Below are positions 1-64,000 of a stretch of 64,000 bases of DNA, piece by piece. A model generated the notes under the pieces. The model searched no databases and was not told the origin of the DNA. It saw only the letters and a program-made list of their open reading frames with translations. Origin of the DNA: Geosiphon pyriformis uo1 (Eukaryota; Fungi; Glomeromycota). The stretch is from positions 561,095 to 625,094 of the forward strand of contig JAAOMT010000571.1 in NCBI GenBank assembly GCA_016748015.1, read 5' to 3'. Position numbers and translations under genes: made by a program. Each line of letters begins with the position of its first letter. Positions within the stretch are counted from its first letter, which is position 1.

Positions 1-119
1 TTGTTGTGTAGTGGTGGGTTTTGAGCAAGTGTAAATTTCGTGATGTTTTCCAAAAGGTGAAATGGTAATTGGCTGAGGAAGTTGAAAAATCTGGTGGGAT
101 TCATTTTGTGTATTAAGAA

Positions 120-560
120 CTATGTTTACTGGAACTGTAAATCGTCCAGTTGAACCAAAACCTTGAGTTCCTCTTTCACTTTTTCCCAATTGTTCTCTGT
201 TGTTTACTGATTGTAAACCCGAAATGTTGATTAAAGGTAAGTAAATTGCTTGAGCAATTTTTTCAGCATGTTCAATTTTGAATGGTTTGTCTGTCTCATT
301 CTGTAACATGATGGTAATGTCTCCAGTGTATCCTGCATCTATAACTCCTCCTCTAATATTGATTCTTTTGCTTGCCAATAATAATCTGGAGGCAATTTGA
401 ACCATTGCTCCTGGTGGAATTTCAAGAGCAATTTTTATATTGATTTTTGTTAAAGACTTTGGTTGGAGAATCAAAGTATCTTTTCCTGGGTATCTCAAGT
501 CATATCCAGCATCAATTTCATGTGCTTTTTCTGGTCTGATTCCTTGGCCATGGTTGTCAA
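120..560 (-). pseudogene. Retrotransposon dUTPase domain (element A1)
   Basis: Manual translation gives KAHEIDAGYDLRYP...QIASR...GGVIDAGYTGDI.IMLQN...EKIAQAI...RGTQGFGSTG, matching motifs I-V of trimeric dUTPases. Confidence 0.9.
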
Positions 561-909
561 AATATTTAAATTGTAAAGGTGGTTGCTTTTCAAGAAGATA
601 GATAGGAGTGGTTGGTAGTTCTTCTACTTGTTCAGATACTCCAAATTCGATTTCATTTTCATCATTCTCATCTGGCAGAGGAATGCTAAGAGCATAACAT
701 TCTAAACCCCATTGGTCATTACAAGGCATAACACATTCTTTACACAATTGAATGTTCATTTGTTCTAATTGTTGAATTTGAGCTTTTTTGGTCAGATATG
801 TGTGGCTTGCAATTTGGTAGTAGGTTTCTACTTCATCTTCATAATCAAATCCAGCTAATTCTATGATATACTCAATATATTCAGCTTCTTTCATTTGGTG
901 GACATCTTC

Positions 910-3900
910 TTAAGTGGCTCTATTGATTAATGCCATTGCTAAGTCAAAAATCATTTTAGCATTATGAGAATAGTGGTAAAGTTTATTGAGAGCACTGTTG
1001 TATGCTGCATTAAATGGTGTCCCTTTTCTGACTTTTTCCGAAATTGATAGAGCATATTGACAGGTTTGATCACATACTCCTCCTCTCATTGCTACATCAA
1101 TCCAATTGTATTCTTCTGGTAGTATTTCTCCACATGTAAGGCAAGGTGTGTTGTCCCATTTTCCACTTCTTTTTGGAGATCCAAATCGTTTTCTATGGCA
1201 TGTTTTGCAAAAGTAACAGGTACAAGTTTCATATTCCTCTTCTGGAAAAATACATGCTCTCATTAATGAAAGTTTTTTGTTGCAATCTTTACATTTGAGT
1301 GGAATATAGGGTGGTTGTTTCCATGGTTCTGGTGTAGAATATCTAACTTTTTTCCATCCCCTTAATTCTTCAAAAATTTCTTGTTCTGTTTCTTCAGCCC
1401 AATTAGATGTTGATCCAAGAGCCATGTAGGTTTCAGTAAGTGGCATTTCTTTTTCCTCTTCAAATTCAAATACTGGAGCTTTTTCTGATCGTTTGTTAAA
1501 GGTACTACAGGTTGCAGGTACTATGGTATATTGTCCTTGGTATGAGATTTTAAGTTCTTGAGTTTCCCAGTTCAGGTTTGCATTGGCCTTGAGAAGCCAA
1601 TCATTTCCGACTAGAGCTTGGTATTGGGGTGCATCCATAACAAGAACTTTAACTGGAATGGTGATTCCATCAATTGAAAAAAAGAAATTATTAATTTCTC
1701 CTACTGAAGTCTTTTTCATATCATTAGCTGTGACAATAACTGTTTGAGCTGGTCTGTTTACGTTTCGTTTGAGTTGTTGTATCAGCTGGTAAGTGATGAT
1801 ACTTTCAGCCAATCCACTATCTAAGATTAAGTGAATGGGTTTTTTTTCCACTGTAGCTTCTGTGTACATAGCAGTAATTGCTTTTTGTTCATTAACTGCT
1901 GCATTACTAAGCAGAAATGGTGATTCATTTGCTTCACATTCAAATAGAAATATATCTGACAGGTTAGCATTTTGGGCAATTTGAGCTGGTGGAATGGTGT
2001 GGTTGAAAAGATTTGATTTTAGCACTGCAACTTCATCTTCAGAAAGTGTAGTTTGTTGAAAATCCGATTCCTCTGATATTGTAAGATAATTGGGTTGAGT
2101 GTGATAGTGATTGGGTCTTTGCTGACCTGAATTTCGAGGAACCAACTGGTTATTTGGATTGATTCTATTGTGGTTATTCTGCAATTAATTTTGGGGTGTG
2201 AATTGGTTATGTTGAACCAATCTTCTTGCTGGTGCTTGATATTGTTGAGTGGGTGGTATCTGATATGGCTGAATTGGTAAAGGTTGCTGATATTGTTGCT
2301 GCATTGATTGTGGAGCTGGTGGGTAGTAGTTTTGATTTTGTGGTCTTAGTGAATAATAGGTTGGTGGTGGAGATTGGTAATAGGATTGTTGTGGTGAAAA
2401 GTAATGTTAATTACTCCTGTTTTGTTGGTCTCTTTGTAATTTCCTACAATCTCATTTCCAGTGTCCTGGAATTCCACAATAATGACAATTTTGAGATTGG
2501 TTGTTGGATGGTAATCCAAAATTGTTTTGGTTGCATCATTGTGGTGGTTGATATCTTTGTGGTTGTTGCTGCTGTTGTTGTTGGTTTGTAAAATAGCTTT
2601 CAACTTTCTTTGTGAGTTGGTCTATCTTTTCTTCAGCTGCTGAGCTGGTTTCTCCAATTGCAAGGTTTACAAGCTTGGTGTGATTTGCTTCTTCCATTGC
2701 CATTTCATAGCTCTTTGCATGTCTAATAGCAGTTGCTAAGTCTGCTGGAGCATGTGGACAGACTTTCTTAATCAGTTTGTCTTTTAACTCTGCTATAAAC
2801 TGATCCAGAATTTGAACATCAGAATAGTAGTCATTGGTTTCCAATTGTCAGATTCGTCTGAGAAGTTTGTTAAATCTTCCAAGATAGGTCATAACAGATT
2901 CAGATGTTTCTTGTTTGATATTGTGAAAGCAGTTTTTGAGAGTAATAGAGGTATTGTTGTCGGTGAATTGTTGTAAAAAAGCATTTTTGAATGCTTGCCA
3001 GTTTTCAAATGGTTCTTCTAAATTTTCAAACCATTTTTCTGCTGTTCCTTGGAGAAAGTAGGAAATTGTTTTAAGCATTTTTGCTGCAATCCAACCATTT
3101 GCATCTCCTGCTTTTTGAATCTTGTCAAGCCATTCTTGAGAACTGGTGTTATTGTTTTCACCAGTGAATTCTGGGATTTTTGCAATGTAAGCAGTTGCCA
3201 TTTCTTCTTCATTTTCGGTAATTTTTTCTGGTTCTGATTTAGTTTCTTCACTTTTCAAGCTTTCTGAATAATTACTTTTGTTTTCCTGTAAGTAATCAAT
3301 GATATTGGCACTTGTTGATATTGGTTCTTGCTGTTGAGTAAAGTTTCTAGCTGACTGAAAATCTTCTGGTCTGGAGAAGTGGTTGAGTGATGAATTTGGT
3401 GTTTGTGGCTGAACAAGTGAAATTAGAAATTTGGTGTAATAGAAAGTGGTAATTGGACACTGGTTTTTTGTTCAGGTGTTTGCAAGTGTTTGGCAGTTGT
3501 CTTTTGTAGTGTTGGAGTGTTTGGAGTGGTTTTTGAGTATTGCTTCAATCTTTGTTTGCCTTTGTTGCTTGTTTCTGTCTCTGATTCAAAGTCAAATGAG
3601 TATTTAGACTGTACTGGGTATTTTTCTTTACAATACTCAATAATGTTAAAATTAAGTTCTTGAAAGTAGGTAGCAAGTGTTTCACTATTCAGGTCTTCTG
3701 TTTCTAATTGTGAATAATGCACTAAATTATTGTAGAGATTGCTTCTAACTTCTGAAATGTTGTAGTTTGCAAAAAGATAATTGTTGATGCAGTTTTTAAT
3801 GTATTGGTATACTGATTTCTTGACAACTTCAATTCCGTCTGAAATGTTGAATCTTTGCTTGCAGTGGGTGTAAATTGACTGGTAATACTTTAGAGTTGCT

Positions 3901-3920
3901 GTGTCTGGTGTGGTCGCCAC
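910..3920 (-). pseudogene. gag-protease-Cys-rich region of element A1, broken into ORFs 3423-3920, 2848-3258, 2536-2844 and 910-2184
   Basis: Retrotransposon gag motifs, D-S-G protease site and CxxC clusters; homologous to the same regions of elements B and C. Confidence 0.9.
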
Positions 3921-3953
3921 TTTGAATTTGTTGTTGCTGTGTTATTTTCGTAA

Positions 3954-3963
3954 GAGAGCACCA
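3954..3963 (-). promoter_or_regulatory. Primer-binding site of A1 (TGGTGCTCTC)
   Basis: Lies 2 nt inside the LTR end and starts with TGG (complement of tRNA CCA). The same sequence occurs in A2 at 8648-8657. Confidence 0.85.
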
Positions 3964-3965
3964 AA

Positions 3966-4936
3966 TGTTACTGGAGGTTTTTGGTCTCTTTTCTTAAATG
4001 TTGTTGATGCCTGTTTGTTGTGAATTCACGTTTTCTGGATGTGGTTGAACCTCCAATAACTGAATTTATCTTCAAATTATCTCCTATAATTTGAACTGTT
4101 GGGCTTATAAGTGAAATGACCAATTCCCTGCCAGTTACTTTATGTAATTACATTGTAGTAAATGTCAACTCTTTCCCAGGAATTGCTTGTCTGGAAGCTC
4201 ACTGAAAATGTGTAGTTACTTTGCTGTAAAAGTCAACTCTTCTACAGGAATCTTGTCTGTAGGCTACCCTAATAATTGTAATAAGAAAAAAAAATAAAAA
4301 TAAAAGAAATGTAAAAGAAATAGAATTTTGTTAAGGGAAACGTTTTCTATCCAGGCCTGGAGTCACTAACAGTTTACTGAAATTGGTAGCTAATCAATTT
4401 CAAAACGTTAGTTGGGTTTTGAGAATTTTCCAAGTGTAATAATTAAAGAATTTGGTTTTTCGAATTATTTGATATTTATTTCTTTTTGTGTGTGTAGGAA
4501 TGGTTCTAAGTGATAAATCTAAAGTAAGATACATTTTCCAGAAGAGAAAAGCTCTTCTTTTATACAACTTGTTGTAGTATTAGTCTATGAACTTGCATTT
4601 TTTCTCTTTGCTCAAATTTTGGCGAACTAAAGATACGTTTTGATGAACTACAAGTTATTTCACTAAACTATTGATTAATTTGGGTGAACTATTCATAATT
4701 TCGGCAAATTTCTGTAAATTTCGGCGAATTTTTGAATGTTACAAAGTTCAGAGTATTGTGTAATTTGATCATCCTACTTTCTGTTATACTAATTAGATTA
4801 TTTTAATTGAATTGTAATATGTGATAATTGATTAAATAATAAATGATAATTTGAAATGATATTAATATACTAATAAATTATAAGAATTATAAGGGTAATT
4901 TCATGCTAATTAATAGCTAAAATTCTACTGGTAACA
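3966..4936 (-). repeat. 5' LTR of A1 (971 bp)
   Basis: TG...CA inverted termini; homologous in inverted orientation to 7651-8645. Confidence 0.9.
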
Positions 4937-5171
4937 CCATACTCAAGCCGTTAATCTGGCTATCAATAGAACATCTGATATTAACACAAAAATAATGCAA
5001 TTAAGTGAGAAATTAATTCAAAAAATTGAGGAATTTTTAGCCAGTACTGTAGGACCCTACAAGCCATTACAATGAAAGAATAGTAATAACAACAGACATC
5101 AACAATAACAGAATCATCAGCAACAACAACAATCTTAGAAATTCAATCTTTGTAATTGTTACTATTGCCAG
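4937..5171 (+). pseudogene. Remnant of another Gypsy gag C-terminus, cut on both sides by later insertions
   Basis: Translates as HTQAVNLAINRTSDINTKIMQLSEKLIQKIEEFL...CNCYYCQ, matching NHTQAVNLV...CHYC in element B gag. Confidence 0.75.
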
Positions 5172-7650
5172 TATTACCGGATAAAAGCTATGGATTTGTA
5201 ACTTCTTAGCAACAACAATAACTTTCACCTGGAATACACATTATCATGATTATGCTATGGACTATAGCATATCATAGATGTATGGACTATTTCAGTAAGT
5301 GGGAGAGCAAAAAGGGGTATGTGATAATGTTATTAAAAGTGAAAGAAAGTATTGTTATTATTATTTGTTTTGGGCAAGAACCAGTCTTAGGTATTTGAAA
5401 AGGGGAAAAGAGAAGTCACATCTCTTTATATGTATCAGAAGCACAACCAGCAACAAAGAGTGAAACCAACTACTCAAAGAAATATGTAACCAGAATTTTT
5501 TCAATTAGTTGTCGAAAGGATGTGGTGTTCAAATGCCCACTTTGAAAATGAAGTTATAAGAATTATAAAAAGAATTATGAAAGTCAAACATAACTGAAAT
5601 AGATTTTGTTTAAACTTTTTATTGTTGAGACCACTCTCTAACAATGTGATACTTTATTACTTATTTTTATATTTAACAATTTGTTTAGTGAAACAAGACT
5701 TAATGTGAAATGATGATAACACATGATTTAAAAGATCAAAAATAATAGAACAACTTGAAATGGTAATAACAAATAAGTAAAAGATTATAAACAACATGAT
5801 TCCAAATAATAATAAGGAATATGAGGAGACATACTTGAGATTGTGATGACAAGTATTTAAAGCATAGAAAGGGAAAAGAGTGTGTAAAAAGTAGAGGAAA
5901 GGACTAACTGCTCACTATAAAATTATAGCAAAGAGTTGGCTTAGTATTGAACTGATACTTTTCTGAGCTGACAGAGAGGCTATATATATAGCTAAATTAC
6001 ATCCAATCTACATACTATATTATAACTATTTAAAATACATCAATTATTTATATACATTTAATTAATCAATTCATGATGAGCTTACTCAGTCTGTTATTTA
6101 TTCAAAAGCTAATAATTTAGATAATCAGATTTTAGATGGCTTGATCTAGAACATTAATTGTAAATTAATGATACCAATTGTGATTATGATCAACATAATC
6201 AGAAGTAGATCAATTGATTACATTTCTTGGTAACTACTTTTAACCATTGATTACAAATCTGGAATGTTAGATTGTTTTAATAAGGGTGTATGAGAATTTT
6301 GGAGTATAACAAAACCTGTTGTTATCTGATTACATGCATCAATCATTCATTTCCATTGGTGTTTCTTAGTTTGCCAAGATTTCTTTATATCCAACTTAGT
6401 TAAATTGTTGGATTGTGCTATATTTTTTTGTTGTAATTAGATTGATTGCTGATCATTTATTTCCAGATTGCTGGCTGATTTTGTTGATTAAGTGTGATGA
6501 TGTAGGCTTTTTTTGCATGATTTTGATGTTAATTTTCATTGTATGTGTTGTAATTTTTGCATTGAAAAATGAGAAAATCTTCCGGTAACATTTTCTCTAT
6601 CTTTGAAAAATGAGCTCCTGCAAATTGTTAAATTTTTCTTCCTCTCTAGGAAAAATCAAAGTCTTCTGAGATATCTAAAGGTTATTTAAATATTCATAGT
6701 TGTCTCCATACTGACAACAAAAAGCACCATATATTACTGGGTGAAAGCTATGAATTTGTAACTTCTTAGCAATGACAATAACTTTCACCTAGAACACACA
6801 TTATCATGATTATGCTATGGACTATAGCATATTATGGGTGTATAGACTATTTCAGTAAGTGGGAAAGCAAAAAGAAATACGTGATAATGTTATTAAAAGT
6901 GAAAAAAAGTATTGTCATTATTATTTGTTTTTGGGCAAGAACCAGTCTTAGATATTTGAAAAGAGGAAAAGAGAAGTCACATCTCTTTATATGTATCAGA
7001 AGCACAACCAGCAATAAGGAGTAAAACCAACTACTCAAAGAAATATGTAACTAGAATTCTTTCAATTAGTTGTCAAAAGGGTGTGGTGTTCAAATGCCTG
7101 CTTTGAAAATGAAGTTATAAGAATTATAAAAAGAATTATAAAAGTCAAACATAACTGAAATAGATTTTGCTTAAACTTTTTATTGTTAAGACTACTCTCT
7201 AACAATGTGATACTTTATTACTTATTTTTATATTTAACAACTTGTTTAGTAAAACAAAACTTAATGTGAAATGATGATAACACATGATTTGAAAGATCAG
7301 AAATAATAGAACAACTTGAAATGATGATAACAAATAAGTAAAAAATTATAAACAACATAATTCCAAATAGTGATAAGGAATATGGGAAGACATATTTGAG
7401 ATTGTAATGACAAGTATTTAAAGCATAGAAAGGGAAGAGAGTGTGTAAAGAGTAGAGAAAAAGACTAACTGCTCACTATAAAACTATAGCAAAGAGTTGG
7501 CTCAGTATTGAACTGATACTTTCTTGAGCTAACAGAGAGGCTATATATATAGCTAAATTACATCAGATCTACATACTATATTATAACTATTTAAAATACA
7601 TTAATTATTTATATACATTTAATTAATCAATTCATGATAAGCTTACTTGG
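5172..7650 (-). mobile_element. Non-autonomous LTR mini-element (family D): complete 3' LTR 5172-6590, 141-bp internal region, 5' LTR 6732-7650 truncated by A2
   Basis: Direct repeat 5172-~6090 vs 6732-7650. The LTR ends with CCGGTAACA at 6590. PPT at ~6591-6604 and PBS (TGGTGCTTT) at 6721-6729, both on the minus strand. Confidence 0.85.
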
Positions 7651-9085
7651 AATTATCAAATGAAATTAGAGATATTGTTTAGCATGAAATTACCCTTATA
7701 AATCTTATCATTAATTAGCATATATTATTGTTTTAAATTATCACTTATTACATTAGCAGAATATCCGAAATTATTATTTAATTAATAACCCAATTTGTAC
7801 ATAACACAAATGTAATCTAATTGTAATGATCAATTATGCAATACACCAAACTATGTAATATTCAAAAAGTTCACCAAAATTTGTAAGAAATTTGCCAAAA
7901 TAATTGATAGTTTGCCGAAATATCTAATAGTTTGCAGAAATAACTTGTAGTTTGCTGAAATGTATCTTTAGTTTAGCAAAATTATAGAAAATAGCAAAGT
8001 TCAAGTTCATAGAATAGTGTTATAACAAGTTGTATAAAAAAAGAGCTTCTCTCTTCGAGAAAATGTATCATACTTCAGATTTAATAATTAGAATTATCCT
8101 TTATATACAAAAACAAAATAAATATCAAATAATTTGAAAAACCAAATTCTTTAATTATTTGCACTTGGAAAATCCCCAAGAACCCAACTAACATTTTGAA
8201 ATTGATTAGCTATCAATTTCAGTAAACTGTTAGTGACTCCAGGCCTGGATAGAAAACGTTTTCCTTGACAGAATTCTATTTCTTTTACATTTTTTTTTAT
8301 TTTTCTTTTCTTTTCTTTTCTTTTATTAGTATAGTCATTAGAGTAGCCTATAGACGAGAATTCCTGTAGAAGAGTTGACTTTCACAGCAAAGTAACTACA
8401 CATTTTTAGTGAGCTTCCAAATGAGCAATTCCTGAGAAAGAGTGACATTTACTACAACGTAACTACATAGAAGTAACTGGCAAGAAATTGGCCATTCCAC
8501 TTATAAGCCCAGCAGTTCAAATTATAGGAGATAATTTGAAGATAAATTCAGTTACTGGAGGTTCAACCACATCCAGAAAACGTAAATTCACAGCAAACAG
8601 GCATCAACAACATTGAAGAAAAAAGACCAAAAACCTCTGGTAACATTTGGTGCTCTCCCACAGAAATAACACAGTAACAACAAATTCAAAGTGGCGACCA
8701 CATCAGACACAACAACTCTAGAATATTACCAGTCAATTTACACCCACTACAAGCAAAGATTCAACATTCCAGACGGAATTGAAGTTGTCAAGAAATCAGT
8801 ATACCAATACATTGAAAACTGCATCAACAATTATCTTTTTGGAAATTACAATATCTCAGAAGTTAGAAGCAATCTTTACAATAATTTAGCACACTCTTCA
8901 CAGTTGGGAACTGAAGACCTTAACAGTGAAACACTTGCCACTTACTTTCAAGAACTTAATTTTAACATTATCAAGTACTGTGAAGAAACATACCCAGTGC
9001 AGTCTCAATACTCCATTGATTTTGAATCAGAGACAGAAACAAGCAACAAAGGCAAACACAAATTGAAGCAATACTCAAAAACTAT
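7651..9085 (+). mobile_element. Family A copy A2: LTR 7651-8645, PBS 8648-8657, gag N-terminus 8691-9085, truncated
   Basis: ORF 8691-9098 is near-identical to A1 ORF 3423-3920 up to KQYSKT, where homology breaks at a new TGTTACA (9086). Confidence 0.9.
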
Positions 9086-9415
9086 TGTTACAAGTTAACA
9101 AATCTTAAATTAATCAAAATAACAATACTAAAAAAATTGAAAGTATTTTTAATATCATTAAATAATATGCCAAGAAAAATATTATAAAGTACAATAAAAA
9201 TAAAAAAAAAACCAGAAACTATTATAAAAATTTTGTAATCTTAAGTAAAATCAAAAAAAACTATTAATAAAAACTTTAACAACAATAATTAAACAAGTTT
9301 TAAAAGCAAGATTTATATAAAACAACTTAATATTGTCTTTTAAAATTAATTTAAGTCTAAAAAAACCAAACAACAAATAAAAAAAATAAAAATATATATA
9401 TATATATATATATAT
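9086..9415. repeat. Very AT-rich repeat relic beginning TGTTACA (possible decayed LTR), ending in a (TA)n microsatellite at 9392-9416
   Basis: TGTTACA sits exactly where A2 homology stops. Composition resembles 26419-26657 and 37492-38750. Confidence 0.4.
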
Positions 9416-9550
9416 AAAACTTTTTTCTCTCCTTCGTCCCAAATTCCTGAAAAAAAGTCAAATTTTGTAAGAAGGTTTTTCTGTTTTTGCATACTGTCTT
9501 CCACTATTTCACAAGAAACAAATCCTTTTGTTGTTAGACCAGCTGCCACT

Positions 9551-11392
9551 ATAAGTGGTCCTAGTGTTAAAAAAAGGTCAATCAGAGTCTTGATTGCTAG
9601 TTCAATTGGTGGAGGTTCAACTCAAAATGTCAAAAAGTCTCTCAGTGGTGTCAAACTCTCAAGTGCGGATAAGAATCTCAAAGATAGTGGGTCTGTTTGT
9701 ATGGATGGGCAGTTTGCTAGCATGGACATGGATGAAGAAGTCTCTGATGGTAATGGCGCGTCTAACTCCCAGATGAATACGTTCAATGCAAAGTGTTTCA
9801 ATACTGGTGCAGCTATCAGTTCCCTTATCAGCACTATTAGTTATGACATGGATGATAAGGAGGAAGTTTTTCTTCCTCTCCATTTGTCTTTCTCTTTAGA
9901 AAAAGTGTGAGTGGACCCCAAAATTGTTAAGTCTCAGGTGGAAGTCACTGTGAAAAAGTCGTTTGCTTTGGACATCAACCTATCTGTTGTGGAGGAGAAG
10001 TCAGCTATGGCCAAGACTCAGGTTATCAGAAAGTTATTTTCAACAATCAATAGTTTTGGGGGGGCCACCACTCCCTCAAAATTTGAAGGAATCATCCAAT
10101 CAACATTTACTTTATTTGAAAACATGAAAAAGGCCATGTTATTGGCCAGAGAAAACAACATCATAGTAAACAGCGATCTTAAGAGACAAGGAGTTCACTC
10201 AGATTGGACTGTAGTCATCAAGAAAATTTCCATGAATATGCCAAAAAAAATGATCATTGCCGCAGTATCCAAGTTTGGTCAAGTGGTGTCAATCCGAGTA
10301 CAACTCATTGAGCTGTGGCAGAAGACTGTGGTGGAGTTTGCTGAATCAAGTTAGGCAGATCAGTTGGCAGTTAAGTGGTCATTCTTAATCAGGAAAGATT
10401 TAATGTGTATGGCCAAAACTGTGAGAGATCATAAAACATAGGCATCTAGAGATTAGTATAGGGTGTTTTTGTTTACTTTGCCAGTGGGAACAACAGCTCA
10501 TGATCTTGGCAATCTTTTGGTAGGGGCTGGTGGGAAAACTTGTGTCATAAATCGATTCTTAGATACTGGTAATAGGGTTTGTTGTGCTGTGATTTGTTTT
10601 GAAAATGATGAGGAATTGGAGTCTGCATTTTGTATGGAGCCTATTTTTGGTGGGGTGAAACTGTTTTGGGTTAGATTGGACATGGTCTGGTGTGAACGGT
10701 GAGGGGAACTTGATCATTCTGTTCTAGAGTGTAATGCTGGGACCTCAACATCTCCTACTCTTTTTAAGTCATTTAAAAGGGTTGTCTCTGATGAGAATCA
10801 CCTCTAATTGGCCAAGCTGTATGTGAAAAAAGATGTGCCTATCTTCAGACCGGCTGTATTCAGCAGCAAATCATGGGCCCAGGTTGTCTCTCTGGTATCT
10901 TCTTCTAATGGTTCTCACTTTGGTTTTGGTCCTGGTTTTAGCTCTTTTTCTGGTGTCTCAGGTGTGGTTGGTCACTTATCTCCTGTGGGTCCTGTTAGTT
11001 CATTTTTGGAAACTCGTCTTACTTTTTTGGAGCACTCTTTGGAACTTTTCACAGATAAGGTGTCTGGTATTATTGACAAACTTGACAGTTTAAACCTGGT
11101 GCCCTTGGCTCTCGCCTCCTCCTCTCAGCCCTTGGTTGTCCCTGGTTCGGTTAATGTGGAATTTGGTTCGGATATGGTTTTGGACAAACTTAAATCTGCA
11201 GTTCCTCCTCCTTCTTTGGTTTTCTCTGGTGCCTCAAGTTTGGGTTCAAGTAGTTCTAAAATTTTGACTTCAAAGGTGGGCTGTTTGGAGTCAAAGTTAA
11301 TGGCTCTTGAAGCCTTGGTTTGTTCAGTATTGGAGAAGTTAGATCAGATGTGTGCTGACTCGGGTTCTGCAGTCTCTTCTGTACCTCAATGA
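9551..11392 (+). pseudogene. LINE ORF1 (RRM-like segments, CCHC knuckle, coiled-coil); start ATG mutated to ATA
   Basis: Copy 2 has ATG AGT GGT CCT at the same site. Knuckle CER(C/*)GELDHSVLEC. Multiple premature stops. Confidence 0.85.
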
Positions 11393-13232
11393 ATAATTTA
11401 GTATGAAAGATAGCCACATGTAATGTTAGGAGAATGAACAATTTAGCCAAGCAAGAGGACATTATATATTGGCACAGAGATATGAACAATTTGGTTTCAA
11501 TTGTTACTGAGACGAAGTTAAAAGATAAGGTTTGGCCTTGGATTGCTAATAAATTCGATGGTGTTCAGGTCTTCGTTTCTGGTTTGGATTCTGGTTACCT
11601 TGGTTCTGGTGTAGTGATCATTATGAACAACGCTCTGGCAAAACATGTATGTAAAGTTTTTGAGGTTCCTGGTTGTCTTTTGTCTGTCAAGCTGCTTTTC
11701 AAAAATAAGCTGTCAGTGTTGATTCTGGATTTGTATACTGATGCTTCAGTATCTGTGTGCTTTTCACAAGTAGACGAGATAAATTTCTTAATTGCTAAAG
11801 CTGTTAATGAGTCTTCTTTCATGATATTGGGTGGCAATTTCAATGAAGATGGCTCTCACAGATGTGCTAGTTTCAGGAAATGTTTTGATTTGGGTTTGGT
11901 TAATGCCTTGGGAGGGAGTCTGTTTGGGAAGAATGCGACTTGGACCAATTCTCGAGGGGTGACCAAGACTATTGATTATGTGTTTGTGTCATCAAGCTTG
12001 GTCAACGCAATCTTAAATCATAGTGTAACCAGAGTTGATGAATATTTTGATACTGATCATAGGGCTGTTACTGTTTCTGTGGACCTGGGTGGTCTTTTGG
12101 ATGTTAATTTAATGTCTTTTCACAAACAGACGAATAAAAATCGTTGGAAGTTCAATTTTAAGGATACTACAGCTGCCAAATGGGCTGCATTCAAGGAATC
12201 TTCTACTGCCACCATGGCAATGTTTAAGTGTGAGTTTGATGCTGCTCTATTGTTTCTGGATCTGAATACTATGTGAGACATCGTCTGCAAAATTGTGTAC
12301 TTATCAGCAAATGATGTTTTCAAAAAGAAATGGTTAAAGAGTTATGATAATGTGTTTACTAAGGAATCTTCTAAGTTTCACAAGTTAGAACTTTTGGTGT
12401 CTAAACTAGTTAAAGCATCACATTTGATTTCCTCTGAGGAATTTGTTGCATTATTGGGTATGTGGAACTCATTAGATACTACAAATGCTTCTGTAGTGGA
12501 GTCTTTTTTTCTTTCAGGGTCGCATTTTGAGGTCATAAGATCTGTCTTGTTCAGAGTCAAGAAGTTGTATCGTTCCTCTAAATTGTCCGAGTCGAAGTGT
12601 GCTAAAGAATTTCGTATTAGATCAGTGGTTAGTAGGAGAATAAAAAGTTTTGAGGTAAATAAGGGTCATACTATTAGAAGTGTGCTAGAGCACCTCTTTC
12701 ACAAGATGGTATTGGATCACTTGGTTGTTGATGATAAACTGGTTTTGGATTCTAGTTTAGTTAAATCTAAGGTGGATATTATCATGGAAGACTGGACTAG
12801 AAAATGCGAGTTGGTCACTGATATCTCTGCTGATTGGTGTCACCAGTACCAACTCTTGATGTACGTATTTGATGATGTATTTTTAAGAATAATGGACCCT
12901 ATTAGTTCTGTTGAGTTGTTTGGTATTGTTTCGGACTTGCCTAATGATAAGGCTGCTGGTTTGTCTAGTATTTCGAACGAGCTTTAGAAGCATTGTGACA
13001 AATCGGTTTTGAATATGTTGTTGGTGCTCTTGAACTTTTGTTTGCTCTGTGAGTCAGTTCCTGGTCTTTGGAAGGAAGCCTGAGTGTTTATGATCCCCAA
13101 GTCTTATGAATAGGAAGGAGTTCTTACGAACACCTGACTCATTGCTTTGATTGAAACCACTCATAAGATCCTTTCAAAGATCCTATTGAACAGGATTTCT
13201 TTAGCATGCAGTACTCACAACATTCTCCATGG
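11389..13232 (+). pseudogene. LINE ORF2, 5' part: APE endonuclease, tower/linker and start of RT
   Basis: IATCNVR, VTETKL, ILGGNFN, TIDYVFVS and DTDHRAV motifs; KAAG.S.I.NEL and PIALIET RT-proximal motifs. Confidence 0.92.
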
Positions 13233-14135
13233 TGTTACAGGTGATTATTTTTGCTGTTGAATTAAATAACAAACCTGTAATTTGGTGCTCAAAAGCTACT
13301 TCCATTGAGACTGTTCTGCAGGTGCTGTATCTGAAGGTTTTGATGTATCTGAAGGTTTTGGTTAATCTGAAGGTTTTGGTTGAGTCTTTTGTATAATGAA
13401 CAGAGATTCAATAGTGTCGATAGTAGAAATATTTTCCAAGAGTTTTCCCAATTTCTTTCTCAGTGTGGTGGCCAGATTTAGTCTGGCAGTTGTGCCCTTC
13501 TAGTAAGCTATCCGATAATATATAAAAATCCTACCTGTATTTCTGGGTCTTTTACCAGGCTATTCTTGATGTCAATAACTCAGCACTTAATTGTTTATCA
13601 ATTAGTATATAACCACAAATCAAAATAAAATAAAGAAAAAGAAATAAAAGAAAATAAAGAAAACAAAAAAATAAGCCAAGGCGATTTGCAGATTAATATC
13701 CTGTCAATAGTCATGATCAAGAGCTATTGTTCCAGTATGGTCAAGTATCAATTACTATCAACATGAAGGGTTAATAGTGGGGAAGTGGATAAAGATATAA
13801 AATAATTATTTATTTAATGATTGCGTTTTTAGGCTAAGGATTCTGTGGTATCAATTCTGTCTTTTCTGTTTCTAACACTATTGCTATATATACATAATTG
13901 AGATTCTTCAATTCCTCGATTTTTTGCAACAAGAATCCTGGAATTTCTGGAATCCTGCGATTCCTTTGAGAGGAATCCTGGAATTCTGGAATCCTGCAAT
14001 TTCTTGTTGGGAATCCTGAAATTCCTGGAATCCTGCAATTCCTGAGAGGAATTCTGGAATTCCACATTTTACTATGCTTACTTCTGATTGGCTAATAATT
14101 ATGCTAATATATTTCTTATATTTCTATGAGTAACA
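13233..14135 (-). repeat. 3' LTR of element B
   Basis: Direct repeat of 22532-23434. Contains GGAAT(T)CCT arrays (~13910-14060) and 3 copies of an 18-bp TCTGAAGGTTTTG-core unit (~13328-13381). Confidence 0.95.
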
Positions 14136-14148
14136 TTATTTCCTCCTT

Positions 14149-14778
14149 TTAATATTGAGCTCTGTCAAAATCTAACTCATGTAATTCCTCCTCTTGAAGT
14201 ATTTCCTGGATTTTGTTTTCTAGAATTACTTGTGTTATTTGGGTCTGTAATTTTTCAAATTGAGCATTGGTGATTTTTCCCAATTGATTACTGGTAACCA
14301 GATCCATTGCTCTGTTGAGCAATATTTTTGGTTTATCTTAAAATGCTGTGTGTATTCAGTATATTGCTTGGACTTGTGTAGATAAGTTCTTCTTTTCCAC
14401 AAAATGTTCTAATTGTTGTAGTATTCTTTTGTCGAATAATCGCTTTGTTTTATCCGTATATAGATTCTGAATATTTATGTGTTGTCCCAAGTAAAAATAA
14501 CAATAGTTTCATGGAAATTGTTGTATCCACCAATTCTAAGTTTCTTTAGTCAACTCTTGATATAGTGACTCTTTTGTCAATTTTTTTATTGCTAATTTTA
14601 CTTTTGCCATAATTTTGTCCACAGTATTTTCAGTTTTCTTCTGTGTTCTGAGTTGAAATGTCTTTCTAGTATTTTGATATCAAATGGTTTGTTGATTGAT
14701 TGTAATCTCCATTTCTTGGTGTTGGATTAATTGAAAGAGTTGTTGTGCTAGTAAGTGAATGTTGTCTGTAATTTTCAT
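14149..14778 (-). pseudogene. ORF3 of element B (unknown function, env position)
   Basis: Homologous to C ORF3: FP.NYCY..L...NIQ.LY, ending DFDRAQY* at the PPT. Confidence 0.75.
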
Positions 14779-14832
14779 TTTTCTGATATTTCCTGTCATG
14801 TCTACCATGTCTTTATATATTCTTTTGATGGA

Positions 14833-16200
14833 TCAATTTAACGTGTTGTTGTCAATAATAATAATTGGTTCCAGATCTCGTGGAATCTTATCTGGTTGGA
14901 CTAATATTCTCTGTACTCCTAATTGTGGAATATTATTGGTAGATGGTAGTGTAATGTTGTGATATGGTTTCAGTCCATCTCCATGTGCTGCTTTGGTTAA
15001 AATTTTGTTATTCAATCTTAATTTGTAAGCTCCATTTCCTAGAATTTCTTCTATGTGAAATGGTCTGTCCTATTTGGGGTTAAATTTTCCACTCCATTGT
15101 TTTTCCGCTTTGGTACGATGTAGTAATACTTTGTCTCCGATCTTGAATTCAACTGGTTTGTCTGGTAGTTGACTATCATGTCTTTCTTTCTGTGTTTCTT
15201 GTGATTTTTGAATATTATCAGCTGCTCTTCTTCATTTGTTTTCCAATGTTTCTATTAAGTCATATGTTTTTTTCAGCAATGTTTCTTGAAAATTTTCAGC
15301 TGGATATGTATTAATTTCTCTCTCTACTGGTAACATTGCTATTTTCCCATATACTAATTCAAATGGTGTTGCTTGTGTAGTATCCTGTTTCGTTGTCCAA
15401 TAAGCAAATAGTACTGATAGTATGAACAAATCCCAATTGTTCTGGTTTTCTTGACTGAGCTTGGCTATTGCTTTACACAATGTTCTGTTGAATCTTTCTA
15501 CTAATCCGTTGGTTTGTGGATGGTATGGTAATGATAATAGTCTCTTAATTCCGAATCTTTGGCTTAATTCTGTTAATGTTCTGTTCACAAAATGAGTTCC
15601 TTGGTCTGATAATAATTCTTTTGGACATCCATGTTGACAAATCAAATCCTGATGAACGAATTTGGCAACGGATTCTGCATTCGCTCTTTGAATTGCTTTT
15701 ACCTCTGGCCATTTAGTAAGATAGTTCATAGTTACTGCTATGTATTTGTTTTCTCTGCTGGTGATTGTTAATGGTCCGACTAAATCAATTCCCATATGGT
15801 CAAATAGTTGTCCCACTTTGATTGGTCTTAATGGTTTACTGGGTTTTGTTCCTCCTCTTTGCTGACAAGCATCACAATTTTGCACATATTAAATGATGTC
15901 TGGATATATTGATGGCCAATAGTATTTTTTTCTAGTTCTTTCTATGGTTGCTTCTTTGTGAAAATATCCTGCTGTTGGATTTGAATGCATGTTGAATAAT
16001 ATTGTCTCTTTTTCTGGCTCCATAATTACTCTGGTTGGTTGATCTGGATCCCTTCTATTTTTCCAATAAAGTATATTTTGGTGAGTAATGAAATATTTTG
16101 ATTGGTGTTTAATACTCCTTTGTTCCGTATGTGATAAATTTTTTTTGAACTGTTGAGTGTTTAGATAATGTTGCAATTGTTGATATTTTTGTATGTTCAT
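14833..16200 (-). pseudogene. Integrase of element B (HHCC, DDE core, GPF/SH3-like C-terminus)
   Basis: MH...GYF...YYWP...CDACQ; DLVGPL; SDQGTHF; YHPQTNGLVERFN; DRPFHIEEILGNGAYKL. Confidence 0.93.
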
Positions 16201-16263
16201 CTTTTTGTTGTATTTTTCGTTGGTATTATTCTGGTTTTATTATATTTTTGGGTTGAAATGTTC

Positions 16264-19200
16264 TTAGATTTGTTTTATTTGCAATAAACCATCAGCATTT
16301 CCATTGTCTTTTCTCTTTTTGTAATGTATAGTATAATTGTATAGTGTGAGTGCCATTTTCCATCTTGACTGTCTTCCATTTCCAAATTCTTGTTTTTGGA
16401 GTGATGTTTATCCCTTGTGATCTGTATATACTTTAAACTTCTGGCTCAAGTATTCTTTTCATTTTATGACAGCCCAATATATTGCTAAGTGTTCTTGTTC
16501 TGGTGTTCTATAGTTCTTTTTGGCTGGTGTTAAATCTCTGCTGGCATATGCTACTGAATGTTTTCTGCCATCTGGTCCTCTCTAAGATAATACTGCTCTC
16601 AATGCTTGGCCAGATGCATCGGTGGTGATAATAAATGGTTTGCTGTAATCTGGATAGATCAGTACTGGAGTTTGGATAAGCTTTTTCCTCAGAATACCAA
16701 AAGCTTCTTGTTGACTTTCTGTCTATTTATATTTTGCATTTTTGTTTTGTAGTTGATTGAGTGACTGTGCTATCTTGGAAAAGTTCTTGATAAAATAACA
16801 ATAGTAGCTGGCAAATCCCAAGAATGATTTCAGTTCTGTTATATTGGTCAGCACTGGAAAGTTCTTTACTATCTCTATTTTCTCTGGATCCGTTTTGATG
16901 CCATCTTTGCTAACTATGTGTCCCAAGAATTTGAGTTCTGTTTTGCCAAAGAAGCATTTTGTCGCATTCAACTTCAGTCCTGCCCTTCTCAGTCTTTCGA
17001 ACACTTATTGAAGATGATGAAGATGATCATCAAACATCTTTGAAAATACATTGGTGTCGTCCAAGTATACAGCTACTGATTTCCACAATAAGCCAGTATA
17101 AACAATTTTCATTAGCCATTGGAATGTTGCTGGGGCATTGGTTAAGCCGAATGGCATCACTTCAAATTCGAAATTCCCTTCTCTAGTAGTAAATGCCATT
17201 TTCTCTTTGTTAGCTGAATTCATGGCTACTTACCAGTAACCACTGTCCAAATTTAATGTAGAAAACCATTTGTTCCCACTGAAAGCATCGAATAATTCCT
17301 GTATTCATGGAGTTGGATAACTGTTTTCACAAGTTACACCATTGAGTTCCTGTAGTCTACACAAAACCAGATTTTTCTATTTTTCTTATGAATGAGTACC
17401 ACTGGTGATGACCATGGACTTATTGATGGTTGAATTAGCCCATTGTCAAGCATTCTGTTTATCTCTTGACGAATAATCTTGTGGCTGGCTGGCAACACTC
17501 TGTATGCTCTTTGTTTGATTGGCATTGCATCTCCAGTCTTGATCTGATGCTAAATAATATTAGTTCGGCCAAACTCATTTTCGCTGGCAAAGATGTCATT
17601 GAAATTGTTGAGTAACATCTTGAGCTGCATACATTGGAGTGGATCTAAGTTTCTCATGTTCACTTGTTCTAATTGTTCTGGTTGGAGCAAATAACATTCG
17701 TCTCATCCATAGATTGTCTGTGATGTGATGTCAACATATCCACAAAGTTGTGGAAAGTCTGGAATGGAGTTGGGTGGTTGGTTTTCTATTTCTGTGGTTA
17801 AATATCTGATGGTAATTCCTTCTGGTATGTTGATGACATTGCCAGTGTTGTTGTAGATGAGAATTTTTATGCTGCTATAGCTTTTGGCTGGTATGTAGAG
17901 ATTGATCAACCCAATCTCTCCTGATTCACAAAGGGTTGCTTTCGCTTCAAAAATCTGTTCTTGCTCCTTTTCCTTCCTTTCTATTGCTAACATATACTGG
18001 CTATATAATGGGATAGAGATAGCTTGACCAGTTGAGATAATTTCTCCTTGGCCAACAGTTTTTTCCTCTGCCATGTTAACTGGTATATTTATTCTATCTG
18101 TGGATCCAAATCCCTGTATTCCTCTTGCCGTTATTCCTAATTCCTCCCTCTTTCCCACTGATACTAACTGAGCTATTCTAACCAGAGGCAGAAATATTGT
18201 CTGTGCTATCTTTTCATTGGGCTCTATTACATAGGCTTTTTCTGAGTTATTTTGTAACATAGCGATGATATTTTCTACATATTCCGCATCAATTATTTCT
18301 TCTCTTATATTGATCCCTCTTTTTACTAAGCTACTCCTAGATGCTAATTGAACCATTGTTGTTGCCAGAATTTCTAGTGCTATTTTCAGATCAATGCAGG
18401 TACATGAATGCAGTTCTAATTTGATGGCATCTTTTCCTGGATATCTCAGATCAAACTCTGCATCCATATTATGCACATGTTCTGGCATAATACCTTCCCT
18501 ATTGTCACTATACTATTTCAACTCTTGTTTCTTGGAGAGATCTGGTAGTGCAATGTATTGTTCATAGTTTACATTGGGTTTTGAATCTGAGTCTGAATCG
18601 TTTTCATCATTATTGTCAATTTGAACGGAGCTTGAACCATTGTTATTGTCATCATTGTTGGAGTTTGAATCGCGATTGATCAGCGATTCTGATTCTGATG
18701 TGCAGCTGCTGATTGGTTCTTCTTCTTCAGGGATTGAGTAGATTATGCGTGGTGGTGGATTGTAAATAAGGTCATACTCATCACAATACTGGAAGTCATA
18801 GGGAATTAGGCAGTGTTGATATAGTCAAGCATTCAACTGCTCTAATTGTTGTTCTTGTTCTTCTCTTGTGGGTGCTAATTCTTGGTAGTGTTCATGGAAT
18901 TGTTCCAGATTCAGGAGGTTTATGATGGGTTCTGCATCTCAGTCAAGCTCTAAAGGTTCTGGAGGATTGTCTTTGATTGTTTTTATTTTTTCTGGCGTCG
19001 CCTCTTCAATTTTTGCAAGTGTCATTCACCAAATTTTGTTGTCATCATGTGAACAACTGTCCAGTCACTGCACAGCTTTTCTCCAGGCTGCTTCTATTGA
19101 GGTTCCTTTTCTTATCCAGTCACTTATTAGAATTGTGTATTGACATGACACGTCACATGTTCCTCCCCATCCTGGGATGTCGTTCCATATCTCTTCATCT

Positions 19201-22200
19201 AGCAAGGTCTTCTCACAAGCAAGACAAGATTGGTTATCCCATTTTTCTTGTCTCTTTGGTCATCCGAAGTGTTCGAGTAAGCATGGACAACAGTAAAATT
19301 TTGTTGTGGTATGGTATTCCTCATTGTTACTACAGCATACACCCATTGATGACAATTTCTTGCCACAATCAACACATATAAGCTTAAGTCAATGATAGGT
19401 AGATTGTTGTGGAATAGTGTAGGTGTTATAAGTGGTGGTGGTTTGGGTGGTCTCTTTTTCTTTTCCTTTCCCTTTATTTTCTTTGTCTTCTTCCCATTCC
19501 CAGCTTGATGTCAGTTCGCTCTCATCATTGTCAGTTCATGTCAAGTTATCGGTTTTCCAGGTAAGTTCTTCTTTTTGTTTCCCTTTTTTCTTGTTGTTGT
19601 TGTCCCAGGAGAATATTGGCGGCAGTTTGTTGTGCTCTTTGTCAGCCCACAATACTTGGTAGGCTTCCCAGGTTGGCTTTTCTTTCTCCTCCTCCAGTTT
19701 GATCAATAGTTTCTCTCTTGAAGGAGTTTTGAAGTGGCCAAACATGGCCGGAACATGTATATGTTGGTCCTGATATATTAGCTGGAGTTTTTGGGTGTTT
19801 CAGTCTAACATTGCATTGACTTTGGATAACCAGTCATTACCAATGAGAGCTTGGTATTGAGTGGTTTCTATTACTAGAACTTTGATGAGAGTCATGATGC
19901 CATTGACTTCAAAAGGAAAGTCGTCAATTTTGCCAATTGGAGTTTTGGTTGCTCCATCAGCTGTGATGATTCTGGCGCTGGCAGCTCGATCAACTCGGTG
20001 ACCTAATTGATCCATGAGTTGTCTTGTGATTATGCTGCCTGCAGAACCACTGTCCAGGATCAATTTGATGGATTGTCCTTTGACTTTGGCATCAGTGTAC
20101 ATCGCGGTGATTGGTTTGGCTTCAAGAGTGGCTTCACTAAACAATGGTGTTGCAGCTGTTTCTTTGAATTCGAATGGGAAGATAGTGGCCAATGACTTGT
20201 CTTCGATGATGGTAGTAAGTGGGATATTACTGGTGAGTAATTGTTTTGGGGTAAATGCTGGGTTATTGGTTGAAGCGTCTTCTGAGGTGACCAGAAGACT
20301 TAAATAGTCCTGGGAATTTGGGTTTTGGACACGACTAGTATTCAAATTCTGGGTGCATGATCTTGATGGTGGGTCTAGCAAACGGGGAATCAGTTGGTGA
20401 ACAACCATCACTGATCTCCAGTTTTAAGTGACTCTGGATCGAGGGTTGCCTGATGTCATTTGAGTTGGGTTCTGGGGCGGTGTTTGAATTGGTTGGAGTT
20501 GATAGATGATTTGTGACTGTGGTTAATATATTACTTGTGGCTGCGGCTGATAAATCGGAGGTTAATATACTGGCAGTTAATAGATTGGTTGCTGCATCAT
20601 TGGCAGGTAATTATTCCGATATTGGTCTTGACTTTGATTTGGATAATGATTCGGAGTTTGGAACTGGTGATCAGGGTTTCGATATTGATTTTCCGATCAT
20701 TGGTTATTTAAACACTGGCAACAGTCAATTTGGATATGTTCTTGGTTACCACAATAATGGCAGATATGCATTTCCTGTTGCCACTGTTGATTGGTTGATG
20801 AAGATGAATGCAGTTGATTTTGGCCACAATTAGGATGTCCTTGATTATTGCATCGTTGTGAAGGCTGATAAATGGCATAATTGTCAGCTAAGTATCCTTC
20901 CAATCTCTTATTAATTAATTCACTGAACTTCTCCAATTTGAAATCCAATTCAGATGATCCGTTCATTACTAGATTAACGGCTTGGGTATGGTTAGCCTCT
21001 GACTCAGTGGATTCAAAATCTTTGGTGTGTGTGACTGTGTTTTGAAGTGTGCCAGAATGCAACGGACATACATGTTGCAAGATGCTGCTGTGTAGGCCAC
21101 AGATAAACTGGTTGAGTATCTGTGGTGCTGTGAAATAGTCATTATCAATTGCTTAAATTTGGTGCAAGTTTCGATGAAAGCGTCCCAAGTAAGTGGTGAC
21201 TGCTTTAGTTTCTTCTTGTTTTATGGTGGTGAATGTATTGACTAGGCAATTGATGCTATTGTTGTTGCTGAAGTATCTTAGGAATTTTACTTTGAAGACA
21301 TTGAAATCTTGTGGTTTATTAACCAAGCTCTGATACTATGAATTGGCAGTATCCTTGAAAAAGTAGGGAATGGCTTGCATTACTCGAGTGTCATTCCATC
21401 CATTGGCTGCAATGGCCTTTTTTACATTATTCAGTCATATTTGAGCGTCATCTTCTTTGCCAGTAAAGTTGTCAAGTTTTGCGATGGGTGCATAGGCCAT
21501 TGGGTCTAAGTTAGGTGGTTGTGGTGGCTGTTGAAGTAGTTGTTGGGGTGGTAGTTGAAGTGGCTGCTGTATGGGTTCGGCTATGGGATTAATTAGTGGT
21601 TGATTGATGATAATTACTGGAGGTAAGTTTTGCTGATTAATTAATTCGGAGTTTTGATTTCTTGGATTTGGCGGCGTTTGAATATTTGGAGTTTTAATTT
21701 CCGGATTTTCTAACTGTTGCTGAGTTTGAATGTTCGGGGTTTCAACTTCCGGGTTTTCAAGTATCAGGTGTAAGTAAGTGAATTCTTAATCCTCTGATTC
21801 TTCTTCCTTTTTTTCTGATTCTGCTGCTTTCCATGGATCAAAGATTCCGAAATCTGGTGGAGGCGGTGGTGATCAAAGTCCTAATGGGGTTGATGATCGC
21901 AAATTAAATCCCTTAAAGTATTTGCCATATAGTCCTAACAATTCTGTTTTCCTTTGTCTACTTTGGAATAGGAATCATCCAAATGCTGATGTTACAGTTG
22001 ATGGAAACGCGTTGGTTGATGATATGTTGATGGCATTTCCAGGTGTATAGTGGTAGGATGGATTGCTTGGGGATTCAACTCTGTTTTTCTTCCAAGCAGG
22101 TGGCTGTAATTTTCTGGGTGTTACTGCTGATGTTTGTAATTTTCCCTTGCCTTTACTAGCGTATGTAATTGGATATCTTTGTTGAGTGTGGTGTTCAATT

Positions 22201-22469
22201 TCTTTGTTGATCTCAGTGATGATGGATGCAAAATTATGATTTATTGGTAGGTTGGTGTTTTGAATTAATTCTTTATAGAAAGTTTCTCTTGCTGATTCAG
22301 TATTCACTAGTGTTCCTAATAAAAAAGAAATCTTTTTGTTGACGTAGAAATTGAAGGCTGATTCGGCGGATATATGATTGTGGTTTAATCCCAAGTATTA
22401 ACAATAGTGTTGAAATAAGGATTTTGCGAATCCTAAATGGTTTGCTCCTAAAATTTCTGATTCTGCCAC
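16264..22469 (-). pseudogene. gag-PR-Cys-rich-dUTPase-RT-RNase H polyprotein of element B
   Basis: Zn knuckle CHYCGNQEHIQIDC; LILDSG; dUTPase ORF 17703-18488; RT VMPFGLTNAPATFQ and VYLDD; RNase H TDASG...AYASR...NADGL. Confidence 0.93.
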
Positions 22470-22531
22470 TTTTGGTTTGGTGTTGTCGGTGCTGGTTCTC
22501 TGTAGGATTATATCTCACAGGAAGCACCAAA

Positions 22532-23434
22532 TGTTACAGGTGATTATTTTTGCTGTTGAATTAAATAACAAACTCGTAACTTGGTGTTCAAAAGCTATTT
22601 CCGTTGAGGCTGTTCTGCAGGTGCTGTATCTGAAGGTTTTGATATATCTAAAGGTTTTGGTTGATCTGAAGATTTTGGTTGAGTCTTTTGTATAATAGAC
22701 AGAGATTCAATAGTGTCAATAGTAGAGATATTTTCCAAGAGTTTTCCCAATTTTTTTCTCAGCGTGGTGGCCAGATTTAGTCTGGCAGTCGTGCCCTTTT
22801 AGTAAGCTATCCGATAATATATAAAAATCCTACTCATATTTCTGGGTCTTTTACCAGGCTATCCTTGACATCAATAACTCAGCGCTTAATTGTTTATCAA
22901 TTAGTATATAACCACAAATCAAAATAAAATAAAGAAAAAAAAATAAAAGAAAATAAAGAAAGCAAAGAAATAAGCCAAGGTGATTTGCAGATTAGTATCC
23001 CATCAATAGCCGTGATCAAGAGTTATTGTTCTAGCGTGGTCAAGTATCAATTACTATCAACATAAAGGGTTGATAGTGAGAAAGTAGATGGAGATATAAA
23101 ATAATTATTTATTTGATGATTGCATTTTTAGGCTAAGGATTCTGTGGTATCGATTCTGTCTTTTCTGTTTCTAACACTACTGCTATATATACATAATTGA
23201 AATTCCTCAATTCCTCGATTCTTCATGACAGGAATCTTGGAATTTCTGGAATCCTGTGATTTCTTTGAGAGGAATTCTGGAATTCTGGAATTCTGCAATT
23301 TCTCGTTGGGAATCCTAAAATTCCTGGAATCCTGCAATTCCTGAAAGGAATCCTGGAATTCCACATTTTACTACGCTTACTTCTGATTGGCTAATAATTA
23401 TGCTAATATATTTCTTATATTTCTATGAATAACA
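22532..23434 (-). repeat. 5' LTR of element B
   Basis: TGTTACA...ATAACA termini, adjacent to the PBS. Confidence 0.95.
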
Positions 23435-26286
23435 GCAGAGACAATTTTTTGGTTTTGAAGGGTACAATGACACAGTTTCTTATCTTTGCTGTCAACTCTG
23501 TAGTTGAAGATACTCTGGAGAAGAACTACGAGCTTTGGCTGGTGTTGCAAGACATGAAAAAGACCTATGATTCTGTCAGCTGGGAGCATTTAAAAAAGAG
23601 TCTGATTAGAATTAAAATGTGTGGCAGGTTCATTCGATTTTTTGGTAACATTCACAATAACCGAGTCAACAGAATAATGACTCTCTTTGGCCTAACTGAT
23701 GATTATCAAGTCCATGATGGTCTGGATCAAAGGAAAGTGTTCTCACCTCTTTTCTGGCATATATTTTATGATTCTCTTTTGTGTGAAGTCAAGAGGCAAA
23801 AAAAATTTTGTGGATATAGGTTGAATTCTCATTTTGTTGCTAGGACTGGCCGTGTTAAACCTCGGGCTGGTTTTTCTTTTTTTTTTGCTGCTGGTGCTTT
23901 TGTGGATGATACAATTTGGGTCAGCAGCAGTTAGACTGCAACACAACACATTCTCAATGTTGCTAGTGAATTTTTTAGAATTAATGATATTTCAATAAAC
24001 AATGATAAAATAGTGGCAATTCCTATTAACTGTAGAATTGTGAACCCCTTTCTGACAATTAGTGGTGCACCTATTTCTATTGCTAAGAAAAGGAAATCTC
24101 ACTGGTATTTGGGCATCTTTCTGTTTACAGATGGTTTGTTGAAGCCCAGTTTGGCCAAGGCACATTCAGATGTCTGGTTTTTTACCAATCTCATCCTGAA
24201 GAAGGCCATCTTTGATAAGCAATTCTTTTATTTGGTTTCAGCAGTTTTTCATCCCATTGTCAGTTATAGAATGCAGTTTAGTTTTGTTCCACTTAGTGTT
24301 TGCTGTAAATGAGATGCTTTGATTCATAAAGGCTTCAAATCCAAAGTGGGTCTTCCTTCGGACTTCTCCAATAATGCTCTTCATCACCTCTTCCTTTACG
24401 GCTTAAAAACTTTTGAACAGATTTAGGTCGAGAGTAAATCGGTGTCTGTAGTGTGTTTTGCCAATGCTGTTGGAATTCTGGGTCATTTGTTTCTCCATAG
24501 GTCTCATGACTTACAGACTCTGAGCTGGCATCCTGTGCATTCTTTGGTCTCCTCAGCTCATTTAAAATTGAATTCCTCGAACAATTTTTTGGCAGGTGTG
24601 GTTTGTGTTTTTGCCGATTGCAGTTTATCTTTTAGTAGTCTCAGCCCCAGTGCATTTTGATTCTCTCATGGTACCTCCATGTCTTTGGTTCTTAAAGAGA
24701 TGAAATTTTCTAAGTGTTTCTCCTCACTTCAGTGGTATGGAATTGCCTTTGTGGAACAATTGTGTCATTACAATAGTGGTGCTTTTGATTGGAAGACTTT
24801 CAAGTATTGGAAAAGGCTGGACCCGCGTGGCTCTATTCCTGATTGGTTTAGTGTTTCTATTGATCATCTTGGTAGTGCAGAGTTATCTTTTTCTGTTTGT
24901 GACTGTTCGGTGGGTGTTTCTTTTGCTCCTAATGTCTTGGAATCCACTGATTTTGATTTGGTTCGTAATTGTTTGTTGGGATTGGGTGCTGATAGCCTTT
25001 CGGTTTATACTGATGGATCCTTGGCTGGTTTGGGTACTCTCAGTGTTAAATCGGGTGTGGTGGTTTTCTTTGATAATATTAATATGGGTTTGGGTGTTAA
25101 GGTTTTGGGTTTGTTGTCATCTACTTTGGTGGAATTGCAAGCTATTGCACTTGCTCTCAAGTGTGTTTCTGCAATTAGCAAAGTTTGCTTATTTTCAGAT
25201 AGTCAGGCTGCATTGAATGCTTGCAGGTTAGAATTGGATTTGGCACATCTGAATTTTCGGAATAGTTGTTGGGTGGAGTGTCATTATATTGCTAATCTTG
25301 TTCATGCTAAGAGGTTGGATGTCAGCTGGTGTAAGGTTAAAGGACATTTTGGTGTTATGGGTAATGACCGGGCTGATGAACAGGCTGGCCGTGTAGCTCT
25401 TTCTGATTTTGTTCTTCCCTTTTGGCTGAATGAGCGGTTTATTCTGGCTGGTGGTGGTCCTGTTTTGGGTAATTTTAGGCATTTTGTGTGTGACATTTAT
25501 CAGTCCATTTACCATTCGCGTTGGAGTTTCAGTTCGGGTACTAGGGTTGTTGCTGGCAAATTGCTCTCTAATATCGATTGGTGCAGGTCTTTTTCTGTTT
25601 GGCATCCTGATTCACACATGGCTGCTGGCTTCACCAGTATATGGACTGCTGGTTTGTACATGTATTTTATAAAAGCTCTGCATTACAGACTGCCTGTGGC
25701 CATTTGCAAATGCCTTTATAATAGGAGTTACTTTAGTGTGGTTTGCTTGTATTGTAAATGTGTAGAGATTTCAGACCATGTCTTTTCCTGTGATTCTGAC
25801 TTTGCTAATCATGATCGGCTGCTTGGTGATTTTGCGGTTAAATGAGAAGGTATTTCTGGCCCTCACTGCCCTTCTTCTCACGTGCTGCGAACTTTTTCTT
25901 CTTGTATTTTTGACATCTCAGTCCGTGTTGCTCTATGCAAAGACTTTGTTTTTAATAATTGGTTTTCTGAAATGGTTTCTGTTTTTGATGATCTGAAGCT
26001 TGCTGGTGCGAAAATTGTGGACTTTATCCATGATTTTTGCCTAGCTTTTAGAGATGAGGTTTGGTTGGTTCATGTCAAACATTGTGCATTTATGGAGAAA
26101 CATGGGTTAATTCCTCGAAACAGTTCTATGCCAGTTATTATTTCTGGTCTGTCTTCCCTGTATTCGGCTGGGATTGTCAGGTTGTTGGGTATTAACAATG
26201 CATTGGGTATTAGGTTTGGTTTGTGTAAATTTAATTTGTTCATTTCAGGTGCTTTAAATGCGGTTTCCATTCATATAGGTGCATAG
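23435..26286 (+). pseudogene. LINE ORF2, 3' part: RT (AFVDD), RNase H and C-terminal CCHC
   Basis: LQDMKKTYDSV; GLDQ; AFVDDTIW; VYTDGS...VELQAI...FSDSQ...KVKGH.GVMGNDRAD; CLYC..VE.SDHVFSC. Confidence 0.93.
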
Positions 26287-27312
26287 TGTTGTTCTGATTG
26301 GCCTGAATGGCTAGTCATGTGTAGAAGGTACATGATTCACATCTAATTTAGATCAATTATTTGATGTATAGTTTTAGGTAGTGTTTGGACTTCACTCAAT
26401 AAACGTGATAAAAAAAAACAAATAAAACAAAAAATTAACTAAGACCAGTTTGATTTTAAAAATAATACTAAGTACTAAAGCAAAAACTATTTACTTAAAG
26501 AATTTTTAATAATTAAAAATTGTTTTTTAAATATTATTAAAGACAACATTAAAAAACAAAAAAAAATTGATTTAGTTTTTATTTAATCGGCTTAATTTTT
26601 AAGATTAAATAACTTAATAAATTGTTTTGCTTCTAGAATTAACAATAATTTACCAAAGTCAGAATTGGGTCTGGTGTGTTCCAACTTTTGTAATCAGTGT
26701 TGGATCGAACATTGCCATATTGTCAATGTTATTTACAGTAAGAATTTGAGAATCAGCTGACATAAGGTTAAAGACCACTTTGGTATTTCAGAGAATGAGC
26801 ATACTGATGTGATTACTGGCAACATTTCTCTCTCTAGTTGGTATCTTCCTCTTTGTTTGAGTAAATACTTCATAATGGCTAATGGTAGTATGATTTTTGA
26901 CAATTCTAGACATTTTGTCTATAATATTTATTGTTCAGTTTGTTATGTATGCTAGGAGATTGGTTCTGGTTCAAAGTTCTTGGAAGATGATTTGCTCTCT
27001 AATGTTGACTGGGTTTGTTTTTCTTTGGTGTGGCATCTTGATTTATACATGGCTACTGGTTTTACTAGCCGATCCTCAGCTAATGCATACACATACTTCA
27101 TAAAAACTTTACATCATTACTTGTCTGTTGCCATTCAGAAGCATCTTTATAGTAAACTTTATTTCAGTGTGTTGTGCTTATATTGTGGTGAAGTGGAGGT
27201 GTCAGATCATGTATTCTCTTGTAAGGTTGACGAATTTGCCTGCTATCAGTTATTAGATTTTCATGTGAATTCTTGAAAGGCACTTTCTGGCTTTCCCCAT
27301 TCTTTTTCACAT

Positions 27313-28129
27313 TGTTACAGTTTAAGAATTTAATAAGAATTATAAATAATATAAATTAGCCAATCATGAAATAGCACAGCAACAATTTATAAAAAGAAAT
27401 AATTTACAAATAACAGTAAGCACTATCGTGCAATAGCAGTAAGCATTATCGTGAAAAAGCAGCAAGCACTATTTCACAATTGCAGTAAGCACTATTTAAA
27501 AATAACAAAAATAGAGTATTACAAGATATTATTTTGTAAAACAATAATTATATATATATACAATAGTTTTAATGATGAAAAAAAAAACAAGCTTCAACTA
27601 AGAGCAACAAATATCTAAATAAAATCTTATTCAAAAAGAATTAATAAAAATAATAAATTAAATGAACATCACAATTACAAGATTAATAATAAAATTCACA
27701 TATCCTCTCTAGCAAATGAAACTATCATTCCATCTTTGAACTCTTTGGAAGAATAATCTCTGATCAAGATTATTCACATGATTACTAATTAAATTGAAAA
27801 AGCTTTATTATATACTTAGAGAAATCACAAAAAGACCATTAACATTCTATGTTTCTAGATTAGAGAAACACATTAGACAATTGCAAGGATAGCCTCAGAG
27901 AAGACCCCAAACAGTGGGTAGATTTTAGATTAACCTCTGGGAAAAAGTACACAACATACAAAGACAACTAGAATTAAAGAAAAGACTTACATCACAACAT
28001 TAAGAGAAAACCTTCAGTACATTATCATTAATATCCAATACATAAAATAAAGGAACTCACAAAAGACTGATTGCAATTAAAAATGGGAGATCAACAATTA
28101 AAATATATCAAGAAAACCATCCCATAATA
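27313..28129 (+). repeat. 5' LTR of element C
   Basis: Direct repeat of 36120-36937. CCAAT at ~27361, 4 copies of a ~23-bp unit, then a TATATA box. Confidence 0.95.
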
Positions 28130-28211
28130 TTTAGTGAACCCTACAAAGAAAGAAAATCAAAAAGAAAATAATAATTAGCAATAATTCATTGCTAAAAAGG
28201 AAAAAACAAAA

Positions 28212-31200
28212 GTGGTAACAAAAACCCCTACTCTTACTGTTCTTGAATTCTGCCATGCTATTTACACACAAAATCAAAGTGATCTTGGATTACCAGAAGG
28301 GTGTTGTCCAGCAGAATCTGCTCTTACTTATTATATCAATGCCAGAATAAATTATTATATAGAAAAGGAAAAAGAACTACATGATGCAAAACTTGGATTG
28401 TATAAAGAATTATCACAATACATTACAAAGGAAGTAGCAGTAATAGCCGCAACTATTGTCAAAATCTATTGAGAAATTGAGCAATATGCCAATGAAAATT
28501 TTCTAATATCCACAGAAAACACTAGGGAACATGCCAACAAAACCAAAGAAAATTTAGAAACTAATCAGGAAAATAACCAGCAAAAACTAGAAACATCTGC
28601 TCAAACACCAAAAAAAACTGTCACTTAATCAATAAAGAAACAATGTATTTATTTACCAGAAAATAAATCATACCATTTTTCACCAGAAAATAAAATACAA
28701 ATTTCATTAGAAGCTGTATTATTATCAACATCAACTCCACAAATGCCAAGAACTCCTAGTTATATTGATAAAATTAAACAATGTAACTGGAGAGACATAC
28801 CAATTACAGAAGGATATTCATCACTATTCCAAAACCCTCTTTTTTAGCCAAAATTCAGAATGGGGTTTAAAAACCATAAAAAAGAGTCTGAATTAGAATC
28901 CGAAAAAGAAACCAGCAAAAAAACAATCACAAGACTGGTCATTGGAACAAGCAGCCAGTCCAGAAACCAAGAAACTCATGATCAAGAGAAAGAACTGAAT
29001 ATAAGGGAAGCCACCTTTAGGAATGCTCAAGAAAATATCATCTCATCTCTTCTTAGACCAATAAACCCACCAACAGGAAACAACGACAAAATAACCACAC
29101 CATACATCACACGATTAACAAATTTCTCAGGAGAGGAAGAAGAAACAGACATGCACACATGGCTTAGAGAAGCACAAAAAGCCATCCAGACAAATAACTA
29201 GAATAATCAAAGAGCAATTCAAATGTTATCTTTCTTCCTAAAAGACACTGCTGACTTATAGTATCAAAGCTTGGAAACAAAACCCATGAGCTTTGCTGAA
29301 TTCAAAGACACATTTTTGGAGTATTTTAGTGATCTAAATGCCATAATTCAACTGCAGAATAAATTCAATACTATCAAGCAAAGTACAGATAAAACTGTCA
29401 CCCAATATCTTGCTCAATTCAATCAAATTTGCCATCAGATTGAAGCGATTGAGCAAAGATACTATACTGATCCTTAGGTTTTAAATCAATTTATTAGAGA
29501 ATTAAAAAACAGCATTTTAGGAAGAGTATGTTCTGCCCACCTTAATTCCTTACCAGAAGCCATTACACTTACCAGAGCCCTTAAATCGGCTGAGAAAGAA
29601 GCTAACCATAGTCAAATAGTTAACATAATGATTGAGGAAAACAAGACAGAAACTTTAGAGAAGAAAGTAGCACAATTAGGGGAAGAACTCTCTAAAAAAA
29701 TAGAAAGTTATCTCATCTCAGACCCAGGAAGAAATAACACATACCAAACACCTTAAAGACGCAACCAGGAATTCAGTGGCAGCCAAAATAATTGCTCATT
29801 GTGTCAGAACTTCAGAATAGAAACATGTGTCTGCCATTTTTGCAAACACATAAGACATTTGATTGGCCAATATTGAACATGAATGATGCAAAAAGCACAC
29901 GAAAATAATTATTACATGCCTCCCCAAATGCTCAGAAATCAATACATGCCAATACCATGTTAATACTCCATTACATACCAAAATCAAAGAACTTACTAGC
30001 AATGACCAGCAATTCCAAATTCAAACTGGCATCCAGAGTTTTGAAGCCAGCCAATATTAAGTCAAAATGTGATTATTACTAGAAATCTTAATCACATAGG
30101 ACCTAATTAGCAAACAAATGCAAACTACCCAAACTATCCAAATTTCCAGCCAACTTATTTTAATATATCGGAAAACTTAAATTTCGGAAATATTAATGAT
30201 AATGTACCTGGAACCAAAAATATCACCAATAGCCAGAACTTGATTTAAACAATACTACCAACTGTTGTCACGGAAAATAGCAGCCTCACAGCTATTTTTT
30301 CTTTTGAATTAGAGGAAAAAAAGGCTATATTTAGTGGAGCAGCATTGGACAAGAAATGTCCAATCACTGCTATGTACATGGAAGCAAAAGTAAACAACAT
30401 GCCAATTAAACTCATCTTAAACAGTGGATCTGCCAGAAGCATTGTGACATTTCAACTAGTAAACCAACTGGGTTTCAAAGTTGATCGCACTACGATGTCC
30501 CAAATTATAACAGCCAATAGAAGTACCAAGCTGCCTTATGGCAAAATCAACACATTTCTTTTTGAAATTAATGGCATAATAATACCTACAAAAGTATTAG
30601 TAATGGACACTATACAATATCAAGTATTAGTAAGAAATAACTGGCTAATAAAAGCCAATGCCATATTAGACTGGACCACCCAAGAGTTTCTTATCAGCTA
30701 TAATGGCCACCATGCCAGAATTCCAGCCACATGTGGCCACTTTCAAAAACCTAGCACCAACCAAAGACCCACCTTCAAATTTGAGGAAAATCCAGTTCTA
30801 CCAGCCATTAAAACTTATTAGCTCTTGTGGACTGACGACCAAAGAACAGGACTACTGATCGTACCAACTTGGAGGAGCAAAAGAAGATCCAAATAGAACC
30901 AGGTAAGTCCACAAAGAAACTGCCAGCAAGGTAAACCAAAGTTAGAATGCTTGGTTTGCAATAAAAAACTCTCATCCATAACTGCATGCAGCACACCAGA
31001 CAAAGATCCAAGAAACCTCACCCACTACTATTGTAACTGTTGTAACAAAAAAAAATACGGTTATCCAGAAAGACATGAAAAATGAGACAAAGAACTATGT
31101 TTCACTTGTGGAAAACCATTGCCAAAAAGATGCAACTGGATCAACATGCCAGGCAAAGGAGGGATGTATAACACAACTTGCCAATACACAATCCTCATCT

Positions 31201-33938
31201 GTAACTGGATAAAAGAAGGAACGCTATTCAAAACAGCATTCAACAGAGCAGTAAGAAGACTGTAGCACTACTTATATAATAAGGATAAGTTGTACAACAC
31301 CACACAGGCCAAAGTAAGAGGAGGAACTGCCAAAAAAATACAACATTGGAAAGAGTCAGCCAAAGTAGTTAATGAAGTTGCCAGCTACAACATGTTTGAC
31401 CCAGTAGACAAATTTCAAGACTACTACCAACAACTATGCCTCACTCAACAAGAGCAAGAACAATACTTTGCCTAAATCAACACTTATCTTTATGAAAACT
31501 GTCTTATTCCGTGCCAAAATCAATGCTATGAAGAATGTCAAGACAAAAGGAACTTAGAAAGAAAAATGGAAATTGAGAATCAGCAGTCTCAAAATCAATC
31601 AATAAATCAACAAGACTCACCTGACAGTCCTGAGTCAGAAAAATTTGTAGCCTATACTGACCTAAAACAGGTGATCGACATCCGATATTATAACAATGAG
31701 CACTTAGGAATAATACCCGAAAGAGCCCATTCAACTGATACCGAATTCGATCTATATTATCCAAAAGACCAATCCACAATGTTACCATCCAGAAGCATCA
31801 CCAAAATTGACCTGAAAATAGCAGTTAAAATTTTGCCAAGAATAATGGTTCAAATAGCATCACAATTAAGTCTTGCGAAAAAAGAAATAAGTATTCAAGG
31901 AGGAGTAATTGACTCCGGATACACTGGAAATTTGATGGTTTTGCTACAGAACAATTCAGAAAAATTTTATATCATTAAATCTAAGAAGAAGATTGTACAA
32001 GCAATTTTTTTACCATTAATAAAAATTGGGAAATTCATGTTAGTAGAAAATTGTAAGGAATTGATACAAACAACAAGAAAAACTTTTGGTTTTGTATCGA
32101 CAGAAAAAAGAATTGAAGCAAATTTTGCTGAAACAATAGAAGAAAAAAGCAAATTAATTAAAACTGAGTGGTTAATCACACTCACGCCTTATGGAAAATC
32201 AGAAATTAAAATAAAAAAGACAATAAAAAATATAAATTTAATATTTGAGCCCTACTCAGAAACTTGCCAACAGTTTCCCATAGGACTTATTAACCTTTTT
32301 ATTCCAGCTGACAAAACACAATGGATAAAAATTCCTATTATGAATATTACAAAAGACCTCATATACATTCCAGAAAACACCATCATGAGATACCTTGAAA
32401 CGGAGCTAAAAAATGCATCAACACCACAAGAAATTCTAAATTTTCCAGAAATCGCCCTTTACTGTGAATTCACTTCAATAAATTGGCAACAACTGTTGGA
32501 ATGCTATCAATTTACACCAGAAAAATTGACCAAATTAAACATTAGAACAATGGATCCAGACCAATAGTGACAATTAAAAGCATTAATTTTAAAATACTCT
32601 AATATATTTTCATAAAATGGCAAATTTGGAAGAATCAACTTGGTTCAACACCAAATTCCCACTGGAAATGCCAGACCTAAAAAACAACATGCTTACTGTG
32701 TCCCACCAATAAAACATAATTTTATCAGAGAAAAAGTCCAAAGCATGTTGGAAAAAGGAATAATTCAATCATCAATAAGTCCATAGTCCTCACTAGTTGT
32801 TTTAGTAAAGAAAAATAATGGAAAAATTAGATTTTGTATTGACTATTGCAAACTAAACAGCAAAACAACCAAAGACTCATACCCAATACCATTAATTAAC
32901 AAAATCTTCGATGTTTTTGGAGGAGCAAAATGGTTTTCTACACTTAACTTGACCAGTGAATACTGGCAGATTGAGATGGACCCAAAAAACAGACATAAAA
33001 CAGCATTTACCACACAAAACAACAATTATTAATTTAATATAATGCCCTTTGGACTCACCAATGCCTCTGCAATATTCCAAAGACTAATGAATGTAATTTA
33101 CTTCGGAATTCTGTGACAATCCATTGTTGTCTACTTGGATGATACAAATGTTTTCTTGCCAAAATTTGCAGATCATCTCCAACATTTACAACAAGTTTTT
33201 GAGAGATTGAGACATATTGAACTTAAATTAAATTTAGAAAAATGTTTCTTTGGAAAAAATGAGCTAGCATTTTTAGGACACATAGTTGGAAAAGATGGAA
33301 TAAAACCAGATTCATTAAAAATAGACAAAGTGAAAAATTTTCCAGTACCTCGAAACATTTTAGAAGTTAGAAGCTTTTTAGGACTTGTATCTTACTACTA
33401 TTACTTTGTAGAAAACTTTTCAAACATTGCCAAACCTCTTAATTATCTACTATCCAAAAATGTGAAATTTAAATGAACCAAAACACATCAAAAAGCTTTT
33501 GAATACCTTAGGCAAAAGCTTATTGAATCACCAATAATAATCTATTCGGATTTCAACAAAAAATTCATTTTGGCCACAAATGTTTCTGGAATAGGACTTG
33601 GAGCCATTCTTTCATAAAAAGATGATAATGGAAGAGAACATGTAATTGCTTATGTCAGTAGAAGTCTCAGTATGGTAGAGCAAAACTACACAGCACACAA
33701 ACTAAAATGCTTAGCAGTAGTCTGGAGTTGCATTCACTTTGATACATATTTACAGTACAAACCCTTTGATATTACCACAGATTATAGAGGTCTGGTCTGA
33801 TTAAATAACAAGAAAACACTGAAAAGAAAATACACCAGATGGTCACAAATATTAGCACCATATGATTATATTATCAAATACAAAAAAGATATCAAAAATG
33901 CCAATGCTGACTGTTTGTTGCAAATGAGACACACATAA
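28212..33938 (+). pseudogene. gag-PR-Cys-rich-dUTPase-RT-RNase H polyprotein of element C
   Basis: ORF fragments 28860-29201, 30345-30821 (protease), 31566-32567 (dUTPase GGVIDSGYTG) and 33135-33476 (RT YLDD). Confidence 0.92.
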
Positions 33939-33969
33939 AAACCATCAAACAACAACCAATTCATAAACA

Positions 33970-35349
33970 ATGGACAATTACCTTTACAAAAATCTTAGCC
34001 AATACTTGAAAACACTACAGCTAGATGAAGACACATCGATAAAAAAACTAATTAAGTTCCAGAAATTATCAAAACATTATTTTATTCAAAATCACATACT
34101 TTATTACTGGAATCAACAAAATCCAGATAATCCATTGAGAGTTATAACCGAAAATGAAAAAGAAACTATCTTATTTAACATGCACTTAGATATCTATTCA
34201 GGCCACTTTGGAAAAAAAGCAACTATTCAACATACAACTAGTTATTATTATTGGCCAAAAATGCACTCAGATATTATCCAATACATAAAAAATTGTGATC
34301 TGTGCCAACAAAGAGAAGAAACAAAAACAACAGAACCACTAAGACTCATAAAAGTTGGACAACCATTTGATAGAATTGAAATTGATTTAGTTGGATTATT
34401 ACCAATAACAGCAAAAAACAATCATTATATTGCAGTAGCAGTAGATTATCTCACTAAATGGCCAAAAATCAGAGCCATTCAAACAGCTGATGCTATATCT
34501 GTAGCCCACTTTGTACATGAAGATTTAATTTGCCATCATGAATGTCTACAAGAATTGTTGTCAGACCAAGGGACACATTTTGTAAACAGTACACTAAATA
34601 AGCTCAGCCAAAGATTTGGAATTAAATGACCACTATTATCATCATATCACCCCTAAACAAATGGATTAGTTGAACGGTTTAACCATACACTATGTGAAGC
34701 ATTAGCCAAAATCAGCAATAAACATGAAAAAGAATGGAATTTGTTCATACCAGCAGTTTTATTAGCATATAGGACATTAAAACAAAATACTATACAATTC
34801 ACACCATTTGAATTGGTTTATGGAAAAAAGGCCATATTACCAATTAAACTTACTATTCCAATTTATCCAAATAAAATTATTACAGAAACAACATTCCACG
34901 AAATAATACTTAGAAGAACATATGAGTTAATAGAAATTTTGGAGAACAAAAGAAGAAAAGCAGCTCAAAATATTAAATAGTCACAAGCACAACAAAAAGT
35001 GAGACATAATAACCAGTTACCAGATAATATAATTAGCTATAAAATAGAAGACAAAGTATTGTTGCATCATACCAAAGCAGAAAAGCAATGAAGTGGAAAG
35101 TTTGACCACAAGTAGGATGAACCATTTTATATTTATGAAATACTTGGTAATAGAGCATACAAGTTAAGACTGGATGAGAAAATTTTAAGAAAAGCAGCAC
35201 ATGACAACCAGCTAAAATTATATTACAACAAACCAGTGATAACAACACAAACATTTAGAATTGGAACACAAATACCACTAGTATCACCAGATCAGATTCT
35301 GCGAAATTTAGAACCAGTAGTTTTAATTGAACATTATATAAAAAGATAA
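33970..35349 (+). pseudogene. Integrase of element C
   Basis: GHFG...YYYWP...CDLCQ; DLVGLL; SDQGTHF; NGLVERFN; C-terminal LEPVVLIE. Confidence 0.93.
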
Positions 35350-35434
35350 TTAATCTTAAATTACACCAAAAAACAGTTAACAAAGCATAAAAATACATGC
35401 AAAAGAGCCCAAAAAGCAGTCAAGAATTAAAACA

Positions 35435-36106
35435 ATGACATATATTCCAGAAAACATTAGTAAGTTAACCCAACAATTATGTCGAAGCTTACAACAATCA
35501 AATTCAGATTTGGAAATTACAATCAATAGTTCTGAGATATCATATAAAAGAAAAATAATACTAAATTCTATGATAAATGAAAAACCTAGTTTTGCACCAT
35601 ATACTACTATTGCCAAAAACAGTAACAGCTTTATTGACAAAACCATTAAAAATTTAGGAATAGCATTGGACAATACATTGATAACAGAAGAAATAAACAT
35701 AATAGAATTAACACCAAGTATATTTGAACAGCTGAAAGAAAAATTCCCTATTAATTATTGTTATTACCAATTGGAAAAACAATAAAACATACAAACATTA
35801 TACTCAAAAGATTTAGTCAAAGTATTCAGCAAAACAATGATACAACAATTGAAAAGTTTTATCGGAAAAACCAACAATATACTTTATATAAAAGCTGTTT
35901 ACAGAATTTTTAAGGCTTTCAAAAACTGTCACAAAGTACTATTGGATCCAACTATAAATCTTATAACAATTAATAGCATTGGACAATTAACTAATTTACA
36001 ATTTCAAAATTTACAACAACAAATTAATAATACAGTATTAGATTATTATAGTAATATAGAAATCAATGAAGAAATTAATTTCGATTTTGATGGAGCTCAA
36101 TTTTGA
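35435..36106 (+). pseudogene. ORF3 of element C (~223 codons, one internal stop; unknown function)
   Basis: ORFs 35435-35785 and 35837-36106 are in the same frame. Homologous to B ORF3; ends DFDGAQF* at the PPT. Confidence 0.78.
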
Positions 36107-36119
36107 AAGGAGAGGATAA

Positions 36120-36937
36120 TGTTATAGTTCAAGAATTTAATAGGAATTATAAATAATATAAATTAGCCAATTATGAAATAGCACAGCAACAATTTATAAA
36201 AAGAAATGATTTACAAATAACAATAAGTACTATCATGCAATAGCAGCAAGCACTATTGTGAAAAAACAGCAAGCACTATTTTACAATAGCAGCAAGCACT
36301 ATTTAGAAATAACAGAAATAGAGTATTACAAGACATTTTTTTGTAAAACAATAATTATATATATATACAATAGTTTTAATAATGAAAAAAAAAAACAAGC
36401 TTCAACTAAAAGCAACAAATATCTAAATAAAATCTTATTCAAAAAGAATTAATAAAAATAATAAATTGAATGAACATCACAATTACAAGATTAACAATAA
36501 AATTCACATACCCTCTCTAGCAAATGAAACTATCATTCCATCTTTGAATCCTTTGGAAGAATAATCTCTGATCAAGATTATTTACATAATTACTAATTAA
36601 ATTGAAAAAGCTTTATTATATACTTAAAGAAATCACAAAAAGGCCATTAACATTCCATGTTTCTAGATTAGAGAAACACATTAGACAATTGCAAGGATAG
36701 CTTCAGAAAAGACCCCAAACAGCGGGTAGATTTCAGATTAGCCTTTGAGAAGGAGTACACAACATACAAAGACAACTAGAATTAAAGAAAAGACTTACAT
36801 CACAACATTAAGAAAAAACCTTCAGTACATTATCATTAATATCCAATACATAAAATAGAGAAACTTATGAAAGACTGATTGCAATTAAAAACAGGAGATC
36901 AACAATTAAAATATACCAAGAAAACCATTCTGTAACA
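36120..36937 (+). repeat. 3' LTR of element C
   Basis: TGTTATA...TGTAACA termini, preceded by the PPT. Confidence 0.95.
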
Positions 36938-37491
36938 GCATGTGTTGCAGCTGTTATTATCATGTTCTTCTGGTTCTTCTGTGTTTATGGCTCTCTTTAA
37001 GAGTTTTGTTTTTGATGATTGGTTCTATGAGGCTGTTTCCATTTTTCGTGATCCCAAGGTTACTAGTATGGAGGTTGTTAAATTTGTGCACTCTATTAGT
37101 ATGGCTTTTAGGGATAATATCTGATTGATTCGCACTAAGCACCATACATATATGGAAAAAAATGGTTTGATTTCTCTTAATGGTTCAGCAATTATCCCAG
37201 TTTCTGGTTTGACTTTAGGGTTTTCTGCTGGTGTATTAAAATTGCTTGACATCACTGATGCTTTTGGTATGTGTTTTGGTTTTTGCAAATTTTGTTCATT
37301 TTTTTCAGGTGTTAGCAGCTCAATATCAGTTCATATAGCTATATAGTATTGTCCTGATTGGTCTGAATGGCTGGTTATATATAGAAAATACATAATTCAT
37401 ACCTAGTTTAGATTATTTTTTTGATGTATAGTATTAGACTGTGTTTGGATCTTACTTGTTAAATAAAAAAATAAAAAAAAAATTTGCCAAA

Positions 37492-38750
37492 AAAAATTAT
37501 ATTTAGTAATATAGTCAATAAATAATTTTGATTTATTTTGAGAAATATGTTATTATTATTGTTATTTATATTAAAAAAAAAGCTAATTACTACTAAAAAA
37601 ATTTTATTTAAAACTACAAAAAAATTTAGTATAATAATAACAAATATAAACAATTACTGCTGTTTTTTTAAGTCTTTGGTCTTTTTGATTATTAACAAAA
37701 AAGTAGTAATAATATTAATAATAAGAACAAAAAAGACCAGTTTATTAACTGGCTTATTATTAAAAACTTTTGGGCTTTTGGAAAAAAATAAAAACAATAT
37801 TAAAACTAATTCAAATATGTCTTTTAAAAAAATTTTTAACTAAAAAAAATTTATTAGTTAAAGATAAAAAAAACTTTAAAAGTTATTAAAAATAGCTTTT
37901 AATTTAATTATTGATTATTTTAAATAACTATATAAATAATATATCTCTTAGTTTTAAAAAAACATGTTTTAATATATAAGACATATACAAATCAAAGTAA
38001 TAAAAAATATTTTTAAATATTTAATCCTTTCTAATTTGTTTATTTTTTTTAATTTCTTTTAAATATTTGAATATTTTTGTAATAAAAAATTATTTATTAG
38101 TATTTATCTGTAATTATTAGTTTCGAAAATTATTAAATAAATATATTAAAAAATATAATTAATATTTAATATTAAATTCTAAAAGTATTAATATAAAATA
38201 TAAAAAGATATTAGTATATTATTTTTTGTTAATAGTACAGATTATCTCTTTACTTTCAAATTCTTTTATTGTTTTTTGAAAAGAATAGCAACTAAAATAT
38301 TTATGAGACTAATCTTGTATATTGGATTTTTACTAATTTAATTTACTCTTTGAAGTTGAATTCTTCTTTAATTATTTTTATTATTATATAATTTTATTCT
38401 ATTTTGCTATTGTTAGTTTATTACTCTAACTTGTAATATAAAATTAAGAAAAAAAAAAAGTTTTCTAAGCATTAATTTGTTATTTATAATAGTTTTTTTT
38501 AAATTTGGGTCATAAAAACTTTTAGTTAACAATATTATGTTCAAATAATAATATAATTCTTTAAACTTGGTTATATTAATAAACTGATTACTAATACTCA
38601 AATTAACTTTTTTTTTTAAAATTTTAAACTGATTAATTATTGATTTAAATATTCAAAAAGGTTATAAACATAAAATAAAAATTATTTAAATAAAATTAAT
38701 AAAATTATTTTTAAAAATAATTGTAATTTAATTTGAAAATAATAATAAGT
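37492..38750. repeat. Extremely AT-rich block, probably a terminally mutated TE relic
   Basis: Very few G/C bases; abrupt switch to CpG-containing promoter sequence at ~38755. Confidence 0.45.
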
Positions 38751-39037
38751 TAAGCCACTGTCGTGTTCCCCATGTGGGTTAATTTAATTTGAGCTTAGCT
38801 TATCAGATTGCAGCCTCGCAGATTGAATGAGAGTCGTGGGCGAAATTCATTCGCTATTTATTTCAACCTGTGATTGGTTGCGCATTATTATTTTGGTATT
38901 TTATGCGCGGATTTGTTAATCTATTTCGCTAAACTTTTTCCTCGTTCTCGACCGTTGTTTCGTTTTTTTCGTCTTATCCTGCTTGCCTTAATATTACGTC
39001 CGGCCTCCTCTCACTGGTTTACTATTGATACAAAAAT

Positions 39038-40984
39038 ATGGGTTGTATGTATAGAGAGCCCTTTGGCTTGATTTTCAATTGAAATGCGGAAACAGCAATA
39101 ATTTACCGGGTTATATTAGAGAAGAATAGATATAATTAATATATGTGCCTTGGCACCGCTGAACCGCTTGATTTCCTGTTTTTGCTCGGTTTCCTTATTT
39201 TTGACCAATTTCGATTTAACATGTGTTTATGCTTTCTTCTCCTTATAAATAGTTCGATTCCTCCATCTTATCCGGCCATTTATGGCCATACTCCCTGAGG
39301 TTACGTCGCCTGACCGCAAGGTAATAATATCTTAACTATTCGCCTAAATATTAAGATTGATTCAACCTTTCCCACAACAAACCATTAACGGATACATCTT
39401 GGCTCTCGTCTTTAGGTGCCTTTTAAGCAGAAGATTTTGTGGACAGCCGTAACACTATTCATTTTCTTGGTATGCTCCCAAATCCCACTCTATGGTATCA
39501 TGTCTTCCGATTCTTCGGATCCTCTGTACTGGTTACGTGTCATTCTTGCGTCCAACAGAGGCACCCTAATGGAGCTCGGAATAACTCCAATTGTTACCTC
39601 TGGTATGATTATGCAATTGTTGGCCGGCGCCAATATTATTGAAGTCGATTTCAGCGTCAAAGAGGATCGTGCATTGTTCAGTGGTGCTCAAAAGCTCTTT
39701 GCAATGGTATTTGCATTTGGTCAGGCTACTGTTTCCGTAATGACAGGTCTATATGGCGATCCAAGCGATATTGGTGCTGGTGTTTGCTTGTTGTTGATTA
39801 TTCAATTGGTCATTGCTGGTCTTATCTCTATGTTGTTGGATGAACTCTTACAGAAAGGCTACGGACTTGGTTCTGGAATTTCTTTGTTTATTGCCACCAA
39901 CATCTGCGAATCCATTGTCTGGAAAGCCTTCAGCCCTACTACTGTTAATACTGGACGTGGTCCCGAATTTGAAGGCGCCATCATTGCTTTGTTCCATCTT
40001 GTGTTCACTCGTAGTGATAAGACACGAGCATTGAAAGAGGCTTTCTACCGCAACAATTTGCCAAATGTGATGAATCTTTTAGCCACTTTGGTTGTGTTTG
40101 CTATAGTTATCTATCTTCAAGGTTTTCGTGTGGAACTTCCTGTAAAGTCGCAACGTTACCGTGGTCAACGTGGCACCTATCCCATCAAACTATTTTATAC
40201 TTCGAACATGCCGATTATGTTGCAATCTGCTCTTACCTCCAATGTGTTTTTGATCTCGCAAATGTTATACAATAGATTTCCAGATAATTTTCTTGTCCGC
40301 TTGCTAGGTGTATGGACGGTGAGTCTTTAATTGTTTTCTCAGTTTAAACATAATTTTTTATTGACCTATGGCTTAATTTTATCGTTTTGTTAGCCTTTCG
40401 AAGGTGGTTCTCAATTACATGCATCCAGTGGTCTCGCTTATTTCATCTCGCCACCTCTGAGTATTAAAGAAGCAATCCTTGATCCTATACACACTACTAT
40501 TTATGTTGCCTTTATGCTAACTGCATGCGCCCTTTTTTCAAAAACCTGGATTGAGGTTTCTGGATCTTCACCTCGTGATGTTGCTAAGCAACTCAAAGAG
40601 CAGGGCATGGTTATGGCCGGTCATCGTGAAACATCCATGTATAAAGAATTAAAACGTGTCATTCCTACTGCTGCTGCTTTTGGTGGTGCTTGTATTGGGG
40701 CTTTATCTGTTCTTGCTGATTTACTAGGTAAATTATATTCATTTATTTTTCTTTACCTTTTTTTCTGAAAAACTTTAACTCCTTCAACATACTCAGGTGC
40801 TCTTGGATCTGGTACTGGGATACTATTGGCTGTTACCATCATCTATTCGTACTTTGAGATGTTTGTCAAGGTTTGTTTAGGGTCTCATGGATGAAAGTTT
40901 TTGGTATTTTTCCATCTAAATCATAAATATTTTATTATCCAACAGGAACAAGCACAAGAGGGTGGTCTTGACGCACTTTTTTAA
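39038..40984 (+). CDS. SEC61: Protein translocon subunit Sec61 alpha; exons 39038-39044, 39253-39320, 39416-40318, 40394-40727, 40797-40870, 40946-40984
   Basis: [17 protein letters not shown]; [25 protein letters not shown]; [19 protein letters not shown]; [22 protein letters not shown] introns keep the frame. Confidence 0.98.
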
Positions 40985-41665
40985 TCGCTATCTGATTGAC
41001 AATTCAACCGAAAAAAAAGCGAGCACCGCCTTAGATTATTTTTTTCCCAAAAAAGAAACCTATATTACAAACATTCTTTAATATCCTCAAAATCCTGCAT
41101 ATTGCACCAGATAAAAAGAAATTAGTTGGAGGAGTTGATTCTCATTGATATTTCATCAATGGCTTCGGGGTTTTTCGACAGGAAGGACCATAGAAACGAG
41201 TGCAAGAATATCTTGTCTCCGTTATCATCTTTCGTTGAGGTTGTCTTAACGCTTACTCATTTTTTCTTTGTAAATGTTTTAATTAAATTCATTTTGCTTT
41301 AGATTTATATCCTAGAGATATGTTTGAATCAATGTTGTGAATATCATGATTAAATGCAAGACATGGACAATGATTCTATTTTTTGGCTTTTAAATTTAAT
41401 TATTCTAAAAACAATTTCGATATCTAGCAATGGTTAAGTTTTTTACAAAGAAATTAATTTCAGCCAATAGCCCAATCACGAACTTCTCGACTTCCATGTT
41501 ATGGCTAAAACTTGACGATTCTTCAGTCGATTATCATCTTCACTTAATACCATTCATTTTATATTAATATAAATACAGAAGTATTGTATTTAGGTAAAGG
41601 TATAACTTGTGTGATTTACAAAATTACCGTGTATCAATAATAAATACAATATAAGGAAGATTCGA

Positions 41666-42265
41666 TCATATGCGATCTTTCCCCAAGTCAATCTTTCGTT
41701 CGGGATTCTGTATTACGATTAAAAGGTATTTGTGCTCTGTGACGTCTAGTTCACAAAAGAGAAGATTTAATCAAAAAGCTTTATTGATAGAATATTGTGG
41801 AATCCATTTTGTTACCTGGGGCAACCAGAATTTCATATTGCTTGCTTCTGACACGAAGAAATGTCAGTTCGTTCTGAATTGACAACAGCAATATTGATTA
41901 TTAGATTGCTCAAAAATGATTCCATAAATATAATAAAGACTCAGATGCTCTTGAAGACTACCCTATTTCTGCTCAATTTTTTATTTCTCCGGTACTTACG
42001 CTGTCACTCTCGTCCACCTCAGAAATTAGATTCTGAGTCTGTTTGACAAGTTTTGCAATCTTTTCAGCATAGAGTTTTGTCTGAATCGCATCAAAGGTGG
42101 TCTTAATTATAGAACCTTCTTTGTCGGTCGCCAACACCCCTTTAACATGCGAATTGACAATCAGGGGTTTCATAATTTCGTCCAAGTCTTGTGATGTCTA
42201 TATCAAAGGATCAAAAAAATCAAAAAAGAGAAAAACTTAGAGAAACAGCAAGAATAACTTACCAT
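41666..42265 (-). CDS. Dynein light chain, roadblock/LC7 type; exons 42263-42265, 42000-42197, 41816-41873, 41666-41736
   Basis: VKGVLATDKEGSIIKTT...[31 protein letters not shown] is the roadblock signature. Canonical splice sites. Confidence 0.92.
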
Positions 42266-42557
42266 GGCAAAGTTCGTGAATCAACTATTGGAATTCATCT
42301 TGCAACAGATTTTAAAGTTTTCACATTACTGGTGTAACATCTGCTCATGATCCTTTTCTGCTAAATTGGACAAAGGTCTCATGCATTTGTAATTTTTGAC
42401 TTTCATTGCAAAAAACATTTGTTTTCGAAACATTATTTAACATCAATAAAATATATTTAACTGCTAATTTAAACTTTTTTCTCATATTTTAAGATTGGCA
42501 AAAGGGTTAAAATTTTTAAAATAGTCATTCTTATTATCTTTTCAACTATATATTAAT

Positions 42558-43965
42558 TTAATCATCCCATTCTGGTGGAGGACCTAGTTCATGGCTCTGC
42601 ATTCCATTATAATCGTTGGCTTCTCGTTTATACATTTTTTTCAAGTTATCTCCCTGGTGTCCATTATAAGGACGGTCTATATTATTACAATCCAATTGTC
42701 CAAAATAATTTGTTCCCATCATGTATTCCTCAATATTTCCAACCTCACTGGCGAGATATTCCCAATTAACTTCGCGTCCAGAATATGAGTTTTTGCCCTT
42801 ATATTTTCTACCATCTTGACTTGAAGAATCTAATTCATTTTTATAACCAACCTGTTCAATGAATTCGCTATAGCTGAGTCCTCCTCGACGATTACGAACA
42901 TTTTCATCATATAACCTTGAAAGCCCCAGAGCCCTTTGCACCTCATCTTTTAATGTTTTCCATTCAGCGTCGTGAACCGCTTCACGACCAATAAAAAGGT
43001 AATCATAGCCTAGATAGAGAGTTTTTATTTAAAGAACAGATTTGATTCGATGAATTTTCATGATGGAAAAGGAGTTAAGCGTACGTAGCTTTCCCACAAT
43101 TGGTAATGCGTATCGAATCGACTCTCTTAAACGACGTCTAATGCGCATTAGATATTGCTCTTTTCTATTTATTTGTTGATAGTTAGTTATAACTTTATAG
43201 CGAAAAGTCTGAATCGGAATAATTGATGACAAAGCTATTTTAAAGATGTGATCAGTTGATTTTTTAATTAAGGGAATTTCATTTAAATAATTTTTTTTAA
43301 AACATACAATAAAAAACATCCTCTGGTCGCCACTTCCGGCATACCAAGGTGAAAAATTTATTAGACGTGGATGGATGAACTCTTTTTTTCAAAATATCCT
43401 TAATCGTCATTTCGTCTATGATGTGCATCTAATTGTTGATTATTAAAGATTTCACAGAAATATACAAGGGATTCACCAGAAATATCCCTTCTGTTTTAAA
43501 TCAAGATCAGTTTATAATATTAAGAATTTTCGCGGAACTTGCCTCATTGGGATGTAAAAGAGGAACGCATTTTCCGTCTGGGGATTTTTTTAGAAAACTT
43601 TTCTCATCCGGAAAATCTAAATTTTTCAGTACTTGTTTTTGCTCCAAGCTTAATTTTGAAAATTCCTCAGATCGATTGAAACCATCTTGGTGGGATAGAA
43701 CTTTGGAATGTTGATTTTCCAGAACAGGCCAACTTTCTTGGGGTGGCTCGAAATTTTGATCTTTCCTTTCCAAATTAGGCCAACTTTCTTTGGAAGTGTC
43801 AAAATTTTGATCTTGCTTTTTGCTAGAAGACCAACTTGTTCTCTGGAAGGTATTTATAGAAAATGGTATAAACCATGGTCTTGAACGGTGAGACCCTGAA
43901 ATTTTTGGATGGGCAACCTGTTCAAAAGTAACTTGACGCAATCTCAACGGTAGAAGCTTGAACAT
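42558..43965 (-). CDS. 381-aa protein with a central RnpA-like (bacterial RNase P protein) domain, probably mitochondrial; exons 43543-43965, 43308-43428, 43085-43234, 42558-43009
   Basis: The spliced model is in frame (one GC-AG and two GT-AG introns). Core RIRRRLRESIRYALPIVGKLRYDYLFIGREAVHDAEWKTLKDEVQRAL resembles RnpA helix 2-strand-helix 3. Basic N-terminus MFKLLPLRLRQ. Gene confidence is high; function confidence is moderate. Confidence 0.65.
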
Positions 43966-44222
43966 CAGGTAGTTAATAAATTCGTTGCTAACATCCGCAG
44001 CCACGAAAAAACACGTGTACGAATCTCATTATTAATTTTTAATCAAAAAACAAATTTTTATTTTTTAATTATTATATTTATTAAAATATTATTATAAACA
44101 TCACAAATTAATTTTTCCAAGGTATACTGTAACTTATCTGACGTCATGTTTGTCCAAGGAAATAGTGACAAAAAACGTCATCCTCCATATGATAGATAAT
44201 ATTTCCGAACACATGCGACAGA

Positions 44223-44954
44223 ATGAAATTCCCAAACGTCAACGTTTTCTTTCCTAGAAAAGCGTTAGAGTTATTTCCTATTAAACAAATATCAAGCCGA
44301 AAGTCAGTTGCGTTTTTTGCACCGAGGACGCGTCTCTTTTCCCTTAGCTCACAAGTACAACAACAAAAGCAGGAACATGATAGTCTTGAAACATTTCTTG
44401 CTCTCAAAAATCTGAACACAACAGCTTCTGTCTATACTGGCACTTTATATGAATATGAAACAATTCACTGTCTCCAAAATATTTTTGGAGTTGATTCAAG
44501 ACGAACTGGTCAATCTTATGATTGCGGGATTGACTTCCGTGGATATTGGACGTTTTTCGGAAAAAGATTATGTTTAATTGGGCAATGTAAAAATCATTAT
44601 ACAAGATGTGGTCCAAGACATGTCCGTGAATTAGAAGGAACACTCAGTCACGAATCACCTGCAACATGCGGAATTCTTTCCGCAAAAAAAGGATTTACTG
44701 AGGCAGCTAAGTTACAATTTAAAGCATCACCGTGGCCGTTAATTTTGATGGCTGTTAGGCCAGGTGGCGATAACTGTGAATTATTTATGTGGAACAACGC
44801 TGCTGAGCATTTTTTCGATGGATTTCAAGTAACAGTCCAATTTGAGAATCATCCGGAAATCCCAGCCTTAACAATCGAACGACCGGTTTTGATGTATCAA
44901 GGAAAACCTTTTAAAACATTGCTTAAAAAACAAAAACTTTTAAATCAACAGTGA
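44223..44954 (+). CDS. RRG7: RRG7-like (DUF2034) mitochondrial PD-(D/E)xK restriction-endonuclease-fold protein
   Basis: SVYTGTLYEY, D.GIDFRGYW, IGQCK, P.HVRELEG; presequence-like N-terminus; single exon. Confidence 0.8.
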   Translation: MKFPNVNVFFPRKALELFPIKQISSRKSVAFFAPRTRLFSLSSQVQQQKQEHDSLETFLALKNLNTTASVYTGTLYEYETIHCLQNIFGVDSRRTGQSYDCGIDFRGYWTFFGKRLCLIGQCKNHYTRCGPRHVRELEGTLSHESPATCGILSAKKGFTEAAKLQFKASPWPLILMAVRPGGDNCELFMWNNAAEHFFDGFQVTVQFENHPEIPALTIERPVLMYQGKPFKTLLKKQKLLNQQ

Positions 44955-46004
44955 GGAGTGCGTGTTTATAGATTTGTTGCGATCATGGAAGGAGATTGGG
45001 AAAAGTTAAAATGGAAATAGCAGGCCAAAATTTCTACCGGTTTAACTGATGTCTTTAGACTTCCTTTTTTAAAAACTAATAAAATTAAGAAACTGAACAA
45101 TAATTTAAAGTAGTGTTTTTAGTGGATCTAATTATCTATTTTTGGCAAGATACTGAACATACTATATTTTAATTTTAACTTTTTTAAGATAAATAGAGGC
45201 TTTTCATTATCGCTTTTGGTTACGCTGGTATGACAACTCAAGGTCGGAGCCTTGAAATAGAGATTTCGCGCTCAAATTTGGCCTTTTTTTTACTGTTTTT
45301 AAAGGCCATTTTAACACTGGGGAGGTTTACTTGAAAACGTACAAAAATACCCAAAAAGATACAGTACTATGATTTCATACTTTTGAAATGATTGCCCAAA
45401 TTAGTTCATTTGCTTGAAATGAGAAACATCTGGCCTAGTTTTCCAATGAACTTTCGATGACACTTGCGGATCATTTCGATCCACTGTATCGTAGGTAATT
45501 AGAAAATCCTTATTATTGTATTGATTGCGATCTCAAATATTTAATTTTTGTTTATAATTGCTTTCTTTAACATTAGGATGCTTCTCATGTCCCCCCCCCC
45601 CCACCCCCCGGTATTATTCAGAATTATGTTGATCATCCTGTTCTTATGGTTGCTAATCATTGCTAAAACCTTTCAAGATTATGGCTAAAAGTTGGCTACA
45701 TCTGCTATGACTAAAGATCTTTGTTTCCAGTTTTTTAACTCAATATTTAAAGTTAAAAACTTTATGTTAAAAAATCTTGGAACATTGGAGAATGGTCAAG
45801 CCATAAGAAATAAACGGAATTATAAAATTCTTGTACGTTTTGAAAAAACAAAAGATTAAGTTCTAAAATAACTATGTAAGGACTTTATTGATATCAATCA
45901 GAATAGGGAATTTTCTTTATTAAACATGTTTAGGCAACAAACTTCAACTTTAAATGTGGGCTCGATCACATGATATAAAAAATTATAATTTCACGTTTAT
46001 TTCA

Positions 46005-47530
46005 TCAGGGTTTTTTCTTATTTCTCGCAGATTTTCTTCTTGCCTTACCTGGACGCTTTTTGACAAATTTCTTCGACTTACCTGGTGATGCCTAAATATC
46101 AAAATATATGGAAGATTAGCTAGGCTTATATAAATGGTCATCCAAATTAAAACAATTCTACATAAAAACCAGGCCACTTACTCCCCATGTATCTTTCATC
46201 TTTTTTGGATTAAATCCCTCTATATCCCCAGAAGATTCTGCAGTGTTGGATTTTGAAAAACGTTTTTTCCCTCCAAACCCGAACTTCGAATCCTATTATT
46301 AAAATTTTCCCAGTTATAGTTTTAAGATCGATGATTTTTTTGGAGATTTTAATAATTTATTTACCTTTGTGATGCGTTTTTTATTAGCAGCCCCTGTTTT
46401 TTGCCATTTATTTGGCCTTTTATCACTGGTGGCAGCTTCCTCCAGCGCAATATCAAAGTCATCATTTAAGGCGGTGTCTTCAATACCCTTTCGTTCTAGT
46501 ATAGAGAGCACAATTGGTAATCATAGGATCAAATATTCGGTTCATCAATAACAACGACAGAGCAATGAAATCAAAATATTTTACTTTTTTTCATCGCCTT
46601 GATCTTATCCAAATCCTGGGACTTTTGCTTTTGTCGTTCCTGAATTTTTTCGATTTGTACCTTCTTCCCAAACTTTTTCAACTCACGTTGACGGCGCGCA
46701 TCTTCGCCCACTTTGATTTTTTGGGATTCGTCCAACAATCTCTGTCGAATTCGTGCCATCTGTTCGTCGGATTTTACCATTTCAGCAAAGTAGTCATCTG
46801 GACGACTGAATGGAATACCAGATTCAAGAAGACGAGCACGACCTTCCATTGCTGCTCCCAAGGCTTGCTTATAACTTTGATAAGATATCCCAAGGCAAAA
46901 ATATGAGACTCGAATCTTATAATTGATGAAAAAGAAATAGGCCAAATGGATGATTACAATGCAAGCTCCCTTTCCATGTCATTATTGACATCTGTAATAA
47001 TGATGGGTTGGGAGGATATTAGGGTCTGTGTCTCAATCCAGGGAAGCTCGAGTTTCAATTCGGAAACAACCCGTTTTAATGCAACCTTCATTAAAAAGAA
47101 TTTTTAAAATTTGAGATATGCCACAGAAGAACGGCATCAAGATTAGGTTCTATTGATTTTATTCGGATTTTTTACCAAATACCTTATTATTAATGGTAAT
47201 GCGTTGTCTTGGAACTGCATCTTCTTCTAATTCCTCTTGCGACAATTGATCTAATGTTATCTCTTCTGTATCTTTTATTTCATGCTCTTTTGTTTCCTCA
47301 ATGTCAGAATTTTTATCTGATTCACTGTTTTTTTCTGCTGATAGTTCACGAAACATCCTATCTATTTTTCTAGTATTATCTTCTTTTTCTGTCTCTTTTT
47401 GATCTATTTCCGAGTCTTGGTCAGTCCATTCTTTATCCTCTTCTTGCTCTGCATACTTCTGTTGTTTTATGCGTGATTCCTTCCTTGTTGCTTTTTTACT
47501 TGATTTGAACTGTATTTTTTTTGAATGCAT
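46005..47530 (-). CDS. EBP2: rRNA-processing protein Ebp2 (multi-exon)
   Basis: DMERELAFYKQAL; PFSRPDDYFAEMVKSDEQM.RIRQRL; KKFGKKVQ; KFGFGGKKRFSKSNTAESS; KRPGKARR. Confidence 0.95.
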
Positions 47531-47688
47531 CTGTCAAATTTCCAAACCCAGTGGGAAAAGTAAATTTGAGGTAAATCGTACTTTAATCACCAGTTTTCAC
47601 ATCAGATCCGAACACGATCATCGATAAGTAAGAGAAAGATGTATTTCTATTGGTGGGATTGATCTTGTAAAATCATACCAAAACCACG

Positions 47689-49828
47689 ATGAACCAAACA
47701 CAACGCTGTCTTGTTGCTTTCTCAAAATTATCCAATTGCCCTCGAATAGGCAGGATCAAGAAAGTTAAAACGTCAAGAATTCAAAGTGAATTCGAATATA
47801 ATTATCATCTCTGTAATTCAATACTATTTCTAAAAAGATGGTATTCGACAGGTATTATAAACAAAATAATGCCGAAAATTTTTGATCAAATCAGAATGTG
47901 TCAGAACTAGTTAAATCTTGATTTTGTGATGAACTGGAAAATTTGGGTTGTTGATAATTAGGCAAAATCACGAAATTTGATGAATCAAATTCTGGAACCA
48001 TCCTCAAAGATACATTACTGAATGCCAAAGTGCGTGAAAAACTCGAGGAGTTGATCATGCGGCATAATGTGTTGTTGAAAGAGTTTGATAGACTGGTGGG
48101 TAGGACAGCTTTTATATTCTATTCCAAAAATCAAAATTACCCTTTGCAAATACCTGCTTAAACTTTATGTATATTTTTTTATCTTTAGGCTTCAAATTTT
48201 CAAGACTCAGATGCCTATACTAAGAAATCGAAAGAGTTGTCAGATGTTGGTGATATTGCTTTGCCATACAAAGAATTGAAAAAGGCTGAATATGTATTGC
48301 GATGTAATTTGGCTCACTTTAACTTGGATTTATGGCTCATTTATGGTTCATTTTTTGTTATAATACATTGGTCTTTAAAGGAACTAACGGAAATCTTGCA
48401 AATGATTGCTGAATCAGAAAACGATCAAGATCTCAGATTAATGGCTCAGGAAGAGTATACCAATACTGTGAAACGGATCCTAGATATTGAACGAAAAATT
48501 GTATCAGCTCTTCTACCAAAAGATAACGCAGATCAGGGAAATGCAATTCTTGAAGTTCGTGCAGGTATCAGTTTTAATTTTATTAATTTTCTTTAAAAAT
48601 GCTCATTTAAGTCTGACGTTTTAATCGTTATGATATTCAAAATTTAAATTATGATAGGAACTGGGGGTGATGAGGCAGCACTTTTTGGCAATGAAATGCT
48701 ACGGATGTATGAGAGATATGCCGTTTTAAGAAAATGGCAGTTTGAAATTTTGTCCGTTTCAGAAGAATCGAGTGGTGGGATTAAGGTAATTTTTTGTGAC
48801 CACGCTCAAACGTGATTTGGGTTATCACATTTGAGTATAAATTCAGAACAAGATTTTGAGCTAATATTTTTAATAGGAAGCTTCGGTATCAATAAACGGT
48901 AGTGGAGTGTTTGGAAATCTGAGATATGAATCGGGTGTTCATCGTGTTCAACGCATTCCGGCTACTGAAAATCAGGGCCGAGTTCATACTAGCACAATTA
49001 CAGTGGCAATTTTGCCGGAGCCTACTGAGGTAGTCAGTTTTTGAGGTCAAAGAAGCTTTCATTTTTGGCTGGCTCATTTTATCTTTAAATTTATTCTTGT
49101 TTCAAAGGTGGATGTTAATATCAAAGAATCAGACCTAAGAATAGATATTTATCGTGCAAGCGGAAAAGGAGGTCAACATGTGAATAAAACAGAAAGTGCT
49201 GTTCGACTGACACACATACCCACTGGTTTGGTTGTTGCTATCCAAGATGAGCGATCACAACCAAAGGTATTAGAAAAGTTAATGTTATATGATTACTTAT
49301 ATTCGGTAACTTTTCACAGAATTGTTACCTTTCCATAACCACCGGTACATAGAACAAAGCCAAAGCTTTAAAAATTTTACAAGCAAGGTTATACGATTTG
49401 GAACGGAAAAAGCTGCAGACTGAGCGAACGGATGCACGGCGACAACAGGTTAATTAATTGATCGATAGCATCTTCTATTTTATCATCTTACAGAAAATTT
49501 TTCCAAGTAAAATTTGCTGAAAATATATAATCGTCTTTATAGATTGGAACAGCGGAACGATCCGAAAAGATTCGTACATACAATTTTCCCCAGGTATTTT
49601 ATCTACGCGCGTGTTTTTCACCTAGTATTATTTGAAGTTTTTTAAGGCTCCTTTGATTATTGAATATAAATTTTGCTTTGTTGATGAACTTAGAATCGTG
49701 TCACGGACCATCGGCTAAACCTTACACTTCATGAATTGGAAAATGTTATGAATGGGATTTCGCTGCAAACCATCATTGATAAATGTAAGCTTTACTTTGA
49801 AACAGAGGCTTTGGCGCGTTCTGTTTAA
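47689..49828 (+). CDS. MRF1: Mitochondrial peptide chain release factor 1 (multi-exon)
   Basis: [16 protein letters not shown]; [13 protein letters not shown] (PxT motif); [18 protein letters not shown] (GGQ); [19 protein letters not shown]. Confidence 0.95.
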
Positions 49829-49916
49829 GATTCGTCAGTATATAAGGTATCTTATATTTGAAATATATAAATTATATTTTATTTAATAAAATAATTATAA
49901 TTAAATTAATGTATTC

Positions 49917-49937
49917 ATTTAAATCTTATAATGTTTA

Positions 49938-49974
<37 letters not shown>
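49917..49974. repeat. (ATT)n microsatellite
   Basis: Direct tandem ATT run. Confidence 0.8.
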
Positions 49975-49976
<2 letters not shown>

Positions 49977-50424
49977 ATACTAAAACAAATTGTAGCCTTA
50001 TTATTAACTATAATATAAAACTAAAATATTCTACAAATAGTTATAATTATTGTTATTAAGATCCAAACCAATTATCTTCGAAAGAGTCGAGTCATAAATA
50101 TTTAACTCGGAATAATATGAGTCAAAATCTCATGATTTGACTCGACTCGCCGAGTCTTATATATAAGTAGATCAAATCTCAATTTAGCTCTTTTTAACTT
50201 AAAAAATGACAGATAATTAGAATAATATATTTGTTCCTGAAAATAATATGTTTGATAGTGATATTGAAGTAGATACTATAGTTATTATGACTGAAAAAAA
50301 GAAGTGAGCATGGGTTTGGAATTTTTATGAGCAACTTAGCAATAAAAAAGCTAAATATAATAACTGTTAATACTTTCAAATCTGAATTCAAAATGATTTT
50401 CTTGAATTTATTTCTCATTTTTTT

Positions 50425-50700
50425 TTATATTATTGGGTAGTTTACAGTCAAGATTTTCTGTAAAAGAGTTAACTTTTATAGCAAAAAACTACATATTATT
50501 AAAGAATTTACAGATTAAATTTTTTTGTAAAAAAGTTAACATTTACTACAAAATAACTATACAAAGTAATTAGCATAAAATTGGCCATTTTATTATAAGT
50601 CTAACAATATACATAGTTCAAAATATAAAGAAATACTTTAGAAGATTAATTAACTTATTAGAGATTCATTAACTTTTATTAACAGCAGAATTAACAACAC
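50425..50700 (+). repeat. Hypermutated fragment of a family-A LTR
   Basis: Aligns by eye to 8340-8560, e.g. TTCTGTAAAAGAGTTAACTTTTATAGCA vs TTCCTGTAGAAGAGTTGACTTTCACAGCA. Confidence 0.65.
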
Positions 50701-50860
50701 AATAGTATTAATAATATTAAGAAAAAAATAAAAAAATCTTCAATAATATTTAGTGCTTTTTCAAAAATAATACAGCAATAACTATATCAAAGTGATAATT
50801 GTATTTAACATAACAACTCTAAAATATTATCAATAATTTTATACTTATTATAAACAACAA

Positions 50861-53800
50861 TTTTTTTTTTTAATCATGTTTATTAAGTGAAATCCAAACA
50901 CTACCTAAAACTATACATCAAATAATTGATCTAAATTAGGCATAAATTATGTACTTTCTATACGTAACTAGCCACTTAGGCCAATCAGAACAACACTATG
51001 CACCTATATGAATGGAAACCGCATTTAAAGCACCTGAAATAAACAAATTAAATTTACACAAACCAAACCTAATACCCAATGCATCGTCAATACCCAACAA
51101 CTTGACAATTTCTGCCGAATACAGGGAAGACAGACCAGAAATAACAACTGGCATAGAACCGTCTCGAGGAATTAACCCATGTTTCTCCATAAATACACGA
51201 TGTTTGACATGGACCAACCAAATTTTATCTCTAAAAGCTAGGCAAAAATCACGGACAAAGTCCACAATTTTCGCACCAGCAAGCTTCAGATCACCAAAAA
51301 CAAAAACTGCCCCAGAAAACCAATCATTAAAAACAAAGCCTTTGTATAGAGCAACATGGACTGAAGTGTCAAAAATGCAAGAAGAAAGAGTTCATAGCAC
51401 ATAAGAAGAAGGACAGTAAGGACCAAAAATACCTTCTCATTTAACTGCAAAATCACCAAGCAGCTGATTATGACTAACAAAGTCAGAATCACAGAAAAAG
51501 ACATGGTCCAAGACCTCTACACATCCACAATACAAGCAAACCACACTAGGGTAACTCCTATCATAAAGGTGTTTGCGAATGGCCACAGACAGTCTGTAAT
51601 GCAGAGCTTTCATAAAATACATGTGCAAACCAGCAGTCCGTATACTGGTGAAGCTAGCAGCCATGTGTGAATCAGGATGCCAAACAGAAGAAGACCTGCG
51701 CCAATTGATATCAGAGAGCAATTTGTCAGTGACAACTCTAGTATCTGAACTGAAACTCCAATGTAAACGGTAAATGAACCAATAAATATCATGCACAAAA
51801 TGCCTAGAATTACCTGAAACAGGACTACCACCAGCCAGAATAAACTGCTTATTTAGCCGAGGGGGAAGAACAAAATCAGAAAGAGCTGCACAGCCAGCCT
51901 GTTCATCAGCCCGGTCATTACCCATAACACCAGAATGTTCTTTAACCTTACACCAGCTGACATCCAACCTCTTAGCACGAACAAGATTAGCAATATAATA
52001 ATGCTTCACCCAACAACTATTCCGAAAATCCAGATGCACCAAACCCAATTCCAACCTACAGGCATCCAACACAGTCTGACTATCCGAAAATAAGCAAACT
52101 TTGCTAACTGCAGGAACACACTCGAAAACAAGTACAATAGCTTGCAATTCTGCCAAAATAGATGACAACAAACCTGAGACCCTAACACCCAAACTCATTT
52201 TAATATTATCAAAGAAAACCACCACACCTGATTTAACACTAAGAGTACCCAAACCAGCCAAGGATCCATCAGTATAAACCAAAAGGCTATCAGCACCCAA
52301 TCCCAACAAATGATTATGAACCAAATCAAAATCAGTGGATTCCAAAACATTAGAAGCAAAAGAAATGCCCACTGAACAGTTACAAACAGAAGAAGATGAC
52401 TTCGCACTACCAAGATAATCAACAGAAACACTAAACCAATCAAGAATAGGGCCATGTGGGTCCAGCCTTTTCCAATGCTTGAAAGTCTTCCAATTAAAAG
52501 CACCACTATTGCGATGACACAATTGTTCCACAAAGGCAATTCCATACCGCCGAAGTGAGGAGAAACACTTAGAAAATTTCATCTCTCCAAGAACCAAAGA
52601 CATGGGGGTACCATGGGAGAATCAGAATGCACTGGGGCTGAGACCACTAAAAGATAAACTGCAATCGGCAAAAACACGAACCACACCTGCCAAAAAATTG
52701 TTCGAGGAATTCAATTTTAAATGAGCTGGGGAGACCAAAGAGTGCACAAAATGCCAGCTTAGAATCTATAAGTCATAAGACTTATGAAGAAACAAATGAC
52801 CCAGGATTCCAACAGCATTGGCAAAACACACTACAGATGCTGATTTACTCTCAGCCTGAATCTGCTCAAAAGTTTTTAAGCTGTAAAAGGAGGGGTGATG
52901 AAAAGCATCATTAGGGAAGTCCGAAGGAAGACCCACTTTGGATTTGAAGCCTTTACAAATCAAAGCATCCCATTTACAGCAAACACTAAGTGGAACAAAA
53001 CTAAACTGCATTCTATAACTGATGATGGGATGAAAAACTGCTGAAACCAAATATAAGAATTGTTTATCAGAGATGGCCTTCTTCAGGACGAGATTGGTGA
53101 AAAACCGGACATCCAAATGTGCCTTGGCCAAACTGGACTTCAACAAACCATCCATAGACAGAAAGATGCCCAAATACTAGTGAAGTTCCCCTTTCTTGGC
53201 AATAGAAATAGGTGCACCACTGATTGTCAGAAAGGGGTTCACAACCCTACAGTTAATGGGAATTGCCACTGTTTTATCATTGTTTATTGAAATATCATTA
53301 ATTCTAAAAAATTCACTAGCAACATTGAGAATGTGTTGTATTGCAGTCTGACTGCCACTGACCCAAATTGTATTATCCACAAAAGCACCAGCAGCAAAAA
53401 AAGAGGAAAAACCAGCCCAAGGTTCAACACGGCCAGTCCTAGCAATGAAATGAGAATTCAACCTATATCCACAAAATTCTTCTTGCCTCTTGACTTCACA
53501 CAAAAGAGAATCATAAAATATATGCCAGAGGAGAGATGAAAACACTTCCCCTTGATCAAAATCATTCTGGACTTGATAATCATCAGTTAGACCAAAGTCA
53601 GTCATTACTCTGTTGACTTGATTATTGTGAATGTTACCAAAAAATTGAATGAACCTGCCACACATTTTAATCCTAATCAAACTCTTTTCTAAATGCTCTC
53701 AGCCAACAGAATTATAGGTCTTCTTCATGTTCTGCAACACCAGCCAAAGCTCGCGGTTCTTCTCCAGAGCATCTTCAACCACAGAGCCAACAGCAAAGAT

Positions 53801-56800
53801 AGGAGACTATGTCATCATATTCTTCAAAACCAAAAAATTGTCCCTGTGGAGAACATTGTAAGTACTGCACGCTAAAGAAATCCTGTCCAATAGGATTTTT
53901 GAAAGGATCTTACAAGCAGTTTCAATCAAAGCAATGGGTCAGGTGTTTGTAAGAACTCTCTTCCACTCATAAGGCTTGGGAATCATAGACACCCAGGCTT
54001 TCTTCCAAGGACCAAGAACTGACTCACAGAGCAAACAAGAGTTCAAGAACACCAACAACATATTCAGAACTGATTCATCACGATGCTTCCAAAGCTCGTT
54101 TGAAATACCAAACAAACCAGCAGCCTTATCATTAGGCAAGTCCAAAACAACACCAAGCAACTCAACAGAACTAATAGAGTCCATTATTCTTAAAAATGCA
54201 TCATCAAATATGTACTCCAAGGATTGGTACTGGTGACACCAATTAGCAGAAATATTAGTGACCAACTCATGTTTTCTGGTCCAGCCTTCCATGATAACAT
54301 TCATCTTAGATTTAACTAAACTAGGATTCATAACCAGTTCATTATTGACAACCAAGTGATTCAATACCAATCCTCCTACTAACCACCAATTTAATACAAG
54401 ATTCTTCAGCATGCTTCGACTTGGACAATTTAGAGGAATGATACAACTTCTTGATTCTGAACAAAACAGATCTTATGACCCCAAAATGCAACCCCGAAAG
54501 AAAAAGAGACTCTACCACAGAAGCATTTGTAGCATCCAATGAGTTCCACATACCTAATAATGCAACAAATTCCTCAGAGGAAATCAAATGTGATGCTTTA
54601 ACTAGTTTAAACACCAAAAGTTCTAACTTGTGAAACTTAGAAAATTCCTTAGTAAACACATTATCATAACTCTTGAACCATTTTTTTTTGAAAACATCAT
54701 TTGCTGATAAGCACACAATTTTGTGAACAACATCTCACATAGCATCCAGATCCAGAAACAATAGAGCAGCATCAAACTTGCACTTAAACATTGCCACGGT
54801 GGCAGCAGAAGATTCCTTGAATGCAGCCCATTTGGCAGTCATAGCATCCTTAAAATTGAACTTCTAATGATTCTTATTCACCTGTTTATGAAAGGACATC
54901 AAATTAACATCCAAAAGACTGCTCAGGTCCATGGAAACAGTAACAGCCCTATGATCAGTATCAAAATATTCATTAACTCCAGTTACACTATGATCTAAGA
55001 TTGCGTTGACCAAGCTTGATGACACAAACACATAATCAATAGTCTTGGTCACCCCTCGAGATTTGGTCCAAGTCGCATTCTTCCCAAACAGGCTCCCTCC
55101 CAAGACATTGACCAAACCCAAATCAAAACATTTTTTGAAACTAGCACACCTGTAAGAGCCATCTTCATTGAAATTGCCATCTAATATCACGAAAGAGGAC
55201 TCATTAACAGCTTTAGCAATCAAGAAATTTATCTTGTCTGCTTGTGAGAAGTGTGCAGATACTGAAGCACCAGCATACAAACCCAGAATCAACATTAACA
55301 GCTTATTTTTGAAAAGCAGCTTGACAGACAAAAGACGACCAGGAACCTCAAAAACTTTACATACATGTTTCACCAGAACATTGTTTATAATGATCACCAC
55401 ACCAGAACCAAAGTAACCAGAATCCAAACCAGAAATGAAGACCCAAACACCATTGAATTTATTAGCAATCCAAGGCCGAACCTTATTTTTTAACTTTGTC
55501 TCAATAACAATTGAAACCAAATTGTTCATATCTCTGTGCCAACATATAATGTCCTCTTGCTTGGCTGAATTGTTCATTCTTCTGACATTACACGTGGCTA
55601 TATTCTATACTAAATTATTCATTAAGATACAGAAGAGACTGCAGAATCCAAGCCAGCACACATCTGATCTAACTTCTCCAATACTGAACAAACTGAAGCT
55701 TCAAGAGCCATCAACTTTAACTCCAAGCAGCCCATCTTTGAAGTCAAAATTTTAGAACTACTCGAACCCAAACTTGAGGCACCAGAGGAAACCGAAGAAG
55801 GAGGAGGAACCACAGACTTAGGTTCGTCCAAAACCATATCTAAATCAAATTCCACATTAACCAAACCAGGGACAACCAAGGGCTGAGAGGAAAAGGCAAG
55901 AGCCAAGGGCACTAAGTTTAAACTGTCAAGTTTGTCAATAATACCAGACACCTTATCTGTGAAAAGTTCCAAAAAGTGCTCCAAAGAAGTGAGATGAGTT
56001 TCCAAAATGAACTAACAGGACTCGCAGGAGACAAGTAACCAACCACACCTGAGGCACCAGAAAAAGAGCTAAAACCAGGGCCAGAACCAAAGTGAGGACC
56101 ATTAGAAGAAGATACCAGAGAGACAACCTGGGCCCATAATTTGCTGCCAAATGCAGCCAGTCTGGAGATAGGCACACCTTTTTTCACATACAGCTTGGCC
56201 AACTGGAGGCAATTCTCATTAGAGACAACTCTTTTAAATGACTTAGAAAGAGTAAGAGATGTTGAGGTTCCAGCATTACACTCTAGAACAGAATGATCAA
56301 GTTCTCCACATTGTTCATACTGGACCATGTCCAATCTAGCCCAAGACAATCTCACTCCACCAAAAATAGGCTTTGTATGAAATGCAGACTCCAATTCCTT
56401 GTTATTCTCAAAACAAACCACAGCACAACAAACCCTATTACCAGTGTCTAAGGATCAATTTATGACACAAGTTTTCTCACCAGCCCCTGCCAAAAGATTG
56501 CCAAGATCATGAGTCATTGTTTTTACTGGCAAAGTAAACAAAAGCACTTTGTACTAATTTCTAGATGCCTATGTTTCACAATTCTTCACAGCCTTGGCCA
56601 TGCACACTGAATCTTTCCCGATTAAAAATGACCACTTAGCTGCCAACTGATCTGCCTGACTCGATTCAGCAAACTCCACCACAGCCTTCTGCCATAGCCC
56701 AATGAGTTGCAGTCGGATTGACACCACTTGACCAAACTCGGATACTGTGGCAATGATCATTTCTTTTGATGTATCTATGAGAATTTTCTTGATGACTATG

Positions 56801-57595
56801 GCCCAATCTGAGTGAACTCCTTGTCTCTTAAGATCACTGTTTACTATAATGTTGTTTTCTCTGGCCAATGACATGGCCTTTTCCATGCTTTCAGATAAAG
56901 TAAATGTTGATCGAATGATTTCTTTAAATTTTGAAGGGGTGGTGGCCCCCCCAAAACCATTGATTGTTGAAAATAACTTTCTGATAACCTAAGTCTTGGC
57001 CATAGCTGACTTCTCTTTCACAGCAGATAGATTGATGTCCAAAGTGAATGACTTCTTCACAGTGACTTCCACCTGAGACTTAACAATTTTGGGGTCCACC
57101 CACATCTTTTCTAAAGAAAAAGACAAACAGGAAGGAAGAGAAACTTCCTTCTCATCATCTATGTTATAACTAATAGTGCTGATAAAGGAACCAATAACCG
57201 CACCAGTATTAAAACACTTTGCATTGGGCGTATTCATCTGGGAGTCAGACGCGTCATTACCATTAGAGGCTTTTCCATCCATGTCCATGCTAGCAAACTG
57301 TCCATCCATACAAACAAACCCACTATCTTTGAGATTCTTATCTGCACTTGAGAGTTTGACACCACTAAGAGACTTTTTGACATTTTGAATTGAACCTCTA
57401 CCAACTGAACTAGTAGTTGAGACTCTGGCTGACCTTCTCTTAACACTAGGACCACTCATAGTGGCAGCCGGTCCAACAACAAAAGGATTTGTTTCTTGTG
57501 AAATAGTGAAAAACAGTATGCAAAAACAGAAAAAACTTCTTACAAAATTTGATTCTTTTTCAAGAATTTGGGATGAAGAAGAGAAAGAAGTTTTT
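50861..57595 (-). mobile_element. Full-length LINE copy 2, uninterrupted but degenerate
   Basis: Collinear with copy 1. Poly-A tail at 50861-50871. TSD AACAATTT at 50856-50863 and 57596-57603. About 65 bp deleted near 54369 relative to 12642-12706. Confidence 0.95.
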
Positions 57596-57640
57596 AACAA
57601 TTTAAAATTCAAAAAAAAATCACAATTATCAAGAAAACAC

Positions 57641-58448
57641 TATTATCAACAAAAACTTAAGTTATTAATTAACATAAAATTATTCTTATAATTTCTATAA
57701 TTAATTAGTATATATATTATTATTTTAAATTATTAATTATTATCTTATTAAATTACCTGAATTATCATATAATTAATAATTTAATTTGTATAAAACACAA
57801 ATATAATTAAATTATAATAATTAGATTATGTAATATTTCGAATTATATTACATTTAAAATTCATTAAAATATTTAAAAATTTGATAAATATTTAATAGTT
57901 TACTAAAATAATTAATATTTTACAGAAATAATTTGTAGTTTAATAAAATATATCTTTAATTTATCAAAATATCAAGAAAAAAAAGTACTAAATTATAAAA
58001 TAAAACTATAATAAGTTATATAAAAAAAATTTTTCTTTTCAAAAAATGTATTTTATTTAGAATTAATTAATTAATTAATACAAATTGCTTTAAATAAAAA
58101 TTACTTTAAAAAACTTAAAAATTCTTAAATATTATTGTTTTAAAATTACTTATTCCAAATTAATATTTTGAATTGATTAATTACCAATTTTAGTAATTGT
58201 TAATACTTTTAAACCTGAATTTAAAACAATTTTTTTGAACTTATTTTTTATTTTTTTTCTTTAATTTGGTTTATTTTTTTTTATTTTTTTTATTTTATTA
58301 AATAATTTACAAATAAGATTTTTTGTAAAAAAGTTGATTTTTATAGCAAGTAATTATATATTATTGAAAAATTTACAAATAAAATTTTTTTGTAAAAAAA
58401 TTAACTTTACTGCAAATTAATTATACAAAATAATTAATATAAAATTAT
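57641..58448 (+). repeat. Near-complete family-A LTR, heavily mutated C>T/G>A
   Basis: Collinear with 7651-~8490, e.g. AGCATGAAATTACCCTTATA becomes AACATAAAATTATTCTTATA; terminus TGTTACCA becomes TATTATCA. Confidence 0.8.
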
Positions 58449-58875
58449 GGTGCAAACCATTTATAATTATTAAACAATTTATATAATTTTAAATTGTATT
58501 TAGTCTTTTAATTTTAATAATATTAAAAAACTAAACCATAAATATAATAGATTAAGTTCTTTTCTTTCACATTTACAATTTACTTTTTTGAATTATATTA
58601 TATTTTATAAAGTTATTAAAGTTTAAAATTAGCCATTTTTATTATTAATCTTTAATTTTTGGATGTCAATTAATCAGATTTTAGCCAATTAGTAATTATT
58701 AAAGTCATGTTATTACATAATAAATTATCAAAGTATTATTATTTTCAGAAAAACTTTTAATTAATATTAATCTAATCTTTAAATAGTCACTTTTTTATAA
58801 AAATATAATATCTCTTAGCCTGCATGTTTTTTGCTGATAACATGGTACTATTAACTATGAATATTCTATTCATAC

Positions 58876-59622
58876 TGTTACAGATAATTATTTGAGGTCT
58901 CAAATCAAATAACAAATTCGTAACTTGGTGTTTGGTTGATATGTAGTGTTAATATCTGAAAATGTGTTTTCTGAAGGTTTTGTTGTAGAGTCTTTTGTAT
59001 AATAAACAGAAATTTAATTGATGGTTTTATCTATAGCTTCCTGAAACCACAGTTTTGTCAAATTTTTTTCTTAGCATAGTGGCCAATAATTCTCCTAGTA
59101 AGCTATTCTCAAATCTATGAGTGTTTTACTCTTGTTTCTCGGGTCTTTTACTAGTTCCTATGACATCTGTAACTCAGCACTTTAATTCTTAATTAATTAG
59201 TCAAATAAAAGAAATACAAAAGAAAATTTAAAAAAAAAATAAACAAAAGCAATTGCAAATTAGTATCCTGTTAATAGCCATGATCAAGAATTATTGTTCC
59301 AGTATGGTTAAGTATCAATTATTATCAACATGAAATGTTAATAGGGAGTGGATTTGATATAGAGAATAATTATTTATTGATATTTGTGGATTGAAAGGTT
59401 ATTTAAATCAAATCTAAACTGAAAGATCTGTCTTTTCTACTTCTAATGCTATCACTATATATACATAATTTGGGTTCTATGAAATCACTTCTATTCTCGA
59501 GCGATGTGCTATAATTTCTCAAGCAATGCTCACATTGCTGAGCAATGTGCTTATGTGCTAACTACTACTCTCTTATTGGTCTACTATTTTTCTATATCTG
59601 TTTTCTTTTTTTATGAATAACA
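58876..59622 (-). mobile_element. Solo LTR of a sister family of B (747 bp)
   Basis: TGTTACA...GAATAACA termini. Blocks shared with the B LTR (GAGTCTTTTGTATAAT, TAACTCAGCACT, TGATCAAGA.TTATTGTTC). TSD ATAC/ACAC. Confidence 0.88.
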
Positions 59623-60859
59623 ACACCACTACTATATTTAGTTGTTAATATTGAGACAGAAACTCAAATATCAATATTGTTTACACCAGGCATCAAAGGA
59701 ATCGTAAAAGTACTATAAGTAATTATTGAAAAATTTGGGAATATTATTTATGCTCTATTTGTAATCTTGCATCTTTTTCAATAAACATTGAAAACAACTG
59801 GCTTTAATACTGGGAGCAGCAGATTTAAGGCAAAAATTAGAATAACTATAACATAATTGGCTGTTAGTCCAAGAGTAGTACTGTGGACAAAATGTTTGAT
59901 ATTAAGAGATATTACAAAAGATCAATCACTTGCCTCAACTTCTATATCTTAAAGCAAGGGCATAGCTCAAAATTTATGAAAAAAATTAATGCAATTAAAT
60001 TTTTAATAAATAGACTCTGTAGTAAATTATAGATGGCTTATTTTTTTTTACAGCATCATATATGCAACATATGTTTTTCAATGACTGATGTTTTGAACAT
60101 TTTTTTTTTGTTAAATTTTAGGAATAGATTGTGTTTTGTCTAATGAGAGAAATAATTAAAAGCTTAAAAATATAAAGCATAAGAGTAGTATTTATGATTA
60201 AAAATTAACTTGATCAGATCTAAAAAAAAAAGAATTTACAAATTGTTTTTGCAATCTATGAGAGATAAAAAACAGTAAACAACTTTGAAAATTTTGACCA
60301 GTATTATTTTTATTATAATGTGAATACTTACTTTGAATTCACAAATAACTTTTCAATGATTATAATATTGTGTTTCAAAAAATTGCTTGGATCTAAGAAA
60401 TATATAAAATTTTTTATAATAAAGGTTTCTGGTTAAATTTAATATTTGAATGATAAATTATACTAAAGAGAAATATAATAACTAAAATATCTATTGTGTA
60501 TTCGACCAAATTATGATTTAGTTTTAGAATTGGTTTTTTAGGCTGTAAAAGAAATTTTGATTGTTAAATATTTCAACAATTTATTAGAATGTGATATATA
60601 ATAGCTTATTACAGTAATCAAGAAACTTACATTAGTTGGTATTAATTTAGGGGAATTAGTTTGAAATTGAAAGATCTTTGGCTTTATTTTAATTGGGAAA
60701 ACTGAAGTTGTTTTAAAGCCCATAATCTTGAATAGCTTTTTTTTGTTAGTGTTGTACATTTTCTAACAAGTTTGTTTTAATGCAAAAAATGTATGAAACA
60801 TATTAGTTCAAGTAAATAAAACCCAGATTTTTTTGTAAAGGCTTAATAAACTTCTCATT

Positions 60860-61300
60860 TATAAAAATTTGACATCTTTAAAAATATGTGAATCATTATT
60901 AAAATACATAATATTTTCGAAATCAATTACAAATTCTGATTAAATTCATAAATAGATGATATTCTTTTCAAATTTTTTATTGATATGATATAAAAAACAC
61001 ATGTCAAGTATTAAGTGATCAATAAGAAAAAAATGCATAGTACCAACTTTAATTATGTTTAAGAATCTTGGTTCTTCAATTACATCATAATATTCTGGAT
61101 ATTTTTTTTTGGATGGTAAATCCATAAATAATTTGGCATATTGTTGACTACTGAATATAAAAATAAAAGATTACAACTAGGCTGTAATACTAAAATTAAA
61201 ATCTATTTCAAATATTCTTATCTACTATTTTTTTGATTAATAATTATTTGCAATAAATTTTTTATTAGCTCTGAGAAATTGGCTTTAATTTGAAAATTGG
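60860..61300 (-). pseudogene. Bromodomain-containing gene remnant
   Basis: YAKLFMDLPSKKKYPEYYDVIEEPRFLNIIK (~61048-61140), then after an intron LI/FENIMYFNNDSHIFKDVKFL with a stop and a frameshift. Confidence 0.7.
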
Positions 61301-61685
61301 GTTTTTTTTGAGTTAATTGTTTAATTGTCAATGTTAAACTTTTTTGCCCAAATTCTTTGTTATAAATTGAAGAGATTTTTGTGGTAACTATTTTTATTGA
61401 TGTTATTTGAATTTTCAGTTCAAATAATTTTCCCAATCCCAATAAAAAATTTTTTTTGATGAATACCAAAAGAGCTTTTTTTAATTGTTTCTTATCCAAA
61501 ACTACAAAACAGAAATTAAAGTTTAAATTAGAACCAAAGAGATTTAAAAAATAGATATATACCTGAATTAAAAATGCCATTTCTATTGTAATACAATTTT
61601 GTTGTATAATATTACACAGTTTAAATCTTTTAATTCTGTTCAAGCACTAATTACACACTAGATTAATATCACATCACATAAAAAA

Positions 61686-64000
61686 ATGTCACTTTATTCT
61701 AAAAGAAAAAGAAAAGCTAAAGATTAAGTTAGAAATACAAAAGAATTATATAAAAAAACACATTATATCACTTCAATAAATAATTATAATATTGAAATAA
61801 ATGAATTTAACAAATTAGATGTTAGTAATAAAGAGTAGAACAATAATAATAACAATAGATGGAATGATACAGAAGATATGAAAGCTGCAATTAAAATAAA
61901 TACAAAATTAAAAAAACTTAGTTTAGTATGGAAAAATGACAATTATCTAAAAAAAAAGAAGTGAAACTCTTACATGACAAAAAAGATACCAAAGTCAACT
62001 TAATATAATAAATATAGACCAAATGATTTATTCACCAAAGCAGCAGCCAGAACTAAAAAAATTATCACTTTTTTTAATATTAGTAATACTCAAACTACAG
62101 ATTTACAATAATTTAAATCTAATGAATTTTCAAGCAATTCAGAAAATAAGATTAATCTATATGCTAATCAAATAAAAAAAAGGCAAAAATTAAAAAAACA
62201 TTTAGAAAAACAACATGCTGTTATGGAAGTGTTTTCTTGGTATATTTTAATTGTTGATCTCCTATTTTAATTGCAATCAGTCTTTCGTAAGTTTTTCTAT
62301 TTTATGTATTGGATATTAATGATAATATACTAAAGATTTTCTCTTGATGTTGTGATATAAGTCTTTTCTTTAATTCTAATTGTCTTTGTATGTTGTGTAC
62401 TCCTTCCCAGAGACTAATCTGAAATTTACCCACTGTCTGGGGTCTTCTCTGAGGCTATCCTTGCAATTGTCTGATGTGTTTTTCTAATCTAAAAACACAA
62501 AATGTTAATGGTCTTTTCATGATTTCTCTAAGTATATAATAAAGCTTTTTTAATTTAATTAGTAACCATGTGAATAATCTTGATCAGAGATTATTTTTTT
62601 AAAGGGTTCAGAGATGGAATAATAGTTTTATTTGCTAAAGAGGGTATATGAATTCTATTGTTAATCTCGTAATTGTGATGTTCATTCAATTTATTATTTT
62701 TTTTATTAATTCTTTTTAAATAAGATTTTATTTAGATATTTGTTGCTTCTAGTTGAAACTGTTTTATTCTTCATTATTAAAAACTATTGTATATATATAT
62801 AATTATTGTTTTACAAAATAACATCTTGTAATACTCTATTTCTGTTATTTCTAAATAGTGTTTGCTGCTATTGTGAAATAGTGCTTGCTGCTTTTGCATG
62901 ATAGTGTTTGCTGCTATTGTAAAATAGTGCTTGCTGCTATTGTATGATAGTGCTTGTTGTTATTTGTAAATCATTTCTTTTTATAAATTGTTGCTGTGCT
63001 ATTTCATGATTGGCTAATTTATATTATTTATAATTCCTATTAAATTCTTGAACTGTAACAATGCTCAGTTAACTGTCTTTGAATATAATCAAAAAAGAGC
63101 TATTTTTGAATATTTTATCTTGTTAAATAATAATAATAAACATGGAAAAATTAATGCCAGTTTGAAAATTGCTCAGAAAGTTTTTATTGATAGTAGTATA
63201 TAGAAAGCATGAAGAATTCAATATCTTGCAAAGTATTGGTTACTTAATAATAAGCTTTTAACATTAAAACATAGAAAACACCAAAAAACAATTAGAATAA
63301 TCAATGATAAAGACATTGTGAAAAGATGTCATATTTGGATTAAAAACCAAAACTTCAATGCCACTCCAGCCACATTTAAAAAATTCATTGAGCATGAATT
63401 GTTTTCTAATATTGAAATAATAAAAGAAAAAACTATTAGTCTTACAACTACAGTAAGATGGCTCAAAATTCTTGGTTATTCATTCCAACAACATTATCAA
63501 GACTTATATTATAATGGACATGAAAAAAATAATGTCTTGCAATCTTGAAAAAAATTTTTAGAAAAAATATTTAAGCATGAAAGTGAATTTATGGATCAAA
63601 TATATTCTAACTTATTTAATAGAAAGAAAGAAAGAGTTCTTGTAGTCCATAATAAATGTATTTTTTATTCAAATGATGGCAAGCATAGCATATGAGCTGA
63701 ACATAAAAATTTGTCACTAAGAAAAAAAAAAAATAGAAGATCAATTATGATCAGTGAATTTCTAACTAAAATTAATAAATGTTTACATTTACAACAAAAT
63801 AATATAGAAAACTATTCTAATATACTAGAAGAAACACAATATTATTTGCAACCTAGTATAAATCAAGATGGTTATTGAACAGCAAACCATTTTCTTAAAC
63901 AAATTAAATGTAAAGCAATTTCAAATTTTGAGAAATTATATTCAGACTATACAGCTGTATTTGCTTTCAATAATAGCTCTAATTATGCAGCATTTAATAA
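61686..64000 (+). pseudogene. DDE-type (IS630/Tc1-mariner-like clan) DNA transposase relic, split by a solo LTR and running off the right edge
   Basis: ISLTTTVRWLKILGYSF...YYNGHEK; VLVVHNKCIFYSNDG; RSIMISEFL; QDGY*; AVFAFNNSSNY (decayed HDE/GYW/FDNSS.H pattern). The frame rejoins when the LTR and one TSD are removed. Confidence 0.7.
62219..63060 (-). mobile_element. Solo LTR of family C (842 bp)
   Basis: Reverse complement of 36120-36937. Perfect TSD ATGC at 62215-62218 and 63061-63064. Confidence 0.95.

Follow-up and report, generated by a model that had tools for sequence, protein, structure and literature searches.

In bacterial RNase P the protein RnpA binds the P RNA near P4 by means of its RNR helix, and the leader of the pre-tRNA by a cleft (PMC4919922). 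Bacteria-like rnpB genes are encoded by zygomycete mtDNAs, and for fungi other than the budding yeasts, to which Rpm2p is restricted, the proteins of mitochondrial RNase P have yet to be identified (PMC3790967). PRORP is absent from fungi (PMC10941002), and for the published mtDNAs of Glomus and Gigaspora no rnpB is listed (PMC3630166). A review of 2012 held the bacterial RNase P protein to be without eukaryotic homologues (PMC3790967), and in one of 2016 the only case mentioned is that of the prasinophyte Ostreococcus (PMC4919922). As far as that review recounts it, Ostreococcus tauri and other prasinophytes have a nuclear bacterial-like RNase P protein (Lai et al. 2011, via PMC4919922), which is presumed to serve the bacteria-derived organelles; in O. 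tauri P RNAs are encoded by the organelle genomes and the protein complemented E. coli.

The window analysed here, a stretch of 64,000 nucleotides of Geosiphon pyriformis DNA at contig positions 561095-625094, carries at 42558-43965 on the minus strand a real, expressed, single-copy nuclear gene of four exons, with a product of 381 residues. A sequence-only reading had spliced it together from open reading frame fragments and called it a hidden gene, and the peptide stretches it quoted are found in the sequence on the minus strand. Hidden is apt for exon 1, which is absent from GenBank, and not for the remainder, since a truncated model of 234 residues is already public (G9A89_021937, P0001, "hypothetical protein"), with exon 4 matching it at 100 %. 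That model uses introns 2 and 3, starts at an ATG at 43410 inside exon 2 and misses exon 1, in total 147 N-terminal residues. The ATG at 43965 is the first in-frame ATG downstream of an in-frame TGA at 44028-44026.

All features lie on the minus strand. Exon 1 (43543-43965, 141 residues) is joined to exon 2 in a transcript contig across intron 1 (43429-43542), which has 114 nucleotides, phase 0 and the non-canonical ends GC..AG, its donor being GCAAGT. Exon 2 (43308-43428), matched by the family profile in a genome search, is predicted to hold helix 1 and strands 1 and 2 of the RnpA-like domain, and intron 2 (43235-43307; 73 nucleotides, GTATGT..TAG, phase 1, from the transcript contig) precedes exon 3 (43085-43234), which scores 60.9 bits to the family profile and would form strand 3 and the long helix 2 with its remnant of the RNR motif. 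Intron 3 (43010-43084; 75 nucleotides, GTACGC..TAG, phase 1, likewise in the transcript contig) sits directly 5' of a Y-D-Y-L motif, and exon 4 (42558-43009, including the stop codon at 42558-42560) supplies the putative strand 4 and helix 3, as far as about 42909, and then a tail of some 115 residues. In the GenBank model the RnpA-like domain takes up residues 1-118; on the DNA it extends over 42909-43410, split by introns 2 and 3.

These exon coordinates were derived from consensus splice sites in the sequence together with transcript contigs. A contig of 1031 nucleotides from X1, the single public run that contains this DNA and whose library type is not on record, maps to 43845-42553 with zero mismatches and skips exactly introns 1-3, and so all three junctions drawn from the open reading frame fragments are present in a spliced transcript. 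Further X1 contigs carry the coverage up to 44020. Exon 1 holds in addition an optional in-frame intron of 75 nucleotides (43843-43917, GT..AG), the removal of which drops 25 codons of the presequence-like region; this is the minor form, with the joint 43842/43918 found in a 57-nucleotide contig at depth 19, as against depth 65 for the unspliced contig at 43816-43947. Searched with the DNA of exon 4 or with the profile of the family alignment, the assembly yields this locus alone, and profile searches found there neither paralogues nor other PF00825 sequences. Because the locus is single-copy, the intron-less contig must come from spliced RNA, the assembly having no retrocopy that could have given rise to it. 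The gene is flanked by RRG7 and Roadblock genes on a contig of 1.4 Mb, and its G+C of about 34 % is that of the surrounding DNA.

That the central 115 or so residues are a homologue of the bacterial-type RNase P protein (RnpA) domain is close to certain, although no single exon gives this away. The queries were the exons separately and, for exons 2-4, the public model of 234 residues, rather than the joined 381-residue protein; the separate exons have no match in Pfam or NCBIfam, because the domain is split over three of them. The public model scores 22.3 bits with PF00825 (E 1.4e-4), which is exactly the gathering score and marginal, and its residues 1-115 score 24.1 bits; the match covers residues 65-112 against profile positions 59-105, the C-terminal half only, and with NCBIfam TIGR00188 the model is far under the cut-off. 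When exon 4 or the public model is used as query in a word-index search of proteins, the self-match alone is returned, and phmmer of the model against PDB sequences gives no match. Against 1.84 billion representatives phmmer returns ten proteins, namely the query, two bacterial RnpA and seven fungal proteins, these from Ambispora (1e-27), Rhizophagus clarus (2e-18), Gigaspora rosea (4e-18), G. margarita, Acaulospora, Dimargaris and Smittium. Most fungal relatives score 34-49 bits with PF00825 (E 3e-8 to 5e-13), with Ambispora (17.8 bits) and the Dimargaris model P0007 (16.2 bits) below the cut-off and a longer Dimargaris model, P0015, giving no match at E<=0.01. Among PDB sequences the fungal family profile finds 8 distinct RnpA chains, with one weak unrelated match behind them, and an HMM built from fungal sequences only gives bacterial RnpA up to 65 bits. 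When the fungal profile is compared with the bacterial RnpA profile by hhalign, the probability is 99.1 % (E 1e-18) for 91 columns that span residues 11-114 of the public model.

The predicted fold points the same way. AF2 run with a family alignment of 19 rows returns a model with pLDDT 85.7 and pTM 0.79 and the elements H-E-E-E-H-E-H, the order found in RnpA; four of those rows are bacterial RnpA, which means that model and homology are not independent lines of evidence, while from the single sequence AF2 gives an all-helical model at pLDDT 49. In Foldseek the family-alignment model has RNase P proteins of S. aureus, T. maritima and B. subtilis in each of the first 14 places among its PDB matches (TM 0.61-0.72); domains of EF-G and Lon, which belong to the same superfold, come next with much weaker scores. 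The RnpA-like domain proposed from the letters of the sequence is thus borne out by the Pfam match at gathering score, by the better scores of the orthologues, by the profile-profile comparison and, as far as a model can speak to it, by the fold.

Set beside bacterial RnpA (PF00825; 1A6F of B. subtilis, 1NZ0 and 3Q1Q of T. maritima, 6D1R of S. aureus), the Geosiphon domain has the same predicted fold and order of elements, a like size of about 115 residues, an arginine-rich helix 2 (R-I-R-R-R-L-R-E), the conserved Pro after this helix and the D-Y-hydrophobic strand 4. In contrast to its bacterial counterparts it is encoded by a nuclear gene with three introns, within a protein of 381 residues that has extensions of 141 residues at the N-terminus and about 115 at the C-terminus, long extensions at both ends having been noted in the sequence-only reading; the strand 2-3 loop is 11 residues longer, two residues are inserted before the RNR motif, the residues A57, R60, N61 and K52/K53 are replaced, and no partner P RNA is known. 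The RNR-motif region (43122-43166) reads R-K-E-Q-Y-L-M-R-I-R-R-R-L-R-E, the transcript contig being identical to the genome here. By the B. subtilis numbering the first half of the motif is lost, with A57 changed to E, R60 to L and N61 to M, and ahead of it N and Y take the places of K52 and K53; retained are R62, K64 (as R), R65 and R68, so that the second half R-I-R-R-R-L-R is intact and four of the six conserved basic residues are kept. The alignments bear out the earlier description, in which E-Q-Y-L-M stands in place of the A..RN part. Taken with the long branch of the Geosiphon sequence in the maximum likelihood tree (1.69), the lost residues fit a relaxed or changed RNA binding.

Outside of the domain, exon 1 starts with a basic, acid-poor and presequence-like stretch (six K/R and one D/E in residues 1-35), continues with a 17-residue tandem repeat (DQNF..ESWP twice) and ends in a conserved junction region; its last 20 or so residues match the Ambispora protein, and the exon 1/2 junction ...E|MHIIDE is conserved in Ambispora and Rhizophagus. 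The C-terminal 115 or so residues are of low complexity and match no family, the start of this tail (LY..GG..Y.E.I..VGYK) being common to Ambispora. Both extensions are the longest among the orthologues.

Going by sequence comparison, the Geosiphon gene is the Archaeosporales orthologue within a nuclear, intron-bearing family of Glomeromycotina, Rhizopus, Smittium and Dimargaris. Orthologues were found in Rhizophagus, Funneliformis, Gigaspora, Racocetra, Cetraspora, Acaulospora, Ambispora, Rhizopus, Smittium and Dimargaris, a profile word search having added those of Rhizophagus irregularis, Funneliformis, Racocetra, Cetraspora and Rhizopus microsporus; records include R. clarus GES99627.1, R. 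irregularis P0017, G. margarita KAF0403425.1, Gigaspora rosea RIB11682.1, Ambispora CAG8570487.1, Rhizopus microsporus P0023 and Smittium culicis OMJ07481.1. Ambispora and R. irregularis have introns 1-3 at identical positions and in identical phases, the Ambispora homologue of intron 1 having the donor GTTAGT at the same codon boundary, and intron 3 (phase 1, just before the (H/Y)-D-(Y/L) motif) occurs also in Rhizopus microsporus. All fungal members share the two-residue insertion before the RNR motif and the longer strand 2-3 loop, a motif (T/M)H.ID..T(I/L) is conserved upstream of the domain in the orthologues, and where these are full-length their N-termini are also basic, acid-poor and presequence-like. 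The public Ambispora model is truncated and skips an exon; over its 84 domain columns it is 50 % identical to Geosiphon. The R. irregularis and Rhizopus genes contain introns and have eukaryotic neighbours (ATP10, ARPC4 and EI24; EMC1 and an F-box gene). Rhizophagus, Gigaspora, Smittium and Rhizopus have the canonical RNR motif (A-V-V-R-N/A-R-I-K/R-R-R-I-R-E), and so the family qualifies as RnpA with the Geosiphon copy a derived member. Most of the other fungal orthologues keep this motif and reach 34-49 bits with PF00825, as against 22 bits for Geosiphon and 18 for Ambispora, in which the first half of the motif and the preceding KK are partly eroded as well.

In the maximum likelihood tree the Glomeromycotina including Geosiphon form a clade (99/92), as do Smittium and Rhizopus (98/86), with Dimargaris a rogue long branch; both fungal clades, the alphaproteobacterial set and two other bacteria make up an unresolved group apart from the other Pseudomonadota sampled. 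Given the shared introns and insertion, the family has a long history in fungi and did not arrive by recent transfer from an endosymbiont, and the shared insertion and intron favour a single fungal origin. The closest bacterial sequences are alphaproteobacterial and Sphingomonadales-like. A search for related bacterial loci with the alignment A5 returned almost only Sphingomonadales; the same search with a single relative (P0010) gave no confirmed match, and the mixed alignment A3 offered no conserved stretch. An alphaproteobacterial, that is mitochondrial, source is compatible with these comparisons and is put no higher, because the bacterial sample is biased by selection and mostly without taxon labels. 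Of the two origins set against each other at the outset, alphaproteobacterial and endobacterial, the latter in the form of a recent endosymbiont transfer is ruled out by the shared introns, and the former stands as compatible with an unresolved tree.

A close eukaryotic precedent to the Geosiphon gene is, within what the 2016 review gives of it, the Ostreococcus case, likewise a eukaryotic nuclear RnpA gene presumed to serve bacteria-derived organelles. What Geosiphon offers by the same measures is a nuclear location, three spliced introns and a basic, acid-poor N-terminus, the last pointing to targeting by its composition only. As the Ostreococcus work is relayed there, it differs in that organelle P RNAs are encoded and the protein complemented E. 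coli, neither of which is known for Geosiphon, and in belonging to another kingdom. Rpm2p of the mitochondrial RNase P of S. cerevisiae would be a functional analogue, as a nuclear protein with a mitochondrially encoded P RNA, but it is an unrelated protein and found in budding yeasts only (PMC3790967).

For the RNA partner the assembly could be searched for a bacterial-type P RNA, and although the nuclear RNase P RNA was readily detected in it (RF00009, 127 bits), RF00010 had no match even at E<=10, with 16 of 692 candidates scored and in an assembly without working mtDNA. That there is no working mtDNA follows from COX1 not being found. One circle, C52, is of mitochondrial type with nad4L, and has no Rfam match and no DNA similarity to other contigs. 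PRORP was not found in the assembly either, in a search run without a positive control.

Overall we think it fairly probable that the gene encodes an RnpA-domain protein of an old fungal family which acts as a protein cofactor of mitochondrial RNase P. The basic N-terminal extension, judged by its residue composition, would direct the protein to mitochondria, a targeting that in Geosiphon is inferred from the sequence. There the domain may bind RNA through its arginine-rich helix, with the four retained basic residues of the RNR motif, and through the central cleft, and the protein would then serve, much as RnpA does in bacteria, as cofactor to an RNA-based RNase P of the mitochondria by which the 5' leaders of tRNAs are trimmed. 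Such an organellar role would parallel that proposed for the nuclear-encoded RnpA homologue of Ostreococcus, and the simplest reading of the family is that it is the missing protein subunit of the RNA-based mitochondrial RNase P in these fungi. For Geosiphon itself the cofactor role is about evenly balanced, because no partner P RNA is known for the lineage.

Among the other explanations, a chance resemblance of an unrelated arginine-rich protein could call upon the lack of Pfam matches for the separate exons, the merely threshold score of the full public model and the failure of phmmer to reach the PDB directly, but is very improbable given that homology is established transitively and between profiles at E 1e-18, and that in the PDB sequence profile and fold both pick out RnpA only. 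More remote still is a bacterial source, by recent horizontal transfer or as contamination, for example from the Nostoc symbiont or an endobacterium. The domain is indeed of bacterial type and its nearest bacterial sequences are alphaproteobacterial and Sphingomonadales-like, but the gene has three spliceosomal introns, all three of which Rhizophagus has and the third of which Rhizopus has, its G+C of 34 % is host-like, it sits among the genes RRG7 and Roadblock on its large contig, its sequence nests within the Glomeromycotina clade, and the assembly holds no second PF00825 sequence. A relic, transcribed but functionally decaying after the loss of the mitochondrial P RNA, would account for the degenerate RNR motif, the long branch and the marginal Pfam score; it too is unlikely, with a frame of 381 codons intact over four exons and correctly spliced in RNA, an Ambispora orthologue that has the same exons and keeps half of the domain columns identical, and a hydrophobic core and fold that are predicted with confidence.

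The main rival to the cofactor role is a repurposed RnpA, an RNA-binding protein, mitochondrial or other, that in the Glomeromycotina or at least the Archaeosporales no longer works with P RNA and might instead serve the processing or turnover of mRNA or rRNA, or another RNA. This we regard as possible but doubtful. The gene is conserved across the subphylum though the mtDNAs of Glomus and Gigaspora have no annotated rnpB, the first half of the RNR motif and the preceding KK are eroded in Geosiphon and Ambispora, and the Geosiphon protein has its long added terminal regions and its long branch. An activity of S. aureus RnpA that does not depend on P RNA has reportedly been claimed (cf. the title of PDB 6ov1), and is counted on this side also. 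Against repurposing, Rhizophagus and Gigaspora keep the canonical RNR motif while likewise being without an annotated rnpB, which argues for a partner of the P RNA type somewhere; Geosiphon retains four basic motif residues and the predicted fold, and no alternative partner is known. As to the cofactor role, observations that count against it are the mtDNAs of Glomus and Gigaspora with no rnpB listed (PMC3630166), the lack of an RF00010 match among the 16 of 692 candidates scored in an assembly without working mtDNA, the eroded RNR motif, the branch of 1.69 and the Pfam score at the threshold over the C-terminal half.

The fungal RnpA family is known to databases by automatic annotation, and we found no paper that describes it. 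In GenBank/UniProt three fungal relatives bear the automatic name "ribonuclease P protein component", and for most a PF00825 match is precomputed, whereas the Geosiphon protein is unnamed and has none; a full-text literature search for fungal RnpA found no paper, though an earlier mention may exist. Two public gene models are corrected here, that of Geosiphon, with exon 1 missing, and that of Ambispora, with an exon skipped.

Outside the budding yeasts, the question of which proteins join the RNA of fungal mitochondrial RNase P is decades old, and a nuclear RnpA family in lineages with a bacteria-like rnpB in their mtDNA (Rhizopus, Smittium) provides a candidate subunit that is directly testable. 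Its persistence in arbuscular-mycorrhizal fungi, with mtDNA without rnpB and no PRORP, sharpens the question of how mitochondrial tRNA 5' ends are processed there. We suggest, tentatively and as something rather less than probable, that the Glomeromycotina keep a mitochondrion-directed RnpA without rnpB or PRORP either because a P RNA is still to be discovered or because RnpA has a role independent of P RNA. A P RNA of that kind could be cryptic in the mtDNA, lie on an unusual mitochondrial element, or be nuclear-encoded and imported. The Geosiphon copy in any event provides a naturally "mutated" RNR motif for structure-function comparison and, were the role of RnpA to be independent of P RNA, Geosiphon and Ambispora, with their half-eroded RNR motifs and added domains, would show the transition under way.

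The public gene model for the Ambispora leptoticha orthologue of the RnpA-like gene (CAG8570487.1, 311 aa; contig CAJVPS010002523.1, positions 4001-5531 of locus L001) leaves out two stretches, one the counterpart of exon 2 in Geosiphon and the other the 5' part of exon 3. The Ambispora DNA has the two intact, with canonical splice sites, and therefore the RnpA-like domain is complete in the real protein.

In Geosiphon an alternative in-frame intron of 75 nt lies within exon 1 (window 43843-43917, minus strand), and its removal in a minority transcript form makes the presequence-like region 25 residues shorter. The N-terminal extension also carries a tandem repeat of 17 residues in two copies (DQNF...ESWP; 43732-43815, minus strand), a counterpart of which is absent from the orthologues. 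A putative out-of-frame upstream ORF of 13 codons (43991-44029, minus strand) has its start at 44029, just past the mapped transcript end at 44020. Directly 3' of the gene is an exon of a Roadblock/LC7-domain gene (41973-42185, minus strand; PF03259, 22.3 bits).

For the RNA searches of the Geosiphon genome the nuclear RNase P RNA gene served as positive control (RF00009, 127 bits; contig C651, 700572-700885, locus L003). A small contig, C52 (1-7459, locus L123), bears nad4L (PF00420, 53.7 bits), and since its ends are identical (1-1020 and 6440-7459) it maps as a circle. Rfam gives no match on C52, and its DNA resembles that of no other contig; a COX1 match is absent across the whole assembly, GCA_016748015.1. 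The contigs numbered near it (C43-C63) are every one of 2-57 kb.

Upstream, an intron-less RRG7-family ORF (44223-44954, plus strand; PF10356, E 9e-18; also Mrr_cat) stands head-to-head with the minus-strand RnpA-like gene. Around 200 nt separate its ATG from the mapped 5' transcript end of the RnpA-like gene, which lies at 44020 at least, and these two mitochondrion-related genes may have a promoter in common.
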